Source: Raillietiella orientalis
Taxonomy: Eukaryota
Assembly: GCA_036172245.1 (NCBI GenBank)
Contig: JAYWIR010000003.1
Location: forward strand, 7,068,001 to 7,132,000
Reading direction: 5' to 3'
DNA length: 64,000 nt
Shown: in pieces, positions 1 to 64,000 of the stretch
How positions within the stretch are numbered: the stretch's first letter is position 1
Layout: the number at the start of each line of letters is the position of its first letter
Translations under genes and position numbers: made by a program
The notes under the pieces: model-generated
The model's input: the letters and a program-made list of their open reading frames with translations, nothing else
Told to the model about the DNA's origin: nothing
Databases searched by the model: none

Positions 1-78
1 CTGAAAGAACAATTCAATGCTTTCGCTGTACGTCGCTTCCACAAGAAATCAGTTTTAATTTTGCTTCCCGTTTCGTTG

Positions 79-1300
79 TTTTTTTTTTTTTTTTTCCATC
101 TCCTGTATTGATGTTTCCATGGAAACAGGTCCTCTTTCCGAGAGGTCATCTTTTCCATGGAGGATTCATGCAATTTTGCGCTTACGGAAGAAAATCTGCC
201 TCGTAAAAGCCCATTAGCAGATGCACTTTAGGAAGCGCTGCTTATAAGCCCATACAGCGGGGGATTCGGGAAGATGGGATGAGTTGCGTCTCCTGGCGCA
301 CAGCGCCAGGAGGCTGTGCGGCCAGCTTGCTGCATGCTGTGCTTTCCCGAGACCTGCGAAAGTGAGAAAGGTCGGCCTTCCCTTCCTCCCAGCACTTCAG
401 GCAGAGAGGCCTCCGAACGAGTTTCGCACCTTCAGGAGGCACGAGCTGGGTGGGTGACTCCTGCAAGAGAGACCAGCTGGACCAGTCATCAGGACCCCGG
501 AAACTGCAGAGGGAAGGGATCGAGGTATCAAAGCGCATTCGGGAAGCACTGATCCCACAGTGGATACGAATGAGCGTGATGAGCGAGGCGCAATTACCTT
601 CCTGAGCATCTTCCATCCAGGTGTTCAAAGAGGGTTCCATTCCTACCTCGCTCGATATCTATCGTAGGTCGAGTCGTGCCTCGAGCATCGAGAGACCGAT
701 GATGGTGTGTAACAAACTCGTGTTCGGATCAGCATTGAATGAAGGATCGTACTATCGTCCTGCTACAGAATTATCGAATGAATTCTGGCGGTCAAGTCCT
801 GAGACCTAACTCAGGGGAGTCCTGAGACCTTACCCGGGGCCAAGTCCTGAGAATTGGCCCCGGAACATCATTCATTATGAAGTTATAACAAGCAGTCAGA
901 TAGTGGACCAGTCCTCTTACGCTTTGGATCTCTGGAAGGAATGCAGCTGGGAGGGAGAGCTCTTTGCAGGAGGCCGGTAGTTTCCGCACTCCTAGCAACG
1001 CACGCACTTGCAAGAATCTTCGCATCAGAAAAGCATTCCTGCGATGCCACCCCTTCCGTGCATCTCCTTGGAACTGAAGTGTTTTTGACCAAAGCTTGAA
1101 GCGGAAAGGTGAACGATACCATCAGCTTCCGTCTGTCCACCCGTGAGAGCAGCACAGTCGAAGGCCTCGACAGTTTGAAAGTTCCTGGAATGGCTTTTGA
1201 AGTTTGCCGGGGCGCCTCCGCTGCTGGAGTGTCATCAAAGAACGGTCACTTGAGTGCACGCAGATACCTCAGGAAAAAATGGCTGCATTCTCATCCTTGA
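79..1300 (-). mobile_element. Degenerate LINE ORF2 3' portion with poly(A) tail
   Basis: Minus strand reads LRYLRAL (~1260, YLG-like), a post-RT segment and a CCHC-like remnant LCLKCWEEGKADLSH (~360-410). The T run at 79-96 is poly(A) on the minus strand. Confidence 0.5.
794..852. repeat. Short tandem triplication (~23 bp unit, core agtcctgaga)
   Basis: agtcctgaga occurs three times at a spacing of about 23-24 bp. Confidence 0.8.
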
Positions 1301-2084
1301 AGTAGAGGATAGGTGACCACGGAAACTCCTCTGTGGTTCCTGTTGCAACGAGGAGACGGCAATTGTCTACTCACTGTCGACTCATTGACGACTCACTGAC
1401 TCACGGAACTCAGGAAGGAGCAAACCGAAGTCGTGGGCGAGATGGAAAAAACAGGGTCTCGAACTCGAGTCGAAGGTTCACCGACGGAAAGCGGTGGTTA
1501 CTTAGGAGATTAGGAGATCCCGGGCTCTCATAAGGAAGCAGCGTGTGAATCGGGAGATTCCAAAAACTGACTTGCATCCTCACTGAAGGGACTGCTCCTC
1601 CTCATGAAACGATGCTCAAGGCAACAGCAGGCATCTTGGCATTCGCAGAGATGAACAGGGAATCCCCATCCTCCGGGAACTCGTCCTTTGGGCGCTCACG
1701 TGGCGCCATCACCCTCAACGGCCGAATGACCAATGGACTCTTCGCAACCTATTACGGAAGAAAGTGCCTTTCTTCGGACGAAAGCTGCCAGCGTCAAGCA
1801 GGAACCCTGGAACAGCTGCGAACAGCGTCAAACTCGCCCAAAGCAGTTTGGAACCTCGAAAGTTTTGGTCACTCGAGAATATTCCAGGCGGACGGACAAT
1901 CAGAGCGTCCTCCAAGATATCATCCCAGGTGCACTCCGCACTTTCGACTCAAACTGCTAATCCCACACCCTCTCCCAAGGCAGCCATATCTGGAGGTAGG
2001 GGACCCGGAGTGAGGTCGTAGCAGCTCTGCAGATCTGAGGAAGAAGGAAGCGCGGGGATGAGATGCCTTTCCCTTGCTAGTGAA

Positions 2085-2170
2085 ACGTATGTATCACGAT
2101 GTATCAAGAACGTGCGTGTCCCCACGCTGCGGGTTCGAATCCCGCCTGGAAAAAGGTCGATATCAAGAAC
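2085..2170 (+). mobile_element. tRNA-derived SINE head remnant
   Basis: Pol III B-box/T-loop gggttcgaatccc at 2131-2143, also present at 21901. No full cloverleaf. Confidence 0.4.
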
Positions 2171-2299
2171 CGGAGTGCGTCGTGGGTTCCAGTTCCTACA
2201 ATCCCGCAGCACGATGCTAATTGGTCTACAGGCGTGGGATGCGGCACTGGTGGAAGCCAAAGATCGGCTGTGATTAGAAGTCGGCCTTTTGGGGTCCTT

Positions 2300-3560
2300 C
2301 CAGGACCGAGTGGAGCTGACCCCTTGATTCCAGGGATCAGGGAAAACGAAGGAAGCAAGGAAAAGTAGGGAAAATAAAGCCGTTCCATGGAGCTGGTTGA
2401 TGCACTCTGGAAGGAGCCCTCGGCTTGTTTGTCTTCGAAGGAGACCCCGAAGGGACCCTCTCCCTTATCCTCTCCGAAGGGACTCCCCGAAGGGAGATAC
2501 TTTCCAGAGTGACAAGGAGTGAGCAGCTCCCTTCGTGGAGCGCCCTTCAGAGAAAATAGGAAGCTCCCCTTAGGGGTTCTCTCCACAGGAGGAAACCAGG
2601 AGCGCATCCTTTCCCGGTCCCTCCGGGGAAGAAATGAGCAGCGACCCCCTTTGGAGTCCCCTTCGAAGACAACCAGGGCGAGGGTTATCTACCAAGCGTA
2701 AGATGAACGGACTCCTTCCTCCGGAACATTACTGGATCCATTGGGTGGTCCATCAGGTATTACTCCGTATGGCTTGAGGAGTTAAAACACACCCTCGGGC
2801 GGGACGGACAGTGCTGAAGAGCTCCATGAGCCCCTTACCCTCAGGAGGCGAACGGTTCTTCAGCACTTTCCGAAGCGAAAAAAAGGACAGCAAAGTAGGG
2901 TGGGCAACCCTACTCAGACCAAAGGGAGCACTGCAGTATCAGGTAGATGACTCAGAAGATCTATCTGCTTGTATCCTGCAGGGTCGCTGAATGTGGACCA
3001 AAATAATGTCACCTTCCTGGAGGAAGGAATGTAGAGCTAGTCGCTCACATCTTCCAGCTGATCATTCCAATGACCTCTTTTACGCCGAATCTTGGGTGTC
3101 CCATTCGCATATTCAGGAAAGAAAACAGGATACATCAGAAGTCATCTTCTATTGCTCTGAAATAATATCCCTTTTATAAAGAGATGCTCGGAGCCAGCAA
3201 AAGGCGATCTGGACCGAAGTTCGGGTGCCTCAACGGACTGCGAAACTTCCTCGGGTCACGGATTCTCGCTTCAGAACCATCCGCACAAATCTCCTGCTCT
3301 CTGCGGAGGCCATCCAGGACAGCAGAACTGGGAACTTGGATATCCAGCAGGTAGTGCTCCGTCGGAACGAGAGCCACAGGGTGAATCCCACGATACTAAT
3401 TCGTGTCGATGGCAACGGAGATCACGTGTCGATGGCAAGTCCCCTTGAGCTTGTGAGACTGTGGTGGCGCAGGTTCGTTCCGAGCTGGTGGTTGATTGAG
3501 GTACGTGAAGGATGCTTCGTAGTTTCTGTGTCCCGGCTTGATGTGCAAAGGGTGGGAAAA
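2300..3560 (-). mobile_element. Degenerate LINE ORF1 (gag-like) remnant
   Basis: IP-containing segment (~3030), Cys/His-rich degenerate knuckles (2900-2990) and a low-complexity P/K/G/E tail similar to 22060-22430 and 42600-42900. Confidence 0.35.
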
Positions 3561-4449
3561 GGTGGCACAACAGGTGCAAGATGCAAAATTATAATCAAAC
3601 TATAGCAACGATGACTTGTCGACTTGTGATGGAACAGCCTGCTTGAAGACGCGCACCGTCCCATAGTATGTAAAAGCACATACTGAATGCAGTTCGAGGT
3701 GAGCATCTCAGCCTGGCTGGAGAGAAACAAAAGACCAAATGTGCCTACCGGAGACAAATCGTTGATAAGTGTGACTGGATGCTTCGAAACTGGACACTTC
3801 GACTCTCAGACAAGAGTAGCGCGTAGAATTCTCTACGATCGCGTGAAAATTTTTGTCGTGGGATTAGATCGAAGAGCATCCTGCTGAATGTCCTAGGTCA
3901 GGTGTGGCAACCTCAAGTCACCGGGCTCGTGTTCATCACAGCTCTTTAGCGTTTTCTTCAGGCTGATGGGCATCACGTACTCGCACTGCAGTTAATGATA
4001 CACGTCGCATTAAAAACACAGCCAAAGAGCTTTCCTTGGCTCAAGAAGGTCATTAGTTGAGTTGATTCCTCAGGCTATGGACACAGTGGAACGCCCCGAA
4101 ACGAAAGGTTGTGCACTTCTGGTTGACCAGAGCTTATCTACCATTCACTTGATCATTTTTCTTCCGAAGTCAAGTCTTCACGCTTGCCTTGTCCAACTTC
4201 CGTGGTCTTTTGCAGGGCGATGCCAAGTCCTCCAACCAGAGATGGGGCATGCGTGGAGCTCTGCACAGTGGTGTTGGATGCCCCCTGCTGATTGCAGGTC
4301 CGCATACTGGTGCTCATATTGGAAACCTCATTGCAACGTGAATTACGGCCACATTTGCTTCTGCTGAGCCCTCGCTTTCCTGCCATAGAATCACGGAAAG
4401 GAACCTGTATGCTCCTATGACCTGTTTAACTAATAATCATGACAGTGGG

Positions 4450-6300
4450 GCGTCGACACATCATTCAGAGGCACCGGTTCTCAATGGTCAGAAACTTCTC
4501 CCCTTTGAAGAAGAAGCAAAGAAAGTACGGGAAGGCAGCACTCCGTCACCCCACGCAACACACCAGCATTCCGCTAAAGGGACCCTTGATGGGAAGGGTG
4601 TTCCGAATCGAGGGCTTCAGCGTCGAGTCCTCGATGAGCTGGATGAAGAGTTTCGAGAAAATCGAATGGCTCGAAAGAATGGGATCCCTACGGAAATACG
4701 TCCGATCCAGAACGCTACAGCTGAGAGTAGCGGCAACCTTGAATCTCAGAAATCAGAAAATTGCACTCTGTGGCACTGAAACTGGAAGAGAATCACTGCC
4801 TAAAAGACATTGAAACATCAAATGCAAGAGTCAAATACAGTCCGTCCTTAAAAATCTGGAAAGTTGGCGCTGTAGTACGACTTATCTCCAGACTGTTACC
4901 CTGTGCCGCATAGGCGAGCCATACAAGAAGTCCTCCGAGGTGCTCGGAATCTGTGGAATCTGTCAAGTTTTTCGACTTCAGTAGTATAAAGGAGCGCTCG
5001 AGTTTATCAGCCGATGATAAATCGGGCGGTGAGCAAGCAAGCTGACGATGAGCATCATGCCTGCAGGGGAAAACTAAAATCAAGGATCAACAAATTATCT
5101 CTGGAGCAATTAGCCCTACAAACCAACAGAACATGGGGATGAAAGAAAAGGCGACAAGGTACCGGCTGGCTTCCGATCGTCGAGGGCGATTCTATTCCCC
5201 TAAAAGTCTGGATCACTTCCTCAATACTGAGGGGACTGCAATCTAGGAACAATCCGGAATTTGAGATCTCATGATTCCTTGAGCATTCAGATGCCAAAAT
5301 CGGGAAGTCGGAAAGCAGCTAACCTTATAAAGAGTTGTCAGTCACAATCAGGTCTGCAGAGGGTGTAGAGAACGCCATGCCGGAAACATCAAAAAGAGGA
5401 AGAAACTTGAAAACCTATTCGATTTCATCAATTCCAAGGATAGCGAGAAAACTCGAAAAGCCCTCGAGTCCATTGATTCATCCCCGAAAACAAGAGGAAT
5501 GCTTCCAGCATCATTATGGTGTGCAGCAGGCATCTATAGTTGAAAGTTGAAGCAACAGCTAAAAGCAGCTTTGTTCCACCTTCCCTGGGGTCCATCTGTA
5601 AACATTTCTGAAAAACTGCAAGAATCATTCATCACGGACAGACAGCGCGGAACAAAGTGGACCAGAACTGAATCGTGTTCCCTACGCAGCTTTTGCTTAC
5701 GGGAACGAAAGAAGAGAAAGGTTCGTTTCTCTGATGCGTTAGGAAGAAAAGGCTTCCTGTCACCATGGAGAAGACGTGACTGCCGCTGGAACTGAAACCC
5801 CCCAGAACAAATGGAAGCAAGCAGACATGAACAGGTCGGCTGCAGTCGAATGCCCGAACTCTTCAAGGATGGGTGCTAGAGAAAAGAAACATGCAAGAGT
5901 GCAATGGTGGACAGTGATCTGCTTTGGGGAACCTTCTGCTTTCTCCGCCTCTTCGATGATGGGAAATACAAATGCGGAGTTTCATCAAGAGGACCAGATG
6001 TGAAAATATGGGCTGGAGCAGCGCAGGAAGAGACCCGAGGAATTTCGAATTCGAAAGTGGCTAGAGTCCAGAAGCCGCTTCCAGGAACGAATCTCAGAAA
6101 ACCCGCTTGCGGATGGAATCTTCAGGAATCGGTGCAGCCTCTTAGGACAGAACCGGAGGTTTTCAAGAGGTCAGATTTCCAAGAGGAGCACCGTTGCCGC
6201 TCTCGCTGGGCTTCCAGAGTGGCAACGCTGGACCCCACTTATTCGAATCTGTTTCCTTACCCGGAGTCTGATGAGCTGAGATGTAAGGTCTAAACGCCCT
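4450..6300 (+). mobile_element. Degenerate LINE ORF2 (RT to C-terminus)
   Basis: LNGQKLLPF..KVREGSTPSP resembles NG..PF..GVRQGxPLSP. It is followed by SGNLESQKSE (G..lN..KS) and KKRLPVT (~5750), which precedes a Cys-rich zinc-finger remnant. Confidence 0.5.
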
Positions 6301-6599
6301 GAAAGCCTTCGTTGAGCCAGGAACTCGGTTCCATGAGAGGACGGTGGCCAGTGTGAACCGGCAGCGAGTCTCCTCTCGCTAAAAATTCTAAAGTTTCAAG
6401 GATTTTACTTACCGAAGAGCAGCGAAGGCATGCGGAAACAGTGATGGAGCAACAGAACAGGGGTCAATCCGGGGTGAAAAGTTCGTTAAATGGTGGTGGA
6501 TGGACTGGAGGAAGCGACCAACCAGATTGCTGGATTACTTTGTACGTATGGTGGCATACTGAATCCTGGAATTCTGTGGATGCGGAACACAATTGGAAT

Positions 6600-7250
6600 T
6601 TAGAGGAACCATTCTGAAAGGATGAATGATGTGGTCCCATTATACCAATACAAGCCACGCTCGAGGCGCTTCCGATCCAAGAAGCAACCAATGAATCCAA
6701 TGTTCCGGTCCAGAACAAATAATCCGTTGATAGTACTTAAGTCAACGTACTTTTATGCTTCCTTCCTTGTGAAGCATCCGCTGTGGTGCAGCATGTCAAC
6801 AAATGTCACTTCAACGGCTCCATCAACGTTGAGGATGAGATTGGACTCTTTTGAAGCCGTGGTTTCTTTTCTCTTCCAAAGCATGCTCCGGAAAGACATG
6901 GGTATGGAAACTTGTTGCAGAAAGGGGTACGAGAGAAAGTTATCCAAAACAAACTTCTTGAGTGGATTAACACGCACATCAGGATTGCCAATCGATTTGA
7001 CATTGGTGGCGAGTTCCCGTTATTAGTCCGTCTTTTTTTTTTTTTTATTTCATTCACAAAACTGTACAGGACCACAGACCAGAGTCATGGCCCATAGCTG
7101 AACTGCCAGACTGCTCCATCAATAGCACCTCCAAATTTATCCCCAATTGTGGATAATCTTGATGCTCGCAAAGACGCCAGATCCTTCCCAACTCTGAAAG
7201 TAGCAACGGTATTATGAGCACCAGCCACTGCCGGGCCATGGGTAGCTCTC
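6600..7250 (-). pseudogene. ACLY: ATP-citrate lyase C-terminal (citrate synthase-like) domain fragment, disabled
   Basis: Reading across frameshifts gives [129 protein letters not shown]. This is collinear with the animal ACLY C-terminus as I recall it. In-frame stop at 6753-6755 and several frameshifts. Confidence 0.93.
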
Positions 7251-7335
7251 AGAAGCTGTCGCAAAGCAAGGAAGAGAGAACTCTGGGCATAGGAAGTCGC
7301 CTACGAATGGAGGGTCGAATCCGGTTACACGAGGA

Positions 7336-7530
7336 CGTTTATTCTGACAAAAATAAAATACAAATTAAAGGGGAAAAGAACCCCTCGAAAAGAAAAAGAA
7401 CTGATAAAAAAAAAACTTCATCCGGGATAATCACCGGCACGCAGACCGTCTTCCAAAAAGTAGGGAAGGAAGGGAGGGGACAATAAAAAAATAACAAAGA
7501 AGGGAGGGTGGGGACAGGGGTCTTTGGTAT
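7336..7530 (-). mobile_element. 3' end of the L1/Tx1-like LINE family
   Basis: T-rich tract, then gcgtgccggtga, ending in AATAAACG (7343-7336). Homologous to 9640-9830 and 33270-33435. Confidence 0.6.
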
Positions 7531-7559
7531 GAGACGTTCCTTTCTCTTAAAAAGCGGCT

Positions 7560-9830
7560 GTGGACGGTGGCTATGTCCAAGGAAACTTCTTCTGGCAGAT
7601 TGCTGCTGTCCTCATAAGGGCTGCTACCATATTGGAGGTCTCTCTTCGCCGCGAACGTGATTCTAACACATGGCGGACTGTCACCATGGATCAGATGCAC
7701 CTGACTTTCGCGATCACAGCGCCCTTCAGTTGGCTTTATTTGAACTGTCGCAGCAAGTCCGATGCAATGTCCTGTGGTCGAAGCAGCGCCGAAGATAGTC
7801 TCTGCCACACGTCCTTGAGGGAACTGCAGTCCAACAAAATGTAAACAGTTGAATGGTTCGGGGAGGTAACTGCCCTGCTCCTACCAGGCGTTCGCGCTAA
7901 TTGAACTGGAATTTCCAGTGCAGAACCAAAAGAACATCCTGTTTCCAGCATAGCGGGAACACGGAAACACAGTATCCACGCAAAGGGAAGGAACCACGAG
8001 TTCTTCGGGAGGCACACCAAGCAGGCACACCGGCCGTATCAGCATATGGGGACGATCTTTTACTGCTGTTCTCCATGTCCACCCTGGCGTCGGCGCTCGA
8101 AGGTTTTTTCGAGCTGTTAAGCTGCGGGACAGGACTGGAGGTGAACAGGACGAAACCGTTCGTGGTAGCAATCGGTTCGGCGCGGGCAGGGCAGCTGGAC
8201 TGGATCCGCTTGAGGATCCTCACGGTTCGGTACTTTAAGTACCTCGGTGTACCATTGGGGGACCATTCTCCGGCAAAGACGTGGTCCAACTGCCTCCAGA
8301 AGGCAGAGTCGGCGATCGGCCCGTCCCAGGAATTTTTTCTTGCTGGAATGGGCTGCGGTATGGAACACGTTCGTGGCCTTCCTCCTCCGCCTCCTGCTTT
8401 TTGTTTGCCCCTTATCAGAGAGGATTAAGAAGCAGGCGAAGGACCTACTGAGGCTCGTCCTTTGAGGCGCAGGGAGATCCCGAGTCCGTCTGAAGGGTTT
8501 GTGCGTACCGCGTTCGCGACGGAAGTCTCGGCCTCCCGAAGTTGGAGCGCCTGGAGCGGCATCTCCAGTGAAGGTCACTTGCCCTAGTGGCGAAGTTTTG
8601 TCGCACAAACTGGTGCGATCCTGCAGGATTCCTGGTCTAGCGAGCCATCGTCTACGCGGGACTGTCTTCGTTCCTGGCGCGACGACGCAGACGCAACGCG
8701 GACTAGAGCTCCGGAGGGTGGCCAAGCTGACCAGAACTAACAACTGGATCTTCTGCCGGACGGCGAACGGTAGTGCATGGTTCCTGGAAACCCTTCGCAC
8801 ATGGACCCAAAAGAAAGAAGCGAGCCCGAAGATGTGGCAGAGACTGCTGTCCTCCTTCTATAACAACCGCTCGCTGCAGGAAGTCATCGTGCAGTCCACC
8901 ACGCGTGCGTGGGCAGAAAGGAGGGACTTCCCCAGCCGCGGCACTGTCTTCCCTCAGGGAGCACCTGGGCAGTAGTTAGCTGGCCAAATGAGAGGTCAGT
9001 TGCGAAATAGGTCTTCGGACGAAGAAATTAGGTGGTTGGACCACGGACTAGTTCACGGACGCTGCTACTCCAAGTGCCCCATCGAAAGGACTAGTGCGCT
9101 GGGGTGAGCTGCTGAGAATCCCACAGGAGGACCTCGAGTGGCCCCCAGCACTGAAGAACAACCGGAATCCCCTTCTGAAATGGCAGGCGTCGGAACTTCT
9201 GCTGTTGCACTGAAGGCTCCCGTGAAACGCCCTCCGGTCTCACTAGACCCGGGGGGCTGTGGACCCCAATTGCTGCAGCTGCAGTGAACGGGAATCCATC
9301 TTGCACCCGTTTGTGGACTGTGTTGCCCTCCGACCCCTGTGGTTGAGGTTATGCAACGGCCCTTGGTGCACCAATGGACAATCCCAGGGATGTGATGAAA
9401 TGCCTCTTCGTGAGGGATGCCCTTTCTCCTGAGGCAGCCCTAGCAGCTCTTCGCTGCCTACTTGAGATTGTGGGGTCCTGGAGCTACGCGAGAGAAGGAT
9501 GGTGCGATAGGGACGCCATCTACTTCGCCCTGAACTTCCTGCGGACGGCAGCAAGATGCTTCCATCCTGGATATACTCTGATGGAACTTGCGGGCATCTG
9601 GAAAGGATGCAGAGGACACCCTCCAGCACCCGGTGATCCCTTCCCTAACCCTCCCAATTTTTTTAAATATATCTTTTTGTTTTATTTTAATTTCTGTTTG
9701 CCTCCTTTCCCTCCGCTGCCGAGGCGAACCTCGCCGACAAGCGTGCCGGTTACTCGGCAGGTTCCAAGCATTTTCGGACAATGTAGGGCCCACATCTCTA
9801 CACATGTGTGTTTATTTTTCATAATAAACG
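7560..9830 (+). mobile_element. L1/Tx1-like LINE, 5'-truncated degenerate ORF2 plus 3' UTR (copy 1)
   Basis: AYGDDLLL (8042), GLEVNRTK, KYLGVPLG (8237), CCHC finger PNCCSCSERESILHPFVDC (~9266-9325), T-rich tract 9658-9700 and AATAAACG at 9823-9830. Confidence 0.9.
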
Positions 9831-10196
9831 TTCTGGAGTAATCAGGTGATAAACTAAGCAGGTCAGCAAAGAGTCTTTTTGCCTGGAAACGAGGAGTAGC
9901 GGCTTTCATTAACTCGCTCGCCTTGCAGTCGTTCAGGAGTTTTTCGACTCTTGCAATGTTGCAGGAAAACCCCCATCCCACCGGTTGACTGCTGTCATTG
10001 GTTACCCTAAGAGTAGAGAGCACTGCGGCAAGGGGTGTGGCAACTATCCGGAAACGCTGCGTCCAATTCTGCAGATCACCCAGTGGTTTGCGTAGGAGAT
10101 CCTGCAGTGAGCGCAGTTCCTCTGGGTGAACTTCCAAATCGGCAACCCAGGACTCCAGAGCCTCCTACGAATGGAAGGAACAAACTGAAAATCCCG

Positions 10197-11147
10197 AAAC
10201 TTCCTGCGGAGGAAAACGGACCAGCGGAGTCGCATCACATGCAGCTTTTTAAACTGCAAAGAGAAGAGAAGTTTTATTGCTTAAATTTACAATTTTGCAT
10301 CGCGTTACAGGGAGAGGCTCTTGGCATTCTTCCGGAATTTCTCATCTTCCCATCCGGAATGCTCGTCACCCCTCAGTCTGTCGCTTCCTCGACTTGTCCT
10401 CCATCTCGAGAGATGACCGCTGGGGTTATCCTGCTGTATCTGACGACCCTTGTGTAACGTGGGTTGCACAGATGTCCCTGGAGATTCGGAGAAGCTTGGA
10501 GCCACCATCCGGTGCCTCATCTTCTCCGAATGCTTTTTAACAATTCCAAGATCCTGCAGCCCTTCTTCGACAACTGGATGCCAGGGTCTCTGTACCAACG
10601 ATGAGAGCAAGCACCCTGCATTGTTTCCTTTCTCTTCCCAGGCTGGAGGGCTTCTTCTTTGTACTTTTCCAGTTTATTCTTCCTAGCTGCTCTGAAAGCC
10701 ATCTTCAATTCTCGAACGGGCAGCAGATGTCCAGCACTATTATCCGATTTCCTTTCTTCAGCACCAGGTCCGGTCTTAAAAGGGATTCCATCCCTGGAGC
10801 TCTCATGGTTAGTGCACACTGGGGTCCATTTTGCCTCATCCATCGCAGCCATGCTTATCTTTTCTTGAATCGCGTTATGTCGCGCAGTGGGCAGATGAAA
10901 GTGCCTCCTGCATCTGTTCAATATGAGGCAACGACTGCGCGTTTCTCTGGTTTCGTCCTGGGTCCGTCCCTGATTAGGAGGACCTTCAGACGGGCTGCAT
11001 GGATGAATCTGTAGTGCCGGAACCTCAGGTATCCTCCATTGGTAAGGAGGAAGCCTGAAGCGTGGTGCATGGTCAAACTTTCTGCGGAGGAAAACGGTCC
11101 AGCTAAGTCGCCATCACATGGCGCTTTTTGAAACTGCAAAGGGAAGC
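10197..11147 (+). repeat. Pair of ~70 bp direct repeats (10197-10266 and 11076-11147)
   Basis: aaactt.ctgcggaggaaaacgg.ccagc..agtcgc.atcacatg..gcttttt.aaactgcaaag.gaag is present in both. Probably LINE zinc-finger remnants. Confidence 0.75.
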
Positions 11148-11549
11148 AGAGAGGAACGGAGGGCTTCCGTATATAAGGCGGAGGCGCTATTTGAAGACGG
11201 GACGACATGTGGCCGTGTAGATGTCGTCACCTTCGTCAGAATAATAAAGGACGGCGGGAAGGAAGATGTAATTAGCAGCAATCCACGGACAGGCCACAAG
11301 ATTTCGAGAAAGGGAATGCTGCAAACCATGTTGGGTTCACATCTGTCTCAGATGTCATAGCATTTCCTCGCACCGCGTGTATGGCGCTGCGAGCATCAGA
11401 GAGAATTGACCCAACTGCCTAGCTGGGGCCTCAATGGGGGGAAAGAATACGGTTTCAGGATAGCCCGACATCGTATCACCAGCATTCTCACCACGAGCAG
11501 CGGCGATTCAAACGACTCGGAAGTGAGAAGTGCAGATTAGAACTTAGAT

Positions 11550-13400
11550 TAGGACTTTGACCGATATCAGTGTGAGGAAGAGACAGATAATTCGGTGCAA
11601 GACGCAAATACAGGTGAAACACTCTGCACACTGTGGAAAAAAAAAAGGTCTTCAGGCAACTGACCGTTCGAGTAAAGCTTCTGGATTGGGAGTCTTTTTG
11701 AATGTCACAAGAAAGGGGAAGATGCAGGAATTCTTTGCCCAAGCTCAGCACATCATTCTGAAAAAAACAAAAAAACATCGTTTCATGTCAATACATTTCC
11801 AAAAGAGGGAACGATACCTCCTTCTATTATCCTAGGAGCTTCTAAAGGCTTCTTATAATGGAAAAAGAGGCAAAAACCGAAGGACTTACGTCACTCGGAG
11901 ATGCTTCGCGAAATGCTTTGGTTTTCTCTCGTCTCTCAATGCAACAGCTGAGGATCCAGCTTGCCTAGGCTTTAGAAATCTCCCCATAAGATTCGGACAG
12001 AGTCACCTGAGGTCATCGGTGGATCATTCTAGTGTTGCAGTTTTTCCCGTTTCCGCAGAGAGCAGTTCTTCCCTCTGTGGTCCGATTTTCTTGGATCTGC
12101 AAGGAATCCACTCTTGTGGCGTAGTCGGCACTCAGGAAACCTCTTTCGCCACGCCGGGAGCTCTCAAGAACAGTTCCAGCTATCTTCCAGGTTGATCGCG
12201 ACAGGCAGCGGTTCACACAGCGGTTGCATCAATCATGGTTAATGGTTTCATATCCCGTCGGTCGTGATGTCCTCCGCAAGAGAATTTCTTCTTTCCAACC
12301 CTTTCCCCTGTTTCCACGATCCTCATCCCTGCTCTTGACATGCGAATTTTTCTGCCGTGAGAGATTATGCTCGTGATGCTTCCAGGAGCACCGCATGCGT
12401 CCCGTGTCTCCTTCCAAATGGAGACGACGCTTCCCGACGAATGAGCTCCGACGAAATGTGGGAACCGTTTCGTCAGAGGCGAGAGCATCTCCGAAGTCAC
12501 GACGACACTCAGAAAAGATCCGTTCCATTTCGAAAATTGTCCAAGCACTCTGTTCTCTGATCTCCATTCAGAACACTGATGCAAGAAGCCGGGAAGGATG
12601 GCAAGATTAGAGTCCAAGAGGTTTTCCGAAAGATTCCAAGAACCATCCGTTCATCAACCCTATCACGAGCGCACTCTCCATCCGGAAGGAATGATTTTCA
12701 AGGCTCTCGACTGCCTCCATGCATCGCACACCGCTGTCACTTAAATTTCAGGCTTGAGGAATGAACTTGAATGGATCATCCATCACAAAAGCAGCTTCCC
12801 ATAACACGGAATTTTCTTTCCGCAACCTATGCCGATTGTCCCCCTTCTGGATTATCTTTGGGCTCTTTACCGATGGTTTTTGTGTCACCTTCCAGCTGAG
12901 ACATGGTGCTGCAGATTGTATGGCATGAGCCCCATGGCCTCCGAGAACTCATATTTTCTCAAGATCCTCTTCAGACTAGACATCGCAACACTGATCGTGG
13001 GGTCATTGGTCTTTTATTGTTTGCTAGAGGTTTGCAGTTTATTTGTGGGGAAGTTTATTTATTCGCACTTTCTTCCTCTGTTACGGGGCAACGTCGGCTG
13101 CTCCGACAACATCATTGAACCTTAGCTTTGTTGACTCGTTCTTGAAACATGGTCTGTCGTGCTCCTTCGACGGACTCAGGTCATTTACTGACCGACCGCC
13201 TGTGGTCTAGCCTTACGTAGTACCAGCCAGAATCAGCTTGCTCCTCAGGCACCGTTGATAGGAGCCTTTAGGAAAATCATGTAAAAGGACATGACGGTGG
13301 ATGTTGCTACACCTTCAGGAGAGTCCCCATGGAAACTTGTTCATTGCTCCTCAAAGGAGGGCACGAGGTTTAAACTTCAGAATCCCTCTGGAAAAGCATT
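11550..13400. mobile_element. Mixed degenerate LINE fragments
   Basis: Plus strand SKASGLG (KAPG-like). Minus strand ORF1-like KRFPHFVG..WKETRDAC and RT-like IIQKGD. Motifs are weak. Confidence 0.3.
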
Positions 13401-13478
13401 CCTTAGATAGAATGGAAAGTCGACCCACGATGATTGAACCTTTCTCCGTATTCTGTAAATAAGAAGGCATTTCTTCGT

Positions 13479-13798
13479 GCAACCGTGGAGGCCGCAACCA
13501 TGCGAGATGAACGGCTGGCTTCGTACGAGCAACTCCCTCCCCTCATTTGGAAGAATGCGATGAACGTGCAAGAGGTGAAGAGGACGGAGGAGGGTGAGGA
13601 ACAAATGGCGGACTCCAGTTTTCCGAGGGTCATTTGATCCCGGAGAGCGGCGCCAGATTTTACCTGGGGGCACAGATGAAGGAAAAAATGGCAGACGGAT
13701 TGGCAAGGTGCGTATCCATCGAAGAATCCTTCCAGCAGAGAAGACCAAAGCTGCGAAGGATCCTCGGTGCTACAACAGGACTGAGACGCATTATAAGA
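13479..13798 (+). repeat. ~320 bp direct repeat, copy A (partner 16708-17021)
   Basis: Alignment by eye: 6 mismatches in the first 144 bp, roughly 80% identity in the remainder. Confidence 0.95.
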
Positions 13799-13979
13799 AA
13801 GCAAACTCTGCAGTTAAGAATGTATCGAGAGAGGCATCTCTGCGATGGCCGGTCGCAGGAGAATATCTCGAGGGTAGAAGTGGATGAGGAAACGAGAGAA
13901 CCCTACGGCGGCGTGAAAGAAGAGAAGTGGGCAAGGCTGAGGTGTGTTGCTACAGTTGCGTCTATGAATGCTGAGGAGT

Positions 13980-14600
13980 GAAGGATCTGAAAACGTCCTT
14001 GAATCTCATGCAGAGGGAAGGAATAAACTGTGAAATCAAATGCAGTACCTTCCTGTTGAGGAGCCCGGAAGGCGGTAGAGCCCAGGGGTCTGAAATTGGC
14101 ATCACCGGGATGCGAAGCCTGCTCGACGCCAGGCAACGGAAGACACTTTGCATTTGGATGCAAGCGATGTCCGTGCGAAGAATAGAGTGGCGTGAAAGTT
14201 CTCGCGAAAGACAGAGGCCATCCGGATCCCAAGTTCAAGTGCTGGAGCTTGCAATGAAGCGAAACGAGACTCGGAACTTAGGGAGGCGCCTGCGGATTGC
14301 GAACCTTTATGCACGTTTGCCCATTTCATCCGGAGAGAGAAACCGGGAAGAACACGGAGCCAAAACTCCCTGCTGGGACATTTACCTCGCTAATGCACCC
14401 GTATCTAAGATTAGAATCCCGTGGATGGAGACACCCGGGGGATTGCGATAAAGCGTTTCCGCGGAGACGGGAATCCAAGCAGTGCGTTTCTCGGATTAGG
14501 TGGACAAATACTCAGAACGAGATTTGCATCGTGGAAATTCCGAGGGCTCGAAGATGCTCTGGGGAAGAGTTTTCGGAACTTTCTATGGTTGAGACTTCTT
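13980..14600 (+). mobile_element. LINE APE-endonuclease remnant
   Basis: RLRIANLYA (NxYAP-like, ~14290) followed by PGDCD (GDxN-like, ~14440). Confidence 0.5.
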
Positions 14601-14699
14601 CGGCCTTGAGCAGCATTTTACGGTCCCCCGTAACAGCTTTCCGCCATCTTCAGCTCCGCCTGTTCCACCACTTTGTCTCTTTACTTTCGTTTCAGTGGT

Positions 14700-15620
14700 T
14701 GCGGTAAGGGCAGCATCAGCATCCGCTCATCTGTCACCAGAGAATTCGTCTTCGATTTGCACCTGCACAGGGAACGTGCCGAGGTGGAGCGGCTAAAGCA
14801 AGAACAGAGACTCCTGAGGAGGCGGAGGCCAGCGTCATGAGCTGCGCTTCCGCCAGGCGCCCAACGCTTCCGGCAACGAGTCGATCGCCGGCGATCTTTG
14901 GAAGACTCCATGCTGCTCGCTCGAGCTGACCTCTCCTCCCTACCGGAAGCCTACCTCAATCCGGAAGTCAGTCATGTTCTCCTCATCCGTGTCAGTCCGG
15001 GGTCGACTGCTGTCTGCTGACCTGCCGAGCGCTTCGCGACCCTAATGCGCTGCCCCGAGCGCCGAGAAGAAAGCGGCGCACAGCAGCCGACCGGAGCACG
15101 GAGGGAGACCATTCTGTGGGTCCCTCATAAGAACGGGATGGGATATACGCATGTCGCCGCGAACGACGGCGTGCGCCTGCGCGCCATCTGGCCGCAGGGG
15201 AAATCAAGAACGCTTCCAGTTCAGTCTCCGACCGGACCGATCCTCAGTGGCCAACGCCCCTACCGAAGTTACGCATCCGGTTCGCGTTCACCCACTGTGA
15301 AGAAGCTGCTCATCTTGGACACCAGGAGTGAATGGCCTGGCATTTGCATCTCTGGGATGCCTTCCGGACGCCGCAAGAACTGGTGGCATCTTCCACTTGG
15401 TCTTCTGTCCGAGGAAGGGTGCCTCTGATTTCCTGGCTCCCGGTCGTGAGCACACCGCAAGAAAACTCCATAATCTGGAGAAGAGAGGCGGAAGAACGAG
15501 TCCTTGATGAGTGTCGATGTAACCCGTCCTCAGCTCTCCGGTCATCCCGTAGGTGCTGCATCTCCATTCCGAGGAGCGCATGCCTGCTTTCTTGGAACAG
15601 AACGCTCATGGACTGCGGAA
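14700..15620 (+). mobile_element. Degenerate LINE ORF1 remnant
   Basis: ISGMPSGRRK followed by a Cys-rich segment. Same layout as the other ORF1 remnants in the window. Confidence 0.35.
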
Positions 15621-15644
15621 TGCAGGCGGTGTCGCAGGGAGGTC

Positions 15645-16094
15645 TTAGACGCGTTCATCCAGCGGGAGTTCCTTGAGAACGTTTATCTTGAAGGAAAAGG
15701 GATACTCGTGCCTCATGAGAGGGTGGTAGTTGGGGTCGTCGACCGTGCGCACCCACAGAAGGAACTGAGATGGGTTGGCATCTTTCATCTCCAGGTGGTC
15801 CAGAGCCATCCGGATGCACTCTTTGTCTGTGGTCTTCGGGGTCAGAGAGAGCATCTTCAGCGTCACCTGTTCTGGCGGCTGGCCTTCCTGGAAGAGGGGA
15901 GGCAGCGGCTGATCAAACAGCAGTCCCGTCGCTCCGGGTCTAAGCATGATGTCGGCCTTGCTGGAAGAGCAGAGGAAGACATTCATTACGGTAGCCTTCG
16001 TGGACGTCTTGAACTTCTTGGCTTCTTCCTTGTCGGAAGACAGGTAAAAGATGGAGCTCCTGCGGATGGAGTGGCACCTGCAGATGGCCTCGAC
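15645..16094 (-). pseudogene. ARHGAP20-like fragment: RA domain plus linker/RhoGAP start, in reversed order
   Basis: KECIRMALDHLEMKDANPSQFLLWVRTVDDPNYHPLMRHEYPFSFKINVLKE matches the ARHGAP20 RA signature (YQLWV..PYPLIGHEYP..IKM). The upstream block CHSIRR..KKFK..NVF..SSS..GLLFDQPL..PEQV matches the linker and RhoGAP start. Stop at 15645-15647. Confidence 0.8.
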
Positions 16095-16144
16095 CTGAAG
16101 AAGAGACGTGGAGGGCGTGGTACCTTCGTGGGTCAAGTTAGTCA
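16095..16144 (-). other. Spliceosomal intron 3' end (branch point and acceptor)
   Basis: Minus strand TGACTAAC at 16144-16137, then pyrimidine-rich ctcttcttcag ending at 16095 directly before the exon-like block. Confidence 0.7.
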
Positions 16145-16707
16145 CTCATGTGCGTTCTTCGGGGCTGTTAGAGGGCAAGCCCGAGAATTTTATTCCCTAT
16201 GCTGGTGGTGCCTCTCTGCAGTCTGCACGCACTATTCCGGAAAGTTCCCCCCAGGGTGAAGAGCTGTTTCCAAAAACGCCTTGACACCAGTCCTTGGAAA
16301 CGGTTTTCATCCGGTCACTCCCAGGGCGTTCATTCATAGAAAGACGAACAAACCAGTTGGGAAACAAATGGTTCCAAAAACAAAGAACAAAAAAATACAA
16401 AAAAAAAGAAAGTGTGAATATAAGGTCTTTTGGCATTGGACGCTCCTTCTGGATCGGCGCTCTCTAACTTGTATTCTTCCTGCAGTTGTGGTCACCTCTC
16501 ACCCGTCCTCGTGTAGGCGGCTGCTATGAAGGTGACCTCCCTTTGCGAAGTCCGAGACTCCAGCCACGGTGCAGGATCAGACGAGTGCGAGGATGCGACA
16601 GGTGGTTCGCCACTCGGCTGCGTCGGAACATTTCTCCTCAAAAAGGGAACATACGGGAGTCGGAGGGGTAGGACATCTCACAGATTCCGACGGTCCTTGC
16701 TGGGATA

Positions 16708-17021
16708 GCAACCGTGAAGGCCGCAACCAGGCGAGATAAATGGCTGGCTTCGTACGAGCAACTCCCTCCCCTCATTTGGAAGAATGCGATGAACGTGCAA
16801 AAGGTGAAGAGGACGGAGGAGGATGAGGAACAAATGGCGGACTCCAGTTTTACCTGAGGGTGATCCAATCCCAGAGAGTGTCGCCAGACTTCGCCTGGGC
16901 GCACAGATGAATGAACAAACGACAGACGGGTTGGCATTCCATTGAAGAACCCTTCCAGCAGCGAAGATGAAATCTGCAAAGGATCCTCAGTGCTACAGAA
17001 GAACTGAGACGCATGATAAGA
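16708..17021 (+). repeat. ~315 bp direct repeat, copy B (partner 13479-13798)
   Basis: Direct alignment with copy A. Confidence 0.95.
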
Positions 17022-17149
17022 GGGGACAGAGGGAAATGGGAGGAGGGAAAGAGATAAAAACCAACAGCATCGTTTTCGGGTTCAAAAGCCACTAACATGA
17101 GGTCCCCTGCACCCTTCGAAGGATGCTGGCGAGGTTCCCCTTAGGTCCT

Positions 17150-19200
17150 CCCAGATGGAACCATCTAGCAGCCGTTTTCAGGCAAGGGGTGGCTCAAAAG
17201 ATGAACTCGAACCTCCCTGCGGCGGCACCGCCCACACAGCAGAGCTCAGGCGATCGGAGCTGACCTCAGCACGAAGAGGGGGCTCGGCACCTCTCCAGGG
17301 TCGTCCACGGGGATGGGCAGGAGAGACGAGAGAAAACGACTTATTTACAACGACCGGAGGGCAACATGATGTACTGGCACTGCGTTGCGCTCTCGACTGG
17401 CGCGCGCCGTGCTCCAAGAAGCGCCGTAGCGAGTCCTCGGGAGGTGTCATCCCAGGTGCAGACTTCCGCCGAACTTCCCGGAAGACACCTCATCCCAATA
17501 GCAGGTGCAGCGGGGACAATCCACTCGCCCCTCAGTTGCAACAGTTTGGGAACGCAACTCCCTCGGGTAACGAGGTCCCTGCACGCTGAGCCCTCCTCCG
17601 ATGACAGTAAGTCCCCCATCATGTAAAAGAACGAGGGGAATGGGACGGTGGTGGGATGCAACGCTCCCGTGGGATCGCAGCAAAATTTCCGGGAAGAGCT
17701 TCGTTCTTGCTTCCCGCGCGCACTCGCCCGAGAGGGACCCGCGCTCCAGAGAACGCGGGCCGCTCATGCGTCGACGAAAGCGCGTCCAGGGCACGTCCAG
17801 GGAGGTAGGCGAAGGAAGCGAGTAAACGGGCGCGCGACCGAATGCTCTCTCCAGATGAACCGCGGGTGCCGCGTCCGCACTTCGTCTGCTGACTGCTCAG
17901 TGTCCAGGTGGAAACGGCCACCAGCAGAGGGATGGATCGAAGTCAGATACCCGCAGAAGTGCTTCAGGAGCAAGCGGCCGCAGTGGGATCGCTGCGGACA
18001 GGAAGTCCGACTCCGCTTCCAGGAGATAAGACGATGCTTCCTGCAACAGCGGGAGGACGAAGGGAAAAGTCGGAATCTCCCGCCCCGAGGGGCATTGCTG
18101 CCGACGCCAGCGTCCAGAGGAAAGTGCAGCCGGCGCACGAAACCAAACTCCCACGTCCTGCTCAGTGCCCGAGAGGTGGATCGAGTTTCCTGAAATTCCT
18201 CAGGGAAAAAAACTTCGACATTTCGCACTTTTTGAGCAGTTCCTTCCATCCTCTTGTTCACTACGAGCGTGCCGCCATCCTCATGGCGCACTGGAACGCA
18301 CTACTCATCCTCGGGGAAGATTCCTGAGGGATGCACCCGGTGAGAGATAGTGCACGGCACCAGGGATAAAAGTATTGTCTCGAAAGCGCTTCGATTCCCG
18401 GGTGCTGTTCCAGAGAATGTGTTCAAAGTGTTTGCTTCTGCCAAGCTTGTCAGCTGCCCTGTTGGGGGTAGCCTTCAGACAGATGCGAGCAGAGATAATC
18501 GTCAGATCGTCTCACTTCATGCGGTTGTCATTCGCATTTGACCTCCACCCAGTCCACCGCGGCTGCATCTCAGAATATCGATGATAAACCAGACGAAGAT
18601 ATCTACTCTCCACCTCAGAACTCTGGATCAGTGTTCGTTCCCCAGGAAATGGGGAGGATCAGAGCGTTTCCATGGGAACAGCATTGGTGCCTGGATATCA
18701 GTGTGCCGAGGTGCATCAAGAGGACAAACAATATCTCGGGCTGATTCCCGCATTCCTCGACAGAATAAAGGAGACTGTTCATTCGATTTCCTGACTCGAA
18801 AGCAGATTCCCTCAGCGAGAGGACTTGGGAGCGTTTGAGACCCCGAGCTGCTGCATCGGAATCAAGGAAAGATACTGACTGAGCAACGGGAGCGGCACGT
18901 GAGAATTCCTTTTTTCCCAGGAAGCATGCAGGAGGCATCCATTTTTCTCGCCTCGGAGTGGAGGACGGAAATGCAATGGCAGAGGAAGAGGTACCTTTTC
19001 TGGAAAGGCAGGACTCCCTCGTCCAAACCAGTCTGCTTCTGGGATTGGGGAAGCCAGAGGAAAGTGTTTCCTGCGGGATCATTGGATTCCCATCCACTTT
19101 GTAAGTCGGTGGAGATGAAGAGCGAGATGCTGCAGCTCACGGGCTAGTGGAGCTCCGGACACCCGGACTTCGAACTCTCCCTTCCTCTTTTGCTCCACAC
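17150..19200 (+). mobile_element. Internally deleted LINE (ORF1 knuckle, EN, RT, zinc-finger region)
   Basis: In order: IEVRYP..RPQWDRCGQ (~17940-18000), ILMAHWNAL (~18280), KAFD-like tcgaaagcgcttcgat (~18380), NIDD (~18578), KQYLGL (~18728) and a Cys remnant (~19000-19100). Confidence 0.6.
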
Positions 19201-19249
19201 GCTCGACTCCCCTCGCTCCCAGTTAACTACTCTTCTCTAGCTTCTTACC

Positions 19250-21400
19250 GAGGATTCCAGCAGCATTTACCAGAATGATTAGAGAGGGATTTAGCACTCG
19301 AAGTCCTCAAGTCGAAGAAGATGGAGCTACAACCCCAGTCTAGGACAATGTCCAAGAGCCAGCCTGCGCGCTAAATCTTGAGGCTCGTGGGCAGTTGTGA
19401 GGGTATGGCGCCGTTGCCACCTCGCAGCCAAGATCGCATGAACTGCACGGGTTACCGCTGAGGCAGATCTCTAGCCCTGTAGAAAGGAAATCAGTGCATC
19501 TATTACCGCTCCACAACTCCTGGCTGCAGGAAGCAGTGGGCAGCTGGATCCGCATCACGCGGTGCTATGTCCCATCCACAACCTGGGAGCAGCCTTCCAT
19601 AAGGAAGTGGAAAGGAACCGGAGAAAGCGAACACAAGACACTGCCACACTCCTAGCCGCAGCGCCGTCCCTCCTACGAGGGGAAGGGAGACGGTTGCCAG
19701 CCGGCAGGGTGAGTGACCTGGTAGCAGGAGCCACGGAACGGTGGGCCTCTTGAGGTCAGGCCGGTCGGACGATTCCGCGACTCCAGTGCCAAGGAACCGA
19801 TCCGATGGACAGAATATACCTGGATATTCCTTGGACTCTCCCCCTCCACCTAGACATCCCTATCCTCCCCCCCTCGTTCCCCACGTCACCAAGAAGAGGC
19901 TTTGCTGTCCGTGCAGCGGGAGGTCAGCGGACGGCATCCCCAGACGAGGGGCAGCCCCTCCTTGAGTTGCGCTACAGACAGGCAGCCGGACACTCCCAAG
20001 CGCCTGCCGCTGGGATGCCACGACCTTCGGAGCGCGCTCAAACGCCTCGCAGTGGCCCTACTTCGACTCGATGGCACCCCTGAGGAGGTGCTGAGGAGCT
20101 GCTTCACGCGGGGTGGTCTTTCTCCCGCTTCCCCAGTCGCCCGACCCTCGTCCTCCCTACGGGAAAGCTCACGGCGTCCCAGGAGATCGCTCCAGAAGGG
20201 AAGGGGACCCGGGCGCCTCGACCCCGCAGGGATGGGGAACACTGCTTTTGGTGGACGCCGTCTGAATCGCGTGCAGGTTAGCGGAAGAGCTCGGCGGGAT
20301 GACTGGTGATCCCTGCTTCTTCCCCCGTTTAACGCATACCTATATTTGTTAAGCCCTCCTCCCTTACCTCAAAGTCTGCCCTTCCTTGTATCCGGTCTGC
20401 GCCTCGGTGGTTTCCCTTTCCGTGGACCCGCCGGTCCATATGGCCCGTTCGTCTTCCTTTGTCTGGAAGAGAAATGCCCGGAGGCAACCGGGTGAAAATG
20501 GTGAGGATTCTCAGCAGCGTCCGCCATGGAGGTTTCACACCTGAAGCAGATGTTTCATCGGCCGCCGAGAATTCTGGAGCTGATTCTGCTTCAGCTCCTC
20601 TTCAGCTTGGGACAAGCAGTTGTTGGTCCCCACGTGGTTATCGAGCGTCGAATGGTGGAAAGTCGCAAAAGTCGTCCCTCAGCAGTGATCTCAAACACAT
20701 CTCAAGCAAGCTTCAGACCGCATGCTTCTGCTGTCGAGAAAACTTCAGGGGTAGTTGATTTCAAGAAAGGACTGTGATTCCCATCGGGAGAAGCATGCTT
20801 CCTGCTCCTGGATCGCTTTCCGCGTTGGGATCGGTTGTCTTCGTGATCGAAGGAGTTTCCCCATTTGGAGAAAGGGAAATGATGATGATGCACCGAAAAC
20901 CTCTCAGACCACTGCTACTGTGCTTCTAGGTGAAAGTGCCAGAAAGCAAATATTTCGGGATGAGTAGAAGAATGCGGAAGAGGAGGGCCGATGCCTCCAC
21001 GCCCGCATGCTATCTGGAGAGCGGCTGTTGGCAAGGGAGAAAAGAGGAGACTGCGGACTTCTAGGGGCCCAGTTCCCTTTGCGCGGGACTCTGCAAGCAA
21101 TGCGGCTGTCGCAGGAGCACGAGAACCGAAAGTTTTCTCGCGGAAGGACAGGAAAATGAAACACTCGAGAAGCGGTTCAAACAGATGGCAGCGGGAGTGA
21201 CAGCTGCCTCAGGAGAAGCACGTTGGAGGAGGGTTTTGGATCTGCTTCATCCCGTGAGAAAAGGCGTGCAGGCTGGGTCCCGCAAGAGCACCCGAAAAAG
21301 GAACGGGTGACACGGATTTCATCTGAGGAACTGGTGCTGATTGATGGGAGGGGAGAGGGAAGGGGGGGGGAAGAAGCAGCCATTTTTTTGCGGATGGTCA
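19250..21400 (+). mobile_element. Mixed LINE fragments (RT start, ORF1-like, RT)
   Basis: SQASFRP and VDFKKG (Q.GFR and DFxKAF-like) at 20700-20775. ORF1-like segment at 19750-20300. Confidence 0.4.
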
Positions 21401-21409
21401 CGGGAAGGG

Positions 21410-21750
21410 AGCGCTGATGCGACACCGCCTCTAGCAAAATGTTCAATTACGCCTTCACGGAGGAGATAGCAGTGGTTATTTTTGAAAGAATGCAAAGGTC
21501 CTGCCGCAGTCTTGGCACTCAAATGACGCAGCATCCTGCAGGAGATACAGACGGAGTGATCAAAGGCAAGACTCAGGTCCATGTCGAAAGAGTAGCGCGC
21601 ACTGAAAGAAACTGTCCGATGGCAGTGGCGTTTCCGCCCTTGTCATCGAATGTCTACGACGGATGCTCTCTGCGACCCGCAGGTCTGACATCTCCCGTGG
21701 CATCTTACATGATCCGAAAGGGTGTGAGAAACTTGACGTGGTGGGATTGA
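21410..21750 (-). mobile_element. LINE RT fragment
   Basis: MDLSLAFDHSV (lDlSxAFD motif) at ~21582-21550. Confidence 0.55.
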
Positions 21751-21854
21751 AGCTTTTGGGACGACGGGTTGTTTCGAGCGCTCTGGACGAACTCCCCTGG
21801 TCAGAAACATGCGCTCATCTCGCCGGAGATGAATAGCTTTTGGGACCCGCTTCG

Positions 21855-21965
21855 GCAACCGTGTGGCTACGGTTTCTCCGTGCATGGCACCGAGCGTCGC
21901 GGGTTCGAATCCCCTCGCGGAGGATGGACGCGGAAAAATAGGTGCGTCTTCCCCGTGAGTTTCTA
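21855..21965 (+). mobile_element. tRNA-derived SINE head
   Basis: gtggctacgg...gtcgcgggttcgaatccc with tRNA-like spacing and a B box at 21901-21913. No acceptor stem. Confidence 0.55.
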
Positions 21966-22439
21966 GTCCTCCTCCCCTCATGGGATGACATTAATTGGCC
22001 TGTATGCTTCACGTACTGCACGAGCGGAATCCAGACATCCCCGTCTACTGATCAGGATTGAAAGTTGACCCTCCGGGCTCCTTCCTGGAATCAAGGAGCC
22101 GTTTCCCTCCTGTTGTGAAAATGAAGCTCCCTCCCATGGAGATGGTTGCTGCCCCCCTCGGGAGTTGCCTCTCCATCGGGTTTAAAAAATCCCCTCAGAG
22201 AAAGTTGGGGGTATCCCCTCAGGGTTCTCGGAAGAGGAGGAGTCAAAAAAAAGGAGCGGTTCCCTTGTGGGTTCCTTCCGGAGAAGAAATCAGGAGCGGA
22301 TCCCCAGGAGAGAATAAGGAAGAGTTTTCCCTTGGGGTTCTTTTCCGGGTGTAAGAGCAACAGACTCCTTTCTCTGGAGGACTCCTTCTTCCTGAAGTCA
22401 TGGGGGAGCCTCCTTCCGACTCTCACCCCCTAACTTGAA

Positions 22440-23480
22440 GAGTCACAAGCACTTCCCGGTGACATAAGCGGTGCTTCCGGGGCTTCGTGAGCCCCCATCC
22501 ACACCTCTTCAAGGAACTGAGCAGTTATTCAGCACTTCTTGGAAACCAAGGGGAAAAAAAAAAAGCTGTAAGGAAAGCAGTAAAAGCAGAATTCAAATGG
22601 ATTGCCATCGTCACATCGGAAATTTTTGGAACTCTTCCCGGCAATCACTTTAACAGAAGGAAGTTGATTCTTTCCACAGTGCCGTTGGCAAGAGGCTAAC
22701 CAGAGGTTCGTTTCCACGAGATCGGCGGCCGGTTTCGTTTATGCTGTTCAGGGATGGCTCCTTCCCAGGAGGAAGCGGAGGTCCGCGTTCCCGTGACGGA
22801 GGAATCCTTGGAACCTCCTCCCTGCTTCCGCGATGGCGCACGGAAGCTACGAGGAGCTCGCGGAAAGCTTCCCGAAGTGCCGCCATCTTTCCACGGCTCT
22901 TCAGGACGACGGTTCTCACAGAGCCATGCAGTGACGGAGGTCGTGAACGCTCTTTGGCACCCAAAACGTACGCTTCCGGGTTGCCGGGATGAAGTCGCGC
23001 AGTCAGCCCGGAGTGTTTTGCGGCTACCAGAAACTCCAGCAAAGACCACCATAGTTGCTCATGGAGGCTGTCCAGCCTGGAGCCATGGATTTCAACTGAG
23101 ACCTCGTGCATCATTGCTTTGCAGTTGTCCCGCATTTTGATTGAAGATGCGCGAATGGTCCATGGGCTCGTTGGGTTTTGCTGCGGTCTCGTTCAACGGA
23201 GCTCCATTCAGTGGTCTTACTCGCGCTCCCAAAAAGTGTTTCTTCGAAAAGTCTTCCTGCCTCCCACCTTCTATTTGGATAGGGTGCCCTCAGTCCTTTC
23301 GCTGGCACAGATGGCCGAAAGGAGTGCGCGTTCCTTGGGAGAAGTCGAAGCCGAGGCGTGCCTGCTAAGACCTTCGCGCGTGGGTGGGCAGTGCTTTCCT
23401 TCGAAGGACCTCCTGGTCTCCGGCGCGAGACTTCCCCGTGCACTTCAAGCTAAAGACTCTTATGGTCGATAGCGGCGGCG
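22440..23480 (+). mobile_element. Degenerate LINE ORF2 fragment
   Basis: FPRLFRTTVLT (RT start-like), then post-RT KVFLPPTFYL..LLRPSRVGG..P..ARLPRAL. Confidence 0.55.
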
Positions 23481-24209
23481 GAATGCTCAAAGTGACGACA
23501 GATGCCGAGAGTTTCAAGTTCACCTCGATCCCTGCAAACCAGCGGGAGGGGTTGTTAGCTAGAAAGGTTAAGCAACTGCTGTCGTCTGGAGCTGCTGTGA
23601 CTACTTAAGATCTCAGGGAAGGAAAGAGGGAAGAACGGGATGAGGTCAGAGAAACAAAAAAAAAGAATTCGTGTATACCATCTGATGCATTCCTATGGTC
23701 TCTTTGTGTATTCTGAAAACGATTGTTCTGTTAAGGAGAGAACTTTGAAAAGGCGACAGCAGAGCAGCCTCGATGGTATCCGAGAAGAAAGGAGATCGGA
23801 TGTGCTCATGTGAGCAGAGATTTGAAAGATGAAGATGTGTTCGCGGAGAGAGCTTTGAAGGCACTCACCGCATGCATCCACAAAGTTTCCGGGAATGCTT
23901 CCTGACATCTGGTGACCTTGGTCAATTTATTTGACGTGCGCCAACCACCGCTGCATTCCACCTGCGATGTGTTCCACTTTCCATCGCCCTTCTTTTCATC
24001 TTTTTTTTTTTTTTTTTTTCTTACAACACGAGTGACTGCTCATCTCGCTTTTTCTCTTCTGCAGGGTGCAAGTCGGCGACCCTTTTTCAGCATGGCATGT
24101 CTTCAGCAACAAAGCCTTCCCGAGGAAGGTGGGAGAACAGATGCTGAGAAAAATGCTAGGAGGTCAATGATAGGTGAAGATCCTTGGCAACTAAGCGAAA
24201 CGTAACGAT

Positions 24210-26400
24210 AATGAACGCTAAATACTGGATCGTTGAAGAGTTCGATGAATGGCTGACCTGGAGACGTGGGCTCCTACGGGATTCTGTTGTCGAGCTGATT
24301 CAGGGATGACAAAGGACAGAGAACAGCAGATTTGCTGGGTTCTTTTCCCCCGCTCATGGACAGATGGATGCTGTGAATTGACCATGCAACGGTTGCTTGC
24401 TGTGGCGGACGCATTAGCAGCATCCGCATTCTTCTTGAAGTTCTCGTTCGAACTCTCCACGAGATTTTGTGGATTTCTTTTTTGGCTGCCCCGCGTCATG
24501 CCATCCTCGAAAGGAGACCAGCTTCAAAGTTGCTTGCAGGGAGAGGCATTTCTGAAACGAAAGGGTACAGGCGCTGGCAATCGACTCAAACGTAGCAATG
24601 TGGAACCTTTGCGTCGGTGGATAGGGGAGTTGCTGCTGCTTGTAGCCGCGCACTTTTCCCGTCTTTTCGGGTGAAGAAAAGGTGCATTTCTGTGCCGGAG
24701 TTCGCCAATATCGTGTAAGAACGAAAACTCCTTTCGCCTGTGAATTATGGACAGATTTGGAAATTTCTCGAAGGTAATGGACGATAACCCTTGCAGACCT
24801 CTTAAGAGCTTCGAAGACAATGGTCTTTGAAGCTCTTAAGAGACTCTTCCTTTGCACGTCGACTCCGCGGTAGGACGGGGCGTTTTGTAAGTTGCAGAAG
24901 AATCGTTTCACTTGTGCAAGCATGGCGAAGTAAGCATCTTTCACAAAAAGAATTCAGGGAGCGATCATCGAAAGGTTTCAGATTTATGGCACTACTGTTT
25001 CCCGGGATGTGGTTTCCACATAGATCTCTGAAAATTTTTGACTCCGATCCCGGGCCTGTGCTTCAGACAACAAACATGGAGTCGTAAAATGCATCATACA
25101 AAAGAGGAAAGAAGTCGTAAGAGCGAAATTCTCCTCAGAGCATCAAGATAGCCGAACAGTGGTTCCACTGGAGTTTCTAATTTCTATAAGCTCCGACACT
25201 GATAGGAAAAGCATCATGTGACGTGTGGGAATTCCTCGTGAGTTTCTTCCAATGGAGCCGCCACCGCAGATGCATACGCGGTAAACCAACACACAGTCAC
25301 CTCGCATCAGCGATGGAAACGCGCGCGTTCGTGTGGAATCTTCAGACCATGAAGGACCTCTACCTTGGAAATCATACGAACACTCGAGAACAAAAGGATG
25401 TTGCTAAGCTACGATGCGGAATTGGGGAGCTTGCAACCGGAGTGCTGCTGCTAACAGCAGGCTGGCTTCGGGAATCCCGCTGAGTGCAGAGGGATGAGCG
25501 AATGACGAGAGGGATTCGAGTAGCTCCAAGGTCCTGCAGTTTGATCAGAGCAGCGCTCTGGGGTTGGTTTCCAAGCGACTTGTTTTTTTTTCATCTGAGG
25601 ATCATTCTTTCGAGTACTAGACAAGGATTTTGTTCCTTAGATGAGGCTTGTCTCAAGCACGAATGAAGAGCCGGGTATCCGAAAGCATTCTGGCTCGATG
25701 ATCGGAAATTCAAACGCAGCTTCACGAAGGGAACGGGAATTAAGGGAAGGGGTGCCCTGGGAAAACAACGGAACTGATTCGATTAATCGGACGCAGGGTT
25801 TGCTGCTCAAAACAAGCGAAGACTTAAGACGGAGGGCTAACAAGAGGAACGTTTAGACGGGGAAGATGTGTGCGCATCTCTCACATTGCAGGTAATCCTT
25901 ACTGATGGATATCGGGTCGAGCATCTTTTCTTCCCTCCGTGATTCCAAAGGCTGATCGTTCGCTTAGAAGCGAAGCTGCAGATCACCAGGCAGCAGATGA
26001 TGAGGCACCAACGGCGAGCTCCCAGAGTGTCAAGTTCTTCCGCCCACTGAACGTCGAAAGAGAACCTGGAAAACACCAAAGAGGACGATACTCCATGTAA
26101 CCGACTTCTCTTAACAACACGGGATTTCCGACTTGACGAGGAACATCAGCGCTGAGGTGTCTCTGCCGAGAATACTCTCATCTTGACACCTTATGCTCAC
26201 CAGTTTCAAGGCCACCGACACGTGATCTATAGATGAAATCAGTCGGCACAGAGTCGCGCCATGTAGCTAGTTGCTTCACTGTTTAGAGAATCTTTTCAAT
26301 ATTTGATCGACGATTGAAATTTTAGTGCCGCAATGTCGTGCTAAAGTGGTCTCGCACAACTGGCTGGCATTCCCCACCGAATGGAAAGTGAAAGGAAGGC
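24210..26400 (+). mobile_element. Degenerate LINE ORF2 (EN to RT)
   Basis: LNTGSL (EN start-like), GRISSIRI..ISFLAAP (YAP-like) and MKDLYLG (RT-like). Confidence 0.4.
24799..24842. repeat. 20 bp inverted repeat with 4 nt spacer
   Basis: ctcttaagagcttcgaagac-aatg-gtctttgaagctcttaagag, 19 of 20 positions complementary. Confidence 0.95.
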
Positions 26401-26817
26401 AACTAGCACTCAAAGGAAACAGATCTCTGGAACGAATCTCTCGAGAGACCCTGAAGGTTCCCTCAGTTTATTGGAAAGTCTGCTGACTCCTGGAGAGAAT
26501 TCAAAGGAGTGACTCCTTCGGTTTTCCCACTCACTTCGGTTCTAACCCGAACCCACTTCCAGTCACCTCCAGCACGAAACAGCTCTTGAGATCGTAGCTT
26601 GGCATCCGGTGTCTTTCCTCGTGCCCACACTGAGCATTGCTTAAGCGTAGAATCCGCTTTCATCTTGGATCATGCCTTTGCATGCACGGTGTGCCGTCTC
26701 TTGCCAGAAACCTGCTCGTTTTCTTGAGGTCCAGAGTCCAGCAGCCCCCACGCTCGAAAGGGTTCCTTTCCTCAACTAAGACTTCTTTGCCTTCTCCTTC
26801 GTGAGATTTTCCCATTC

Positions 26818-26946
26818 TATGTCCTTGTGTGGTACGTCCTTGTGTAATATCCTCGTGTGATGTGTCCTTGGTCACTATGTCCTTGTGTACCATTTCGTTG
26901 TGTACCATGTGCTTGGAGGCGATGTCCTTGTGTACTACGTCCTTCG
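26818..26946. repeat. Minisatellite, ~15 bp unit (tgtccttgtgtacta-like), about 9 copies
   Basis: Recurrent tgtccttgtgt, translating on the minus strand as HKDIV-like pentapeptides. Confidence 0.9.
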
Positions 26947-26999
26947 TTTACGCCTGCTTCAGGAAGAAACATCGTTCAGAGAACAGGTCGGATTTCTTC

Positions 27000-28740
27000 G
27001 GGGGATGAGTTTTGAATTCGATCAAGCTCCTCCTCGGGGAGTTCGACCGAGGTCTACATCTCGGCCATCCAGCTCTTGGACTTGAAATGGTCGCAGAAGA
27101 GATCCTCCAAGCAGGGGCAACCTCCAGGAGATTGATCTACTCGGATCTAGGCGTTCCCGCTGGTTCCAGGATGCGGTGCCCGGAATCGAAAGGAAGGAGG
27201 AGACACATCCTGGGCGATCTCGTGCAACGGATTCAGCCTATCGGAACCGAGAAGTCCTGTCGTTCCCCTTGCTCTCCACCCCGGAAGAGTCCTGCTGATG
27301 GGGGTCCCTTGTCCTCATGCCGAAGACCTGGAACAGATTGTGTCCACCACCTCTGCTCCCTCTGTGATGCCCTGATTGCAGGTGACCTGAATGCCGTTCC
27401 TCTCCTCCCACTTGGAAGAAAGAGGGGGGAAGTTGGCAAGTTCCAGAACGAAAGGGCAGAACACCTTGAGAAATCGAACCCAAGCTGTCAAAGACCAGAG
27501 AGCTCACTCCCCCTGAGGAAGCATCCTCGGGACTTTGAAAAAAGACTCCCCGGGAGGTTTCCCGTGGGAATTCCAAAGTTGTTCACCGCGAGGCCCAAGG
27601 CTTTCCCTTGGTCCTCGCGACAGCGCGCGGTTCATTTCCTCCCCGGCGGGAAGGACTGCGTCACCATCGACGGCCGCTTCCGCACGGGAGCATCGGCGCG
27701 CCGCGGGTCTTCTCTGGACTGCTGGCTGGGTTGTATCCTACGACTTGTTCTGGAGTCCATAGGGTGGCATCCCGCCCCGGTCGTCGCTCGGAGGCCCATG
27801 AGCGGATGTCGGGAGGTAATCGGCACAGAAATGCCGTTTCTTCCGCGTGAGGGTTTCGCTGCTCGCACGCGTGGGGGTCTCAGGCTACCCTGCGGATCCG
27901 GTGCTGATCATCAGGCAGAGGAAATGCATCGGTCCTTGCCGAGAGGACAGCTTCAGTGAACTCGTCGCGGTGCGTGCAGAAGCCGCAGCCACTCTCATGG
28001 ATCGTCTCGAACAATTCATGGAGAGCAGCAAATGCGTGTGATCAGCAGGGGGGGGGGGGCACAAGGGGACTGAACCCTTGACTCGTGGTCTTGACTGTAG
28101 GCTTCGTTGCGGCGTCTGTGGGATGCGCACATTGTACGGGGGAAAGTTCCTTTTCCTGCAAGCATTTTCCGTGGTCACTGATGACCTTGGACTCCGACGA
28201 CTTGGTTCATCACTCGTCGGGGAACCCTTGGAAATCCTAGAAATGCCCGGATGCCGACCTTGGAACGCTGTATCGAAGCAACAACTCCACGAAAGGGGTT
28301 GGTTTCATGGACATGCACTATAGACATGGCAGCGAATGGGCGCTCTCTTCTTCGTGTCCCTGCGTCCACTCCTCTCCAAGTGAATTCAACAGAGCGGCTA
28401 CCCTTCCAGGAGGCGCCTTATCATCCCCTCACCACGGTCAGACAGGGGATGAGATATCGCTGAAGGTCCGCTGGCGTTTAGCCATTTCAGGCACCTCTTC
28501 CCAGCTGCCCTTTCTGCAAGGATCCTTCGAGATTCGTACACCTGGTTCGGTCGGTCACCTAAGCTGGAAACGAAAAAGGAACGTCATCAGATGGACCAAT
28601 GAAAAGGTCACGAGAGAAAAATCAGTTACCGAGATCACTGGAAAGAGGGAGGAATGAAGAACTTTTCGTTTCTTTCTTTTTCTTCTGCCTACCCAGAGAC
28701 CTGGACCCACATAATCCGCTCCAGATCATGGAAGATGCAC
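27000..28740 (+). mobile_element. Internally deleted LINE ORF2
   Basis: LIAGDLNAV (EN, ~27375), DFEK..PWEF (~27530), VTIDG..RRG..LVLESI (RT), LRCGVCG (~28105) and a T-rich tract at 28660-28690. Confidence 0.7.
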
Positions 28741-28749
28741 TGTTTTCTA

Positions 28750-29550
28750 GACCGTAAGGCTGGCACAAATCATCAGAGCACTACCACTTCTGTACTCGCC
28801 GGAAAAGACCACCAAAACACCCCTTGATTGCTGTCCAGCGCAAGCTGGAATCTGCCACCAAGCCAACATCGCGACTACTTCTTCAGTATATATAAAGACC
28901 GTATAAAGACCACAACTGCTGTCTCTATCCACATCTCTTCAGCCTTTAACACCATCCAAACTGCGACGATGCAGAATCCAGACCAGCATGATGATCCATC
29001 TCCAAAGATAGCACTGCCCTGGTGCAGCGTTTCCCAATGTGGCAAGAGTGACAGCTGCTTCAGGAGAGACGCCGCTACCTCGGTTTGGCTCAGAGGATGC
29101 TCTTCGACGCCATCTCAAGAAGCTCACCAAAGGCTGAACTTGAATCTCCATTCAATGTCTGAAACTTCGTGCAGGAGCTCCTGCAGGTTAAAAGGATTCA
29201 GTTGGCAACTCTTAGATGGCTGCGCATCTTCGTTGCTGCGGCATTTGAAGGCTTCTCCCCAGAAGGAGAATAAGACTGACACATCTCTAGAGGCTCACAA
29301 GCCAGCAAGGGGAGCATCTCTAGAAAAGGAGGAGCCTCATCCCAGCACCAGGTGAGCTCGGTTGACCCTCACGACCTTGGCATGACTGTGTGGATTCCTT
29401 TGCTGTTGAGGAACGCGCGGGGGGGAGACAAGAGTTGAGGAAGCTCCTGGACCGCGGACAGAAGGCTCTCGAGAGTTCTGGTACCCAGGCATCGAGAGCA
29501 AATGCAGAATAGTCAAAACCTTCCACTTGTAGTCAGCGAATGGTTGCGGA
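28750..29550 (+). mobile_element. LINE RT fragment
   Basis: AVSIHISSAFNTI (lDlSxAFdT-like) and EFWYPG (YLG-like). Confidence 0.5.
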
Positions 29551-30999
29551 GGCAGCACCAGCACGTCTGGGCTGAGGCAGGGCTATGCCGCAGAGCCGGA
29601 TAACAGGGATGCAAAACGATCAATAGCTTCAGTCCTCTTTGCTGCATCACGCTCTCAGCTCCCCTTTCCGGAAGAAGGCGCATCTGGCCTTTCGAGTTTC
29701 ACTACGGAGCTTCGGCCCACCTCGACTGCTTGTGATGCCATCTGTGCATCGCCCCGTTAACTTAATTCCCTCAGAGAAGGTGCTTGCACTTACCCGGGGC
29801 ACTTTCGTCTCCTTTGCATGCTTTCACGTGGAAAAAAAGTAGGAAAATCAGGCCCTCGGAGAGTTCCGGAGATGGGTCTGAACCCTCCTGAAGCAACCGC
29901 TTTTCATAAAACATTCCAATCGCAAGCGAGGAAAATCCTTGGCAGGAGGAACTGCAGTCCCATGCAGAGACCTTTTTGGCATGGGAATGAGCGCAAAAGA
30001 GTCCTCCTGTGGCCAAAGGGGAGGGAAACCAGTACGGCATTTTGCAAGGGAGAACTCACTGGAGATGGGGAAAGGGAGAGGATACAGGGATAACAGATAA
30101 AAGTGGGCACAGAAGAGGAAAGGAAAAGAGAAAGGAAGGGGATGAACCCATAAACCAATGATGCTTGAAGGTTGTTCGATGTAGCAGAAGATTCTTGCAT
30201 CAAAAGCACACTCGTGTTTATCTCTGACACCACCACAAGCCGCAACAGCACACACACACACCTTCTTTCTTCCTGTCTCTTATCCCGTTCGAAGGAGCCC
30301 ATCCCCTCATCCTGGGAGCCTCGCATCATTTGCATCCGACCCAAGACGGAGGGCACCTCTCCATCACTCCAAGGACTGCGATGCTCTTGGGGAGAAGCGC
30401 AGGCTAGGCCACACCCTACCACAGGGTGGACTCATGGGAACTTCGGTGGGACGAGCGGGAACGGAGAAAGAAGGCAGAAGCGAAGGAGTCGTTGTGTCTC
30501 CAGGAAGAGGGGAAAGCGAACGATCCTGTAGACGTCTCCATGACGATCCCCTCCTTTTCCTACGGGAAGCGGACCGCATTCTTTAAAAACTGGACTACTG
30601 CGGAAACGTCCGTTAATCGGACTTCTTTCTCCTCCTCGCCCCTTCCTTCCTTGTCCCTCGCCTTGCGCAAACGACGCAAGCCTACAAAAGGGGGGACGTA
30701 GGGCTTGAGGTAGGGAACATTCCCTCTTTTCTCCCTGTTTTCGGGGAGGAAAGAAAGACGAGAAAATAGAAACAGGAGGGAGAGACGATAGCGAAGTTTC
30801 TGGATACGAGGAGTCCTTGCCTCATCCACGCGCTAAAGGAATGCCATTCAGCTTTTCAGGATGCTTCCCTGCGTCTCGCCGTCCCCTAATCTCTCCATTG
30901 AGGCCATACAGGCAGCCTCCACTCTCCGACCTCCTGTCCTCCGCGCTGTCCTCGAGTGAGCAGCTCGTCCAGCATAGACGACGCCCTTGGTGACGTGGC

Positions 31000-33260
31000 T
31001 TCCCTCCCTCACCCCCTTTTTGCGCGGCGAGGAGGAAGCGGAAACCAGGTGAGAATGGTGGTGGGGGAAGCGAGGCTGCAGGCGATCCCTAGAGGGGAGC
31101 GAGGGAAGCAGAATGGCGGTGGCGACAGAGGTTTCCTAAAGAGATCAACCCACGGTTGCAGAGATGGACAAGGAGAGGGGACGCGGTTTAACCTCAAGCG
31201 CAGGATCCTGATATTCCCGACTCGCTTCCCTGATGATCTAATCAATGGCACGTTGCGTGCAGATTTCCCCTCCTCCTCCTCCACCACTGCCACCTCGTCC
31301 CTTCCTCCTCCTCCGCCTCGATATTTCCCGGTGGAAGACGAAGAGATGAATTTTTCCCTCCGAGGACGCGGAGCATCCGTGGGTGAGCCGCGTCTCCCTC
31401 GTAGCGCGACCCTCTTCGATGGTCCCTCTGTCCCACCCAGAAGAGCTATTTGCAGCGACCTCCGGTTGTCCGGGAGCGCGAAGAGCAAAGAGCCGATTCG
31501 GCTCTCGAAGAAACCATCAGCTTGTGACCCCCGTTATCGGTCGGCCCTTTGGCTGCACAGCCCGGAGCCCCAACTTTCGGGCGGGGCACGGAGGCTGACA
31601 TGGCTGACAACTGGACCACAGACCGAAGGCCGATGGTATCGGCCGCATGCTTGGCAGGCTGGAGAGAAGGCTTGCACGAGTTACGATCCGCTAACCTCCA
31701 ACGTCTTCCTCCTATTTATTGATTTATTTACTTTCATTTGTCGCTTCCTGCCTCCTTATAAAAGTGAACGTTGAGGACGCACACGTCGGCGCTCCTCCCC
31801 AGAAAACACGAAGGCGTGCCGGTCCTCCCAGTTTCGCATCTTCGCTTCTTTGAGCAGGTTCATTTTGGAGAGACGCCCCGGCGTGACCTCTGATCTCAGT
31901 CAGTCTGCTGAGGCGGAGGAACGAATCCCTTTGCAGCTCTCCGATCAAGGATGCTTCCGCCACTTCGCTCGTGCGTACCCGATCGGAAAGACTCGCACAA
32001 GATCCGGGGAATCGTCCGGGCAACGGGAGGCTGCTGATTCCCCGGAACCCGCGCTCTCTCTGTTTCCTAGTCTGTCGGTGCAGATCCGAGGGGGAGGGGG
32101 GACAGAGAGAGAGAACAGGCGTGCCGAAGGGATCCTTTCGATCTTCCTCCTCGGATGCAGCTTGTCGGGAGGCACGGCGGCCCATTTCAAGGAAGAATCC
32201 TTCCCTCTGCCTCCGGGCATCGCTGGGCAACGATCCTCAGGGTCACCTATCGGAGCCCCGACGGCGCTAGGAGGCCTTCGGAAGCGACTTCCTGGCACCC
32301 CTGTCCCTTCGAGAGGTGTGGCAGCCGAGGTGGTCAACCCGACTTCGACCCTCACCCTCTTCCGCAACTCGTCCTCCAATAGCTACTCTGCAAGCTGACC
32401 GATCCCCATCCCCTTCACTCACCCAATGAGAGCGCACCCTCTTCTGCGGACCTCATAGCTCCGGCGGAAGACTCCTTGAAGAACCTTCACGGATGCGCTC
32501 CGCGGCTCACCCTCCAAGAAGGGACCTCCGTGCGTAGCCTAACTTGTCGGTACATCCTCGTGCGCTCCAGGTTTCTTCCCGTGGGAACCAGATAGACGAA
32601 CCTCGGATACTCGCGCGCCCGGCAGCGGGGGCTGAGGATCTCTCAACCCTTACGTGCGTTCTTCGAGTCCATCGAAAGATGCAGGGGCCATGGGATGCTC
32701 CAACACCGGTCCGTGAATCTCTTCATCCGCAGGATATCACCAGATCCTCGCTGCCCAGCGCACCGAAGGTCGGTCTCCTTGCCAATTGCCTTTCCAGACC
32801 GCCGTTCCGTCCGTTGAGCAGCGTCAGCCGGAACGGTCCACCCACCCCAGACCGGCACTTCTCCCGGGAAGATGGCTCTGAGGCAGTCCGTCCTCCTCGA
32901 GGGTGGACGCCCTGCTTTCGGGAGAGTCGTCGCCTTCCCCGACCGAGGCGCGGGCCGGTCGAGTTGCTCCCCCACATTCTCGTGAGGGCCGCGTGGTCCT
33001 CGCGGAACTAGGGACGCTGCAGCCGGAGGACACCACTGGACACTCACAGAGGCGGCGATTCCCCGCCTTCTGTGTGGCGCCGCGATGGCGATGGCGGCCC
33101 GCCTTGCGCCGGGGAGAATTGCCGATGGCAGCCGCTTTTGTGAGGACTGCAGAGAGGCGACTCCGTTTGCCAGGAGCAGTCGCAACGGAGGTCGCCTGCG
33201 CTTCGCGGAGGCTGCAGAAAAAGAGTGCAAAGTAGCTTCCATCCAAAGAGGGGGGGGAGG
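31000..33260 (-). mobile_element. Degenerate LINE ORF1-like region
   Basis: KLHPRRKIERIPS segment, and FALFFCSLREA resembling FPLFFSALSEA at ~62850. Confidence 0.3.
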
Positions 33261-33269
33261 GACAGTGGT

Positions 33270-33620
33270 CTTCACTCCCTGGCCCTTCTCTTCCTTCCCT
33301 TTTCGTGCTTCTTTGTTGCTTCTTCCTTCCCTCTCCGGACTTTTTCTGTGACCGACCTACGCGTCGGTGATCCCATGAACTTCATGTTATTTCCCTTGGG
33401 AGTTCGGTCCCCAATTTGTTTCTTTTTAATAAACGCCCCGGAGTGACCTTCTCATCCCGGACAGCCAGGCCATTTATTTAAGATAAATAAATCAAATTAC
33501 ACAGCCATAGACAGGGAAGGGTCGACCTGCATCGGCCCGACCCAAAGGGACTACCCTCGCAGGGGAGACAGAGCAGGGAGGAGGGGGGACAGTGAATGAA
33601 TAAATAAATAGGGAATGGGA
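33270..33620. mobile_element. Two convergent LINE-type 3' ends
   Basis: Plus strand: pyrimidine tract, conserved tail and AATAAACG at 33428-33435. Minus strand: 3'-UTR-like segment ending in AATAAA at ~33473-33478. Confidence 0.55.
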
Positions 33621-33749
33621 TGGACCGGTCTCACGGTGTTCCCCTTGATTCCCGAGGGTCCGCGTTTCAGGCATGAAAAAAACGGAGTGGGGGATGGGGG
33701 GCAGCGCTTTCGCTGGTTTCGGCCTGGTCTGCCCATGAGCGTTCGCAGG

Positions 33750-35300
33750 TTCCCTCGTGCCCCACTTCACGGATTGGGCCATTCCACCGCCCTCCGCACG
33801 CAAGCGACGGCGATCGCAGGCGGCTCCCCGGGATGATGGCCGCGCCCTCCGTCTTCCCTCCGTTCCGAAGGCCACCGCTGCTCGTCGGTGACAGAGCACC
33901 GTCAGTGACCGGGTGGCCGTTAAGCCTGAAGGCGCGACCACCTCTCCAAAGACCGTCTCTTCTGGGGCGACACTGCGGAACTGGACTGCGCTCCCATCCC
34001 TGACGCAGTCCCCCTCATTCCTGAGGCACGTGCAAGAGCGTTCCCACTGTCCCGCAGTGGGGTCACTTCCTTGGCAACTGGGGCATGGCGGCCTTCCGGG
34101 GTAGATCCCAGTGTTGAGGCCAGCAAGCTGGCGGTCCGCTGCGGTACCGGCGAGGGAGGGCGGAGACGTCGATCAGGAAGTGGGGGGTCTCGAAGTTCTC
34201 GAGGGGGATGCCAGAGATGCCATTAGTCTGTGGGGACCCTGAGCGGGAATTTGATGGGTGATCTCTATCTCCGGGAGGGTGGTTTTCCATTGTCCAATGT
34301 ACTTCCTAACCCCAAAGGTATGGATGGTTACATCCCACTCTGCAGGAGCATTCCCTTCCTCTGGACCCCATCCCCGGAGTGACCAGATGAAAAAGTCCAT
34401 CCTTCTCCTGAAGTGACCGTTCCTTCTCGCGACTCCCCCCCTCGCTCAGGAGGCGAACTGGTCCCTCCTCTGCATCCGCTGCACGATCGGCTGGGGTGCC
34501 TCTCACGCAGAGATGAATTCGTACCGACACCTCTGCTGTCCGAAGCGCCACATAGATGCTCCTGGCGAATGCACGCTAGGTCCAATGCAGGAGGCACTGG
34601 AGCTCCTGGCATCCAAGCGCGGGTCTCGTTGGTTTCCTGGGTGAGGAACTGTGCGGACGCTTGACCTCCGACCCAAGTTTCATAGAGAACTGCCGCAGTT
34701 TGAGCCTCTAACGACCTGCTCAAGATTCCTCGTGGGCGTGAGTCTGCGCCACCTCCGCGCTTGAGTCCTCGAAGTCCCCTGAGCAGCTCGCCGAAGTCTT
34801 CGTCACCTTCCTCCAGGAGGCTCTCCCCATGCCTCCCTTGAGGTGCGGAAGCTGCTTGGGTTCCCTAGGAAGGTGGCATCAGCATCCAGGGTCGCGCGGA
34901 CGCCTCGCCCTTTCTCCCCGTGCCGATTTTTTCTCTCCCGAAGAACTCGACCAGCAGGAGAAGCCCCAAGACGCGTTCGGCGTCTTGAGTCGGCGGGGCG
35001 CAGCACACGCAACGAGGCCTGCGATCCGAACCTACTCCTTTCGCGTGCGCGCGCCCACGATGGCACCCTCGCTGCCGGGTTCCGCGCACGGTTGCGTCCT
35101 TCCGCACCATCTGCTCACGCATGTGGTCACTCGAGCGCCGTGAGGAGCGGCTCGAAACGTGACGTGGGAACTCGTCGAGCTCTTCCGCTGCCGCACACCA
35201 GAGGGACGCCCGAAGCAGGAAAGGGGAGACGAGGAGGAGGGGGGAGAACACTGAAGGGAATCGCTCCCGGATTCCATGAAGGGAGCCCCGAAGGGCCCCC
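33750..35300 (-). mobile_element. Degenerate LINE ORF1 with zinc-knuckle remnants
   Basis: TPHFLIDV..YRSGPPACW followed by a Cys/His cluster (34200-34020). Confidence 0.45.
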
Positions 35301-35476
35301 TCCCTATTCCGGTTCGCTAGTCGCTGGGGAAGGCTGAGAGCGGCGAAGTCCGGTCCGCATGCTCGTCATCTCGCGGCAGGACGAGGAACCCACAGTGCAT
35401 CCAACTCAGCATCGACCTTTTAGGACAGCATTCGAGCTCCCCCAGAAGCCTCCTCGCAGACACGCGCGGGTCTTCC

Positions 35477-38400
35477 TTTTTTTTTTCCTGAACTGTCTGC
35501 TGCCTTTCGCGTCGGGACATCAAGGACCGGGACGACGGTCTGAACGGGAGGCGGTGAAGCTGCCCAGGGATCCGCGAATCTTCCTGCAGAGCCCGGAAGC
35601 CTCATCAAACATCAGTCGCTCCTGGTCCTGCTGCACGAGACTGTTAGATCTCAGAAAGGAATCTTCAGAGGAAGGAGCCGGATGTAGCTTTTCGCAGCCG
35701 ACCATGAAGTGCCTCAGGCAAAAAGGTTGATCTTTCAAAGAGAATCGCCGAAGAGCCGAGCGTAGCAGCAAGACAGGAAGTCATCAAAGAGAGGAGTTAT
35801 TGGGCGCGAGTCCCATGAAGTCCCACAAGTGGTTCCGGAACATCAAGAAGGGATTGTTGGACACGAGTCACCCCACGAGCAATGTCGTCCCGGGCAATGT
35901 CAGCGGCGGTGTGCCTGCGACAGCCTGAGGCAGTTTATAAGAGTCAGCCAGAAGCGGCGCGCGGGATCTGCGGAGGCGCATGCCAGGGGTGCACGGAGAT
36001 CGCTCCGAGGTTCTCCGGAGAAGGATGCTTCTGGGAACAGACGCCCACTCTCGGAAAGCGCGGACCAGAGGCTTCTCGGAGAAGGCGTCAGGGCTTCCAG
36101 TCCCTCCCGCCACCGGTGTTCTCCCCAGCGATGCCCAAACACCGAGGAGACGGCTCCCACAGGCCCCTGTAGAGACCCCGCGTGTGCGGAAGTCCGGTGT
36201 TCCTGCCGGGAGGGACTACTGCCAGAAGGCGTCATCGGTTAGCGGTCCGCGGAGCTTCAGTCACCCTGTCAACGAGCAAGCCGTACTCTCAGTAGGCAGG
36301 CGCGGAGGCAACTCTTCCCCTCGACTGGATGCTGGCGGCGCGGCTTCCCCTACGACTTTCCGGCGCTCGAGGCTTTCCAGGAATGCTCCGATATGACCTC
36401 AAAGGAAAGAATGGGAGTTCCTCGTAGGGCCGCGGCGAGGTCTCCGGGAACTGAAGAGGCTTTGCCCCAACCTACCTCCCACGATCCCGGATGGAAGAAT
36501 CCTCGTTCCTCCCTTCGGCCCGGGGCTCCCAGGGAATTTTCCGAGAGGCAGAAGATGCGACATCGGGGAGCAGATGAAAGGCAGAAAGATGGGATGTCGG
36601 GGAAGGTCCACGGGCTATCCACCCCTGGGATCTCCCGGAGACCAATCGCGGCAGCTCCCCACGTAACCGAACGATGAGGTGCGCGCGGCAGCCCCATCAG
36701 AATGCTCCTGGACCGCCCGGGCGGACCCAGCAAGGTGCCCCTCTCCGGGCGTGAGGCGCGCTGAAGCGTGCCGGGGGCTGCGGCGGCGACCCCATCCTAC
36801 GGGGTCAGCATATCACGGAGCCGCGGACACCCAATCGCCCAACATCCGAATCTCCCAACATCATCATTTACGTAATCATCCCGGGGGCTGATTCTCGGGG
36901 AAGCGGTCGAGACTTTCACTTTCGCGATCTTGCTGGGATCTCTGCTCCCTCAGCGGAGGTGCTGCCGCCGTCAGCCCGCCTCTGAGAACTCGGGAAACCT
37001 GCGCTTTAGAGGAACCGCGATTCACCAACAGCTGGACTCACCCCTTCTTCCTTTCGAGGAAAGGGGGGAAGCGGGAAGCACGTCCCCTTCTCACCCTTCC
37101 GGGAATTCGGACGGAGCTGCCTCTTGAGGCGCACCCCTACCCTCGCTGCCGTTCTCGTTGGATTGGGAGCACCGTCGAGCGAAGGGGTGCTCGTCTCCAA
37201 GCATTCCCGGATCCACGGGTTAAGGGGCCAAACGGCAGAGGGTGGGACGGCTTCAGGGGGCGCGGCTCACCCCCCTACGCCTTCCTCTCGAAGGATTTTT
37301 CTGGAACATCGGTAGCCGTTGGCAACCGAGTAACCAGCGGCACCAGATGCCGCTGATCAGCTGTCTTCCCGAACCCCATGGTCTTCCCCGCTGTCCATCT
37401 GGCGACCCCGGAGGGATTTCTACGGCGCGGTTCGTGGCGTTCGAATCTCTAAGTGGGATGAAAGGGAAAACGCGCGTAGGAGCCGCACGCGGCATCACTT
37501 GGCAACGGTCTTGCGAGGGGGCGCACTCGGTGCAAGGAGTCCTTTCCCCCTCCCCTTCTGCCTCTCGGACGTCGCCCCGTTCGCCGGACGAGGCTCCCCA
37601 GGAGCTTCCGGTGCTTTCCGCAGCGATGGTCCACGCGTCGCTCCTTTCCCCTCCTGGAGGCCGGGAGGGAGAGGAGCCTGGAGCTCACTCCACCCTTCCG
37701 GAAAACCTCCTGCCGGGTGGGATAGTCCGCCGCTCTCGGACATTCCTGTCCGAGGAGCGGCGCTCCTGACGTGAGCCCCGGCTTCGAAGGGAGAAGCGCG
37801 GCTTCCATAAGAATTGGAGCGCGCGATCGATCGACTCACCTCCTATCCCACCCCCACCCTCGCACTCTGGGTGGGGATCTCCCGGGAAGCACCCTCTCCG
37901 CTTCGTTTTCCGGGGCGGTCCGACGACACGACCGGCGCGCGGAGGGCGGCCTCTCATGCGAGGAGAGGGGGAGACCATACCTTCGCATGAGGGAAGGGTC
38001 TTTCCCCGCCTTCCCGCCGATTGGAAAGAGCAGGTGCTCGCGGGACGCCATCTGGATCTCCAGGCGGGCCGGGAGCCCGCCCCGGCGTCACATAAATTTC
38101 CCTGTCCCGGGTGGGGAAGTTCGGCCGCGGGAGGGGAAACATGGGGAGGGAAGCGTGCCCCTTCGGCAGGGGCGTAGCCCCGTCAGCCTGGTGCGAGGGT
38201 TCCGCAGCGCAGTCCCGGCTTGGCAGCAGGGGATCTGACTTGCCCCTGGCCACGGACGGGTGCGAGGCAGGTCATGTCGCCTCCGGGTGAGTGGGTAGGG
38301 AGGACCCGTGCTCTCCCCGGTCTCACCCCGGTGTGTGCAGCTCCCCCCCATACCCTCCCCTAGAGAGGCGGGCGAGGTACGAGATCGGAAGGGGAGGGGC
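35477..38400 (-). mobile_element. Degenerate LINE ORF2 (EN, RT, zinc finger) ending near an A run
   Basis: In order: SIDRAL (~37825), IPGVD (~36625), FLESLERR (~36375), FCLRHFMVGC (~35710), then an A11 run (T run 35477-35487). Confidence 0.5.
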
Positions 38401-38864
38401 GGCAGGTTCTTTGCCCGAGGCTTCAGAGCGGCAGCCGGCGTAAAGTCACAAGACACTCCCGCGAGACGAAAGCTGCCCGTCGCGACCCGGACCTATTGCA
38501 GAGGAAGCCCGCGCTCTCTGGAATCTGGCGAAGCTGCCTGCCCATACTCGCCTCCGGGAGAGAAGGAGAAAGAGTGGAGCGCCCCTCCTCTTCGCGAAGA
38601 CGGAAGGGTTCCGCAGTGGCTTGCGTGGCTCCTCAGGCGGCGAGGCCGCAGAGACGTCGGTTCGACTGCTCCTCCGCTCCGGATCAGTGGAAAGGCGTCC
38701 TCCGCGCTTTCTTTCGCGAGCCGCACTACTTCCTACGCTGTAGTTCCCGCTCCTGCTCTCTTCGACGACCTCGGGACCAGCGCCAAGCTCCTTCGAGTTC
38801 ACACCCAAGGGAACCGATGCGCGGGAGGCCGGGGATGCCTTTCTAAAGGGAACGATGCTCATGG

Positions 38865-39075
38865 GGGGGGTGAAAAGAAGGCTAGAGGAAGGAGGATGAG
38901 GCAGAAGAGTAAAGGACGAAGAGGCGGAGGGAAATGGAGCAGGAGGAAGAGGAGGTGAAGGAATAAGAGGAAGAAGGTGGAGGAAAAAGAGGAGGAAGAG
39001 GTAAAGGGAGAAGAGGAAGAAGGGAGATAGAGGAGGAAGGGGAGCGATGGAGGTGGACGAGGAAGTGGAGGAATC
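38865..39075. repeat. Purine-rich (GAG/GAA) low-complexity tract
   Basis: Almost only G and A on the plus strand. Confidence 0.9.
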
Positions 39076-40149
39076 GAAGACATAATTACCACCGTGGATC
39101 ATGGGTCCACGGAGGCGGCTTCGAGCAGCTGCGCCATCCTTGTAATGCGTCACTGAGCTTTGGATCGAACGAGAAGCATGAAAGAACGGCAGGACTGCAT
39201 ATCTCCAGGCATCCATCATCCTGTCCACGCGGATGCAGCTCCGCGGCGGTAATCGCCCCCGTAATGGCCCTCCGTGATCCGCTGCGAAAGACGCCGTAAT
39301 CCTCGGGAAAACACTCGGCGATATTAAAATTTTAAACTGCGAGATCCGCCCCCTCGTGCAGCCTCTCTGTAATTAAATCTTCCTGCGCGCGGAGGAAGGA
39401 CCACTTTTCCGCTAATGAATCTTTCAATCAGCCGTCTCCGTCCCGGTGGAATCCGAGAAGAAAGGGCGGAGCGTGCACGCCGGAATGCGTCGGTTATTTG
39501 GCGGGGCAAGTGGACCAAAGCGACGCCTCCCAGCGGGGGGCCGCCAAGAGGGCAAGCGGTCGACCCCGCCGCAGCGCAGTCGGCAGCCGGGACTCCGGCA
39601 AGACCGGCAGCGGGGGGAGATGCCTCGAGGCGACGGGGTTTGTGGCCGGCGCCGCAGTGTGTGCCTACCGGATGCCGGACCGGCACGTGGACCGCCTTTC
39701 GGCACTGAAACGAGTAGGTCGCAACCATGTTCTGCTAAGCTGCTGCTCTTATCTCTCCTTCCGCCGAGGAAGGAGCCCCTCTGACTTCTTATAGGAAGCT
39801 CCCGTAGGAGGATCCGGAATGCAACTCTACCGCCTCAGGCTGTGTAACAGGAAGAGGGTCGATTTATGAGTCTTATAGCGCCGGTGAAGAACTGGCTACC
39901 CCTACCCATTCACTTCTGGAGCATCGCAGGTCCCCGACGTACTCCCCCGCATCCCCCTCTGACCAGGAGTGCCGTCGCTTCCTCTCGAATGGTTCTTTCC
40001 TCCCACGCAGAGCTACCCATCTTAGCTGGGAGAAAGATCATGGCTCGGCCGTTCGACTTTGGATAACAAAGAAATGACGTTACAATGGCACAGCATCTTC
40101 CGCAGGCGTCTCTTATCGATCAGGAATTTTCTTTTTCGTGGTTGCAGCA

Positions 40150-41710
40150 ACCGTCCCCATCGATGTGAGGGTGGTCTTCAAGGGAAAAAATGAAGCACCG
40201 TTCACGAGTACGACCTCTCCACAAAGATATCGCTCCCTCGGGCGATCTCACAGCAGGAAGAGCATCCAAATGTTCCTTACCAGCTTGCTTCTTCGCTTCT
40301 CATCCAAACCTTGCTGCCTCTTTTGCCTGCTCTCCGAAATATCCCTTCAGCTTCTCCTTCCGGAAAAGACCAAAGGAGATTTGGTTCCTTCTCGCTGTCC
40401 GCAGCGCCCTCTTGAAGTGCCGCGGGTTTATGAGGTCAGATTCCTTTTCATGCACCTCGGGATGCGCGGCTCCCGAATTTCTGCGCTTGTTTCCTCACCC
40501 CTGAGAATGACCTGTATCCTTCTCCGGAAGCATGCGCCGATGACCACTGCAGGCGCAAAAAAGAGCGCCGGTGTGTGCTGCTCATTTCGATCTGCCGAGA
40601 AGGAGGAGGAGATTCTTGATCCCTGCGGGAGAAAATGCCGTCATGAGCGAAGGGCAGGTCATCAAGAAGGGATTCCCGTTGAAGCGCCGCCTCCTGCTTG
40701 CGGACGGTAGCGGGGAACGGGAGAACCGTCAGACAGAGCGCTGGGCTGCGATGGCCGGCAAAGATTGAGATGAAGGAACTTCCCACCCTCCGTTTGGTCC
40801 TGGTGGAAGGCTGAGGAGGTTCTACGTCAGCGCGGAATGGTTATGGTGCATCCTCGTTAAGCAATGGTCTTCGTTAAGCAACGTCGGATGAAAGCAAAGT
40901 CCCTGGAAGGGTGCCCTAGGCGCCAAAGGGCGAATCAGGGAGGTTAGACATGAACATCTGCTTGGAAGTTCTGAGGGAGCTGCGCGAACAAATTCGCTCC
41001 CGATTGAAAGAGGAAGTAAGGCGAACCCTCCATCCTTTGTTGGAGATTGATCGTGAGAGCAAACGAGCTGCAGGCTTCTTCATCTAATGGTCCTTAAGAT
41101 CTGAAGTGCGATCCTGTCTTGTGGCGTGAGCAGAAGATGAAATGGGATTCTCTGTCTGGTCCCATAGCTGTCGGAAATACGAAAAACATCACGTGCACAG
41201 GTGGTCCTGCGCAGGGGACGGAGGGTGAGGCGTTAAGAACTGCCATCCTAGGCAGAAAATCTTTAAACGAGCCTAAAGGCAGGTTTGGCTGACTTGGGGC
41301 TTTGTCTTCGGGTGTGAATGTGACAAACTGGCCGCCTGAGGATACAGATGAGTCGCCTAAGCAACACGGCGATGAAGATTAGGGTCTCGAGCGAGTGGAC
41401 TTGCCAACACAAATCACCAACACATTCCTCGGTATGTGGGAACATTCAGCTGTGCTTGCAAGTTCGAAGCCATCCTGTGGAACCATTCGTGCATCTACTT
41501 CCTTATCTACCAGGATAGTTTTCGTAGATATCCCCAGAATTGCTGAACCGGGAACTTCACGTGATCCTAGCGGAGCATAACTTGGGCGTCATATGAAGGG
41601 GAAAACAGCTCTTCCGCTTCTGCATGTTACGCTCATCGCTTCGTTGCCACGGGAGTGGACTCACTCCCTTGCACTGAGAAGGCTCCTGGGAAGGTGGAAA
41701 TATCTCCTGG
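40150..41710 (+). mobile_element. Degenerate LINE ORF2
   Basis: SGDLT, KVPG (KSPG-like, ~40897), TFLGMW (~41425), and a post-RT segment 41582-41700 homologous to 43327-43445. Confidence 0.45.
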
Positions 41711-41769
41711 AAATTTGTAGGGTCTAGACTACCGAAACGAGGATGCAGTACGAAACGATACCAGACCCC

Positions 41770-42062
41770 TCAGTCTATTGGTCGCCGATCCTTAATCGAC
41801 TTCCTAAGGCAGCAGGTCCACCATCAGCAATACGCAATTCACATAAGAGCATGCCGTGGAATTCCTTGTCTCCACGAATACTGGAACCAGAACCTCTTAG
41901 TCCACGCTGCAGCTCCACATAGAAGAAATGCCTTATCCCATCCTGGTTTACTTGTCTATCTATAGAAGAAGTAAATGGCAGCAGTTCAGGTTCGTCATTG
42001 GGTGCTCCGACTGTTAATCTTACTGAGCTTCCTGAATTCTTTGTCAAGTTCAGGTCAGTTAA
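41770..42062 (-). pseudogene. MAGI-type scaffold fragment: end of one PDZ domain and most of the next
   Basis: LTKNSGSSVRLTVG, then FFYVELQRGLRGSGSSIRGDKEFHGMLLCELRIADGGPAALGSRLRIGDQ*. This resembles the last MAGI PDZ (GFGFSIRGG.E..MPL.VLR.A..GPA..GRLR.GDQ) with the GFGF loop mutated and a stop. Confidence 0.85.
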
Positions 42063-42569
42063 ATAGCCTCTAACAAGGGAACTTCCCCCAAGTGGACTGC
42101 TGAAACGTCTACACATGCGCGCTGACTCCCTCATGCTGATGCGACAGATGCCGCTGATAAACAAGCGTGTCGGTTGCTCCAAGGTACCACATATATTAAG
42201 TATTTCGTGAGATACATATGTAAGTATGTATCAATGATGGGCATCTCGTGATAAGTAGCGGAAAGAGAGAGGTTCGTCTGCAATGCGGGAGGCTGTGACG
42301 ACAGCACCCTAGGAGGACCCCGAACATTCCAGATCCCCGATGTGGCACCAGGTAGTTAGCGATAAGAGAAAGATCACCGACAAAAATGCAGTTTCGCTCC
42401 GGATTCTGCATCTTCTTGAGCAGTCGGATAACGGCTTTCCCCCGGCACGCGTAGGTTTTCATAATCGCAGCAAGGAATTAAAAGACTGCTGAAGAACCAC
42501 CTTGTTTCAATTTCACTTGCCAGGAATCCTTTCAGCTTCTTCTGTTTCCACTGCTTTCCTTTGAGCTCC

Positions 42570-43150
42570 CCCCCCCTTTTTGGATGGGGGGGAGGGCAGA
42601 GTGTTGAAGCTTAGGGGAGGCTCGAGGCTCACGCAGCTCTTTGACAGTGTTCACGGTCACCCGAGGGTACGTGTGACTCTTCAAGTCACTGGGGGTGACC
42701 TTGGAAAGACTGCCCTATGGATTCAGGAAGACTCTGGAGAAAGCAGTCGGGTCCTCTTACGCTCAGGAGGGCATCCCTGGTTGTCTCTGAAGGGAACCTC
42801 GAAGGAAGGATTCCCAATTTCTCTGAAAAGTAGCTTCCCCAAGGGAGCAGCGCGCTCCTTCAGACTCTGGAGGGGTACCAGTTCACCAGCTCCATGGTGC
42901 GCGATGGAGGGTCCTCCTCCGAGGAAAGGGGGAAGGAAGGTCGACCTCCAGTTCCGGGAAATCGACGGCTTCCGGGTTCCACCGGTGACGCATCCGAATA
43001 GGCCAATCGTCTTCATCCTGCGAAAGGGACTCCAAACCCACGAACCTATTTCTTGGCATCGTTTCCTCCACCTGATGATTCGAACCCTCAGCTCTTGGTA
43101 GCCCTTCAGGCGAGTGCAGCCACGCGGCTCCGCCAACGCGGGTTCTCCGT
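42570..43150 (-). mobile_element. Degenerate LINE ORF1 fragment
   Basis: VTGGTRK..FLPPFL followed by a low-complexity tail. Confidence 0.4.
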
Positions 43151-43779
43151 TTCACTTTCGCTAGCCAGGAGGGAACATCGCTCCAGGATCCAACCGTGCT
43201 ACAGAGAATTCGAACTCGCGGAGCTTCGATCCCGGTGCTTCAGATTGCTGGACAGAAAGAAGCGCGCGTCACTGGATTGGAACCGCAGCACTGGGAACTT
43301 CGTGCGATCCCAGCGGCAGCGTCTCCTGGGCGTCATGTGAAGTGGAAGAGAGCTCTTCTGCTCCCGCATGCTACGCTCATCGCTTCATTGCCACGGATAT
43401 GTAGATCGGCCCTCTTGGACTGAGAAGGTTTCTGGGAAAGCAGAATGGGGATGCCGTCTCTGCTTCACTTCCGTGCTTTACTCACCGTGCGGCATCCAGG
43501 ACTGCAGCGCGCGGCGAAGATGCTCAACTCCGAGAAGAAATTACATGGTCGATCACGGAAAGCTGCAGACGGGGATGCCGTATTCCCAGCTCGATGATTA
43601 TGCAAGGTTTACCCTGCCTGTCGATTTTCTTAATTGGAAGAGAGTAGTCCAGGCTCGACGCAGGACATCCAGCGCATGCAAGCTGGGAAGCATCAGAACC
43701 CGGGAGTTCTTCCTGGAAATTACTCAAATCTTCTTGCTTGCGTCGGGACGTTCATTAAAAGTCGATGGTCCTTTCCTTT

Positions 43780-44320
43780 TACGTGCAGGGCGTGCACATT
43801 GAGGGCCAGCGATGATCCATAAATAGCGTACACACTGATGTGTACCACAAACTTTGATACACGGGCGGTACAGGTTGTGTGTTTTCTGCGAACTGTTTCC
43901 GGAAATCCCGTCGGCGTATCTTCCGCCCAGACCGTTCCCCGTTTTCCCCAGTAGGTGGCGTTCTGTGTTTCGACACGGCCGCGTAAGCACCTCCTGACAC
44001 GAATGAGGAGTGTCTCCTGCAGTCCATCATCTATCGAGCTGAGATGGAAGCTGCGAACCGAGGTCGGAACGATACGATTGCGCTTCCCCTCGTGACCACC
44101 AGCGGCTCAGCATGCGCATGGAGGGGACTCGGCGTGGGTTGCCGCAGCAGCATCTCTCCGCTGCCGGTTTCCGGGGAAACACTCCGCACGCATTGCTGGC
44201 CGTGGCTCACGCTGCTTTTGAGTCGATGCCACGGGCTCGCAGAGGGTTCGCTTCGTCGTTGACCGTCCATGCGTCCTCTCGTCTGTTTACGGGGGAAAGC
44301 GAAAGATGAAACGGCTGGCA
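43780..44320 (-). mobile_element. LINE RT fragments
   Basis: LRQPTPSPLHAHAEPL (RQG.LSP..EPL-like) and RYADG. Confidence 0.45.
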
Positions 44321-45399
44321 ACGAAGCATCAAAAAAAAAAAATCACGAGTTTCACTGGATCTCTATCGTGATCCCAGAGTCAGCCTCCACGTGGCTTACT
44401 AAGCTGTTTATGTTGAGTTAATTCAGGGATTTCTTGACGTATTAAGGAGTTCCGAGGATGCAAGGCAGTAAGCTGGCTGTGCTCATGTGGAAAAAGGAAG
44501 CGGCCTCCTTCCTCTTTTCCTTCCTTTACCTTAACTGCGATCGCCAAGTGTGCGGAACCAACCAAGAACAGGTGGGATATCGTAACACACCGGAGGCACT
44601 TTCATCTGGCACCGAGCAGAGCGAGATTTATTGCCGCACGCACCGAAAAATCGAGAAACACAGCCGGCGAAGAAACACGGACGTTGCTACGTTTCAAGGG
44701 AAAGCAGACGTCCGCTGGCGTCAAAGGGAAAAAGAAGAGAGAAGAGCTAGCTGGCTGCATCTCGCATCCAGAATCGCTTCCGAAATCTGTTTCCCGCCTG
44801 ATATCGTGAGCATCGTTCGCACACACCCGCCAGCATACAATACAATTGGAAACCATCCCGTGGCTTTAACAGGAAGGGAGGAGCCGGGGAAAAGAAGTTC
44901 TCAGATCAGACTTCTTCGGGTCGGAGGAGAAGAACAAGAAGAAGAAATACATGTAGAGCTGCGCAGATGGGAAACGGTGAGGAGCAACGGGCTGGGTTTT
45001 ATAGGAAGGGAGGAGGCTGGATTGACCTTTTGCTTTCGAGATAAATTTCTTCTCGATGCGTTCCCTACTTCCACATCGGGGATTCGCGTCCGCTAATGTA
45101 CCCGATCCAATACATTAACAGATGTAGGCAGACCATAACATCACTTGCAACGGCACAGCTTTATAATCCCGAGAAGCCCCTTTATCTTTCGATAACATAC
45201 TCTTCGTGCCAATAAATTTCTCCGTTTGCTCGATAAACGCGTCCAGGAATTTTAAATCAACGAATCTGCTGTTTGCACAGGAGGACCGCTTTTTGTGTGC
45301 TCTCTTTCTCCGGTCTGCTCGGTTTGATCCGGAAACGCTAATCTCCTCCGCTGCTTGCTGTAATCTGCTCGGACCAGAAAATGCCATGGACGGCATCTG

Positions 45400-46780
45400 G
45401 GCGAGCAGCATGCTTTCCGAAGACTTCCCTCGCAGCAGGGGACGGAGAAACCTCGGTGCAAGAACCTGGCAAGAACAGGGGCCAATCGCACGGAACGAGA
45501 TCGCGGCCGGAGAAGAAAAAAAAAAAAAATAGAAAAAGAAAATACGTTTGTAGGGGTAAGGGAGGAGGAAGAGGGAGGAGGGAACATACGGATGACGAGG
45601 AGGTGGGCATTTGAATGTAAATCAGCGGGTGCCCAACCCTTCGCTCCTTAGTACACCCACAACACCTCCGTTGCACTGCTCGCACCGGATCCTGATGCGG
45701 AAGAAGGGAAACGGAACTCTCCATTCCGCCGACACTCGCCGCCAAGACTGAGCTCCATCTTGCGAAGAAGGAGCAAGCGGCCAACTCTGCGACAGTTTCC
45801 TTGACGAGGTGACCCGTTGACTGGTCAAGAGTGCGGCCATCAACAATGCGTGGGCATCGCTGAGCGGCGTGAGGCGAAAGGAAGGCCAGAAGTCTGCGAG
45901 GTCCACCTCCATTTGTGGAGGGGGGAAAAGAGGTGGGGCAGAAAGTCACTGGCAACCGACGAAGCCAACGAGTGACTCTGCAGCGCTCCATCATCATTCA
46001 GCTGCACTGCGGCGTGGTCTCCTGTCTGCCTGCCTCCCACAGTGCCGGCAAAGACGAGCAAAGCCACGATATTCCCTCAGCAGCTTTTTGCAAAACGAAG
46101 GTCGTGAGAGAGTGACTAGTAGAGAAGGTCCTTGAATCGTATAGGTGAGATTAGATCCTTGCAACTGCAGGATGTGGAGTGCTGTAGAGCTACTCGACTA
46201 CCTGCTCCTGATGAAGCAGACGAGGCACATACCAAGGAGTCATCCAGATGAGGGAAAGAGGTTTCATTAGAACTCGCCCTCCAGGGACGTTCTCTGGGGT
46301 TCCAAGGTGCTCTCCGCGATAGTCTCCTCGCCATCCTGTGCACCCTTCCAACCAAACCTACGTCCATGTCTGTTTGATCAGACACGCCTGGTCCATCAGT
46401 TCGGTTACGCTGAAGAATCTCGAAGAATGGTCGAGGCAGGGTATCGAAGTGCACATGGAGATGTATTGCAGTCTCTCAACACTATCGTGGTTAACTTTTA
46501 GACTCATTTTTTATCACTCTCGAAGCTCACGGAGAAACCCCTGGTGAACGAACGGGATGGTAAGGAAGGACACAGTTTGGAGAGAGGCGCCTTCCGTGTC
46601 GAAGGAAACAGACAGAGCATCACCCTCTTCATGAATAGGCAGGAACAAGTCGCACCAGCGAAAATGCGAACAAAGCAATGCTTCCCGTTCTGGAGAAGCC
46701 ACACCTCCACGGCCCCCACTCTGCACTCTGGAGAAGAGCTGTAGCGCGCGACGTAGAGAGCATCCGATCTCACCAAAGCC
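45400..46780 (-). mobile_element. Degenerate LINE ORF2 with T-rich 3' tract
   Basis: SVSFDTEGA..TVSF..GF (D..KAFD-like), WLRRLPVT and a T-rich tract at 45543-45511. Confidence 0.5.
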
Positions 46781-47584
46781 TGAAAGTGAATGTTCCGGAG
46801 AAGAGGAAGAATGAAAGATACTTTACGAGAGGACTATTTTCAAGCGCAACGACAGGATGCGGTAGGAGCCGAAGAAACGGAAGCTCGTTCCACGACGGAC
46901 TGGTTGCTGCCACCAAAGCCACGCACGAGTCCTCAAGAGGACCTTCCTTCTCCGTTTCTCACTCCCTCACGACCTGGATCTCGCACAGCCACGGACTTCG
47001 TTGCTACGGGCGGAGCCACGGAACACAGCGCTGCTGAGCACCGGGGCTCCGCCCGTCACCGTTGGAGCTGTGGGAGGCAGGCGGTCAGGCCGCCACGCCG
47101 TGGTCAAAACCATGACGTGCGTTCGAGACCACAGAGGAAGGAGGTAGCTAGCTACCTAGCATTCCTGCATCAGCCACCTCTCCATCCGCTCTTGGATGAG
47201 GAGCGATTAAAGACGCACGTGCGCGCCTCCGTGCCCCTCGTTCCCCAGGCAACGGGCGAAAAAGATGCGCGCATGAACTGAATGCAGGGGAATTTTTGGC
47301 AACTCCGTACGGGAAACGGCAACGCCGGAACGTCAACCCTTCACGTGTGTAGCGAGGAGCTGCACACGCTGGCGCTCGTCCGACCCAGGCTGCCGTCCAC
47401 CGGAGGACCACACCTCCCCAAGATGGCCGACAACCCGCCGAAGCGGACGCGCACCCGGAGCAAGCAAGGCGTGAGCTATCTGAGGTTCCCGACTGAGACC
47501 GAGGAAAGGTGGTTTAGATGGATGCGGCGGAGGTGGGCTTCACCAACCGGGCCGTCGTTGTCACCTGGTCACGCCAAGGCGTTT

Positions 47585-50560
47585 GTTTATTTCTAAACTC
47601 TGCCTACATTCGTGGTACGAGGCCCCACTACGGCCAATACATCATGGGACCTGCCGGGTCGCCGGTAGGCAGATTGACTCGACTCTCCTCGGTAGAGGAG
47701 AGGGATGGAGAAAAAACAAAAAAAAAATGAAACAGAAAAAAAAAAAAAAGATACACGTTCGTGGGCCGGAAAGAGATTACTGTCCGCTGGGTGGAGGGTC
47801 CATCCTTTATAAAATGCAGTCGAGATTCCTCTGTATACTTCCTAGGTGGGGCCATGTGGTCGAAATTATTAGGAAGCGATGTGCGAATTCCATGCGTCCC
47901 TTCCGTTGTTTCTTCTGTTGGCTTCGCTCCACGCAGCCATAATCTCTCGGATGCAGCAAAGTGCTGCCAGAGATGAGGCTGGTTGTAGGATGTCCCGCAC
48001 AAAGAGAAGCTGTGGAACGTCCCTGGGAGAGCTGCCAACCGGGATCCGGAGGGTCGTCGCAAAACGTTCCTAAAGGGGCCGGAGGACAGCGCAGTCCACC
48101 AACAGATGGGGAAGGGATGCCCTTTCCCCGCAGTTGAACAGTTCGGATTCACTCTCCCCAGCGTCCAGTGGCGGCGGAGAGCATTGTAGGGAGACCCTCC
48201 GGAGTGCAACACCAGAAGCGCCGTTTCCTGCCACTTTAGGAAGAGGATCCTCGTTTCCTGAAACACTGGACGCGACTTCAGGTCATCCGTTGGGATGTCG
48301 GGCATCTCGCCCCATCTCACGTGGAAAGACGCTCGGTGTCGTGGCGTCCTCCAACTGCCCCTTGGCCACTCATCGACTTCTCCCTGCGTGCGACCCGGCA
48401 GGAGACTTGCCACCTCGGCGTTTGGCTGCTGCTGGGTGCCCTCCTCAAGAAGGGCATCACCGCAGCTAGGGGGGTCGTCTCTGCCCACGTGCTCCTGGCG
48501 GGACACTCGAGTATCTTCCGCAACGGGCAGCAAGCGTAGTTGCCGACTCGCAGGCAGTTCCACGATTCACTCCTTGCTAGTTGATCTTCGTCCACCTGCC
48601 AACGGTTTCCTCTAGCCATGCTCTAGAGTTGGCGAGGCTGCACACTATCCTGCCGTTCTCCTCCAGGGTGGCTAAGCGTCTGAGAAGGAGGCCGCATCTT
48701 CTTTTCTTCCGGCCGCGGTACAGAAGATGAGATGCAAGTCCATCCGTCCCGGATACACGACAGGCGAGGAGATGTACCGGAACTCACCAGGGGGTGCTCC
48801 AGTACTTCGCTGCGATGGCCATGGTTCTCCATCCGCTCCAGCGTCAGATCAAGGATCAAGACCGCCGTCCCGATGCGGAGCGCACAAGTCCATCAACGGC
48901 ACTCGAGACCTTTCGTTGCCCTAGAGGGCGATGCGTAAGGAGGTCCTTGGTCCGTTTTTTCAACTCGCGGGGTACGGGGAAAACGAAAAGCAGGAGGAGA
49001 AAGATGGGAGTCTCAAACGCGTTTCACTCCGCGGCCCGTTCCGGCAAGTAAAACTTGCCTTCCAGGAACGGGCTGATCGCCAACATCACTTTCTGGAGAC
49101 GACCTGACCAGGCTTCTGACGGGAAGTCTCCCAACGGAACCCGAGGTACTTTAGGTACCTGACCTTATGAATCCCCAAGAGAATCCAGTCAGACCTTCTA
49201 GCCCACGTCGCACCAACCACCACCACCGATGACTTAGCCCTGTTCACCCTGAGTCCTGTCCCGCGGCTCAACAGCTCGAAAAAACTCTCGACTGCGGAAG
49301 CCTAGGGAGACGGACATAGGGAGCAGAAGATCGTCGGGTACGCCACACCAACGTACGCCGACACGGCAAGTGTGCCGGGACACGAGCTCGGCAAGGGAGC
49401 CAAAGTCGCCCTGCACGTTCTCAGTACCAATACAAATAGGTGCTAAAGAGCAGGGGACCGAGGCTGTTGCCTTGCCTGATGGCGCGCCGCACCGGCACGC
49501 CATACACGTTTTGACATCTGAAAAAGACGTTGATTATCGCGTTGCGCCATCAGGAGCACAGGTAGGCCGTTAAGGCAGCCGGGAAGCCCCTGCGATCGAG
49601 GGGCTCCAGAAGAAGCTCTTGGTCCACACAGTCGAACGCTTTATGCAGGTCGTCGGGCCTTTGCGGATGCGCCGATCGAAGTTAGCGGCGACCTCGCTCT
49701 TGGAAGAGGACCGAAGCGCAAGCAAAGCGTGAAAGCGGTGCCGAAAGTGTCCGCGTTGCTGTTTACCTGACAAGGTTGGCGAGCGAGTGGTTAGGAGGTC
49801 GAGCAGTCGGGGAGACTGGGAGGATTTTTTGTCCACGGTGCCGCGCGGTCCTGTGCACCGCGCGCCTTCGTCCAAGAATGTCTGGATGGAAGGGGCGTTC
49901 TCGTTCGTGTGACCTCTCTTCGTGCGGCTTTCCCATGTCGAATCAGAATGGCGTCTGGGAGGCAGAAGATTTGATGCGCTTTGCACCACGCCAACGTGGA
50001 GGCACTGATCTCCATCACGGAGCCGTTGAGCCGTACCAACCTGGTCTTAGGAAAGTACGCAGGAGCGACTGGGCAAACCCGCTGAGAGGTCACTCCGTTA
50101 CTCGGGAAAATGATGAGGGCTCTCTGTTTCCTCATTTCCGCAACCGTTTTCTTCCTCCCGCTGGTTCTGCCACTGTTTGCCACCGCAACAAGCAGCGGCG
50201 CAAAAACCAAGAGTGCTCAGGAGCAGCCCATGGCTTCCTTCCTTGAGAACGTCCATATCTTCGGACGGAGGAAGGAATGCAGAGGTCGCCTCCGCTGGAA
50301 ATTTGCGGCTTGCAGCTCGCCTCCGTATTCCTTCCATCCCTGTAAAGCACCCGTGAAGGCATCTTTCTAGTGACCTCGCGGACGCTGCAGATCCTCGGGG
50401 ATTTTTTCTCCTTTATCTTCGCCGAAAGAGGTTTCAGTAGGACTCGACCTGGCCTCTTCCCTTCCCAGGGTGCATCCCGTCCCGGCAAGTGACCTTGTCG
50501 GTGCATCCCCTTGGCGACTCAGTCCTTGCTGCTCTGTGGAGGACCTGAGTGTAGGAGCGC
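47585..50560 (-). mobile_element. L1/Tx1-like LINE, degenerate ORF2 plus 3' UTR (copy 2)
   Basis: DLHKAFDCVDQELL..GF (~49650), IRQGNSLGPLLF (~49480), AY.DDLLL (~49335), GLRVNRAK, KYLG, finger NC..NCGERASLPHLLVDC (~48140), T-rich tract and AATAAAC at 47591-47585. Homologous to copy 1. Confidence 0.92.
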
Positions 50561-51849
50561 GCAAATGCCCTTCAGCTGACGAAGATCTCGCGCACTTCTC
50601 TCGATCGTTCTCTCCCTAGGACTCTTCGTGACCTGAACCTGATGTGACATGGGATTTCGTTCCTCAGGAGGCTGCATGGCTCCGAGAGGACGGCATCACT
50701 GCACCCCCACGTCTTCAGCCTCGGACCGAGAGACGGATCCATGTGCCGATTGCTTCTGGTTCCTTCTCTACGCCAGGACCCTGTAGATACTACACTTTGA
50801 TGTTATCAGCTTAATATCAGGACCCTGTAGATGGGGTGAGCTGTTCGGCCTCCTGGAGCCAGGAGGCTCTCGAGTGTTGCCAAGAAAGAGCGGGAGGAAA
50901 GGCGCATACGCGGTTTGTCCCTCTGGACCTCCGTCCGCTTCCGCCTACATGGGGAAGGAGCCGGAGAAACCCACGGAGAACCAGTGTGAAGCTGGCGCCA
51001 GGACAAAGATACTCGTCTCTCCGCATCTTCCAGGGCAAGCCCTTGCGGAATGCCGGTTGCACCATCATCCATGGAGGTGCACCAGTGGAATGGTGGGGCA
51101 TGAATCTCGTCCGACGCGCACAGCTTTGGCGGCTGGCTCCGTCTCTATGGACATAGTCGCCTTTTCTGCACCGTTGAAGGCGCCGAACTCATATTCTCAG
51201 GTCGTCGGCAGAGCATCGACGTCATCCGCGGGGAGACTCGTCAGTCGCTTCTTCATCTCAAGGGACGATCTTTCGGGTGCATCGGTTCTTGTGCAGGCTT
51301 GTAAGTCTCGGATCATGCGAAGGGGCGCACGCAAGGGATCCCATGGAGAGGATCTCTTCCCGTCGCCGTTTCCCTCGCAACCAAGGGAAAAGTGCAGCAG
51401 CAGCTGTATGGGGTAAGCGAGTGGCATGGCTTTTCTTCGGGGCGACAACGTTGGCCACAAGGGCACGATGGATGCTCTTCCAGAAGGAAAAGGCGAGTCC
51501 AGGGTGCAAGCAGCACAGGAACCCAAAGAAAGGGAGTCAGGGGGGAGGGGAATGTGTCCCTGAGTGGACAAGCAGCAAACTGGAAGAGTGGGGACAATGC
51601 CGAGAGATTGTCGTGCGCGACACAGGCGCCTCATTCGCAAAGGACCGTCTCTCTCTTTTGCTTTTTTCACTTTCAAGCAGGGATACTGATCTGAAGGAAA
51701 GAAGATCCATTCGATGCGTCTTGTTTTTCAAGGACGTCCTCTCCCGTCTTTGAAAAAAATTTTTGGTTTATCATCCGCAGACGCCGAGGAAGAGGGATGA
51801 AGCAGCGAACTACCCCCTCTTTCCTATGACTGCGCCATGAGGACGATCA

Positions 51850-53100
51850 TCGGCTGGCGGCTTGCTGGTGGGGTTTGTCCTCGCTGGACCAGGGAAGCTG
51901 CGAACATCCACAGGGAACTCCTCGCCTTGGAAGGGGGGGGGGGAATCGTGAGCGACGACAGCCTCCCGGCGCTTCGGCCGACAACGCACCTCCGTCATTC
52001 CACCTCATCAGCGTCTCCTGTCTCGTCTGCGGATTTTCTCGAAGGCAGTGGGTGGTGCGAAAGGGCAATGGATGCACGGGAGAAGAGCCATCTGGAAGCC
52101 AGTGGACGGAAGTGTCCTCCTGGCCCTGTCGATCCGGGAGGAGACGCTGGGGTCATCCCCCAGAGCCCTCTCCGAAACTGGACCGACGGCTCGTTTCGTC
52201 GTCCCGCAAGCTCGAACGAGGCCAAAGTCCCCCGCTGTTTCCCAGTCGATGATGATCCCCTCTTACGCTCGCAAACGTCGCAGCGGGGGAGGAAGCTGGT
52301 TGCCGAGGCGACGGCCTCGTTGCGAGCGATGAAGAGCCGTGGGCTCTTACTGCGAGCAGCATGGATGTTTCCTTTGTGAAAGGGTCGGAGGCGAAGCTCG
52401 GACAGCCACGAGAGCATCGAAGCGTCCTTCCCGGATTCGCCGTGGAAGAGGCGCGACCGCAACCATGTGCTCCACACCGGAACACCTGAGGAAGTGTGCC
52501 ACTGTGGCACAACGCGTGATGATGGGAACCAGCAGGTCCGGCGGCACGCGACCCCCCTCCCCGCACGCGTTCTCATGGCGACGCGCGCACGCGCCATGGG
52601 AGCCGAGGTAGGGCTTCGAGCCTCCTGGGAGTCCGGGTCTCCCGACGTGTGACTGAGGGAAGAGCAGCAGCACTGGGATAGTTCTCGACCGCTGCCCCTT
52701 CGTCTTCGAGGGCAGAAAGGGGCGGCGTCTAGGGAAGTGGAGACACGGTGAACGCGCATCAGGTGGCTCCCTGAAGGGGCGAACGGATGGTGGCCCTCTA
52801 GCATCGACAGGGGGAGGGGAACCCTGTGGCCGTGACCAAAGAGGGGCGCGGAGACCATCGAAGTCGCAACTCGAGCCTCGAGCGACTTTCTCTCTGAAGT
52901 TCACTCGAGGCAGGAGAGCGGGCTGTTCCTGGCTGCTCCCTCCGACTTTTCCCCGGACAACGAGAGATGGCAACGCGACGTCCCTGGTGGGAACGCGAGC
53001 GCGGCGGAGGCGGCGCGTTCGTCCCGACGACCTCGGAGATGGATGATCAGAGCGATACGATTGCTCCGGCAGGAATCCCCTTGGGGCCGCGCCAGGGGTT
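51850..53100 (-). mobile_element. LINE ORF1 remnant, possibly the 5' part of copy 2
   Basis: FLPRCDVCERKRG knuckle remnant, upstream of and on the same strand as copy 2. Confidence 0.45.
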
Positions 53101-54429
53101 CGGGGTCTCAAACCCTTGAATACAGGTGAGCTTCCGGCGCTGCTGACCCGGATTCCTCTCTCTCACCTGTTCCCCTTCCTCCTGCCCCCTCGCCTCTGCT
53201 GCTCGACCAGTCCCTGCGGGGGTGGGGGAACAAGTCGCGGAGGGGACGTCTTCTTCGGGAAAGAAGGGATTTGGCGGGTACAGGGGCCGCCGTCCTCCTG
53301 CTCCACTTCTAGATAAAGAGGCTGCAGGGGGCTACCCATCTCCGACCCTCCCTCCGTCAGGCGCGCGACGCTCTTTCTCGATCACCATCCGCACACGATG
53401 CGCCCCCTTTTTCTCCCCTTCCCCCTTTCCGAGGGAAATTCTCAAGGAAAAAAAAAAAGCGGAGGGCGTGCGACCCCGGCCGAGCCCCGAGTCGGTCACA
53501 AATCACTCCCGGAAAACGTCTCCAGGGCTCCCATAATCCGAAGTTATGGGAGGGCCGGGCTGTCCCTGCGCCCTTTCCCCCCCCCCTTCCCTGGATCTGA
53601 CCCCCCCTTCTCATTGTCCTCTCCGGAATGAGCTCAGGCGTTCGCGCCCTCCTGCTCTCCCGGTAAATCCGGAAGGGAGGAGGAGGGGAGGGACGAGCCT
53701 GCGGGGATATCCGGGAGTGGCGGTGGTCCTTCCGCGCCTCTCGCACGGTTCTCGCTGCCTCCGTCCGCGCGATGCGGGCGGAAGGCGCCGCGCGTGACGG
53801 CCGCGCCGCTGCCGCCGCCGGACGGCCTCTGGCAGAACCTTCCGCGGCTTTGTCGCAGGTGTGGGGTGGGTGAAGGTTGAAGTTAAAAAAGGGAGCCTGC
53901 GGGAGGGGAATGCATCATCAGAGGCGCTCCCTTCGAGTTCTCTTCCTCTCTCTCCATGACATCATCGCCTGACAGGACATTGAGGAATTCCTGGGATCGC
54001 AGCTCTGCCTGCGCGTCTTCCCCTGGCTTTCCGAAGGGGTCTAGACGACGAGGAGAGGATCACGACGCCTCTGATTCCGCCTTCCCTTTTGATCTTTGCC
54101 TCCCTTTTTGCCCTCTTCAGCAGCAGAACGTATCCGATGCCCTCCTGACGCTCTGATGCTGCGTTCTACCTTCTGGGCCGGAAGAATTCCAGCGGACCCA
54201 TCCTCTCCTTCTTCTCTCTCCTGCACTTCCTTCTTACCTCCCCTTCCGCCGCTCTTTCTTGGAAGAGCCTTTGGAAGCCTCTCCGGAGGCCGTTGTTGCT
54301 CTTGGAGTGCCCGTCGACTCCGGCAACAGACGGATTCCCGGTTCTCGCGCGCGTAGCAGCAGCCCCTTACCAACCTTGCCGGTGCTGTGAGAATCCCTTT
54401 GACTCCTACGCTCCGTCACCGCCCCGCAG

Positions 54430-55800
54430 TCAGCCAAATATTCCCTGCCTCCTGGCGTCTTTGACTTTGGATAACCGTTAGACGCCCGACCGCCCGTCGC
54501 GCCGCTCATGAACGAGCCCACGAAAGGAGGGGAAGCCAGGGTATGTGGCTTCAAGCTGGACCTCAGTGAGGGACGTACGGTCTTCCGCACAGGAAGAGCT
54601 TCCGCCTCTTACGTGCTGCCTTCGAAGCCGCTTCCCGTCGTCCGGACAAGCATGGAACTCTACCTGACTCCGGAAGCTCCTGGTGTCCGTCCTGTATTGG
54701 AGTTGCCTGAGTTGACCAAGGACGCCTCTTGCGGAGTACGAGAGTCCTGTCTTTAAGAAGGGATCCTTTCCGTGTAGATGGGCACCCTTCATAGAGGACA
54801 GGAGCCTTCCAGTCAGAAAGGAAGCCTTCCGGCGTGCACGATTGCTTCTTTGGAAGGATGTCCACCCTCTCAAGTGGCAGAGGTCGGCGTTTCTGCCGTT
54901 GCATCGGGTCTCCTATGCAACGTGAGCCGACATTGCCGGACTCTGAGAGGAGCGGGCGCCCAACTGTGGCAGGAACTCAGAGGGAGAATCCCTCTCCCAC
55001 CTGCCTGCGCACTGCGCCCCTCTCTGGACCCTATGGGAACGATCCAATCCCGGTGGGAAACCCCAGAGGCGTTTTTGAAGAGCCTCTTCGTACGCTGTGC
55101 CCTGTCCCATAGCAAGCAGCCCTCTAGCAGCTGCTTGCAGCCTTCGTGGGATTGGCGGCTGCCTGGGGCGCCGTCGAGAGAGGTGAGAACGACCGGGGTG
55201 CCGTCCACTCCGCTTCTCTCGCTTCCTGAAGTCCCATCCGCGTACCGTGCAACCAGAACTTGCCGCTGCCTTGAGAAGGTCGAGGAGGCTCGAAGAAGAG
55301 CTCGTCTTGCAGGAGAGGTTGGCAGTTGCTCCCTGCCTTTCTCTTTTCTTCTTCGCATAAGGCGATCGCGGGGGACTCGCAAGCGTTGTCAGACTCCGGG
55401 ACGCCCGAGAACTTCCTGAAGCTGCACGCTGATGCTGCGTGCACAGGATGCTTCTAGGATTACGCCGCCAAGAGAGGCGGGCTGCAGGAGCTCCACTTTG
55501 GTGCGACGACCTCTGGAAGCATGGGCATGGCACCTTCCTGTCTTCACACACGGTGTCTTGTCTCGAGGGCCTCAGGAGCGCGGTCGACTGTGAAGAACCG
55601 TCATACCGTCTGGGCAGGACGCAGTCTGGATTGGATACAGAGGATTTCAGCAAGATGTGATCCCTTCCCGAACCCCCAAATCTTCTCTATTTATTTTTTC
55701 TTTCTGTTTGCTCCCTACCGATGCTGCCGAGGCGATCTTGGTGGCCTGCGCACCGACATCTCATGTTGGCAGGGCGGATGGCCTTGCCACTACCTTCTCT
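54430..55800 (+). mobile_element. L1/Tx1-like LINE 3' part (copy 3), interrupted by an insertion
   Basis: PNCGRNSEGESLSHLPAHC..LW (~54960-55035). DNA homology to 9170-9590, resuming at ~55620 with 9595-9730. Confidence 0.8.
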
Positions 55801-55809
55801 GTATGTTTA

Positions 55810-56100
55810 ATGATCCTTCAGAAAACTACCCTGCTCAACCAGGTAACAACTTCGGGAGCATTGGACCGCACGATGCAAATGCTGGTCTTCGTCACCTCTC
55901 TGTTGTGGAAGGAACCCCAAGAAGAAATCGAAGAAATTTGGCACTTTCGCGAGTGAAGGGGATGCAGGCTAAAGAAGAGGCACAGTTGCAGGAAGCGCGC
56001 TGAAATTGCTCGGACATGTTCATCCGCATGCCCTGGGGCAGCGGCCGCAGAAGAAGTAGTAAATAGCTCAGGAGGCTGAAGATGTCCGCAATGCCGTTCC
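55810..56100 (+). mobile_element. RTE-like LINE C-terminal fragment
   Basis: LKLLGHV..RMP (LxWxGHvxRM-like) at ~56000-56035. Confidence 0.45.
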
Positions 56101-56329
56101 ACATCCAGCCCATCCTCGTCTCTAAAAAGGGTCTACGTCTTGGACAACGGTGCGATGCATGACTTTCTTTTGCCCAAGAGAACCATCTTCAGCTCGATTG
56201 AGGCTTCCGTCGAATGTCCGAAGGACGAAGCTGCCCGTCCGAAGCACGGACCAGTTACCGATGACGCCAGGACGACTGACCAGCCAGGGAGCTGTCGAGA
56301 TGGTTGTTCAGAGAGATGGGGCGTTTCCT

Positions 56330-58100
56330 CTTCTGCTTGAAGAGAAACCGTCGAACTACTCAGCGATCAACCCGCCGCTTATTACTGAGAGATTGGGAGG
56401 AAACCCAGCCACGAGAGAGTCACCCAGTTTGGATTCTTTGCTCTTAAATGCCGAAAATACCACCTCCAAGAGCCAACCCAGGGTTCAGGGCACAACAGTA
56501 TCAGCGGCAGAAGAAGAAACGGATGCATTCTTTGCGCATTCCTTCAGGGGCTTCTTCGAGTGCAAGGTGGCCACTCCAGCGAACGAGCTCAAGTGACCGT
56601 TGCTCCCAAACCTTAGCGCAAGGAAGCCTCCGGGCTCTCCCGAATGGAAGTGCCAGCTGGCCTGCGGTCCTCCTTCGACGCACATCCCTGGCTGCGGAAA
56701 GCTTCGCCCCACGGTTGCAATCCGCGATAGGGCTTCCTCCTGGACCCCCCACGCCCCGCTCCTCCGTTCTTCTTCTCTCTTCTGTCCACCTCCCGGAGAG
56801 AATCGCCCCCAGCATTTCGCATGGAGCTACCCCGACGCCTCCGTCCGGAACGCGACGTAATGGTGCGTCACGAAATCGGCAGACTTAGACCTGGCCAAGG
56901 GGGAACCTTGGCGCAGCAGTTTGGACGTGCGAACGCGTCTCCGGGTGGGCGAGAGGAAGGATCCCCAGCGGTTCCCACCGAAGCTATCCGCTCAGGATTT
57001 CTGGGCTCTCCTTCAAGCGGAAGTGGAAGGAAGCGGAGTCTCGCCCGGTAAAGCAGGTGACTTGCGAGATCTCGCGGTCATCGGAAACGACCTCCACCTA
57101 CTCTTAAAGCTGGATTGGGCAGCTTGCTCCCACACTGGCCCGCGAACCGTCTGATCCTGCGCTTTATCATCGGAGCACCGGTGTTCAGAGGAACAGGAGC
57201 TGTGAGGCCGACGTTGGGTTGCAGCGCACCTAGACATGCGACGCCCATCGGATCTCATGGAAGGCGTCGGTTGCTACGGGAACCAGAACTGCGGCCACCG
57301 TGCAAGTCGGAATCGGCTGCATGTGCACTGGATGGGCATCCACCGAAGCAAGCGGCCCTGAGGGTGGTGGCTACCGGGAGTGGAACCTGCGGAACACGGC
57401 CGTTTCTGCCTCCCGGAGTGCAGTCGGAGGAAGACTTTTGTTGCTGAGGTTCGGGCGTGGAGGAGGATCCTCCGTCGGTCCAGATCTTGGAGACGGTGGG
57501 CGAGCACGTTAACGAGATGCTGAGATCTGGTGCGTTGGAAGAGCCTGTGAGCATGAGGTAGTCTTGTCTTGTGTCCGCAAGTTCTCAGCCGCCAATCCAC
57601 ACGTACTCGAGCCAATTGATGCTCAGTCTGGAGACAAGCACGGGGGTGAAGTGACGAGGATGCAGAGTCAGCGTTCTGGCAGCGGATGCAAGGCTCTGGT
57701 TCTGGCGAAGCTGCAAGGACGAGGGACACCTTGTTGCAGAATGCTTCCAAGAGAATCCACGTGAACGAACTGCCTATCCTCGAGAAGCTGCCAATATGGA
57801 CAGCATCCTGTAAAAGTGGAGTGCATCGAGGAGAGGACATAGAAGCCGGAACGCCATTCATTGGACAGTCTTTTCCGTGGAGAAGGCATGCCGATGGCGC
57901 CGGTCAAGGGCAATTCAACCGGCACTTTCCTGCATCCGAAACCGGATGCAGAGGAAGTGCTCCCGGAGAGCAGTGATCCCATCCCATTCCTTCCAACTCC
58001 CTAAAACTTTGTTCCCCGGCGTTTTTTCTTTTTTTTCTTTTGGTTTTCCCGTCCCTTTCGCCCGTGGAGAGCACCACAGCAGCCAGCGGGTCGGTAAGGA
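56330..58100 (+). mobile_element. Mosaic of RT and ORF1-like fragments ending in the family 3' end
   Basis: PSNYSAI, VNEMLRSG, then ggatgcagagga...gtgatccc.tccc plus a T tract at 57944-58050 homologous to 9605-9700. Confidence 0.5.
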
Positions 58101-58149
58101 TAGGTGAAAAAACACTGCCAGAACCATATGTTCTGGAAGAAGCAATGCC

Positions 58150-58900
58150 CAAATGACTAAATTCAAATAACAAGTAATGTAGAATTTGGAAAATAAAAGC
58201 CCCGGCTTATCCGGGTGAAAAACCCTCGAGAAGCTGCCAACATGGACTCTACTAGCGAAGAATCGGAAACTTCTGAGGGCATTCCATAGCTCTAAGGCTG
58301 CAAAGTCCACTCAACTCGGTTCTTCTTCATCATGCTCGAAGGGGTCGGGGGGAGACCTGATTAGATCACCGTCTGCATCCGCTTGCCGTAGCTGAGCTGC
58401 TTGCTCGATGCGCTCAAGCGGGGCATCTCCGCCGTATTGCGTTCTGCCCCGTTGGAGCAGCGGAGTACCAGGTGACGACCGAGCGGTGTTGACCCCTTCG
58501 AAGAGGATCGCAAGCATTCGCCGCTGTCAATCCCAAAATCATGCTGAAGACTAGAAGTGAGCTCCCGTTCACCCGTTCCCAGGGAAACGCCGCAGCTCGT
58601 TTCGCCTTGCTGTGGCCTTGCGATGAAGGCAACCTTGAGAGGCCTACCAGTAGCGTTTCATGCTGACACTCTGAGCTGCCTGGGACTTCAGACCGCTAGT
58701 CCGTTGAAAGTGGACCGCAAAAAAACCGTTCAGCTTTTCTTAGCTCGCCACTTTGCGTTGTTCCAGGCTGAGGCGTCTGGGACTTGGATTTACAACCTCG
58801 GACATTTCCCAATATTCCAGACTCTTCTGACCCCTTTCGAGCACTATTGTGGAACAGCTTCTGCCGTTTGGCGATGAGAGAAAAATAGGCGCCTATTATG
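58150..58900 (-). mobile_element. CR1/jockey-group LINE C-terminal fragment
   Basis: LERIEQAA (LErVQrrA-like) and LELWNAL (lWNxLP-like). Confidence 0.5.
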
Positions 58901-59599
58901 GAGACTATATGTAGCTCTTCCGGCCTATACTTTTCAAAAATTCAATCCCAAAGAAGCCGCGCTGCCAGCGTGACGTCGCAAGCTGCGGCGGTGGAATCGT
59001 CGCACCCCGTCATGGACCAGGTCTGGCCCTTCGATGCCAGCACCATCCACAGAACACTTCGCACTTTACCATTCCCGATTTCCTCTTTGAGCTTCCACTC
59101 CAATTCCGTTTCTTCTGCATCAGGCACGCTCCCTGACCGCTGATGGGGCGGGAAGGTCCACTCCGTTCGGGAATTCCATCGAGGAATCCGACAGGTAGGC
59201 GGCGTGGCCTCCGGCATTCCAAACTTCAGTCAAAAGTCAGTGTCATTCAAAGTGAAAGAATGAAATTTGTGCGTGGGTTGTCCAGGAACGAGGGCGCAGG
59301 TCAACTTCCTCACTGGATACAGAGAGAGCGGGGCAAGTGACAGCAAAGGAATGGGGGTGATGTGGGTCGGCCTCCAGGGTGATGCAGGTGGTAGCCACTA
59401 TGCAAAGACGAAGGGAGGCACCTGTGAGTGTACCGCAGCCTCTCCACGAGCACCAACCTCCAGAATGATGCCTGCATCTGCATCCGTTCGCTGAAAGGCA
59501 GCTTCAACCCCGCAACCGGGAGAAACCCTCCACATCTTGGACCTGGGGGAGCGCCACAGGGCTTGCCCTGAGAATTGATGGCGAGACACAAAAAACAAT

Positions 59600-60300
59600 A
59601 GGCGCCACGATGACATTCCGCGCCCTCGCGCCCTCGGACAGCAGGAGTCCATGGTGGAGAAAGGAAGCTACGCACCTCCTCCAAGAGAACCCATGGGTGA
59701 ACTGGGAGACCCGTCTACGAGAATTCCTGGTGAACCACCGACCTGGCGACAAATGTATGGGAAGGAACGAAGTACGCTATTCGGCCCTTTCCATCAACGC
59801 CTCTCTTCCAGGAAGCAAGGAGCCGAGCTCCCATGCGCGGTTCAATGACTTCTTGCTCACGAAGCTCCAGGGCACTTCCCTGAATGAACCCTGCTGCCAG
59901 CGGCCAGCCTTCGAAACGTTGCACTCTTTTTTGACTGACACGAACCATCAGGGAAGGAGCGCAGCTCGTCCCTCCGCCAAGCTGCACGCGTAAAACGCCG
60001 AAAGAAAGGTGTGCGTATGGGTCGAAGCGCACCGACAGCACACGCGTTGCGCGTGCCTTCAACTCAGAAACGAACGGACCAGGCAAAGGGCACCGCGCGT
60101 GTGAAGGACGCTTGAGCAAGTCGCCTTCTGACTTGAGAGAAGGGAAAAGTATTCTGTTCCCAGGGGGCGACGTCGTCAGCTGGGCCTGTTGCCTTCTCTG
60201 GCACGCCCAGGAGGCGCCTGCGTTAGTTCGAGAAGTGGCAGGAAGAGGAGGCGATCGAAAGTGGCCACAGCAGCAAGAAGGGAATCGCGGGAGACCTGCT
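59600..60300 (+). mobile_element. LINE ORF2 C-terminal fragment
   Basis: Cys/His remnant followed by WACCLLWHA, directly before a pyrimidine tract. Confidence 0.35.
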
Positions 60301-60309
60301 GCGGAGGGC

Positions 60310-60500
60310 TTCTCTCCTACTCCTTTAGCCCGCCTTCCTTCTCGCCCCTTCCTCCTCCTCCTCCTCTTCGTTCCCTTCTCCTCTCTCCCCTTCCTCTTTT
60401 TCCCTTCTTCCCTCCCTCCTCCTCCTTCACTTCTTCTCTCTTCCCTTCCTTCCTCCTTCCTCCTCTCCCTTCCGTTCCTCCTCCTCCTGATCACTTTCCT
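60310..60500. repeat. Pyrimidine-rich (CCT/CTT) low-complexity tract
   Basis: Almost only C and T on the plus strand. Confidence 0.9.
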
Positions 60501-62479
60501 CGCCGTGTCGTCATGAACCCCCCCCTACCGGTTTCCTATTCGCTGCACAGGGCGCAGCGGAGCGGTCGAAAAGAGAGGCAGCACACGGCCCTCGGCGCGC
60601 AGGGGTCCGAAAGAATCCCCAGGAAAATGAATTTCCATTCTCCCATTTTTCAGCCTTCGACAGAGGCGAGCGCAGGAAGAGGGGACCTCTCGCCCCCGGA
60701 GATGCTGCTCCCAGAAGAGGAAAGGGGGAAAAGGAGGGGAAAAAAGTGCTCCCCAAACCTCTCGTCCCACGATGATGGCTAGCGCAGATGTTCGCAACCT
60801 AGGAAGAGCCTTGTAGGGATCAAGCACTCCTGCCCAGCGGAGCGGGAAGAGGCACTACTGCGCTGAGGCTCCTACGTTTCTCGCTGCATCTCCGACGCTC
60901 GGAGCATCCCGAGCGCCGCCCGGAAAGATTTACGAGGGACTCGGGGCTCGAGTTACAGAAAGCATCTTGTTTTGCAGCGCCTGACATAAAACGCACGCAT
61001 CCAGTGAAAGTTGCGGAGTGCCCCCTCCTCTTGCTGTTCCTTCCCCGCTCCTCGCAACCTCGTCCGTCCAGCTCCGGGTACCCGCCGGTGGCAACCAGTG
61101 AGGGGGCCGGTCTCGGAGGCTTGGTAGCTGCCGAGTGGCTTCCCCAGATGCGGCGCGAAACCTCGCGCACGCACGAACGCACCCCGCCGGCTCCTCACGA
61201 GCGACGCCCCTCCCCCGTCCATTCGCGCCACGGCCGCGTTGGGCACCGCGGGGAGAACGGACCACTGCAAGGCGACGTGGTCCTCCTCTCAGGAGTGCCT
61301 CTCCCCATAGGCGTGCTACTACCGGACCGTTTTCTTGCAAGAAAAGGGTGGGGAGCGGCGAGGCGAACGCCGGGCTTCGCCTGCCGTGGCTCCCGTGGGA
61401 TGAACATCTCAGCGGGCGACACATGAGAGTGAGTGAGGCTCGACCTAAGCACATCAATGAAAAAACAACACAAGGGACGCGGTTGCTCCTCCCTAACACC
61501 CCCGTAGGGGCGACGAGGTCCTTGGTTCCTGCGTTTCGCCCTGGGGACACGTCCGGCTCTTCCTCTCTAGGTCGGGGAAACCATTCACTTATGCAAAGCA
61601 GTGAAGTGGCTTCTGCAGGAATCTTGGAGATGAAAGAGGGCGTTGCTGTGAGACGCGCAGCTAGGTCCTCTCTAAAGGCAGGATCTCGAGTGCCGAACGG
61701 GGAAAAAAGATGATTGAGTGATGGCGGGAGGGATGGTAGGAAGGTGTCCGAGCTTCAGCCCTTCTGGTCCTCAGCCCTTACACAATGCGAATGATAAAAT
61801 TTCTCAGCTCTGGAGTCAGGAGAGACTGCGTAAGCTCTCTGCACAACATGGAGATGGTTAGGAGAGGGTTGGGCTCCTCCACAGCTGCTACTGGGCGTAG
61901 CAACTTCTCAACAACGAGCTGCCTCTTGTGATGCCAAGAGACCTGTGCAGCACAAGAGGAATGATGCTTCTTACATCAGTCAGCAAGGGGCATCCGAGAC
62001 AAAGGAAATCCTCCTAGGTTTCCTTGCGGAAGAGGAAGTTGGACTTCTTTGGAAGAACTTCAGTCCGATCGAAAGGTTCCAACGCAGACCAGCAGCACTG
62101 CACGGGAAACTCCAGTGCTGGAAGTGCGTGTCACCTGCTGGGGGCACACAGAGCTGCCCAGACACATCGGGAGACTGCCAGCTTCCTATTGAAGAACGTC
62201 CAGCAGATCCGGGTAACTCCCGCCTTTCTACAGGTGGTCAGCCGGGCTGCCAACCATTCTCAGAGAGGGGCGTCGCTCCCGCGATGCTGCAGGGCAACTC
62301 TTGCCCTGCTGGTCATCATCTAGAGGATGCCTAACACTGCATTATAGTGGCGCGGAGGAATTCTCTAGGTCCAGCATTACCCCACCGAGAGAGACCCTCA
62401 CGAAAGGGCACGTAGGACGCAACAATTACGGACGGACACCGCGTCGTCCGTGCCCGAGGTGTCGACCCCTTCTCCGTGC

Positions 62480-64000
62480 TAATTGCTGAACTCCCTGGCA
62501 ACAGCACGACACCTGCAGGTCTCCTTCTTGCAGAGAGGCCATCCCCCTCTGTGCCAAATTCGTCTTGTGGCGGCTACGGAGCGGACGGGATGCCAACCCT
62601 CCACAGCCGACCGAGAGCCTGAGGCCCTCGAGACGAGACACCGTGAGCAAGGGCAGGAATGCTCCATTCCCATGCCTCCTGAGGGAGTCGTGATAAATTT
62701 GAGCTCCTGAAGTCCGCCTCTCTCGGCGACGCGATCCTCGAAGCATCCTGTGCACGCAGCATCAGCGTGCAGCTTCAGGAAGTGCTCGGGCGTCCCGGAG
62801 TCCGACGCCGCTTGCGAGCCCTTCGCCAATGCCTCCGAGAGAGCGGAGAAGAAAAGAGGAAAGCAGGGGACAACTGCCAGCCTCTCCTGCAAGACGAGCT
62901 CTTCCTCAAGCCGCTCCCTTGACCTCTTCAAGACAGTGGGTCCGCGCTCGTCTATTTTGAGTGCTTCCGCCCTTCTCTTGCAGATGCGCCGAAAGCACCC
63001 GTCCATGAGAATCCAGCATCGGAAGAGAAGGGCAGAAGGATGCATCCCGAGACTCGCAGCGCTGCTTCTGCCGTGGCGCCCAACCGAGACTGGGCGACCC
63101 GTAGGTCCCACCCTCGGTAGCGGTGAAGACCAGTCGGATCCCGACGAAGAGGATTCAGCCCTCCGGCTCCCCTCCCGCGGGTGGTCAAACCGGCAGGAGG
63201 GCCCCTTGTAAACCACACGATCTCCCTGCTGCGGAAGCACGCGTAGACTCCATGCTGATAGATGAATTATAGGTCAGGAGGAAGGAAAATGCTGGGTACC
63301 TGGATACTCTTTCCCCGCAGACCAACCACGAGCTGCTCCTTTCCGTCTAAAGCCTCGGGTTCGTCGTGTCCCTTATGGGAGCCTCGGGATAGCTTCTGCA
63401 AGGGACACGAGGGAACCCCCGGGAAGTGGATACTTGCCACCGCCATGCTCCTAGCGCTGTCCTTGCTATAAGACCTATCTGGCTTGGAGGGAGGGTTCTT
63501 GAAGGATCGAGGATCCCGGAAGCCGGCCCGAAAGCTCCTGGACGCCACCACACTAGGTGTTGGCGCCCAGGGACTGCACCGGTGGATAGGCAATCTCGAC
63601 ATTCCCCTGAATGGGACAGAATGGGTCTCCAGCATCGTCCTGAACGATTCGATGTTTTCTCGCCGGTGGTGGCAACAGACGACGACACTTTCAGCGCGGC
63701 AATGGAACTTCCCGAGACGCCAGCGATATCGGAGGAGGGGGGAAGCGTCTTCTTGAACTGTGTTAGGTGGACAAGGCGTTCGGATCGCTCTCGCGCCGGA
63801 TTCTAGAGGCAGGTACGTCCGTGGCGGATGCCAACGAATGGAGGCATCCCTCGTGCACCAGGAGCGTCCCCTTCCTTTCTTTCTTTCCTCCGGCAGAATC
63901 TGTGGAAGTCCTTGACCCCACAGGGACGCTCTCAAACCCCACCGCCAACACTGACGATGCTTTGGTGCGTGCGTGCAGCAGTCGTGAGTAGGAGGAAGAT
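62480..64000 (-). mobile_element. Degenerate ORF1-like element
   Basis: Long interrupted ORFs with IQVPSIF..YAC. Segment 62939-62585 recurs inverted at 55262-55608. Confidence 0.45.

Follow-up and report, generated by a model that had tools for sequence, protein, structure and literature searches.

A permuted ARHGAP20-like fragment

The window discussed here is a stretch of 64,000 nucleotides of DNA, and its minus strand carries an ARHGAP20-like fragment within a stop-free frame of 166 codons (16145-15648) whose translation we call P0001. There are 61 frames of at least 166 codons among the 2141 stop-to-stop frames of this GC-rich window, and thus the open frame is in itself unremarkable. A longer stop-free frame of 261 codons (15474-16256, plus strand), without a Pfam match, runs antisense to the whole fragment and shows how easily long open frames arise in sequence of 55-64% GC. 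The features of the fragment are collected in Table 1.

Table 1. Features of the ARHGAP20-like fragment in window positions. Amino acid (aa) numbers are those of P0001; profile positions are those of the family profile described in the text.
Feature	Position	Strand	Basis or assignment
Limits of the frame (P0001)	TGA 16148-16146, TAA 15647-15645	-	sequence
aa 1-17, read as an intron end in the original prediction	16095..16145	-	positions 216-226 on re-ordering
Block 1, aa 18-95	15861..16094	-	profile positions 227-302, linker and RhoGAP start
Codon R29 (AGG), equivalent to R238 of CQFILR	16059..16061	-	colinear spliced junction 16060/16059
Non-colinear junction, codons T95/L96 (ACG/CTG, 15861/15860)	15858..15863	-	domain limits 95/96; phase 0 on both sides
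Block 2, aa 96-160	15666..15860	-	RA (Ras-association) domain from a conserved exon start, profile positions 146-210
aa 161-166 (LPLDERV side), 3' edge of the copy	15648..15665	-	positions 211-215 on re-ordering

The identity of the fragment is clearest in its second half, where the Pfam RA family (PF00788) is recognised on aa 93-151 with an E value of 3.7e-4 and a score of 21.5 bits (cut-off 21). Among 1.84 billion representative proteins searched exhaustively, 17 match at E <= 0.001, every one of them centred on the RA part. The best of these is P0002, recorded by its source as a Penaeus vannamei protein, which shares 46% identity with the fragment over 67 amino acids (E 2e-19). Word-based protein searches returned no relative closer than P0002, and an identity of 46% to the nearest relative suggests either a very diverged copy or a very diverged lineage. 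The wider family comprises 398 proteins at E <= 1e-10, of which 120 are among the matches listed; most of those listed are named 'rho GTPase-activating protein 20-like' and come from insects, crustaceans and arachnids. No solved structure has a sequence match to P0001.

Both halves of the fragment were placed on a profile of 550 positions made from 122 ARHGAP20-like proteins, each trimmed to begin with the PH domain and to end where the GAP domain starts. Block 2 scores 60.5 bits on this profile and Block 1 scores 18.9 bits. Shuffling aa 18-95 2000 times gives no score above 4.8 bits, and among the remaining 2140 six-frame pieces none scores above 5.6 bits, so that the match of Block 1 is above chance and is not an effect of composition. 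Its alignment is weakest at the last three residues, which have posterior values of 8, 8 and 4. The block includes the end of the RA exon (CRCHSIRR, corresponding to CQFILR), followed by a basic and serine-containing linker and by the start of the RhoGAP domain, in which LLFDQPL...PPEQVT corresponds to LFGvPL...lPkpvm. Only these first residues of the RhoGAP catalytic domain are present (to position 302), and there is no GIFRxSA arginine finger. A pattern in Block 1 of the type FYLSS..EE..F was considered as the C-terminus of a PH domain and was rejected, since the PH domain is included in the profile and the only placement of Block 1 is on positions 227-302.

The two blocks stand in an order that was already proposed in the original prediction and that the profile placement bears out, with the linker and GAP-start block lying before the RA block. 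Pairwise comparisons agree. By BLASTP, aa 13-81 match residues 470-543 of P0002 (E 0.011), whose RA domain occupies residues 397-463 and thus comes earlier in that protein, and aa 46-81 match residues 107-145 of P0003 (E 0.010). When the 17 homologues were compared with the window by tblastn, Block 2 was matched by all 17. Four of the 17 database matches (P0002, P0003, P0015 and P0017) cover both parts, and in all four the linker follows the RA domain, which is the native order. Sequence comparison thus confirms the reversed order: the linker and RhoGAP start precede the RA domain here, and follow it in all relatives seen.

When the halves are put back into native order, they align as a single domain on positions 147-301 with a score of 86.6 bits, compared with 79.6 bits for the arrangement as found. 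In this re-ordered form, aa 161-166 and aa 1-17 together fill the variable stretch 211-226. Because the re-ordered halves align as one domain, P0001 represents approximately one full turn of a two-exon unit (146-238 plus 239-302) that was opened in the variable region.

Splice positions of related genes

The intron map used for comparison comes from 31 RA-encoding loci on metagenome contigs, for which the profile was mapped on the translations and the DNA at the block ends was inspected. Most of these loci are genomic and have introns, and four (L002, L005, L007 and L010) are intron-less and transcript-like. Position 146 is an exon start in 25 of the 31 loci, and in all 19 distinct sequences it is directly preceded by a pyrimidine tract and AG, in phase 0. 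Of the 19 genomic loci covering position 302 (...PKPVM), 10 end an exon there, and GT follows directly in 6 of 6 distinct sequences, again in phase 0. The intron after 302 is lineage-variable and is missing in L003, L019, L020-22 and L028-31. The same two positions are evident in read-through 'proteins' of unnamed contigs: in five of them the similarity to the family sets in at 146, behind unrelated residues of which the last is Q, and two end at 303 and continue with 'VS' (GTNAGN).

The last codon of Block 1 (T95, 15863-15861) and the first codon of Block 2 (L96, 15860-15858) are adjacent, with zero residues between the blocks. Because T95 aligns with position 302 and L96 with position 146, both of which are conserved splice positions, the T95/L96 step is, by reference to the splice positions of relatives, an in-frame, phase-0 junction of the back-splice type, in which a donor is joined to an acceptor. 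A splice-like in-frame junction had been proposed at 15867/15866, within a CAG/GTG sequence. Its splice-like and in-frame character is retained and is strengthened by the conserved donor and acceptor positions of relatives, but the site itself has to be moved two codons (6 nt) downstream, to 15861/15860.

Position 238, the arginine codon of CQFILR, provides a second point of comparison. It is interrupted by a phase-2 intron (AG/GT) in 11 of 11 distinct genomic relatives, and there are a few lineages without this intron (L004, L020-22, P0003 and P0015). The window copy is continuous across codon R29, which is the site of this intron. Taken together, the donor-to-acceptor join and the uninterrupted passage through 238 suggest that a spliced RNA served as template for the fragment.

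More generally, the intron positions of the ARHGAP20-like gene vary between lineages more than the protein does. Positions 146-394 are in one exon in L020-22. The exon blocks of L028-L031 are 146-208 and then 236-326, so that the RA exon ends at approximately 208 (AG/GT), and these loci are without the DLDHCNN...CQFILR segment that is kept in most relatives and in the window copy. An intron located near position 213, between the RA core and the linker, is found in the P0018 cluster.

The original prediction was built on several minus-strand features, all of which are present. These are TGACTAAC at 16144-16137, CTTCTTCAG at 16103-16095, a 228-nt open block (16094-15867, equivalent to V18-Q93), the CAG/GTG at 15869-15864 and an RA-type block. 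The sequence CAGGTG occurs again at 16081-16076. At the other end of the fragment, GT directly follows codon R165, and GTCTAAG is found at 15650. The branch point, pyrimidine tract and AG ahead of Block 1 make a good-looking 3' splice site exactly at the start of clear homology. Nevertheless, aa 1-17 are more likely to represent a variable coding linker (positions 216-226), or an insertion edge, than the end of an intron, a view that is drawn from the alignment of the re-ordered fragment and from the related loci, none of which is interrupted at this point.

Surroundings of the fragment

The 64 kb contain no further ARHGAP20 piece, such as a PH domain or a GAP core, as judged by tblastn with the 17 homologues and by a six-frame profile search. 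No homology to the family extends into the flanks, where three frames on both sides score negatively against the profile. Likewise, there is no sign of a second copy in the flanking DNA: the comparison of the unit with the flanks gives a score of 23 against a null maximum of 29-30, and the two flanks compared with each other give a score of 12 against a null median of 10.5-12. Several flank matches had been noticed by eye, namely GAAGAACGC/GATGAACGC, RCSTYGM and a pyrimidine tract at 15492-15475, and given the null flank comparisons these are attributed to chance.

Hallmarks of insertion by a retroelement were also sought around the fragment. There is no A run on its sense (minus) strand, and the longest plus-strand T run between 14500 and 17500 is 4 nt. 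No AATAAA or ATTAAA is present downstream of the fragment, and the repeats of 10-18 nt found around it are at chance level only, so that no target-site duplication can be assigned. On the plus strand there is an A-rich tract at 16376-16411, with a longest run of 9 nt, which is T-rich on the strand of the fragment and lies about 230 nt upstream of it. This tract may represent the tail of an unrelated element on the plus strand.

Just upstream of Block 1, a minus-strand frame (16171-16314) encodes ..KQLFTLGGTFRNSACRLQR.., which recalls the RhoGAP sequence QLF..G-GIFRKSA-ARL of positions 303-330. The GTFRNSA near 16230 (minus strand) was therefore considered as an arginine-finger remnant and was rejected, since it ranks only 10th of 2141 by sub-profile and 8th of 2141 by Smith-Waterman alignment. 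Motifs similar to GTFRNSA occur elsewhere in the same arginine-rich translation, and only the position of this one beside the fragment is odd.

The fragment is bracketed by a pair of direct repeats on the plus strand (13479-13798 and 16708-17021), which are about 320 bp long, 86% identical and 3.2 kb apart. There are no further copies of this repeat in the window. We considered whether the pair might be the LTRs of a capturing element and rejected this, as inspection by eye found no TG..CA ends or matching target-site duplication and there is no reverse transcriptase nearby. The repeats are probably two copies of a dispersed repeat of the SINE or MITE type rather than LTRs.

The remainder of the window is gene-poor in appearance, and between 32 and 40 kb it is GC-rich (60-64%). 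Besides the ARHGAP20-like piece, the 149 longest frames contain no match to a Pfam family that reaches the curated cut-off. Among 80 neighbouring frames between 9 and 23 kb, there is no Pfam match at E <= 0.001, and no reverse transcriptase. There are no Rfam families or tRNAs in the 64-kb window.

State of the copy

Where the family conserves a profile column to at least 90%, the fragment keeps the residue in 11 of 15 columns of the RA part and in 7 of 13 of the linker part. The RA core motifs LDHLEM, LW and HE are still present. Losses include a glycine that is found in 120 of 120 relatives and is an arginine in the fragment, along with changes from PY to YH, from LFG to LFD and from FILR to SIRR. 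These losses look like neutral decay, although a very divergent lineage could instead account for them. On the strength of these sequence features, the fragment is not considered a functional ARHGAP20-like member, and the locus appears to be without evident function of its own.

Possible origins of the fragment

We lean, with restrained confidence, towards the interpretation that the locus is a processed pseudogene derived from a circular RNA (circRNA), for which the splice sites of the parent are read from its relatives. In such a scheme, the RA exon (146-238) and the linker/RhoGAP-start exon (239-302) of a parent ARHGAP20-like gene would have been spliced to each other in the normal manner, and the donor after 302 would have been back-spliced to the acceptor before 146 to form a circle of about 500 nt. 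From this circle, opened in the variable stretch around 215-226, roughly one turn would then have been copied by a reverse transcriptase. Finally, the cDNA would have been inserted on the minus strand at this site, where it would have undergone neutral decay.

We favour this interpretation because the blocks are permuted, their join falls on two conserved splice positions, the 238 intron is missing, the fragment is limited to two exons in about one turn, there is no poly(A), and decay is evident from the loss of invariant residues. The layout expected of a copied back-spliced RNA, which was the central proposal of the original prediction, thus holds up, with permuted blocks joined on conserved splice positions in a fragment that is alone in its 64 kb. 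Several points count against the circRNA-copy model. The intron after 302 varies between lineages, Block 1 scores low and aligns least securely at its end, no target-site duplication, reverse-transcriptase remnant or second copy is found, the nearest relative is only 46% identical, and the 3' splice-site-like signal at 16095 has to be a coincidence.

That signal is the starting point for a different kind of circle. The original prediction had invoked an exon-intron circle, in which 16095-16260 would be the 3' end of a retained intron, Block 1 would be the whole of exon n+1, and Block 2 would be exon n followed by the 5' end of the intron (GTCTAAG, 15650). The placement of TGACTAAC and CTTCTTCAG exactly where clear homology begins is accommodated by this idea, as are the GT after codon R165 and the intron that separates the RA core from the linker in some lineages (at about 208 in L028-31, near 213 for the P0018 cluster). 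However, an intron near position 227 is present in 0 of the 31 related loci, and the lineages with the 208 intron have neither the 302 donor nor the CQFILR motif that Block 1 carries. The supposed intron sequence instead fits a variable coding linker, given that re-ordered aa 161-166 and aa 1-17 fill positions 211-226 within one domain of 86.6 bits, and coding sequence rich in S, T and P naturally resembles a pyrimidine tract. The upstream and downstream flanks, moreover, have no similarity to each other beyond the null level given above. The retained intron is therefore not supported, and we regard an exon-intron circle as unlikely. Another RNA-based possibility is that a linear transcript already containing the 302/146 junction was copied and later trimmed at both ends, the junction having come from a tandem exon duplication in the parent or from trans-splicing or exon repetition. 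The same precise in-frame exon-exon join would be expected, and other routes to non-colinear junctions are noted by Dong et al. (PMC4897178). Against this stand the extent of the fragment, which is just one turn with nothing beyond 146-302, and its lack of a 3' end or poly(A). In addition, a RhoGAP start followed by an RA domain would break the GAP domain of the parent, and a repeated RA-linker unit is present in 0 of 17 database matches and 0 of 122 profile proteins. We consider this origin to be improbable.

A rearrangement of a gene fragment or processed pseudogene at the DNA level, by tandem duplication and deletion or by patchwork repair, would leave the fit to splice positions as a matter of chance. 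The two occurrences of CAGGTG (16081-16076 and 15869-15864) offer a possible microhomology, and the region is repeat-bearing, with the 320-bp direct repeat pair around the fragment. Yet the codon on either side of the join coincides exactly with a conserved intron position of phase 0, for which we estimate the chance under random breakpoints at approximately 1e-3 or less, assuming about one intron position per 40-50 codons. A deletion at the caggtg microhomology after tandem duplication, which had been offered as the alternative in the original prediction, fares poorly because the join as defined by homology is not at CAGGTG and neither the DNA nor any reading frame of the flanks contains a remnant of a second copy. 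An origin by such rearrangement is quite unlikely in our assessment. We also find it very unlikely that the fragment is a live exon of a lineage-specific gene that has very long introns, or a terminal exon of one, with a linker-like segment before the RA domain. The length of 166 codons free of stops and frameshifts, the preserved RA core motifs (with 11 of 15 conserved columns kept) and the plausible acceptor at 16095 would suit a live exon, but equally long frames are common in this window (61 of 2141), a 261-codon frame lies antisense at the same place, and the invariant residues described above (G to R, PY to YH, LFG to LFD and FILR to SIRR) have been lost. Nor is there a PH or GAP exon within 48 kb upstream or 15 kb downstream, or a poly(A) signal after the stop. 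Lastly, an assembly artefact or chimera is hardly credible, as a mis-join would not be expected to hit two splice positions in frame or to remove the 238 intron, and unrelated sequence is continuous on both sides of the fragment.

Relation to known circRNA-derived pseudogenes

Arthropod ARHGAP20-like proteins such as P0002 (Penaeus vannamei) and P0004 (Adelges cooleyi) share with the fragment the RA domain, a CQFILR-type motif, a basic and serine-containing linker and a GAP start of the form LFG-PL...PKPVM. These proteins have the order PH, RA, linker and RhoGAP, whereas the fragment is permuted and lacks the PH domain, the arginine finger and the GAP core. The fragment also resembles ordinary LINE-mediated processed pseudogenes in being intron-less at a conserved position, located apart from a gene, and decaying. 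However, ordinary processed pseudogenes have colinear exons, a 3' end, poly(A) and often target-site duplications, and the fragment shows none of these. LINE-type copies of linear mRNA normally retain the 3' end or poly(A).

A closer counterpart is found among pseudogenes that are derived from circRNAs, which have been defined in mouse and human; for example, mouse copies of circRFWD2 contain a junction of exon 6 with exon 2 (Dong et al., Cell Res 2016, PMC4897178). The same authors caution that non-colinear junctions can have other origins (PMC4897178). As in those pseudogenes, the fragment contains only the exons of a circle, here a proposed one, with introns removed and without a poly(A) tail (PMC4897178). 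There are also differences. The published cases were set against a known parent gene and a detected circRNA (PMC4897178), whereas the splice positions used here are those of relatives. A family of 33 copies is described there (PMC4897178), whereas the fragment is a single copy. Finally, no LTR-type flanks are recognised around the fragment, unlike the cases of Dong et al., and its best matches are to arthropods.

The kind of pseudogene proposed here is thus already known, and the fragment should be viewed as a further candidate case. In the literature searched, in which other papers were judged by title, there is no primary report of such a pseudogene outside mouse and human, and a non-mammalian report may exist.

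Whether a circular RNA of two exons was copied into the genome of a non-mammalian, arthropod-like animal and inherited is, in our judgement, an evenly balanced question. A bolder version of this proposal would see the 166-codon frame, together with its acceptor at 16095, recruited as an exon. To our knowledge, circRNA-derived pseudogenes are the only genomic record of the re-entry of circular RNA into the germ line, and we know of no established route for their copying and insertion. An invertebrate-type case would extend the phenomenon and suggest that a different reverse transcriptase is involved.

If the proposed origin is true, circRNAs would be reverse-transcribed and fixed in the germ line well beyond the mouse and human cases, by retroelement machinery other than mammalian L1 or LTR elements. 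Sequence alone would also suffice to detect such scars, through comparison of permuted exon junctions with conserved intron positions. For the ARHGAP20-like gene, the proposal predicts a specific circRNA consisting of its RA exon and its linker exon.
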